DNA of 25,013 nt, from IMG/VR virus record IMGVR_UViG_3300027838_000037, positions 1-25,013 of that record; one strand, 5' to 3'. Of the stretch, positions 1 through 25,013 are shown piece by piece; positions within the stretch are counted from its first letter, which is position 1; every line of letters starts with the position of its first letter. The DNA comes from a virus (taxonomy: Duplodnaviria; Caudoviricetes). Under the pieces are notes generated by a model that had not been told where the DNA came from, searched no databases, and saw nothing but the letters and a program-made list of their open reading frames with translations. A program made the translations under genes and the position numbers.

Positions 1-4
1 CCTA

Positions 5-36
5 TATTAGTCGTATTTTTCGTATTAGTCGTATTT
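5..36 (-). repeat. Direct repeat TATTAGTCGTATTT x2 (minus strand AAATACGACTAATA) in the leader of an off-window gene
   Basis: Identical 14-mers at 5-18 and 23-36. On the minus strand they are followed by TAGG at the window edge, possibly the start of a Shine-Dalgarno (SD) sequence. Confidence 0.75.
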
Positions 37-65
37 CAAAAACAAAACATTATACACACATCTAA

Positions 66-92
66 TGGAAAGGGGAGGGATTACCTCCCCTT
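66..92 (-). terminator. Rho-independent terminator-like hairpin
   Basis: Inverted repeat AAGGGGAGG (70-78) / CCTCCCCTT (84-92) with a 5-nt loop, just downstream of the 107..358 stop codon. The U tract is short. Confidence 0.7.
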
Positions 93-106
93 ATTCCAAA
101 AACCTA

Positions 107-358
107 TTAGCTTCGTGGACTGTTGTCCGTGAAGATCCAATAGATAATTCCAACGGTGATTAGACCCGCAAGTCCAGCACCCCCTAGTGAAACCACTAGG
201 TCTGTGATGTTACCGATAACATCAACAGGTAAGAACATAACATCAGGTCCAAAAAGTACCTGAAGCACGATACCAAGTGCTAACAACGCCCAGGCAACTT
301 CCACCACCTGTCCGATCCAACCCTTAATTCGTGTTACTATTCCGACGCCTTCCGCCAT
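107..358 (-). CDS. Small hydrophobic membrane protein (2 predicted TM segments), function unknown
   Basis: 83 aa with two hydrophobic Gly-rich stretches, strong SD AAGGAGG, own promoter and terminator. Confidence 0.8.
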   Translation of the reverse strand: MAEGVGIVTRIKGWIGQVVEVAWALLALGIVLQVLFGPDVMFLPVDVIGNITDLVVSLGGAGLAGLITVGIIYWIFTDNSPRS

Positions 359-395
359 TTTGTTTCCTCCTTTCTATGTTTAGAAACATATTTAC

Positions 396-424
396 ATTAT
401 ATATCATTATAAACCAATTGTCAA
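396..424 (-). promoter_or_regulatory. Consensus sigma70-type promoter
   Basis: TTGACA (424-419), 17-nt spacer, TATAAT (401-396). Confidence 0.85.
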
Positions 425-438
425 TGTAAAAACTCTGA

Positions 439-570
439 ATCAACTCGTTTACAAGTTAATACTCTACTTACACTTTATCACATTGGAAGGTGGGTCTGTA
501 GAACATTATCCAATACCCAGAAACTTGGGGCATGGCCGGGAATGTTTCTCTAAATGTATTCCCTTGTAGA
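439..570 (-). ncRNA. Candidate structured ncRNA downstream of a late-promoter motif
   Basis: Intergenic. Nested short stems GGGAAT/ATTCCC, CCCA/TGGG and ATTGGA/TCCAAT are closed by TCTAC/GTAGA, followed by a 9-bp hairpin (439-460). No family recognised. Confidence 0.3.
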
Positions 571-571
571 T

Positions 572-579
572 TATTTATG
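572..579 (-). promoter_or_regulatory. T4-like late promoter motif CATAAATA
   Basis: NATAAATA match in intergenic DNA just after the thyX stop. Confidence 0.5.
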
Positions 580-592
580 TCTTTCGGACACT

Positions 593-1240
593 CTAAACCT
601 CTACATCTCGTAATGCTGGCCAGGCAACAGGAAAGATATATCTCACCATTTCGTCTATTAACCAACAAACATCTTGTGTTTCTTTTTGTGCATCTGACTG
701 ACATCTCAGATTACACACTCTAGCAAATGCATATAAAGAACCACTCCAATACCATTCTGTATATACGTTCTGAGGTAGTATCATACGGGCTTGTTCCGGG
801 CACACACCTGCGTTTATCATATCTTTATATGCTTGTATAGCTAATTCCGTAACCGTCTTAGCACGACTTCCAACACGTTCTGTTCTATCTAACCACTCAA
901 TACGTTCAGCTGATGAACCTTGTTTCTTATCATCAGCACGTTTACGCCAAGTATCGGGATTGAAATACTCTGGTTCATAATCAACATAGCGTCTTGATAC
1001 TTCATTCCATACTAACCCCACTTGATGTTTTACTAATTGTCGTGCAATGAAAATAGGTGCCTCTATATGAAATGTTAAAGTAGCATGACCAAATGGAGTC
1101 CAGTGACCATGTTTGGCCAAATACTTTATTAGTTTCTTATCACCATCTGTTAATTTTGTATGGGTCTTACCAAAAGATACTCTTGCCGCATTAACAACTG
1201 ACAAGTCTGAACCCATACTATCTATTATTTTTACCTTCAC
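593..1240 (-). CDS. thyX: FAD-dependent thymidylate synthase ThyX
   Basis: Motifs VVNAARVSF, HWTPFGH, ARQLVKHQ..WNEVSRRYV, EQARMILP, R...AQKE. Confidence 0.96.
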   Translation of the reverse strand: MKVKIIDSMGSDLSVVNAARVSFGKTHTKLTDGDKKLIKYLAKHGHWTPFGHATLTFHIEAPIFIARQLVKHQVGLVWNEVSRRYVDYEPEYFNPDTWRKRADDKKQGSSAERIEWLDRTERVGSRAKTVTELAIQAYKDMINAGVCPEQARMILPQNVYTEWYWSGSLYAFARVCNLRCQSDAQKETQDVCWLIDEMVRYIFPVAWPALRDVEV

Positions 1241-1509
1241 TCCCTATTCCAACTGCACAATATTTTATCTTCCTTATAGATATCACCATTCTGAGAATTT
1301 AAAGATTCTTCGGACAAAGGAGTATCTTTTCTTATATGATGATGAACATGAGCTTCGTCTACTACATTTTTTGATGCTATCGCTTCAGCTTGAATTAAAA
1401 CTTCTTTTAATATATCTAACATTACTCCAAAATTATGTATATGATCTTCCTCATAAAATGAAGGATGATCTAAATTTACTTTAAAATTTAACCAACCCAA
1501 ATCTGTCAT
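1237..1509 (-). CDS. Hypothetical protein
   Basis: 90-aa ORF that fills the gap and has a 4-nt ATGA overlap with thyX. No motif recognised. Confidence 0.6.
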   Translation of the reverse strand: MTDLGWLNFKVNLDHPSFYEEDHIHNFGVMLDILKEVLIQAEAIASKNVVDEAHVHHHIRKDTPLSEESLNSQNGDIYKEDKILCSWNRE

Positions 1510-2122
1510 ATCTTATATTACCTGAAATACTAATTCTAGTCTCCTGTGTTAAATTTGGTTCAACATAATGTTCCAAGTACGATGGAAATATAACAAGTCT
1601 TCCGTTTAAAGGGTTTACCGTGTATATACCATGTTGCGAATTATTACTGTGGTCTATTAATATATTGTCCTGTACTTTCATATGTCTACGAACTCTGGGA
1701 TCACAAAAAACTATATCCCCACTATCTTCTGTAACTTTAACATAATAAGTAAAACTCCAATCTGAATTCGGATGTAAATGTGCCTTATTAAAATCTCGAT
1801 GTTTATTTATATTGGCCCACATATCAACAATAATAAATTTTAATCCATCAATATAATTATTGTGTTTATAAATTGGGTTAAAACTTTGTGTGACATATGT
1901 TACAAGGTCTGTAAACTGGTCATCTTCAGCCAAATCATCGTTACTTTGCCAACCCCCTACATTTGAAAGTTCTCTAGAAGATTCATTAAGACTTCTATGG
2001 GTAATAATTTCAGCTAAAGACTCATTATTTACTATACACTGATGGTCATAATTTACCCAAAGCTCTGTAGGAAATAATGTTTCAAGGACCATTAAGTCTT
2101 TGTCCTGTATTAATTCTCTCAT
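1481..2122 (-). CDS. Putative 2OG-Fe(II) oxygenase (TIGR02466-like)
   Basis: LFPT N-terminus, SNVGGWQS, WANIN, HLHPNS, YYV, DPR, IFPSYLEHYV, RISISGN. Confidence 0.88.
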   Translation of the reverse strand: MRELIQDKDLMVLETLFPTELWVNYDHQCIVNNESLAEIITHRSLNESSRELSNVGGWQSNDDLAEDDQFTDLVTYVTQSFNPIYKHNNYIDGLKFIIVDMWANINKHRDFNKAHLHPNSDWSFTYYVKVTEDSGDIVFCDPRVRRHMKVQDNILIDHSNNSQHGIYTVNPLNGRLVIFPSYLEHYVEPNLTQETRISISGNIRYDRFGLVKF

Positions 2123-2134
2123 AATATAATTCCT

Positions 2135-2211
2135 TGGAGCCCCTTATCTGAATCGAACAGATGACCTGCTCATTACAAGTGAGCTGCTCTACCAATCTGA
2201 GCTAAAGGGGC
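2135..2211 (-). tRNA. tRNA-Thr(TGT)
   Basis: Minus strand GCCCCTTTAGCTCAGATTGGTAGAGCAGCTCACTTGTAATGAGCAGGTCATCTGTTCGATTCAGATAAGGGGCTCCA forms a full cloverleaf with anticodon TGT, TTCGA T-loop and encoded CCA. Confidence 0.96.
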
Positions 2212-2369
2212 TTATTTTTTTCCACCTCAAACTCTATCACATCAAAATATCGTAGTTGTTCTTTTTCCCATTCTGATCTTGCTGGTAATTTTCCCGAAAA
2301 TGTTCTAACTGGGAGCTCTCTATTAATATATTTGTTAAGGTTGGTTAAAGCTTTATGATCGTAACTCAT
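2202..2369 (-). CDS. Small hypothetical protein, 55 aa (not in the ORF track)
   Basis: Hand-translated MSYDHKALTNLNKYINRELPVRTFSGKLPARSEWEKEQLRYFDVIEFEVEKNKPL*. ATGA overlap with the upstream gene; the stop lies 10 nt inside the tRNA. Confidence 0.6.
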   Translation of the reverse strand: MSYDHKALTNLNKYINRELPVRTFSGKLPARSEWEKEQLRYFDVIEFEVEKNKPL

Positions 2370-2611
2370 TTCATCACCTTATAATACGGACCTTCCCAAC
2401 CAAACTCTTTATTATCTGGCTCTCTATACCAAGTCCAATCACCTGTTTCTTTACTCTCTGCAAGAAATCCTTGCTTACTATCATGTTGAATTACTTTAAT
2501 AGAAACCTTATCTCCATTATCAACATCATATAAAATAAGTTCTTTACCTTTACGATATATAATACCAGATTTGCCTAAATTTTTAATAAGGTTATCTAAC
2601 TTATTTACCAA
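2366..2611 (-). CDS. Hypothetical protein
   Basis: 81-aa ORF that overlaps both neighbours in operon fashion. Confidence 0.7.
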   Translation of the reverse strand: MVNKLDNLIKNLGKSGIIYRKGKELILYDVDNGDKVSIKVIQHDSKQGFLAESKETGDWTWYREPDNKEFGWEGPYYKVMK

Positions 2612-2801
2612 TATCTGTTCCTATTTGATCTCGCAATTCCTTAATTCTATCTTCTAATACACCAACTGTGGTATGCAAATGTCCACAATCATGTGGTTCA
2701 ATTCTAGAAGATAGAAAATCTATTTCCTTTAATAAGGAAAACATATGATCCACTAATTCTTTTCGATTCAAATTCATCATAGAATTCTTTCCTAAATACA
2801 T
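2601..2801 (-). CDS. Hypothetical protein (helical hairpin-like)
   Basis: 66-aa ORF in a tight operon; contains HDCGHLHT. Start uncertain. Confidence 0.7.
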   Translation of the reverse strand: MYLGKNSMMNLNRKELVDHMFSLLKEIDFLSSRIEPHDCGHLHTTVGVLEDRIKELRDQIGTDIGK

Positions 2802-2814
2802 TTATAATGTTTCC

Positions 2815-3042
2815 TTACCGACGCAACTCATTATAATTCTTATCCCGATATTTCTTTGCATTATATCGTGATACCATTTCATCACTCATCTCTTGCATTC
2901 TTGGGACACAAGTATCATTAACCCATTTCTGTAATTCTGCATTATCATATTCCAATTTACGGATCTTATCTTCTGCTTGTTCTAATTTATAAGATAGATG
3001 TGCAATCTTACGTTTCGCTTCTTCTACATAAGTATCAGCCAT
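2815..3042 (-). CDS. Hypothetical coiled-coil protein
   Basis: 75 aa with a heptad pattern and SD GAGG; overlaps the gp59 stop. Confidence 0.75.
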   Translation of the reverse strand: MADTYVEEAKRKIAHLSYKLEQAEDKIRKLEYDNAELQKWVNDTCVPRMQEMSDEMVSRYNAKKYRDKNYNELRR

Positions 3043-3625
3043 TACTGTGTTCCTCTAACAAAGATAATGTTATTCTTTTGAATAACGATTTATCAATTTT
3101 TACAAACGGTTTATAATTTTGAATTAATCGACTAACTTCTGGCCAAATAATTCGTTCTGCTATTCCCTCATCATACGTCTTACGATATTGCACTAGGTAT
3201 TCAAATATTACTAATGTTTCTAAACTAATTTTCTTTCCAAGAAACGCTTTTAAAATTTTAGGATGATTCCCTCGTACACTATTAAATAGTATATCAAAAT
3301 TTGAAGCATTTGTCAATAACTTTTCTACATCATTTTTAAAAATATATTCTAAACTCTCAACTCTAGCTTTCCATTTAATATAAGTATCTTCATTCATATT
3401 ACCTAACCATTTATTTCCTTCTATAAAATTAGCTATATAATAATTAAGTATCGTAGTATCATTATACTTTTTAGTTAATTTTTTAAACTGATACCTATCT
3501 TTTCTCTTATCAAAACTTTTTAATGAAGCACTAACCTTACCATTATATTTAAAATAATCGTAATTGTCAGTTGTAAAATGTAATTTAAGTGCCAAATATA
3601 ACTGATATGCTTCGATCTCATTCAT
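3035..3625 (-). CDS. gp59: T4-like helicase loader gp59
   Basis: N-terminus AYQLYLALKLHF..YDYFKYNGK, F.KRKDRYQFKKL, HP.IL...LG..ISLET, YKPF; close to gp33 as in T4-like phages. Confidence 0.9.
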   Translation of the reverse strand: MNEIEAYQLYLALKLHFTTDNYDYFKYNGKVSASLKSFDKRKDRYQFKKLTKKYNDTTILNYYIANFIEGNKWLGNMNEDTYIKWKARVESLEYIFKNDVEKLLTNASNFDILFNSVRGNHPKILKAFLGKKISLETLVIFEYLVQYRKTYDEGIAERIIWPEVSRLIQNYKPFVKIDKSLFKRITLSLLEEHSNG

Positions 3626-3854
3626 CTGATTTTTCTAACTCAGCAGCTATTAAAGCCTTGATAAATTGCTGGGGGGTTATTTCACTTTGGACTGCGGCAA
3701 TAATAAATTCTGCCATATGTATTTCTTTTTCTATCCAAAACTTCTTTCTTATTAAATCTTCTAATTGAGCTTCATAACCTTCTAATTCTTTTTGTTTACG
3801 GACTTTGTTTTCAATGATATCCGTAATCGAAATAATATTAGTCTGGTCTGTCAT
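3618..3854 (-). CDS. Hypothetical coiled-coil protein
   Basis: 78 aa between gp33 and gp59, overlapping both. Confidence 0.75.
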   Translation of the reverse strand: MTDQTNIISITDIIENKVRKQKELEGYEAQLEDLIRKKFWIEKEIHMAEFIIAAVQSEITPQQFIKALIAAELEKSDE

Positions 3855-4078
3855 AGCCCAGAAATAGAACTAGTCTTTGGCAAATAATTTAAAGCTTCTG
3901 CATTAGACTGAATCTTTTCTTTTAAAGATTTGTCAATATATCTAGTAACCTGATCAGGCTCTAGTAGGTGTGTTTCGCAATAATGTAGAACAGCATCCAT
4001 ATAACTGATACGCTTAGACTTAACCAAGTCCTCTATAATTACTGTAAATTTTTTAGTAGATAAACCAATACTCATCAT
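3851..4078 (-). CDS. gp33: T4-like late promoter transcription coactivator gp33
   Basis: F...IE.LV....ISYMDAVLHYCE...I.KSLKEKI...A..LNYL pattern and synteny with gp59. Confidence 0.88.
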   Translation of the reverse strand: MMSIGLSTKKFTVIIEDLVKSKRISYMDAVLHYCETHLLEPDQVTRYIDKSLKEKIQSNAEALNYLPKTSSISGL

Positions 4079-4173
4079 ATAAACTCCAAAAAAGTGAACC
4101 GCTTATCCTTTGCCTTCACGGTTCGGGGAGAGGGCGATATGCTAAAAGGACCCAACCTCAAACTAGTTTTAGT

Positions 4174-4619
4174 GGGGTGGCTTTGATAACAAGGCGCCAC
4201 CCCGAACCCCGGAGAAGATTACGCAGCTAAGCGATACTCCTCGAAATAAAAGTCATCATTGGCTTCTATGTTTTAGTGTCAGATTCCTCAGATAACTTTT
4301 CGTCCGTCCGTCGATCCTGATTCACCCCCCTTAATTCAGTGTTTCTTTCATCAGGTACTTTACCAATACCTACAACTCTATCCCATTCTCGTTGAGTATA
4401 ATACCAGTCAGGTCGTTTATCTTTAACTCCATGAACAGTTTGTCCTATGAGTTTTGATTCTGACTTTTCATTTTCTGCCAATTTATCTTTCCAGTAAAGA
4501 TTCATTAATTTTGAAAAATCTCTTATACCATTATACTCTTGTCGTGAATTGGTGGAGGTGGCCGGTACTGCCCCGGCGTCCGATCCGTCTACTTGTTTAT
4601 CGTCATCAGTATCTTTCAC
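4174..4619 (-). ncRNA. ssrA: Circularly permuted two-piece tmRNA (alphaproteobacterial type): acceptor piece ~4619-4550, intervening segment 4549-4330, coding piece 4329-~4174
   Basis: The acceptor piece ends GAC-GCCGG-GGCAGTA-CCGGC-CACCTCC-ACCA. The downstream coding piece begins GGGGGTGAATCAGGATCGAC and pairs 7/7 with CACCTCC, including G3:U70. The tag frame 4263-4219 reads ANDDFYFEEYRLAA*. A 3' motif CGGGGTTCGGGGTGGC...GCCACCCC follows. Outer ends are approximate. Confidence 0.93.
4266..4505 (-). CDS. Possible small protein starting in the tmRNA intervening segment (79 aa from ATG 4505)
   Basis: Open frame MNLYWKDK...DWYYTQREWDRVVGIGKVPDER..., protein-like in composition. It runs into the tmRNA coding piece and has no clear SD. 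Confidence 0.4.
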   Translation of the reverse strand: MNLYWKDKLAENEKSESKLIGQTVHGVKDKRPDWYYTQREWDRVVGIGKVPDERNTELRGVNQDRRTDEKLSEESDTKT

Positions 4620-4623
4620 ACAT

Positions 4624-6267
4624 CTATTTATGTATGTTCTCGCTCAAATACTCATACATCGTTGGTGCATTGTGTGCTATCTCTTGTACATCTGCTGTTC
4701 TATTTTTCCAATACAACCAAGTTGATTTCATTTTATGGTCGACCCAGTCTTTATCAAAGTGTGGTTGAATCATTCTTGTTTTCTTAACTGAATAATCATT
4801 GGTAATAAACCAACCACTGCCTATAGCTATACACAGATATGCATTTGACAAATATCTTAGGCCTTCAGCTTTTAATCTACACATAGCTAATTCTATACCT
4901 ACATCATAAGTATTATTCATTCCGAAAGACCCTGTAGCTACTAATCCAGAAGGCCAGAACTCTGGTTGTTTTGTATCTATACCCCACCAATGTTCACCCA
5001 TTTCTTTTTCTTGTGACCAATAATTCCAGTATGGAGTATCATCTCGTTCTGAAAGATAAAAATGCATCATTACAAAATACTTCCAAGCATCTGTCAACTC
5101 TCGTTGAACTAAACACCAAGCATCTCTATCATATTGTGTTACTTTACCATCTCTCATTGTAAGAGTTTTAATCAATAAATCTATAGGCTCTGTAACTAAT
5201 ACTAATCCAGATGATTCTAATGGTTCAATAAATCCATTTGATAAACCTATAGCACAAACATTCTTAACCCAACCTCTTTTGTGTCTACCAGTTTTAATCT
5301 TTATGTTTTTATAATCTAATTCGTCACCATGACCAATGTGTCGTTGAAATTCTGCTAATGCAGTATCATCATCTACAAAAGAATCACAATACACATAACC
5401 AGTACCAATACTATTCCAAAGAGGAATATTCCACACCCATCCATTTTCTATACCGGTGTTATTGGTCCATACTTCCATTTCTTTTTCTTTATCTTTATAT
5501 GGTTTGTGTACTGCCCAAGCCTTATTATTAGGAAGATCCTCTGACCAATCATAAAACTTTTCTTTCATTGCACCTTCTAATAGTAAACTCTTAAATCCAG
5601 TACAATCAATATATAAATCTGCTGTTAATTCACCATGGTCTGTTGTGGTTACTCCACTAACATACCCCTTTTCATCTAGGCTTACATCAACAACATCATC
5701 TTTAATATGTGTTACTTCTTCACATAAAGTATCCCTTAGATAAATACCTAATTTAGTAGCATCTACTTGATAAGCTAAATCTTGTAAACCTGAATATGGT
5801 TTTAATACATCAATACCTTCATAGTTATGATGTATCTTATTACCATATATTAAAGGCATTTGTGGATAAAAACTATTAACAAAATCACTGTTAGGTAACT
5901 CTGGATCAATCCACTTCTTCAGCATCCAACTATCTCGTCCAGTAACATCTAAATTATCTGTATCCATTCTGCCAAAAGGATAATGGTACGGCTCTCCACC
6001 TAACTTATGAAAATCTGTAAACTTAATTGATGCCTTATATGTTGCATCACACGCTGACATCCACTCTTCATCACCACTAATGTTCAGACCTAACTGGTGT
6101 AAAAATACATTAATATGACCGATGGTAGATTCCCCAACACCTACTGTTGAGATGTTGGAAGATTCTACCAAGGTAACTTTAATATGAGGTGTATGAACAC
6201 GCAAGGCGGCTGCTGTAAACCAACCAGCAGTACCGCCACCAACAATTAAAATATTATCTACTTTCAT
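4624..6267 (-). CDS. Flavin-dependent (tryptophan-type, PrnA-like) halogenase
   Basis: GGGTAGW FAD motif, GVGEST, ATYK catalytic-Lys region, IDCTGF, WxWxIP (WVWNIP), FIEPLESSG. Confidence 0.92.
   Translation of the reverse strand: MKVDNILIVGGGTAGWFTAAALRVHTPHIKVTLVESSNISTVGVGESTIGHINVFLHQLGLNISGDEEWMSACDATYKASIKFTDFHKLGGEPYHYPFGRMDTDNLDVTGRDSWMLKKWIDPELPNSDFVNSFYPQMPLIYGNKIHHNYEGIDVLKPYSGLQDLAYQVDATKLGIYLRDTLCEEVTHIKDDVVDVSLDEKGYVSGVTTTDHGELTADLYIDCTGFKSLLLEGAMKEKFYDWSEDLPNNKAWAVHKPYKDKEKEMEVWTNNTGIENGWVWNIPLWNSIGTGYVYCDSFVDDDTALAEFQRHIGHGDELDYKNIKIKTGRHKRGWVKNVCAIGLSNGFIEPLESSGLVLVTEPIDLLIKTLTMRDGKVTQYDRDAWCLVQRELTDAWKYFVMMHFYLSERDDTPYWNYWSQEKEMGEHWWGIDTKQPEFWPSGLVATGSFGMNNTYDVGIELAMCRLKAEGLRYLSNAYLCIAIGSGWFITNDYSVKKTRMIQPHFDKDWVDHKMKSTWLYWKNRTADVQEIAHNAPTMYEYLSENIHK
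4625..4632 (-). promoter_or_regulatory. T4-like late promoter motif CATAAATA directly upstream of the tmRNA
   Basis: NATAAATA overlapping the halogenase stop codon, a few nt before the predicted acceptor piece. Confidence 0.6.
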
Positions 6268-6857
6268 CCGCCGGCAACTACATTATCAAAAGATATTACA
6301 ATAGATACTCCAGCTGAGATATCTCCACGCTCAAAGTCATCATCAAATGGAACTGTAAGATTGGGTCGAACAGAAAATGTATCCGTTACTGCCCAAGTAT
6401 AACCAGCAGTCACGTCCATACCTTCATAAGAAGTGTCATCAACATCCCAATTGGATGTAACACTTCCATCTAGACCAAAAACACTATAACCAGTTCCTAA
6501 TTCTGCTGTAACATCAGTATCGCTGATATTCCATGCAAATGAAGCATCAACACTAGCGCCCCAAAAGTTCACTCCAGTATCAAGACCTAGAACATGATCA
6601 TCATCTGTAGTATAATCATACGATGTTCCACCACTAAGACCGAATAGCAACTCTGTATCATATGCAATACCAAAGGTCACAGTATCACTATTAGTAAATG
6701 ATAGTCCACCAACACCAACAGTAACCTCATTACCATCCTGATCTACCTTGAGGGAGGCGTCATTACCCGTCACCGTTACATCATTCAGCACGTCAACATC
6801 AAGTGCATATGCACTCATGGGTGCCATAATCATAAGGGCCATTAAAAACTTCTTCAT
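6264..6857 (-). CDS. Exported protein, probable outer-membrane beta-barrel/porin-like
   Basis: Signal peptide MKKFLMALMIMAPMSAYA, many amphipathic strands ending in Y/W/F with D/G-rich turns, SD AAGGAG. Confidence 0.65.
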   Translation of the reverse strand: MKKFLMALMIMAPMSAYALDVDVLNDVTVTGNDASLKVDQDGNEVTVGVGGLSFTNSDTVTFGIAYDTELLFGLSGGTSYDYTTDDDHVLGLDTGVNFWGASVDASFAWNISDTDVTAELGTGYSVFGLDGSVTSNWDVDDTSYEGMDVTAGYTWAVTDTFSVRPNLTVPFDDDFERGDISAGVSIVISFDNVVAGG

Positions 6858-6869
6858 TTATTTTCTCCT

Positions 6870-7568
6870 TTAGGCAGCAAGTTCCGCCAAGTTTAAATTT
6901 TGATAGAAATTGTCCATCATAATCTCAAGACGTTCAGCATAATCTGCTGATTTCTCTTTATATGTTTGAACTTCTCCATCCTCTGCTACCATAATTATAA
7001 CAACATTAGGCACAGAGATTCCTGTATGCTCTTCAAACATAAAAGCATACGCCGAACACTGTAAAAAATAATCATCAATCCACTCACGTTTTTTAGGTGT
7101 AGTAGTTGTTTTAAAATCAATTACAGCTAACCCATCATTATCATATTCTGCAATCAAATCAGTTCTACCTGCAACCTTATATTTGTTAGAAAACATATTA
7201 GTTTCTTGCAAAATTATTCTATTAATGGACTCATCCAAATAATCTCGTACTTCACCAAACATACACCATGACAAAAAATTCTTACCTTTATGTTCGGAGA
7301 TGTCTTGATTGTTTAGATAATCTTCACAGATATTGTGAAAAGCTGTCCCTCGACGAGCAGCCTTACCTGAAATTATACCTGCCGCTTCATGACCTATTCT
7401 GTCACGCCATGCTTGTAAACCTTTTTGTTTTCCAGGTTGTTTCCCGAGTACAGTAGTTATACTTGGGTACTTATTACCATTCGGTGCCTCGTAAAAACGA
7501 AGCCCGTTGACATTAGTTACCGGTAGTTCCGGAAACTGCTTTAAATTACTTTCATGTTTAAATATCAT
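6870..7568 (-). CDS. PD-(D/E)XK exonuclease (phoH-associated T4-like exonuclease)
   Basis: YPSITTVL, RGTAFH, AGRTDLI, IDFKT, YFLQ..AY motifs. Confidence 0.9.
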   Translation of the reverse strand: MIFKHESNLKQFPELPVTNVNGLRFYEAPNGNKYPSITTVLGKQPGKQKGLQAWRDRIGHEAAGIISGKAARRGTAFHNICEDYLNNQDISEHKGKNFLSWCMFGEVRDYLDESINRIILQETNMFSNKYKVAGRTDLIAEYDNDGLAVIDFKTTTTPKKREWIDDYFLQCSAYAFMFEEHTGISVPNVVIIMVAEDGEVQTYKEKSADYAERLEIMMDNFYQNLNLAELAA

Positions 7569-7574
7569 TATATA

Positions 7575-7603
7575 ATCCTATCACATTTTACTGCTTTTGT
7601 CAA
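7575..7603 (-). promoter_or_regulatory. Sigma70-type promoter, probably leaderless
   Basis: TTGACA (7603-7598), 17 nt, TAGGAT (7580-7575) with TGn extension. ATG lies 6 nt downstream. Confidence 0.7.
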
Positions 7604-8322
7604 GCGAAATCTTGTGTTTTAAATCCTAGATTTGCCTTTGCTATTAGGTAATTTCTTACCAACCCTGAGCGTATAATATCTCCAAACCCAAACTCAATAC
7701 ACTCAACTTCTTCCATGGTATTTAAAATTGCTTGAAACTTTGCAACCCCTTCACGATCACCATTATGTTTTTTTAAATCTGTTTGTCCTACATCACCTGC
7801 AAACATGATTTTACTTTCTTGTCCTATTCTAGTCATCAATGTATCCAATTCATGGAATAACATATTCTGAAATTCATCACAAATTATAATAGCTCTATCA
7901 AAAGTTTGTCCTCTTAAAAAAGATGTAGACATAAATTCCAATGTTCCTTGTGATAATAATTTATCATACAACTGTGCAAATTCAGTATCATTAGGCATTG
8001 AAAACATTAATCGAACTAATATACGATATGGGTCTTGGTACATATCTGATTTTTCTGCAATCGTTCCCGGTAAGAATCCTACATCCCGAGACGGCAATAG
8101 ACTTCTAATCAGAATAACCTTATCCCATTTTGAAGTTTTATCTAAAACTTCACTTAGCGCCAAAAACAATAACATAAAAGTTTTACCAGAACCAGCTACC
8201 CCAGAAGCAAAAACATTTTTACCTGCGGCATAAGATTTAAAGAGCTTCTTTTGATTATCTGTTAATGGCTCGACTTTTAATAAATTATTAGCTTGTATAT
8301 ACATCTTTCTGTGTTTGCTCAA
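7600..8322 (-). CDS. phoH: PhoH-like ATPase
   Basis: Walker A GVAGSGKT, GFLPG, FLRGQTFD, IICDEFQN, GD..QTD, DIIRSGLV. Start placed at TTG 8322 from SD AGGAGG spacing (the track uses 8328). Confidence 0.95.
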   Translation of the reverse strand: MSKHRKMYIQANNLLKVEPLTDNQKKLFKSYAAGKNVFASGVAGSGKTFMLLFLALSEVLDKTSKWDKVILIRSLLPSRDVGFLPGTIAEKSDMYQDPYRILVRLMFSMPNDTEFAQLYDKLLSQGTLEFMSTSFLRGQTFDRAIIICDEFQNMLFHELDTLMTRIGQESKIMFAGDVGQTDLKKHNGDREGVAKFQAILNTMEEVECIEFGFGDIIRSGLVRNYLIAKANLGFKTQDFA

Positions 8323-8352
8323 TAGCAATCCTCCTATAGTATAGTATAAGAG

Positions 8353-8360
8353 TATTTATT
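8353..8360 (-). promoter_or_regulatory. T4-like late promoter motif AATAAATA upstream of phoH
   Basis: NATAAATA at the intergenic junction, followed by a strong SD. Confidence 0.55.
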
Positions 8361-8587
8361 TAAATTTCTATTGTTGACCCTGGATGATTCTTCTTAATAT
8401 TTCTTAATCTATCTTTAAATCCTTCATCGGTATGACTTATAACATCACCCGTATGTCGTATAAGATTATTCCTAGGGGCACCTATTTGAGTGCGCCAACC
8501 CTGTTCTTTTTTCTCTTCCATCTCTGCAATAGAACATAACAATTCATGCTCTACTCCATCTGGATCTTTCATAGTGTAACTTGGCAT
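8360..8587 (-). CDS. Conserved T4-like small protein (FmdB-like MPxY N-terminus)
   Basis: MPSYT start and a GFKDRL..IKKNHPGS C-terminus resembling marine myovirus genes found upstream of phoH. Confidence 0.75.
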   Translation of the reverse strand: MPSYTMKDPDGVEHELLCSIAEMEEKKEQGWRTQIGAPRNNLIRHTGDVISHTDEGFKDRLRNIKKNHPGSTIEI

Positions 8588-8898
8588 TATTCTTTTCCCT
8601 CAATAGGTCTAAAATCACTCTGTTGTGAATATCGTCCTTTGTCTTGGGGATCAAATGTTTCGACCCCAACATGTTCAATACCCAAATGGTGTATGAAAAT
8701 AATCAACTGACGTTCTTCTAACTCCATTGAATATAGTTGTCTGGCTGTGATGTGTGACCAACTCTTGAGCGATGTAAAATAATCTTTATAATCTACATCT
8801 TCATCTCCATCTTCAAACCACACTCGTTTAGGACATTTCTCTGCCATGTTCGCAGCTATTGTGCGAACCTGCCAGTCTCCCCAGCTACCTTCAGTCAT
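8587..8898 (-). CDS. Hypothetical protein
   Basis: 103 aa, SD AAGGA, TAATG coupling to the next gene. Confidence 0.75.
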   Translation of the reverse strand: MTEGSWGDWQVRTIAANMAEKCPKRVWFEDGDEDVDYKDYFTSLKSWSHITARQLYSMELEERQLIIFIHHLGIEHVGVETFDPQDKGRYSQQSDFRPIEGKE

Positions 8899-8909
8899 AT
8901 TATATTTCC

Positions 8910-9155
8910 TTAACTATCGTAACCGAATCTAATAGGATACTCTATATCTTCACAAGAAATTTTTGTTATCACTGGAAAATATTTTGTTCCATTATTTTCT
9001 ATAATGTTTCTAACAGATTCTTCATCACCATCAGTTACAACAATATGAATTAAATCATCTCCATGATAAACTTTATATTTGTATGCTGGTCCTACAGGAA
9101 GTCCTTCTTTCAACCATCGTCTAGGACCACCGGATAAGGACACTGATATGTCCAT
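8910..9155 (-). CDS. Hypothetical protein
   Basis: Probable start MDISV at 9155, right after the upstream stop (the track starts at 9203). Confidence 0.65.
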   Translation of the reverse strand: MDISVSLSGGPRRWLKEGLPVGPAYKYKVYHGDDLIHIVVTDGDEESVRNIIENNGTKYFPVITKISCEDIEYPIRFGYDS

Positions 9156-9156
9156 A

Positions 9157-9669
9157 TTATCGACCAGATGTTCCACCGCCAGCCATTCTAGGAACGCCGG
9201 CACTCATAAAATCATCATCCCAACCAAATGCAGCTTTAACAGTAGAAGCATTTAATCCTTTATACTTTTTGTTTAAACTTTTATCCTTCACTGCAATAAC
9301 AATCTCAGCTTCACTAACATGAAGACCTTCAAGTAATTGAATAAACAATTGCTCCCTTCTCATTGCATTAAGATTTGGATTACCTTCATGGGTCTCACCA
9401 TTTACTGTAAGAGACACAAAATTCTTAAACGTCCTAGCTTCATTATCTAATCGAGTATGTTCTGTTCCTTCAGGTGCTTCATTAGGTATATATGGTACAG
9501 CTCCGACCGGAAGCATCCATTTAATTTGTGGATCAAATGCGGCCTTCAATACTTTTCTTAACCCAGGGGAATTGTATCGTTGCAATACTTTAATCTTCTT
9601 GGGCTTATCCTTTGCATTATTAACCTTTGTAAATATCTCATGTAGCAAAGGTGTATAAGTTTCATCCAT
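9157..9669 (-). CDS. Conserved T4-like marine myovirus hypothetical protein
   Basis: LL.EIF.KV..AK...KI..L, LP.G.VPY, RREQLFIQLLEGLH..EAE..KDK.L pattern; adjacent to rnh. Confidence 0.85.
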   Translation of the reverse strand: MDETYTPLLHEIFTKVNNAKDKPKKIKVLQRYNSPGLRKVLKAAFDPQIKWMLPVGAVPYIPNEAPEGTEHTRLDNEARTFKNFVSLTVNGETHEGNPNLNAMRREQLFIQLLEGLHVSEAEIVIAVKDKSLNKKYKGLNASTVKAAFGWDDDFMSAGVPRMAGGGTSGR

Positions 9670-9671
9670 TA

Positions 9672-10601
9672 TTAAAAATCTCCTATATTTTGAATTAAAT
9701 CAGTTAATCCATTCTTTATAAAATAATCAAATAGCTTCGATCTATTTGCTTTATATTTTCCATTCTTATCGTTAAGACCAGTAGCATATCCATCATTGTT
9801 ACGAACAAATGCTAGCGAGATTTCTTTTACCAATTTCTCTGGAATAGAATCTAAATTTACCAACATATTATTTCTTTGCCAATTACGAATCCACGTATCC
9901 TTTGAACAAGATTTCAACAAATTGTGTAACATCAAAGGATCTTTACCTTCTCCGATTAAATCTATAACTTCAGTAATAACAGTTTTTCGTATTGTTTTCT
10001 GACGAATTCCTTCCACTAAAGAATCATCCGGAGATAACACATTGGGAACACCATCACTACGATCACCTTTAATAATATGCTCATAAAGATACGCTACAGG
10101 GTCCTTATGTTTTATAAACTTTTTTGTAACTGGACTAAATTGATATGTATCCTGAATGCTATGCAATTGGATAAAATCTTTATCTGAACTTAAAATTAAA
10201 TCTTTACTAGATGTTGTAGGCTTATTTTTTATTATCACCGCAATGATATCATCGGCCTCTGCACCATAAACTTCTAGAACCATATATGGAAAAATATCTA
10301 TAAGTTCTTGCTTAATGCGATTAAGAAACTCAAATATATTTCCCCAATCTAAATCAGAACTTGCTCTATCTTTTTTACGATTGGCTTTGTAATTCGGAAA
10401 TACATCTTTACGCCAATAGTGTCTACTATCACAACAAAGAATAAATTCACCATACTCCTCACGAAACTTTTTTCTATAAAAGCGGAGAGTATTTAAAATC
10501 ATATGTCTAACTAAGGTTTCGTTAACCTTTTTGTCAGGATCTTTGGTCACTTGTACCATCAACCCACCAATCATAATTTGATTCAAATCTACTAAAATCA
10601 T
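9672..10601 (-). CDS. rnh: T4-like RNase H (5'-3' exonuclease)
   Basis: ILVDLNQI, RHMILN, WRK..FP.YKANR, EADDII, SSDKDF.QL, GDRSDGVPN. Confidence 0.95.
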   Translation of the reverse strand: MILVDLNQIMIGGLMVQVTKDPDKKVNETLVRHMILNTLRFYRKKFREEYGEFILCCDSRHYWRKDVFPNYKANRKKDRASSDLDWGNIFEFLNRIKQELIDIFPYMVLEVYGAEADDIIAVIIKNKPTTSSKDLILSSDKDFIQLHSIQDTYQFSPVTKKFIKHKDPVAYLYEHIIKGDRSDGVPNVLSPDDSLVEGIRQKTIRKTVITEVIDLIGEGKDPLMLHNLLKSCSKDTWIRNWQRNNMLVNLDSIPEKLVKEISLAFVRNNDGYATGLNDKNGKYKANRSKLFDYFIKNGLTDLIQNIGDF

Positions 10602-10620
10602 AAAATCACTACCTCAATAC

Positions 10621-10628
10621 TATTTATA
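10621..10628 (-). promoter_or_regulatory. T4 late promoter TATAAATA upstream of rnh
   Basis: Exact consensus in the intergenic gap, followed by SD GAGGT. Confidence 0.7.
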
Positions 10629-10630
10629 AA

Positions 10631-11071
10631 CTATCCTACAGCCGGTGTTGTCAACGATGCTTTGCTAGGCCATGGACTTCCTTCTTGCCAAGTTCCTATA
10701 TCAAGCGTATTTAAATCTCGTTCCCTATCAAGGTATTTCCATCCTATCTTTACCGGATCAAATTCTTTCATCGCATTAAAAACTTTAATTGGAGTAAATG
10801 GTCCACAAGTATACACATCTAATTGTATCAAAGGTGGGTCATGTTCTTCCCAAACGTGTAACGCTATATGGCTTGTTTCTATTATAGCTACAATAGTAAT
10901 TCCTTTATTTCCTTTAAGGGGTACGTATCTACAATATGGACCTGCCAATAATTTCATATCAATAGTTTTAATCAACTTACGCATCCAATCTGAAATACGT
11001 TGTTTATCTTTTTCTACTGGAGGTTGTTCTACTTCAGCTCTAATAATTAAATGTTTATGTTCCGGTTTCAT
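10631..11071 (-). CDS. speD: S-adenosylmethionine decarboxylase proenzyme
   Basis: HLII, GIT..IIETSHIALHVW (self-cleavage Ser), QLDVYTCG. Confidence 0.88.
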   Translation of the reverse strand: MKPEHKHLIIRAEVEQPPVEKDKQRISDWMRKLIKTIDMKLLAGPYCRYVPLKGNKGITIVAIIETSHIALHVWEEHDPPLIQLDVYTCGPFTPIKVFNAMKEFDPVKIGWKYLDRERDLNTLDIGTWQEGSPWPSKASLTTPAVG

Positions 11072-11445
11072 ACCTTTATATAGCCTTCATCATCATAAGC
11101 GTAAGCGATAGTTTTCCATTTCGTTTTATGTTCTTGATCTTTTCCATAAAATAAATCCAACCACACTCCTGTATCAAAATATCTTATCATGTTTGTTAAA
11201 AATACTTCTCTATTATGCAACTCACGAATTAAAATATTTTGGTCCTTTCCTTTAGTCATTCTACGAATGCTATATTTTAAATCTTTCACACGTTCCTTAT
11301 TATGTTTTTCCCATTCCTTTACATTCTTTAAACTTAATGTTGCAACGTCTGGAAGATTTTTTACATCTTCATGTATGTTTTTATAAGATGGTGGTTTCTT
11401 GCCCGCACGGACCTTCGCCATCTTATCTAATTTTTCTTCTCCCAT
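11068..11445 (-). CDS. Hypothetical basic protein
   Basis: 125-aa ORF overlapping both neighbours; C-terminal GVWLDLFYG. Confidence 0.8.
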   Translation of the reverse strand: MGEEKLDKMAKVRAGKKPPSYKNIHEDVKNLPDVATLSLKNVKEWEKHNKERVKDLKYSIRRMTKGKDQNILIRELHNREVFLTNMIRYFDTGVWLDLFYGKDQEHKTKWKTIAYAYDDEGYIKV

Positions 11446-11708
11446 TTCGGTATACCTGTATAAGTAATTACTTCTTTATTTATCAAGTGTTCTACTAAAT
11501 CATAGTAACCACCAATTCTATCTCCATCAATTACCACTTGGGGATACCGTCTTATCTTTTCTCCTAAAGTTTCTGAAATTTCTATCATATCGTCAGACTT
11601 AAAAGTTTTATGTATGCAGGTCAAATTACACTGTTTCAATAGGTCTAAAACTTTTAATGTAGATTGTTTATATCTACTTTCGTGTAAATATACTACAATG
11701 TTCATCAC
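11427..11708 (-). CDS. Glutaredoxin-fold protein lacking the CxxC active site
   Basis: C-terminal YPQVVIDGDRIGGYYDL glutaredoxin signature; no CPYC after the first strand. Confidence 0.7.
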   Translation of the reverse strand: MMNIVVYLHESRYKQSTLKVLDLLKQCNLTCIHKTFKSDDMIEISETLGEKIRRYPQVVIDGDRIGGYYDLVEHLINKEVITYTGIPKWEKKN

Positions 11709-11711
11709 ATA

Positions 11712-11927
11712 TTACCTTATCCTTTTTCGTAAGTCTCCATCATCTCGCCGGCGCTGTTCGTTTTTAACCGCCACTTCTCTAGCTCGCCGTTTCTTCATAC
11801 TAGGTTTAACAAAATGTTCTCTAGCCCTAACTTCATTAACTACATCACTGCGTTCACAAGATTTTTTGAATCTCCTCATCATAGACTCAAAACTTTCCTT
11901 ACGATGTTTTTTATTTACCATTGTCAT
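11712..11927 (-). CDS. rpsU: Phage-encoded 30S ribosomal protein bS21
   Basis: ESFESMMRRFKK....VVNEVRAREHFVKPS.KKRR signature; 71 aa and very basic. Confidence 0.92.
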   Translation of the reverse strand: MTMVNKKHRKESFESMMRRFKKSCERSDVVNEVRAREHFVKPSMKKRRAREVAVKNEQRRRDDGDLRKRIR

Positions 11928-12112
11928 AATGTTTTCATTCTCTTTTGTTGTGCTGTAATATCAAACCATCCAAAATTAACATACTGGGTAAACGCTGAAC
12001 AGTATGTGCTGTTTGCTTTACAGTATCTAAATTTAGAGCACCGATTTTCACAAGGACAACCATGTATCACATTCAACTCTTTACCTCTATACTTCCTACG
12101 TACTATCTTCAA
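11924..12112 (-). CDS. Small Cys-rich hypothetical protein
   Basis: 62 aa with CPC...C.....C......C, TTG start with purine-rich SD, ATGA overlap with rpsU. Confidence 0.65.
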   Translation of the reverse strand: MKIVRRKYRGKELNVIHGCPCENRCSKFRYCKANSTYCSAFTQYVNFGWFDITAQQKRMKTL

Positions 12113-12152
12113 ACACCTTCTCCTTCAAATAAAAATTCGTTTCATATATATA

Positions 12153-12181
12153 AGTATACTCTAGTTTTTAAGCTATGTCAA
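12153..12181 (-). promoter_or_regulatory. Sigma70-type promoter
   Basis: TTGACA (12181-12176), 17 nt, TATACT (12158-12153). Confidence 0.8.
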
Positions 12182-12190
12182 GCATTATTT

Positions 12191-12562
12191 TCAAAGATCG
12201 TCAAGCCCTGCAACGCTCCAATTTACTTTATTCCAATCACCATTTCTAGCTACTGGAATTGCATGACATTTCGTTCCTTGATGTGGACTAATATCATTGA
12301 TAAGAATTCTACCGCTATCTGCATGACCCATTAATAGAGTATCAAATGGTATACCCAATCTACGGAGCTCTGATTCTGTTCTTTCTCTTACGGACTCTCG
12401 TCTACCTGTCATCAAAACTATCTTATGACCTTGAGTTTCCCACAATCTCATTCTCTCTAATACACCAGGCAACAACTCATGGTCTTGTTCCATTATAGCC
12501 TTATGACCACCACCCATATATTTTGTTAAAGTCCCATCAATATCACATATAATAGTTTTCAA
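12191..12562 (-). CDS. Capless HAD-family phosphatase
   Basis: IICDIDGTL (motif I), LMTGR (motif II), ILIND. TTG start. Confidence 0.85.
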   Translation of the reverse strand: MKTIICDIDGTLTKYMGGGHKAIMEQDHELLPGVLERMRLWETQGHKIVLMTGRRESVRERTESELRRLGIPFDTLLMGHADSGRILINDISPHQGTKCHAIPVARNGDWNKVNWSVAGLDDL

Positions 12563-12568
12563 TTTATT

Positions 12569-13468
12569 TTAACCTGCAAACATTATTGCCTCAGCTTCTC
12601 GTCTACGAACTAAACCGTCCAAAACCTCTCCACCGGCCTTATTCCAACGTCGGATTTCATCAGGAACCTCATTATATAATCCCTGGTTTAACTTCTCCAA
12701 TAAAGTTGACTCTGCAAGATTTCCAGACCCCAAATTAAATGTCCACGATACTAATGCATCAAATTGATTTTGTGTCAATGGTACTGTAACCATAGTGTCA
12801 ATATACTTTTCAGCTTCTGCCAAATCTTCAGCCAATAATCTATCCGCTGTATTCTTAATAATCAATCGTCCTTCATATGCTGTTTTAGTATGTCCATATC
12901 CTATAGTCCATACACCAACCGAATCTTGATAAGCAACTAATCGTCTACTCTCAAATTCTTTAATTAACTCAATTCCATTCTCACTTGTTTCCACATCCTC
13001 ATCCTCATTGTAATCCTTTGGCATTAACTCAGCCGGTGACATATCATACCAAATCCATTTATTTTGTTTAGTTGCATTTACATCCATCTCTCTTTTTAAT
13101 TTTCCATAAACTATAACATTCCGTCCTTTCGCCCGCTTATTCCCTTTCAACTTTTCTTCTAAATCTTCATTCCACGGTAATACATATAATCTAGGCTCTT
13201 TTACCCCAGGCTCCATAAGTAACAAAAATATAGTATCAGTATCTTTATCAGTTACATGATGAACATACTTTATAATTTCTGGGGGATCTTCTTTTGTTGC
13301 ATATCCTAGTATACCATTATATGTATAATATAATAGTAACACGGTAGACATGACTACTGGTATATACATTGCCTTAAATAAATAATGTTTGGGTATTGAT
13401 ATTATTGCCCATAGTGCTGTTCCAGTAATTAATAGTATACTTAAATACAAATAAAATATCATATCCAT
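12569..13468 (-). CDS. Membrane-anchored protein fused to a C-terminal GH24 (T4-type) lysozyme
   Basis: Two N-terminal TM segments and a GYA..EPRLY.LPW domain, then TSENGIELIKEFE..AYQDSVGVWTIGYGHT (E-x8-D-x5-T triad), LTQNQFDALVS..FN.G and GL.RRR.AE. Confidence 0.9.
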   Translation of the reverse strand: MDMIFYLYLSILLITGTALWAIISIPKHYLFKAMYIPVVMSTVLLLYYTYNGILGYATKEDPPEIIKYVHHVTDKDTDTIFLLLMEPGVKEPRLYVLPWNEDLEEKLKGNKRAKGRNVIVYGKLKREMDVNATKQNKWIWYDMSPAELMPKDYNEDEDVETSENGIELIKEFESRRLVAYQDSVGVWTIGYGHTKTAYEGRLIIKNTADRLLAEDLAEAEKYIDTMVTVPLTQNQFDALVSWTFNLGSGNLAESTLLEKLNQGLYNEVPDEIRRWNKAGGEVLDGLVRRREAEAIMFAG

Positions 13469-13471
13469 TTG

Positions 13472-14167
13472 TTACCACCCGTCTCCCCAACGACTGAATG
13501 CTCGTTCTGCTGAAGTATCATCTCCCGGTACATATTTTAATAAAGATACAAAAGGAAGACCTTCGGTCTTTATATCCATAACCTCTCCGTCAGCATTTAA
13601 ACGAAAAGCAAATAATGTAAATTCTTGTCCTTGTCGTTCTAATACTTTATCTGCCATTACCTTTATTCTATACGGATTTACTTGTATCAATTCTACTCTT
13701 GCATTGGTTGGTATAAGTCGTACTATATTATCTTCTGGATCCATAGCTTTATCTTTTCTATACACATGAACATTAACTACATACCAACCTTCTAATGTTC
13801 CTCGTAATGCTGCAATCTCTCTATTTAATGTTATATATTTTACAGTACCATCAGGGAGCTGAACCTTATCATTTCTTGAACCTAAATCATCTCTATCTAA
13901 ATGCATAAATCCTACATCTTTAGACCTAAATGACATTACATGATCCAGCGGATCTTTTATCCATAAATCGATATCATCATGTGCTGTATTATCCCAAGTT
14001 AATATAAGAAGATAATCTGCTTTAGATTCTACATCATTTTTTTTAGATACTGGATTAATTAATATGAAAGCAATCAGAAAAAGAAACGCCACCCCTACTA
14101 TGATATTAAACAGTAGGTCGATAAATGCTGTTGAAGAGAAAAATCTGTTCCCTACGTGGAGTTTCAT
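13472..14167 (-). CDS. ExbD/MotB-like single-TM protein with a periplasmic YfaP/DUF2135-like domain
   Basis: N-terminal AFIDLLFNIIVGVAFLFLIA (Asp-bearing TM), then W....DIDLW..DP, LDRDD, N.E, G.Y.VNVH.Y. ATGA-coupled to the ExbB-like gene. Confidence 0.7.
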   Translation of the reverse strand: MKLHVGNRFFSSTAFIDLLFNIIVGVAFLFLIAFILINPVSKKNDVESKADYLLILTWDNTAHDDIDLWIKDPLDHVMSFRSKDVGFMHLDRDDLGSRNDKVQLPDGTVKYITLNREIAALRGTLEGWYVVNVHVYRKDKAMDPEDNIVRLIPTNARVELIQVNPYRIKVMADKVLERQGQEFTLFAFRLNADGEVMDIKTEGLPFVSLLKYVPGDDTSAERAFSRWGDGW

Positions 14168-14649
14168 GCCCGCTCTATAGCTCGTTCTACATTAACCAAT
14201 TGTATCTTAATCACTAACGAACTTAATAGTCCCATTAATGTAGTATAAAGAGCTGCCGACATACCTATGGACATTTTTGATAATGCATTTTGCATTGATT
14301 CTATATTACTAACATCAATATTTACAAATGATGATCCTAGCATAATAATAAATCCACACACTGTTCCTACCAAACCTAATACTAGGCAAGACTCCGCAAT
14401 GAACCATTGTATAGAAAGATCATTCAATAATCCTTCTTTCATTGGAGGTGTTACATTTAATTTAGATAGTTTATAAACTTTATGTCCAATCCAAATAGAA
14501 GTTATTACTAAAATTCCTAGAATTCCAAAACCAATTCTAGTTGGATCTTTTGCAAACAGATCGTGAAAAAATTGAAAATGATTAGCTATAGCTAACACTG
14601 TGCCTTGAACACAGAGAAAAAGCCACCATCTAAGTAGGAGTGCCTTCAT
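14164..14649 (-). CDS. MotA/TolQ/ExbB proton-channel family protein
   Basis: LGLVGTVCGFI and GMSAALYTTLMGL channel helices, plus N-terminal TM segments. Confidence 0.85.
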   Translation of the reverse strand: MKALLLRWWLFLCVQGTVLAIANHFQFFHDLFAKDPTRIGFGILGILVITSIWIGHKVYKLSKLNVTPPMKEGLLNDLSIQWFIAESCLVLGLVGTVCGFIIMLGSSFVNIDVSNIESMQNALSKMSIGMSAALYTTLMGLLSSLVIKIQLVNVERAIERA

Positions 14650-14668
14650 AAATTAAGTTCCTAATTGT

Positions 14669-14689
14669 TATTTATACTTAATATTTATA
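14669..14689 (-). promoter_or_regulatory. Tandem T4 late promoters (TATAAATA x2)
   Basis: Exact matches at 14669-14676 and 14682-14689 in the 48-nt gap upstream of the ExbB-like gene. Confidence 0.75.
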
Positions 14690-14697
14690 ATAGAAAC

Positions 14698-15267
14698 TTA
14701 ATACACGGACCTTACAGAATCGCATATATTTAATTTTTTTGCTTCTTTGGCTGATAACCAAACATCCTGTGGAGGTAATAGAAACTCTCTAATTTGTTCT
14801 TCTGTTAGCTCTGTACATTTTTTATAATGATCAATCATTCGTTTAGTTGATAACTCAAACTCTTTGACCTGTGCGAACAATTCATGTTCTTTACCCCACG
14901 ATCCCCAACTGAATTGATGAGATAATATAGAAGTGTTGGGAGTTAAAACTCTATGTCCAGGAGTTCCTGAAATAAACAAAAGAAGTCCACAAGATGCTAT
15001 CAAACCTAACCCAAGTGTGTAAATAGGAATTTTACTACCTTTCATAATATCAATCAAAGCAAAACAAGGTGCCATCTCTCCACCAGGAGAACAAATCATA
15101 AACTGTAATTTTTTCTGCTTCTTTCTTTCTGTATTTTGTTTTAATACAAATTCAATTGCCTCTCTACAACTTTCAGTATCTACTCCGCCAACAAATAAAA
15201 ATATGCCTGAATCATAAAGATCAGTAGCCATCATAGGCATAGGCATTCTTGGGATCGCATCTTCCAT
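14698..15267 (-). CDS. clpP: ATP-dependent Clp protease proteolytic subunit
   Basis: ICSPGG, G.IASCG (Ser), ILSHQ (His), QDVWLSAKEA..L..CD (Asp). Probable start ATG 15267 after SD AAGGAG (the track starts at 15348). Confidence 0.92.
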   Translation of the reverse strand: MEDAIPRMPMPMMATDLYDSGIFLFVGGVDTESCREAIEFVLKQNTERKKQKKLQFMICSPGGEMAPCFALIDIMKGSKIPIYTLGLGLIASCGLLLFISGTPGHRVLTPNTSILSHQFSWGSWGKEHELFAQVKEFELSTKRMIDHYKKCTELTEEQIREFLLPPQDVWLSAKEAKKLNICDSVRSVY

Positions 15268-15290
15268 TATTTTTAACTCCTTCATTATAT

Positions 15291-15298
15291 TATTTATC
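15291..15298 (-). promoter_or_regulatory. Late promoter motif GATAAATA upstream of clpP
   Basis: NATAAATA directly after the upstream stop and before the clpP SD. Confidence 0.5.
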
Positions 15299-16018
15299 TT
15301 ATCGTGTTGTCTTGTTCCAGGTGGCCACATTAGTTCCAGTATGACCACGTGGCCATACGTTCTCTAATGGAACACCTACAAAATTGAAAGGCATTGATAC
15401 TCTAGGCTGATCACTATCACTGGCTTGTGTTTTATGTTTCAACCAAGAGGGCCATAGATATATTCTACCTTGTACTACCTTCATTCTAGCATATTGATGT
15501 CCTGTTTCATATCCTGGACTATACGCCTCCATACCTTTTATATATTCTAATGGATTTAAAAGCAATAAGTCTCCACTTTCTTCTGGTGCTGTAAAATAAA
15601 ATGTTGCACTTATATCATTACGTCCATGAGAATGTAATGCTGTATAATCTCCACGTAGGTGGCGAACAGCCCAACTACCACTTATAATTGGTGTAAGGTC
15701 TGTTCTCCATTGCATCTCTGTCCAAAATTCCTCAGCACATTTTGTCACCTGTTTGTTTAATACATTAAACTCAGGATATTCGCTTAACTGTTGAGGTTGA
15801 TGTGTAACTGTACTTATCCCCGTTTTGCCTACTTCTCTAAAATGAGGAAATGATGCTTCATACTCTATAGGCTTTGTATCCTGTGTCCATGCCTGCATCT
15901 GATATTCATCCTGCTCAAACAGAAATTGTATAACATTAAGCATCTCAATCCTTTCTAAATCATCAAGCTCTAAATCTTTACTAAAAATTTTAATTGGAAA
16001 AATATCATGTATCATCAT
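15299..16018 (-). CDS. Putative 2OG-Fe(II) oxygenase (TIGR02466-like), second copy
   Basis: IFPI start, SWA, HSH, ISATFY, GDL...NP, WPSWLKH, RVSMPFN. Confidence 0.85.
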   Translation of the reverse strand: MMIHDIFPIKIFSKDLELDDLERIEMLNVIQFLFEQDEYQMQAWTQDTKPIEYEASFPHFREVGKTGISTVTHQPQQLSEYPEFNVLNKQVTKCAEEFWTEMQWRTDLTPIISGSWAVRHLRGDYTALHSHGRNDISATFYFTAPEESGDLLLLNPLEYIKGMEAYSPGYETGHQYARMKVVQGRIYLWPSWLKHKTQASDSDQPRVSMPFNFVGVPLENVWPRGHTGTNVATWNKTTR

Positions 16019-16358
16019 TAAATTCCTTCACATAATCTAAAAAGTTTTCTGCATCTAATACTACTAATGGATTTACACCATTCTTCTTTATCACTACAAT
16101 AGGATCATAGAGTCCTTTATTACTATTAGCCTGGTCCCAAGCAGACCAAATATTTAATTTCTCTTGGTTTTTACACTCTATTGAATAAGGAAATTTATTA
16201 CGGGCAGCCTTTGACATAATCAAATCTTCACCACCTGCTCCCATTGATCTAGACTCTATATCTTCTGGATCAATTTCCAACTTCTCTATAAGAAGCTGCA
16301 TAAACTTCTGCTGTAATCGTCTACCCTTCGCCTTCGCCGAACTCGTTTTCATTATCAT
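16005..16358 (-). CDS. Small PD-(D/E)XK endonuclease / Holliday junction resolvase-like
   Basis: SAKAKGR.LQ, SMGAGGED, FPYSIECKNQE motifs. Confidence 0.8.
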   Translation of the reverse strand: MIMKTSSAKAKGRRLQQKFMQLLIEKLEIDPEDIESRSMGAGGEDLIMSKAARNKFPYSIECKNQEKLNIWSAWDQANSNKGLYDPIVVIKKNGVNPLVVLDAENFLDYVKEFNDDT

Positions 16359-16491
16359 TCCATTCTAAAATTTCTATTGGTTCACTACAAAATGGACAAA
16401 ACTCTGCTGTCATATCCATATTAGTCTGCAAGCTATACTCGGCTCCACACTGTTCACATTCAAAAGATTGCTGAGTAATTTCTTCTTCCAT
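16321..16491 (-). CDS. Small acidic zinc-ribbon protein, 56 aa (not in the ORF track)
   Basis: Hand-translated MEEEITQQSFECEQCGAEYSLQTNMDMTAEFCPFCSEPIEILEWNDNENEFGEGEG*. CxxC...CPFC; starts immediately after the nrdJ stop. Confidence 0.8.
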   Translation of the reverse strand: MEEEITQQSFECEQCGAEYSLQTNMDMTAEFCPFCSEPIEILEWNDNENEFGEGEG

Positions 16492-16492
16492 A

Positions 16493-18421
16493 TCAATTAA
16501 CCGAGGTTAGGTCAACTATTTCACAACCACCATCCGCACTACAGGCCAACTCTTGACTACCAGCAGTCATATCTTGATGTTCATATTCTATTAATTTTGA
16601 CCAATCAATATTGGTTGGCATTTTTTTAACTAATTCATCATATTCTTGTTTACTACAATCTTGATATGGTGCTTGTCTATATGTATAATCACTCATTGGT
16701 AAGAATGATACTCCGCTCATCGTATCAAAGTTTTCATAAACCCATGCACCCACTGCCATCCATTCATCTTCTTTAACTGATACCGTAATAGATGGTTTGT
16801 GTTCACACCAATTTTCTTGATATATTTTCCATAATTCTAAGTGTTCAATTGCACCCATATCTTTTCTATATATGCCTTTTATTGGACCTTTAATAGGAAA
16901 TGAGAATATCCAAGTATGATCTGGTTTAGTAACATCATCCTCATGGGGAAACATTTGATCATGCATCATCTTAGCAAGAGGATCTTTTTTATCTGCCCGA
17001 ACTGTCCGAACATAATATGGATTATGTCGTGCATGAATACCAGAAGCGGTATCTGTCAACTGTGATACAGTACCAGATGGCTTTACACAAGTTATAGCAG
17101 CTGATGCATTGATATTAAGTTTCTTTGCCCACTCTCTATTTGTATCTATAGCTACTTTCCTTAATCCCTGCAACAGTGATGATAAATCTCCATTACCATG
17201 ATTTGTTAATTGACAATCCATTATCCCTGTCATAGATACACCAAGCAATCTTTCTTCTTCACAATTCTCACGCCACTTTTTATTTAAATATTTAAAGTTT
17301 GTGAGAGTTGATTGCATGGTGCCTAATATCGTTGCAGTTTTAACTTTCTCTTTTAAAGATTCTTCAGTATCATTTTCTCGTATAACTACTTCCGTAAGGT
17401 TACAAAATTCTCTATCTCGAAGGATTATTTCTGAACACGGGTTGGTCCCAAACTCAAAATCTGAATCTCGTCTACCATTCTTAGCAGCCTGAACCTTTGC
17501 AGCTGAACGATTAAACATACCACGCTCACCAGACTTTGATTCATATAACGATTTCCATTCTTCCATGAAAATACCCATATCAGGCTTCTCTGTATACGCC
17601 GCTGAGTTATTGGCAAGAGCTCTCTGTTGATTTGACTCCCACCAACGGCCTGACTTGGCTAATCTCATACGATCATCTGATAGATTTGATAGACTGATAA
17701 GAGCACTGCGTCTTACACCACCAACCACAACTACCTCTGCAATCTTGCAACAGATATCATGCGCCTCTAATGAGGTGAGCTTTCTACCTGCGGCGCCACG
17801 GAAAATAGCTACACAAAAATGAAATAGATCCTCCAATGGTTCAGGTCCTGAGGCCCTGCCGCCAAATGTTTTAAGGGGCGAGCCTGCAGGTCTTATTCGT
17901 GATAAGTTCCATTTAGGAATCTGACCGGCGGCCAACAGGTAGATAAGCTCTCTCAAAGCCTTTGCCCAACCCAACTTAGAATCTGACACCATAATAATTG
18001 TATCTGTGTCAAAAAAATCTTCATTGATTGTTGGTAAAATATTTACATATTGACGCTCTACACTGAAACCTACTCCAGTACCATTCATCAACACATATAA
18101 CAATTCATCAAATGATCGAAAACTATCTACTGTTATATAAGAACAGTTATACCCAGCAACATTCTCTCTGTTCAATGCCTCGCCAGCGGTCATAAGGCAC
18201 CGCATTGATGGCATAACTTTTAAATTTAATACTGATTCTTTTAGTTGTTCTACTATTTTAGGAGTTAAATTAAAATCACACTTATCTTTCAAGTGTATCT
18301 TAAAAAAATCAAAGTACCGGTCGACTGTTTCTTCCCACGTTTCACGCCTATTATCATCATATCTATAACGTGAATATCTGCTTAAATGTATATATTGTTG
18401 GTACTCTGTAGGTAGGCTCAT
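16493..18421 (-). CDS. nrdJ: Class II adenosylcobalamin-dependent ribonucleotide reductase
   Basis: MPSMR, YNCSY, GGVRRSALI, GTNPCSEI, TCVKPSGTVS, WCEHKPS.T, C-terminal ACSADGGCE. No ATP cone and no nrdB nearby. Confidence 0.93.
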   Translation of the reverse strand: MSLPTEYQQYIHLSRYSRYRYDDNRRETWEETVDRYFDFFKIHLKDKCDFNLTPKIVEQLKESVLNLKVMPSMRCLMTAGEALNRENVAGYNCSYITVDSFRSFDELLYVLMNGTGVGFSVERQYVNILPTINEDFFDTDTIIMVSDSKLGWAKALRELIYLLAAGQIPKWNLSRIRPAGSPLKTFGGRASGPEPLEDLFHFCVAIFRGAAGRKLTSLEAHDICCKIAEVVVVGGVRRSALISLSNLSDDRMRLAKSGRWWESNQQRALANNSAAYTEKPDMGIFMEEWKSLYESKSGERGMFNRSAAKVQAAKNGRRDSDFEFGTNPCSEIILRDREFCNLTEVVIRENDTEESLKEKVKTATILGTMQSTLTNFKYLNKKWRENCEEERLLGVSMTGIMDCQLTNHGNGDLSSLLQGLRKVAIDTNREWAKKLNINASAAITCVKPSGTVSQLTDTASGIHARHNPYYVRTVRADKKDPLAKMMHDQMFPHEDDVTKPDHTWIFSFPIKGPIKGIYRKDMGAIEHLELWKIYQENWCEHKPSITVSVKEDEWMAVGAWVYENFDTMSGVSFLPMSDYTYRQAPYQDCSKQEYDELVKKMPTNIDWSKLIEYEHQDMTAGSQELACSADGGCEIVDLTSVN

Positions 18422-18431
18422 GTACTGTTCC

Positions 18432-19409
18432 TTAAATTCGCTTCCAAATTGATAATTGAGTTGTAGCTGTCAATCCAGAATAAGTATTGTTATCTATTAT
18501 TTCTTTAACGTCCTTGCCTGCGAGGACCATATCATTTATATCTTTTTCTAAAATGGTATCAGGCCAAATCACTAGTTCATTACCACTATTGATTAATGTT
18601 TCCATTTTCTTTACAATCTCTTTACTTCTAGGTTCATTATCTAAAATGTATGTTACACTTTCTAAATGAACTTCTGAGTTAATAAGGGTACCAAAATCTG
18701 CTCCCGCAACTGCAATGCAATTATCCACAAATAGAGAATCAATCGGACCCTCTACGACATATATTCTATGATCAACATTAATCCTATCAAGCCCAAATAT
18801 TTTGGGCTTGTCCTGAAACTTTACTGTAAGATATTTTGGAGTTTCGTTACCGAAGGCTCGCCCTTGAGCGGCGAATACTTCTCCCGATGAATCTCGGAAG
18901 GGAATAACCAATCGGGGATGGTCTTGTTTACTTGATATCTTTGCCCACTTAAAAAACTTTGTAGAAAGATATAAGTCACTATAAAACTCCTCGGGGATTT
19001 GTCTCGACTTTACAAACTGTCGGGCTGGATGCTCATCGTTAAGTTTATTTATAGAAGTTAAATTCTCTAACTCAGGATCACTTTTTTTAAACTTTGGGGC
19101 CTCAAAATTAAATTCAGGCTTCTCTGTTTTCGGTGCATCTGCCTTATATCGCTCAAGAATATATTCCTGATATAAATCAGAATCAATGTATTGAATTACT
19201 TTAGCTAAATTAGTTCCTGAACCACAGTTATGACATTTATAGAAATAATCATTCTTCTTTCTATAAAAATAACCACGGGCCTTACTATGGGACTTTTGTG
19301 AGTCACCACAATAAGGACACCGAAAATTAAATAGATTATCTCTCACCCGCTTAAACTTATCAAGCCTTGGTGACAGCAACATAATATATTTTAAATCAAT
19401 ATGTAACAT
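18432..19409 (-). CDS. gp61: T4-like DNA primase gp61
   Basis: Zn finger FRCPYCGDS...CHNCG, RLVIPF, QGR, TOPRIM VEGPIDS, DNEPR, KDINDM. Confidence 0.95.
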   Translation of the reverse strand: MLHIDLKYIMLLSPRLDKFKRVRDNLFNFRCPYCGDSQKSHSKARGYFYRKKNDYFYKCHNCGSGTNLAKVIQYIDSDLYQEYILERYKADAPKTEKPEFNFEAPKFKKSDPELENLTSINKLNDEHPARQFVKSRQIPEEFYSDLYLSTKFFKWAKISSKQDHPRLVIPFRDSSGEVFAAQGRAFGNETPKYLTVKFQDKPKIFGLDRINVDHRIYVVEGPIDSLFVDNCIAVAGADFGTLINSEVHLESVTYILDNEPRSKEIVKKMETLINSGNELVIWPDTILEKDINDMVLAGKDVKEIIDNNTYSGLTATTQLSIWKRI

Positions 19410-19416
19410 TTATATA

Positions 19417-19445
19417 AGTATAACATCAATTAATCTATTTGTCAA
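19417..19445 (-). promoter_or_regulatory. Sigma70-type promoter, leaderless primase mRNA predicted
   Basis: TTGACA (19445-19440), 17 nt, TATACT (19422-19417) with TGn extension. ATG lies 7 nt downstream and has no SD. Confidence 0.8.
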
Positions 19446-19665
19446 TATCTTCTTTGGTAATTCCTAATATAATATCTAACTTTTTATCAGATTTTGGTTT
19501 AGAAAAATTTTGTTCTAATTCCAAATATCTTTGCCTAGCGTTATGATACTTCTTTGATTCTAAAAATTTATGTATACCACTGTCATATAAGAATCTAACA
19601 TCCTTTATCAAATCTTTATAAAACATATAAACTCTTAATTTATAATTGTGGCCTGACATAACCAT
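19435..19665 (-). CDS. Hypothetical protein
   Basis: Basic ORF filling the gap. The true start may be the later ATG (MFYK). Confidence 0.55.
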   Translation of the reverse strand: MVMSGHNYKLRVYMFYKDLIKDVRFLYDSGIHKFLESKKYHNARQRYLELEQNFSKPKSDKKLDIILGITKEDIDK

Positions 19666-20066
19666 ACAGGTTCATTCTTAATCTCATCCCAATAAGCATA
19701 CTCTGCATCTGTTGCATCAGATCCACAAGTTTTTTCTAACCAGGCATCTACAGTGCATCCGTCTTGACACGCCTCACAAGATGGTGTCAATGCCATGCAA
19801 CAATTTCTAGGTCGGTCTAAGTCACAATAAAATACATTACCTGGATACCAACAACCCGGCGGGTCAGTAGGTCCATCACAGTTCCAACCAGTGCAGGCTC
19901 GATCATCTATAATTACAACATCCACATCTTCTATTACTGTTACACCAGCACTTGAAGTTGCTTGTTCACAACCTGTTAGCATCATAAATGCTACAAACGC
20001 AATTAAAAATCCTAATATAAAATACAACCCATGATATTTTCTATGTCCAAATGGATCTCTGTCCAT
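19635..20066 (-). CDS. Cys-rich predicted lipoprotein
   Basis: Hydrophobic stretch ending in lipobox LTGC, then a Cys-rich region including CCMALTPSCEAC; SD GGAGG. Confidence 0.75.
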   Translation of the reverse strand: MDRDPFGHRKYHGLYFILGFLIAFVAFMMLTGCEQATSSAGVTVIEDVDVVIIDDRACTGWNCDGPTDPPGCWYPGNVFYCDLDRPRNCCMALTPSCEACQDGCTVDAWLEKTCGSDATDAEYAYWDEIKNEPVWLCQATIIN

Positions 20067-20113
20067 GATATATTTCCTCCATGACGAGATTCACATTATG
20101 CATAATAAAATTA

Positions 20114-22180
20114 TTATTTTGTTGTTGCTCTATATACTCCATCCCAATCTTCACCAGGACTATTTTCTTTATATTCAGCAATTCGATTTAACATTATATC
20201 ATAATAGTCTGCCATATCCGGCCAACTATCTTTCAAATCATTCGCAAACTTCTCCGCAACCTTCCACGATTGGTCACGATAAAGTGTAAGAAATTTATCG
20301 TGTTGTTGGTCTAAAGCAAACCAATCTGTATTGTGTAGTACCCAATCAGCTCTACCTAGGACAGTAAAGATACTTATAGCATCCATTTTTCCTTTCACGG
20401 CAATCTTATCTAATTCTATACAATAAAGTTCATTATCAACAGCTCGGGCAGTTTCTTCACCCAATATAATTGTTACACCGTAACCTTTAGACTGACCCTC
20501 CAGTCTCGATGCCAAGTTCGCCGCATCACCTAATATAGAATAATCAAAACGATTATTTGATCCCATGTTACCCACAACCACCTCACCAGTATTAATACCT
20601 ATCCCAATTTTAATAGGCATGAGTCCTTCGGACTCTAGTTCATCGTTTAATTTTTTTAGCGTTTGCACCATCCCTAGTGCAGACTCTACAGATTTTAATT
20701 CATGTCCTTCCACATTCACAGGAGCATTCCAAAAAGCCATTATACAGTCTCCCATATATTTATCTATTGTACCATCTCTAGCCATGATAAAGTCTGTCAT
20801 CGGTGTTAGAAATCTATTGATGAGGGATGTCAGGCCTTGAGGGTCTGTTTTATACTGTTCACTGATAGGTGTGAAGCCTCTAATGTCTGCAAACAGTATA
20901 GAAAGTTTCTTTGTTTCACCACCCAACTTGAGTAGTTCTGGATTCTTTTGCAGTATCATTACCATTGCAGGAGATAAGTAGGTGCCAAACTGTTTCTTTA
21001 TCAGCATCTTTGCTGCATATTCACGAGCATACTTATTGAATAATAATTGCATATATAACAGTAACCCACCCAATAATGGATAGGACAAATCAAATAATAT
21101 TTTATAATGATTGAAAGCATACATAGCAGTCCATGCACCAGTACTAAAAAGAAATAATACTACTGGTAGAGTCCACTTCATTCCTAATCTAGGAACTAGT
21201 ACAATGAGAATGATACCAAAAATAAAAAAGTCTAGTGTCTCTAATAGATTAGCTATGTCCCATCGTTTGATTGATGTACCTGCAATCATTGTTTCAATCA
21301 TGCGAGCATTAATTTCGTGAGTGTCCGCAGGCCCGAATGGTGTTGCAACTGGTTGTGTCAGCCCATCAGCAACTAAACCGACAATAACTATTTTACCTTC
21401 AAATGTATACGGTTCTTCTATAGAGGAACTTCGTGGTATGCGAATAGAATAATCAAGCCACACTCTTCCATTACTATCTGTATCTACTACAGGAAATCCT
21501 CTGACCCTGACTTTAGATATGCCTGCGGCTGTTGCTTTAATCTGAAACGATTTAGAACCTACTGCAACTCTCATTACTTCCATAGGTAATGATGGATAGA
21601 TTGTTTTTTCTCCTACTCTAATGGCAGTAGGCATACGTCTTACAACACCATCAATCTCTGGTATTGTTGCAACCATACCAACGCCAGCAGCCACATCTGC
21701 AATAGGTTTGATATTCTTAACTGCCCCCGGAAACCGAAACAACCATGGGAAAGGGTCACCTTGATATGATAAGCCTCTTGGGGTGGCTTGCTCGTCTAAA
21801 GCACGTGCGGATGCGGTCTGGGTGATCACCACGGGCACTTGCTGCATAACACTTATCAAGTCTGCATCGCCACCTAAACGATCTTCCTCTGGGAACATGA
21901 AATTCAATACTACTAACGAAGCACCTTGATTATATAAATCTGCAACGAGTTGTGCTAGAACAGTTCTTTTCCATGGCCATTGACCATGTTCTTTTAAATG
22001 ATGTTCTTCTATATCATAAAGAGTAACATTCTCTCCATACTTCCGATCGCCGGTTGATTGATATAGATCAAAAGTTTTTAGCCGCAGTATTTCTACCGGA
22101 ACAGGATCCCAATATCTAATTGTGGTAAGTATCAATAATGTAATCAATACCATCCATGCTGAAGTCAACCACTTACTCAT
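20114..22180 (-). CDS. CHASE2-domain class III adenylate cyclase
   Basis: N-terminal TM, DI.E.....GQWPW.R CHASE2 motif, D.DGVVRR, three TMs, then FADIRGFT, DKYMGD, GIGINTG.VVVGNMGS..RFDY..GD..NLASRLE (Lys/Asp ATP-specificity residues). Confidence 0.95.
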   Translation of the reverse strand: MSKWLTSAWMVLITLLILTTIRYWDPVPVEILRLKTFDLYQSTGDRKYGENVTLYDIEEHHLKEHGQWPWKRTVLAQLVADLYNQGASLVVLNFMFPEEDRLGGDADLISVMQQVPVVITQTASARALDEQATPRGLSYQGDPFPWLFRFPGAVKNIKPIADVAAGVGMVATIPEIDGVVRRMPTAIRVGEKTIYPSLPMEVMRVAVGSKSFQIKATAAGISKVRVRGFPVVDTDSNGRVWLDYSIRIPRSSSIEEPYTFEGKIVIVGLVADGLTQPVATPFGPADTHEINARMIETMIAGTSIKRWDIANLLETLDFFIFGIILIVLVPRLGMKWTLPVVLFLFSTGAWTAMYAFNHYKILFDLSYPLLGGLLLYMQLLFNKYAREYAAKMLIKKQFGTYLSPAMVMILQKNPELLKLGGETKKLSILFADIRGFTPISEQYKTDPQGLTSLINRFLTPMTDFIMARDGTIDKYMGDCIMAFWNAPVNVEGHELKSVESALGMVQTLKKLNDELESEGLMPIKIGIGINTGEVVVGNMGSNNRFDYSILGDAANLASRLEGQSKGYGVTIILGEETARAVDNELYCIELDKIAVKGKMDAISIFTVLGRADWVLHNTDWFALDQQHDKFLTLYRDQSWKVAEKFANDLKDSWPDMADYYDIMLNRIAEYKENSPGEDWDGVYRATTK

Positions 22181-22184
22181 TTTA

Positions 22185-22529
22185 TCAGTCTTTATGTTTA
22201 CCTAAAATCTCTATAATTTCCCAAGTGCCGTCTGCATAATGATGTACTTTAGCGTCTACTAAATCACACATAAAAGCTAAACGCTCACCATCAATCTTAT
22301 AAGTAATACCATTTATTTCTACTTCATCTGTTGCTTCAGCTCTATTTCGCCATTTCTTTTCAACTTCTCTTTTTGTTTTCAAACAGGCGCTCATACTATT
22401 GGCACCTTTATGATCTATTAATGTTCCATCAGCAAATACACAGACTGCAAAAACAACTTCGGCTTCTTGTTCAGTAGTCATTGCAACACTTGTAAATAGC
22501 AATAACATTAACCCTACGATATATTTCAT
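22185..22529 (-). CDS. Exported small protein with a CLKxKR motif
   Basis: Probable start MKYIV after SD GAGG, signal peptide, SMSACLKTKR...FMCD. Confidence 0.75.
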   Translation of the reverse strand: MKYIVGLMLLLFTSVAMTTEQEAEVVFAVCVFADGTLIDHKGANSMSACLKTKREVEKKWRNRAEATDEVEINGITYKIDGERLAFMCDLVDAKVHHYADGTWEIIEILGKHKD

Positions 22530-22539
22530 TTTCATTTCC

Positions 22540-22833
22540 TCAAATTTTAACAGCCTTCTTCTTTGGCTCAATATCTAATATTTTTTTGACAACTAATAGT
22601 TTTTCCCAATTTGGTCCAACTTCTACCTTATGTTTCTCACAAGCAAATCGTGTCCTACCTGTATAAGAATCTTTCCAACCGTTCCGTTTTAAATTTCGTT
22701 TCATTTTTAGACAACCACCCATGCCCATCTCTACCCATTTACCGGCATTGTTTTCGTGGTGTCCCATAAATTCTTTTGGTACATCATTGATGTATAATAC
22801 CAAAACCATTATGGTTACTATTGTAACACTCAT
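22540..22833 (-). CDS. Small protein with hydrophobic N-terminus and a CLKxKR motif
   Basis: MGMGGCLKMKR...FACE; ATGA overlap with the upstream gene. Confidence 0.75.
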   Translation of the reverse strand: MSVTIVTIMVLVLYINDVPKEFMGHHENNAGKWVEMGMGGCLKMKRNLKRNGWKDSYTGRTRFACEKHKVEVGPNWEKLLVVKKILDIEPKKKAVKI

Positions 22834-23270
22834 TCTTCGTGTCCTCCATTACTGGCCTTTAGAGTTGCTATAGCATCCCGCATCGACTCAATTCGTTCTT
22901 CAGCTGAACTAATGCGTTTTTCAAAAAATTCTAAAGTTAAAGCCTGTTGTTGGTCATGTGGGGCTTTGCCTGTATCTATTTCGTCTGCCAGTTTTTCAAA
23001 CTCACCAGCTAAATGCTCTATCAGCATAAACTGTTCTGAGTCGGAAGGCGTAGTGCCCAGGTCACCTCTCGGCCATTTGATTCTAAACTCTGAGTTCTTT
23101 ACTAGGTCAGCTTGAACTAAAATCAAGTTAGTTTCTATCTTATTAAGTCGTTCAATAACTCCAAACCAAGCCCAGAGTCCGAAAGCAACAGCAACTACCA
23201 ATGAGATTAAGTTTCTCACTGGCATTGCAAATCTGGTATTGTCGTTTAATTCTGTAGGCGCAGTAGCCAT
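22830..23270 (-). CDS. Single-TM coiled-coil protein
   Basis: TM LISLVVAVAFGLWAWFGVI followed by coiled coils and FRIKWPRG; SD GAGGA. Confidence 0.8.
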   Translation of the reverse strand: MATAPTELNDNTRFAMPVRNLISLVVAVAFGLWAWFGVIERLNKIETNLILVQADLVKNSEFRIKWPRGDLGTTPSDSEQFMLIEHLAGEFEKLADEIDTGKAPHDQQQALTLEFFEKRISSAEERIESMRDAIATLKASNGGHEE

Positions 23271-23295
23271 AATATATCCTCACATATACATTTAC

Positions 23296-23303
23296 TATTT
23301 ATT
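23296..23303 (-). promoter_or_regulatory. Late promoter motif AATAAATA
   Basis: NATAAATA in the intergenic gap upstream of the gene starting at 23270. Confidence 0.55.
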
Positions 23304-23308
23304 CATAT

Positions 23309-25013
23309 TCATTTCTGTATTATTACTATCTTATTAGACGCACTGGAGTTTCCAAACACTTGAGATTCTAACACACTACTACTTCTATTCTGCACGATGA
23401 CAAGCAACGTATCATTAGGAATGAACTTTACATAGGCTACATCACTACCACTACCTTGCCTCATTAAAGTACAACTAGAAGTTGCTGTAGCTGTAGAGCA
23501 CTGACTACTATTATAAGAGTTATTAGGCGTTGTGTAGTATCCTAATGTTGATGTGCCACCACTGGTAGATGTTGATGTCGTTGTAGTAGTATCACCAACT
23601 ACAGCAGATGTTGTTGTGGCATCTGATGCTGTAGTTGCTACTGAATCTGTACTTGATGTGGTTGTTGATGTTGATGTTGATGTATCACTAGTATCATCAT
23701 AATCATAAGTTTCAGTGGTGGTAGTCGTAAGCAAATCATCATAGTTAGTCGTTGTCGTTGTTGATTCTGTTGTTGTCGTTACGGTAGTTGTTGTAACCGT
23801 AGGCGTTGAGAGTGTGGTGGTAGTAGTTGTAGTTAGCGCCGTAGTATAGGTTGATTTGCCTGTAGTATCTGAAGGCTGACTATAAGATGCCGCTGTTGTT
23901 GCATCTGAATCACTACTTGATGTTGCCGTTGTTGTTGCTTCACTAGATTCCGCAGAGGTTGAAGTTGATGTGCTTTCTGTTGTTCCCGTTGCTGTTGAAG
24001 TTGTTTCTGTTGAAGTAGCTGTAGTCGAACCACCCTGATCTCTCAGTGTATCAACTACTGCCTGTTCATCTTCCTGTATCTCTGTTATGGCAGTATCAAT
24101 AGCCTCTAGTGTATTGCCTGATAGATAGTCGGCGGGGTCCATACCACTTTCCTCAAAGGCCGCCAAATCTTCTGATGTTAATTCACCACTCCAGTCTGGA
24201 TCTATTGTATCTCTAATCCAATCAACCAACTCTGCAAACTGTTCATCATTCAGTGTACTAAACGCAGCATCAAACAATGCTCGTTCATATTCATCTTCAG
24301 CTGCATCTTCCAATTCTTCTATCTCAGCTGCCGCATCTTCACCTAGATATTCTTTATTGATTTCTTCTTCCATTGCATCTAGAGTATCCCAAGCCAGTTC
24401 TGCTTCTTCAAATGAAATGTCACCGGCCTCTAGTGCCTCATCTACTGATTGGAAACCCTCGTTGATTTTATCTCGTTCATCCCAAAACTCATCACTAGTA
24501 TCAGCATTGTCATAGAAGGTACTCATCTCATTATCAAAGGTTGCTACCACTTCAGCCACCTGCATAGTGGCATCGTCTACAGTATCCAAATCAACCAGTA
24601 CAATATCACCATCACCACTCTTTCTAGCATCTTCATCCTCATAGAAATCTGTCTCACTTTCTATTAGAGTATCTACCTGTTGGTTCAAGTCATCTTGCTG
24701 AGTTTGGATGTCCTGCACTACTTCTTCCTGTTCTTCATACATATCATCAATGGATGAAGTGACACTATCCATGACGGTCATCATGTCCTGAACCTTATCT
24801 TCCATAACAGAATATGCATCTTCAGCATCTTCCCATGCCATCTCGCCAGACTGTAACTTTTCGTCTATCTCTTGAAATCCCTGGTCTATGTCCTGCCAAC
24901 CTTTGTCTACATCTTCCCACATACTCTGTGCAGTTTCATCTATCTGCTGAAAGCCTTGGTCTACATCTTCCCATTGCTGACTGATTTGTGCCTGATCTTC
25001 GTCAATAGTCTGC
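23309..25013 (-). CDS. Large acidic repeat / Thr-Ser-rich protein, 5' end outside the window
   Basis: The frame stays open from 24922 to the window edge (QTIDEDQAQISQQWEDVDQGFQQIDETAQSMWEDV...). D/E-rich helical repeats, a long T/S tract and a beta-rich C-terminus. Confidence 0.85.
   Translation of the reverse strand, partial: QTIDEDQAQISQQWEDVDQGFQQIDETAQSMWEDVDKGWQDIDQGFQEIDEKLQSGEMAWEDAEDAYSVMEDKVQDMMTVMDSVTSSIDDMYEEQEEVVQDIQTQQDDLNQQVDTLIESETDFYEDEDARKSGDGDIVLVDLDTVDDATMQVAEVVATFDNEMSTFYDNADTSDEFWDERDKINEGFQSVDEALEAGDISFEEAELAWDTLDAMEEEINKEYLGEDAAAEIEELEDAAEDEYERALFDAAFSTLNDEQFAELVDWIRDTIDPDWSGELTSEDLAAFEESGMDPADYLSGNTLEAIDTAITEIQEDEQAVVDTLRDQGGSTTATSTETTSTATGTTESTSTSTSAESSEATTTATSSSDSDATTAASYSQPSDTTGKSTYTTALTTTTTTTLSTPTVTTTTVTTTTESTTTTTNYDDLLTTTTTETYDYDDTSDTSTSTSTTTSSTDSVATTASDATTTSAVVGDTTTTTSTSTSGGTSTLGYYTTPNNSYNSSQCSTATATSSCTLMRQGSGSDVAYVKFIPNDTLLVIVQNRSSSVLESQVFGNSSASNKIVIIQK

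Follow-up and report, generated by a model that had tools for sequence, protein, structure and literature searches.

A conserved reading frame through the acceptor piece and intervening segment of a two-piece phage tmRNA gene

Two-piece tmRNA genes of phages and transcripts with two uses

The closest described systems are the two-piece tmRNA genes of the Pelagibacter phages HTVC008M and Mosig and of the Methylophilales phage Melnitz. They have an alpha-type match in Rfam and share the order acceptor piece, CCA, intervening segment, G1 and coding piece with the locus described here, which lies in a stretch of 25,013 nucleotides from a Caudoviricetes virus (IMG/VR record IMGVR_UViG_3300027838_000037, hereafter the window). 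Among cultured phages, these three also have the gp33 closest to that of the window (44–51% identity). The tmRNA gene is found just upstream of the gp33-like gene in Mosig (abutting) and in Melnitz (with one small CDS of the opposite strand between them), and about 540 nt upstream of it, with two CDS between, in HTVC008M. Pelagimyophage-type two-piece tmRNA genes were described by Buchholz et al. (2022, PMC9004378), and passages of the main text of that article mention no ORF in the spacer.

The intervening segments of HTVC008M and Mosig are hairpins of 49 and 44 nt without ORF, and that of Melnitz (142 nt) contains an unrelated, unannotated ORF which has its own Shine-Dalgarno sequence and ATG. 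All three are unlike the window in this respect, and in none of them does a frame enter from the acceptor piece. A glutamine riboswitch, which has been reported for Melnitz, was found in that phage (L082) but neither in the window nor in the seven relatives scanned.

The spacers of other phage tmRNA genes also carry mini-genes led by a Shine-Dalgarno sequence. As in the window, the stretch from CCA to G1 is occupied by a small conserved ORF, and this ORF differs between phages. In these mini-genes CCA-TAA is followed by the Shine-Dalgarno sequence and by an ATG 12–22 nt past the CCA, whereas in the clade of the window no stop codon follows the CCA and most spacers offer no start codon before the conserved part of the ORF: the window ORF continues the frame of the acceptor piece, with its predicted start codon at the gene's 5′ edge. 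Many of the Shine-Dalgarno-led mini-genes stop just before G1, so that the excised spacer could be a complete mini-mRNA. No published report of such small genes in phage tmRNA spacers was found.

Transcripts that serve both as functional RNA and as messenger of a small protein include SgrS/SgrT, RNAIII/hld and SR1/SR1P. In these dual-function RNAs the ORF sits next to the part that acts as RNA, whereas in the window the ORF is written through the tRNA-like domain and the two uses would need mutually exclusive processing. A different likeness is that of a protein-like ORF within a segment cut from a stable RNA precursor: the 23S rRNA intervening sequence of Coxiella burnetii carries the S23p ORF, whose protein has been suggested not to be made (PMC4990558). 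As presented in parts of that article, the S23p ORF lies wholly inside the excised element, whereas the window ORF is under purifying selection and overlaps the mature RNA. In E. coli, the arfA mRNA loses its stop codon by RNase cleavage and its product is tagged by tmRNA for degradation (PMC10107115), which is the logic that cleavage by RNase P at G1 would impose on the window ORF. According to excerpts of that source, the arfA cut is made by RNase III and the gene encodes a rescue factor, whereas the window ORF would be cut by tRNA-processing enzymes on the tmRNA precursor itself.

The tmRNA gene of the window and the ORF that overlaps it

The window contains a permuted tmRNA gene on the minus strand, like all the features described below, which is called by ARAGORN and by Rfam (tmRNA_permuted, 83 bits for a gathering score of 47; alpha_tmRNA, 71 bits for 50; families RF04321 / RF01849). 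Its acceptor piece (4550..4616) is composed of a 5′ leader, a helix strand (GAUGACGAUAAAC), the T arm, the 3′ acceptor strand and ACCA, and terminates with the CCA end at 4550..4552. It lies upstream of G1 (4329) and of the coding piece that starts there (4128..4329 according to ARAGORN and Rfam), with the intervening segment between them, which is the permuted order. The tRNA-like domain is complete, with a T arm, an ACCA 3′ end and a 7-bp acceptor stem with G3:U70, in which GGGGGTG on the G1 side pairs with CACCTCC, G3:U included. The tag reading frame (4219..4263) consists of the resume codon GCC (4263–4261), ANDDFYFEEYRLAA and TAA.

Among relatives, 19 variants of the tag are found, every one of the form ANDD...(A/R)(L/M)AA. 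The four acceptor-stem and four T-stem variants are each fully paired and G3:U is kept, and in Rfam searches tmRNA_permuted scores above the gathering score in all seven diverged relatives tested. The covariation shows that the tmRNA is intact, that it changes by compensatory substitutions and that, by this measure, it is functional. ARAGORN missed the tmRNA in 25 of the 59 loci seeded with the peptide; 16 of these 25 do hold one, as determined by hand and with Rfam (in L034 the contig ends before G1), and nine peptide-seeded loci (L050, L068–L071 and L073–L076) have no tmRNA.

The gene is located between a gene for a tryptophan-halogenase-like protein of 547 aa upstream (4624..6267; PF04820, 2e-101) and a gene for a late-transcription coactivator downstream (gp33-like, 3851..4078). 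The ORF listing confirms the observation of the initial annotation that a frame overlapping the tmRNA gene has no stop from a GTG at 4619 to a TAG at 4266. This 117-codon ORF (4266..4619) spans the acceptor piece, which doubles as its codons 2–23/24, the whole intervening segment, which is coding throughout in the ORF frame, and 61 nt at the start of the coding piece. The predicted start GTG (4617..4619) has no other start codon before it in the open frame; it lies 4 nt past the TAG of the halogenase-like gene and 5 nt past an ATAAATA box, and the stop TAG (4266..4268) is 2 nt ahead of the resume codon, as had also been noted. The translation (117 aa) contains MNLYWKDK...DWYYTQREWDRVVGIGKVPDER, which begins at Met39 with an internal ATG (4503..4505) that is not conserved as a start, in-frame starts being absent from most relatives' spacers. 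A conserved core, WYYTQREWDRVVGIGKVPDERN, extends from W72 to N93 (4341..4406).

The intervening segment measures 220 nt (4330..4549), as first reported. It had also been called AT-rich, but its GC content of 0.323 is not specially low compared to 0.356 for the whole window. The statement that the intervening segments of permuted tmRNAs are usually tens of nucleotides long is correct for bacteria, where a pattern scan of genomes gave a median of 29 nt and a length of at least 100 nt in 2 of the 108 loci measured, but does not apply to phages, since in a sample of 105 the median is 79 nt and 35 reach that length. The ends of the spacer are able to pair (AAUUCA...UGAAUU); its fold has a z-score of −1.57, and 16 of 200 shuffles fold as well, so that a stable structure is not significant. 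The TATAAT that lies early in the spacer (4530..4535) was considered as a promoter and rejected: it encodes Glu-Tyr-Asn, it is replaced by TAT CAA GG or TAC GAT GG in relatives, and a sigma-70 scan found no promoter in the spacer. Its occurrence is attributed to chance.

Coding evidence and the site of initiation

The frame was compared in 46 unique tmRNA-borne loci, T-arm-seeded and peptide-seeded. An exact search with the DNA of the T arm, which is blind to the ORF, gave 21 loci, all of which have a spacer of 118–277 nt whose length is 1 mod 3; in these loci the frame +2 from the CCA has no stop, compared to 2–13 stops in the other frames. In all 46 unique relatives the spacer (116–277 nt) is open in the identical frame relative to the CCA end. 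The remaining two spacer frames carry 0–13 stops, and the openness of the conserved frame is far beyond chance. The distance from the CCA to the peptide motif takes 12 distinct values, all 2 mod 3, whereas the distance from the motif to G1 is either 0 or 2 mod 3. It is thus the acceptor piece, and not G1, that sets the phase.

The core YYT..EW.R...P(D/P)ER has a pN/pS of 0.26 (JC dN/dS 0.11), against 1.73 and 1.04 in the shifted frames, and the entropy of its third codon positions is 1.13, compared to 0.49 and 0.45. A second conserved module (module A), which starts at spacer codon 3 and lies upstream of ATG 4505, has a pN/pS of 0.37, against 1.21 and 1.49 in the shifted frames; its arginine is encoded by CGG, CGT, CGC, CGA and AGA. 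In L004 and L063 the leader has lost 6 nt, which leaves the phase unchanged. Homologues between tmRNA halves with a dN/dS below 1, for which the initial annotation had suggested a search, thus exist at 46 unique loci, and the frame is disrupted in none of them. These substitution patterns demonstrate that the spacer-coded part is a real protein-coding gene under purifying selection. Since no codon-position signature was found in the parts of the ORF that are coded by the acceptor piece or by the coding piece, their translation is deduced only from the conservation of the phase and the lack of another start.

The ORF matches 262 protein clusters at E ≤ 1e-3. Among the 120 clusters listed, 118 begin with (M/V)-K/N/I/V..., gene callers placing the start at the GTG of the window. 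Homologues without any tmRNA are also present, e.g., in L050 (54 aa), L071 (72 aa), and L073 and L070 (124 aa). A profile search gave 53 representatives at E ≤ 1e-3, mostly of 41–125 aa, in which the motif comes straight after the methionine. This N-terminal motif reads YYYTPxEWSRxxGxGxVPDERN, and its Y, Y, T, E, W, R, P and R are invariant in the tmRNA-borne and free-standing copies.

Neither the ORF nor its free-standing relatives could be assigned to a family of Pfam or PHROGs, and the ESM Atlas gave no usable match for the protein, which has no family, name or partner in the databases searched, these three included. In the cultured-phage collection nothing was found for the tmRNA region (blastn), for the ORF (tblastn) or for the free-standing homologues L073 and L071. 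The AlphaFold2 model, built from an alignment of 127 rows, is poor (mean pLDDT 56.7); it is mostly disordered with two helices, which suggests that the protein may carry a short partner-binding motif.

In most relatives, neither ATG nor GTG nor TTG precedes the conserved modules within the spacer; the spacer of L014 has no start codon at all, and that of L005 none before its last codon. On the other hand, a GTG (ATG in L004 and L063) is found 4–6 nt past ATAAATA in 44 of the 46 unique relatives, and in 41 of them the upstream gene of the same strand, of which there are at least three different ones, stops 4–12 nt before this start. A Shine-Dalgarno sequence was searched for before GTG 4619 and is absent; 15 of the 31 genes of the window have one. 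The absence of a start in the spacer, the constraint that begins at spacer codon 3 and the phase tied to the acceptor piece together imply that ribosomes must enter the frame at the GTG that borders the tmRNA gene on its 5′ side. Initiation at GTG 4619, followed by reading through the T arm and the CCA, is therefore the most likely course on this comparative evidence. It counts against it that the ribosome would need to unfold the stable tRNA-like domain.

Initiation could occur in two ways. On read-through transcripts, ribosomes that terminate at the upstream stop, 4 nt away, might reinitiate at the GTG. Alternatively, the GTG would be a leaderless start if the ATAAATA box 5 nt upstream of it fires. 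T4-type late promoters have the box TATAAATA about 6 nt upstream of the transcript start, and GTG is a weak leaderless start in known systems. The putative promoter of the window, CATAAATA (4625..4632), matches the T4-type box at 7 of 8 positions and overlaps the stop of the upstream gene. Its position is conserved, the relatives reading (T/G/A/C)ATAAATA or TAAATAA. With 14 occurrences in the window, compared to 16.7 expected, boxes of the ATAAATA type show no enrichment.

Translation or processing of the transcript

Seawater metatranscriptome contigs from three studies (X1, X2 and X3) join the spacer to the coding piece: a 423-nt contig at 4142–4562 in X1, contigs at 4121–4347 and 4319–4469 in X2, and at 4207–4357 and 4336–4486 in X3. 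Other contigs (4604–4775 and 4544–4694) span the GTG. The 423-nt contig of X1 is the only one to extend more than 31 nt to both sides of G1; it has 17 differences from the window and therefore comes from a relative. Assembled contigs cannot show the ends, the strand or the level of an RNA, and the uncovered parts of the locus (the acceptor piece in X2 and X3, and 4469–4549) were given no weight. The cover over 20 kb is patchy (20, 7, 2 and 3 of 30 bins) and the tmRNA bin is the highest in X1, so that RNA fits better than DNA carry-over.

Taken as a whole, the comparison makes it probable that 4266–4619 is a real conserved coding frame superimposed on the 5′ half of a functional two-piece tmRNA gene. 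Ribosomes would most likely read it on the transcript before processing, from the GTG through the T arm and the CCA and across the entire 220-nt segment. The transcript would have two exclusive fates: translation into a protein of 85–126 aa, or cleavage by RNase P at G1 and trimming at the CCA, which would give the two tmRNA pieces. The ends of the protein may be hydrophilic tails dictated by the RNA, the functional part being coded by the spacer.

Cleavage by RNase P at G1 is assumed from the biology of tRNA and tmRNA. The ORF stop is at the position of the window in 28 of the 46 unique relatives, and in the others its position ranges between 52 nt ahead of the resume codon and 37 nt beyond it; the stop is beyond G1 in all 46, which places the assumed RNase P site inside the ORF, upstream of the stop. 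The anatomy is thus compatible with non-stop self-tagging: if the transcript were cut at G1 during translation, the messenger would have no stop codon and the product would be tagged by trans-translation. A stronger version of this idea is that the tRNA-like half of the tmRNA is translated, that the RNase P cut makes the messenger non-stop, and that the protein is tagged by its own tmRNA, so that its level would inversely report the processing of the precursor and trans-translation, like an ArfA-like sensor. We regard this version as tentative and rather doubtful.

The initial annotation had proposed a gene nested in the excised piece. It was right in that the spacer encodes a selected protein, which is, however, not confined to it, the frame being entered from the GTG at the 5′ edge. 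A gene wholly inside the excised piece would use ATG 4505 in the spacer as its start, either before or after the spacer is cut out of the precursor, and the frame through the acceptor piece would be incidental. The window does have this in-frame ATG (4505–4503), and at least five unrelated families of small ORFs in phage tmRNA spacers have their own Shine-Dalgarno sequence and ATG. However, no Shine-Dalgarno sequence precedes ATG 4505, most spacers of the clade offer no start before the conserved modules, and module A precedes this ATG yet is constrained as protein. The 12 distances from the CCA to the motif are all in phase with the acceptor piece, whereas an internal start needs no such phase. 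A start inside the spacer is therefore unlikely.

The existence of free-standing homologues implies that a capture did happen at some time, and the spacer ends can pair. The spacer could thus hold a captured fragment of a free-standing gene, untranslated and kept for folding or processing at the RNA level. This is very unlikely, because the tmRNA-borne copies, compared with one another, show purifying selection (pN/pS 0.26 and 0.37, controls in the shifted frames being above 1), length changes come in steps of three nt only, no stop interrupts any of the 46 unique copies, and the spacer is not significantly structured (z −1.57). The other proposal of the initial annotation, that the tmRNA halves are or become separately transcribed genes with an independent gene between them, has the TATAAT at 4535–4530 and the long spacer in its favor and is the most improbable of all, since this TATAAT is not conserved in relatives, a sigma-70 scan found neither promoter pair nor terminator in the spacer, the contigs link the spacer to the coding piece across G1, and within the spacer the ORF lacks its own start.

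Translation of the frame from the GTG at the edge of the gene thus remains the favored reading, and what is new here is the in-frame read-through of the acceptor piece, as opposed to spacer genes with their own start. The tmRNA genes are usually treated as pure RNA, and the intervening segment of the two-piece form as a throw-away; here a selected protein frame crosses both the tRNA-like domain and the segment. It is likely that one transcript is both RNA precursor and messenger, and since it is either processed or translated, these two uses compete. The locus provides a natural system, open to experiment, in which a protein and a structured RNA overlap on the same strand; it recurs in hundreds of marine phage variants (the 262 clusters), and it leads to the question of what lets ribosomes initiate at the border of an RNA gene when no Shine-Dalgarno sequence is present. 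Standard annotation misses such spacer proteins, or calls them without noticing the tmRNA. Together with the Shine-Dalgarno-led spacer genes, they make phage tmRNA genes carriers of small proteins. If the non-stop coupling is true, it would give a phage a novel means of sensing the ribosome-rescue capacity of its host.

The permuted tmRNA and its spacer

The 25-kb IMG/VR fragment derives from a marine T4-like phage whose genes include ThyX, PhoH, a 2OG oxygenase, a tryptophan halogenase and a gp33-like late-transcription coactivator; the coactivator has its closest cultured relatives in HTVC008M (Pelagibacter phage, 50.7%), Melnitz (Methylophilales phage) and Mosig (Pelagibacter phage). ARAGORN locates a permuted tmRNA with the tag ANDDFYFEEYRLAA at 4128-4642 on the minus strand, where the Rfam models tmRNA_permuted and alpha_tmRNA score 83 and 71 bits, above their gathering scores of 47 and 50. 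On that strand, the CCA end of the 3' acceptor strand CACCUCC-ACCA is read at 4552-4550 and G1, the first nucleotide of GGGGGUG, at 4329; the intervening segment between them is 220 nt long (4549..4330). The ORF listing contains a minus-strand frame of 117 codons (4266..4619) which runs from GTG 4619 to a TAG at 4268-4266, and the resume codon GCC follows at 4263-4261. All the elements described in the initial annotation (the tmRNA, the 220-nt spacer and the frame open from GTG 4619 to TAG 4266) are therefore present, but the spacer is not specially AT-rich, as had been stated (GC 0.323, versus 0.356 in the window). A tRNA-Thr (UGU) gene lies on the same strand, 2 kb downstream of the tmRNA (2135-2211, minus).

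Judging from its sequence variants, the tmRNA of this clade is not a fossil. The acceptor stems GGGGGUG/CACCUCC, GGGGGCG/CGCCUCC, GGGGACG/CGUCUCC and GGGGAUG/CAUCUCC are each fully paired, as are the T stems GCCGG, GUGGG, GCGGG and GAGGG with their matching partners. The 19 tag variants all follow the pattern ANDD...(A/R)(L/M)AA, and tmRNA_permuted scores above the Rfam gathering score in 7/7 diverged clade relatives tested (L002, L025, L036, L053, L072, L078, L081).

Intervening segments had been said to be usually tens of nucleotides long, which is true of bacteria but not of phages, where long spacers are common. Among bacterial genomes, a pattern scan picked up 120 alphaproteobacterial loci, 108 of them parsable, with a median of 29 nt and a maximum of 139 nt (at least 100 nt in 2/108). 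A DNA pattern blind to ORFs gave 120 phage alpha-type tmRNA loci (L229-L348) and 105 unique parsed sequences, whose spacers have a median of 79 nt and reach at least 100 nt in 35/105 and at least 220 nt in 6/105. The spacers of HTVC008M and Mosig are hairpins of 49 and 44 nt. The permuted tmRNA that ARAGORN finds in HTVC008M (NC_020484, L084:617-958; tag ANFNEYALAA) is unannotated in the RefSeq record, and the hypothetical CDS gp194 (locus 388-678) extends into its acceptor piece.

Coding signature of the spacer frame and relatives of its predicted product

An exact search with the T arm of the window, which cannot see the ORF, returned 21 viral loci. Their spacers measure 118, 127, 130, 142, 154, 163, 202, 220 or 277 nt, all 1 mod 3, and the frame +2 from the CCA end contains no stop in any of the 21 or in the window, against 2-13 stops in the other two frames. 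With the spacer peptide as seed, another 59 loci were found; merging the two sets left 46 unique sequences in tmRNA context, including ten T-arm sequences (four T-stem variants), and the same frame is open in every one. Counted from the CCA end, the invariant motif YT..EW.R lies at 12 different distances, each 2 mod 3, while the distance separating the motif from G1 is 0 as well as 2 mod 3.

Nei-Gojobori counts over all pairs, with shifted frames as control, give a pN/pS of 0.26 in frame for the 22-codon core, YYT..EW.R...P(D/P)ER (pS 0.70, pN 0.18; JC-corrected dN/dS 0.11), versus 1.73 and 1.04 in the shifted frames. For module A (R..Y.GIF.F.K), the block encoded upstream of the core from the third spacer codon on, the values in 23 sequences are 0.37 in frame and 1.21 and 1.49 shifted. 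Entropy in the core is 1.13 at the third codon position and 0.49 and 0.45 at the first two, and the Arg of module A is encoded by CGG, CGT, CGC, CGA and AGA. The parts of the frame that overlap the mature tmRNA lack this codon signature, as expected because RNA pairing rules there. The spacer frame is thus very probably a genuine protein gene under selection.

In nine of the 59 peptide-seeded loci there is no tmRNA, and the motif directly follows the start of an ordinary small gene, of 54 aa (L050:517-681), 72 aa counted from ATG (L068, L069, L071) or 124 aa (L070, L073-L076). Searching 1.84 billion representatives with a profile yielded 53 proteins (E<=1e-3), mostly of 41-125 aa and starting like MKNKSYYYTPEEWSRSIGYG... 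The residues Y, Y, T, E, W, R, P and R are invariant in tmRNA-borne and free-standing homologues. Neither the ORF nor the free-standing homologues match a Pfam or PHROG family, the sources searched name the protein only once, as 'hypothetical protein', and the search found no homologues in cultured phages. The AlphaFold model is poor (mean pLDDT 56.7), with a helix at residues 31-52 and a short one over the EW.R part, the rest being disordered; from it we read the product as a putative short partner-binding motif, not a fold. Some free-standing members of the YYYTPxEW family (P0158, P0179) have in common an extra C-terminal domain (...DKHDW.YMM.DDQRSYQKGKQEREEL.RYASLSPEH.ELFMAFA.WGQ...), which could help to find the function of this family.

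Predicted start and end of translation

Most spacers have no ATG, GTG or TTG ahead of the conserved modules: that of L014 has no start codon at all, and that of L005 none until its last codon. Constraint on the protein is nevertheless present from spacer codon 3 on, and the phase follows the acceptor piece, so the frame must be entered upstream of CCA. The initial annotation had proposed a gene nested in the excised piece; the pN/pS values bear out the gene, but it is not confined to that piece. The other proposal, that the two tmRNA halves are becoming separate genes, is not supported: the TATAAT of the spacer is not conserved, and a sequence scan of the spacer found neither a sigma-70 pair nor a terminator. 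This TATAAT consists of Glu-Tyr-Asn codons, and relatives read TAT CAA GG or TAC GAT GG at the same place. The spacer fold is not notably structured (z -1.57).

Upstream of CCA, the open frame offers a single start codon, the GTG located at the 5' edge of the tmRNA gene, replaced by ATG in L004 and L063, where the leader is 6 nt shorter and the phase is kept. Among the matches listed, 118/120 database proteins start with (M/V)-K/N/I/V..., so gene callers independently picked the GTG start. The phase and start-codon data best support a start at GTG 4619 with read-through of the tRNA-like acceptor piece, which we consider likely.

The GTG or ATG lies 4-6 nt past an ATAAATA box in 44/46 sequences. 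At T4 late promoters, transcripts start about six nt past TATAAATA; with this spacing, the transcript start would presumably fall on the G of GTG 4619. The stop of a same-strand upstream gene lies 4-12 nt before the start in 41/46 sequences, with at least three different upstream genes. No Shine-Dalgarno sequence precedes GTG 4619, while 15/31 window genes have one. Because the start is conserved relative to both the box and the upstream stop, two routes would fit: a leaderless start at GTG, or termination-reinitiation on read-through transcripts. The mode of initiation, what the protein would bind and whether processing would couple it to trans-translation are all matters of inference. A sigma-70-like pair, TTGATA-16-TAAAAT (10/12; 4730-4757, minus), inside the halogenase gene, at its 3' end and some 110 nt ahead of GTG, is a possible early promoter, whose transcript would hold the GTG internally; such matches are no commoner in the window than in shuffles.

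Parts of the locus occur, as assembled contigs, in four seawater metatranscriptome runs (X1-X4) belonging to four studies; such contigs show neither ends, strand nor level. A 423-nt contig of X1 over 4142-4562 takes in the coding piece, G1 and the entire spacer; its 17 differences from the window mark it as derived from a relative. X2 has contigs identical to the window at 4121-4347 and 4319-4469, as does X3 at 4207-4357 and 4336-4486. At most, these contigs indicate spacer RNA, joined to the coding piece, that was abundant enough to assemble. GTG 4619 is crossed from the halogenase gene in X1 (4604-4775, identical) and X4 (4544-4694, 12 differences), and some RNA may read into the locus from upstream. 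Cover across 20 kb is patchy (20, 7, 2 and 3 of 30 bins, the tmRNA bin being the top one in X1), which fits RNA better than DNA carry-over.

The stop of the ORF lies past G1 in 46/46 sequences, so cutting at G1 would separate a transcript from its stop codon. The closeness of core and G1 alone may account for this position. In 28/46 sequences the frame ends on a UAA or UAG located two nt upstream of the resume codon, a common feature of tmRNAs. The closest known logic to the non-stop idea of the initial annotation, in which the product would be tagged by the tmRNA cut from its own transcript, is that of arfA (PMC10107115), with a cut transcript that has no stop.

Spacer ORFs in other phages

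An open run with a shuffle p<=0.05 occurs in 15/35 phage spacers of at least 100 nt, about 2 being expected. At least five further unrelated ORF families occupy phage tmRNA spacers, with pN/pS of 0.28-0.49: the Melnitz, WISW...GPLLIRVF, CIEYICINNYS and NEFE types, and a membrane type with WSICAD. In most of them, CCA-TAA is followed by a Shine-Dalgarno sequence and, 12-22 nt past CCA, by an ATG; many end within 20 nt of G1. Loci with unrelated small spacer ORFs include L237/L236/L315/L277, L299/L295/L348, L278/L268, L291/L283 and L286, the last with a 120-codon ORF and its own Shine-Dalgarno sequence in a 499-nt spacer.

The spacer of the annotated tmRNA of Melnitz (MZ577097, L082:864-1028) is 142 nt long and contains an unannotated 54-codon ORF, MFKWLSKTRLVVITRDYF..., with GGAG 7-8 nt ahead of its ATG at CCA+19. 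The ORF has relatives in L205-L222 and is maintained across 12 unique viral contigs, whose spacers measure 142, 166, 185 or 186 nt; in one copy an early stop cuts it short. Over 9 aligned sequences its pN/pS is 0.44.

In L297, L265, L273 and L308, the longest spacer frame likewise runs in from the acceptor piece, with the same phase (...GAVP.AST...), so acceptor-piece read-through may not be unique to the clade of the window. L297 has an ATG in the T stem itself, and the L265 peptide, which has no start of its own, is zinc-ribbon-like (CxxC...CxxC).

In some relatives, the stretch between the tmRNA and the gp33 start includes a conserved element, GUGGUC(C/U)CUGCC...GCCACA...GGGAUAGG, about 60-100 nt long (L025, about 1880-1940; L053, about 1830-1900; L072, about 1800-1870; L078; L081, 1760-1830). 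It is absent from the window. No Rfam family matches it at gathering score, and relaxing the cut-off to E<=1 for L081 gave no match either; possibly it represents a gp33 leader or riboswitch of an unclassified type.

Literature searches returned no published coding ORF in a tmRNA intervening segment, although the supplements of PMC11915505 and PMC9004378 could list such features. As far as its available text goes, the tmRNA database paper (PMC11915505) describes nothing in intervening segments beyond a tRNA-Ala gene and a repeat element. The 23S rRNA intervening sequence with S23p (PMC4990558) is a parallel to an ORF in a tmRNA spacer. The case of the window is related to known kinds, namely dual-function RNAs, ORFs in excised RNA segments and phage spacer mini-genes; what sets it apart is the same-strand, in-phase overlap with a functional tRNA-like domain.
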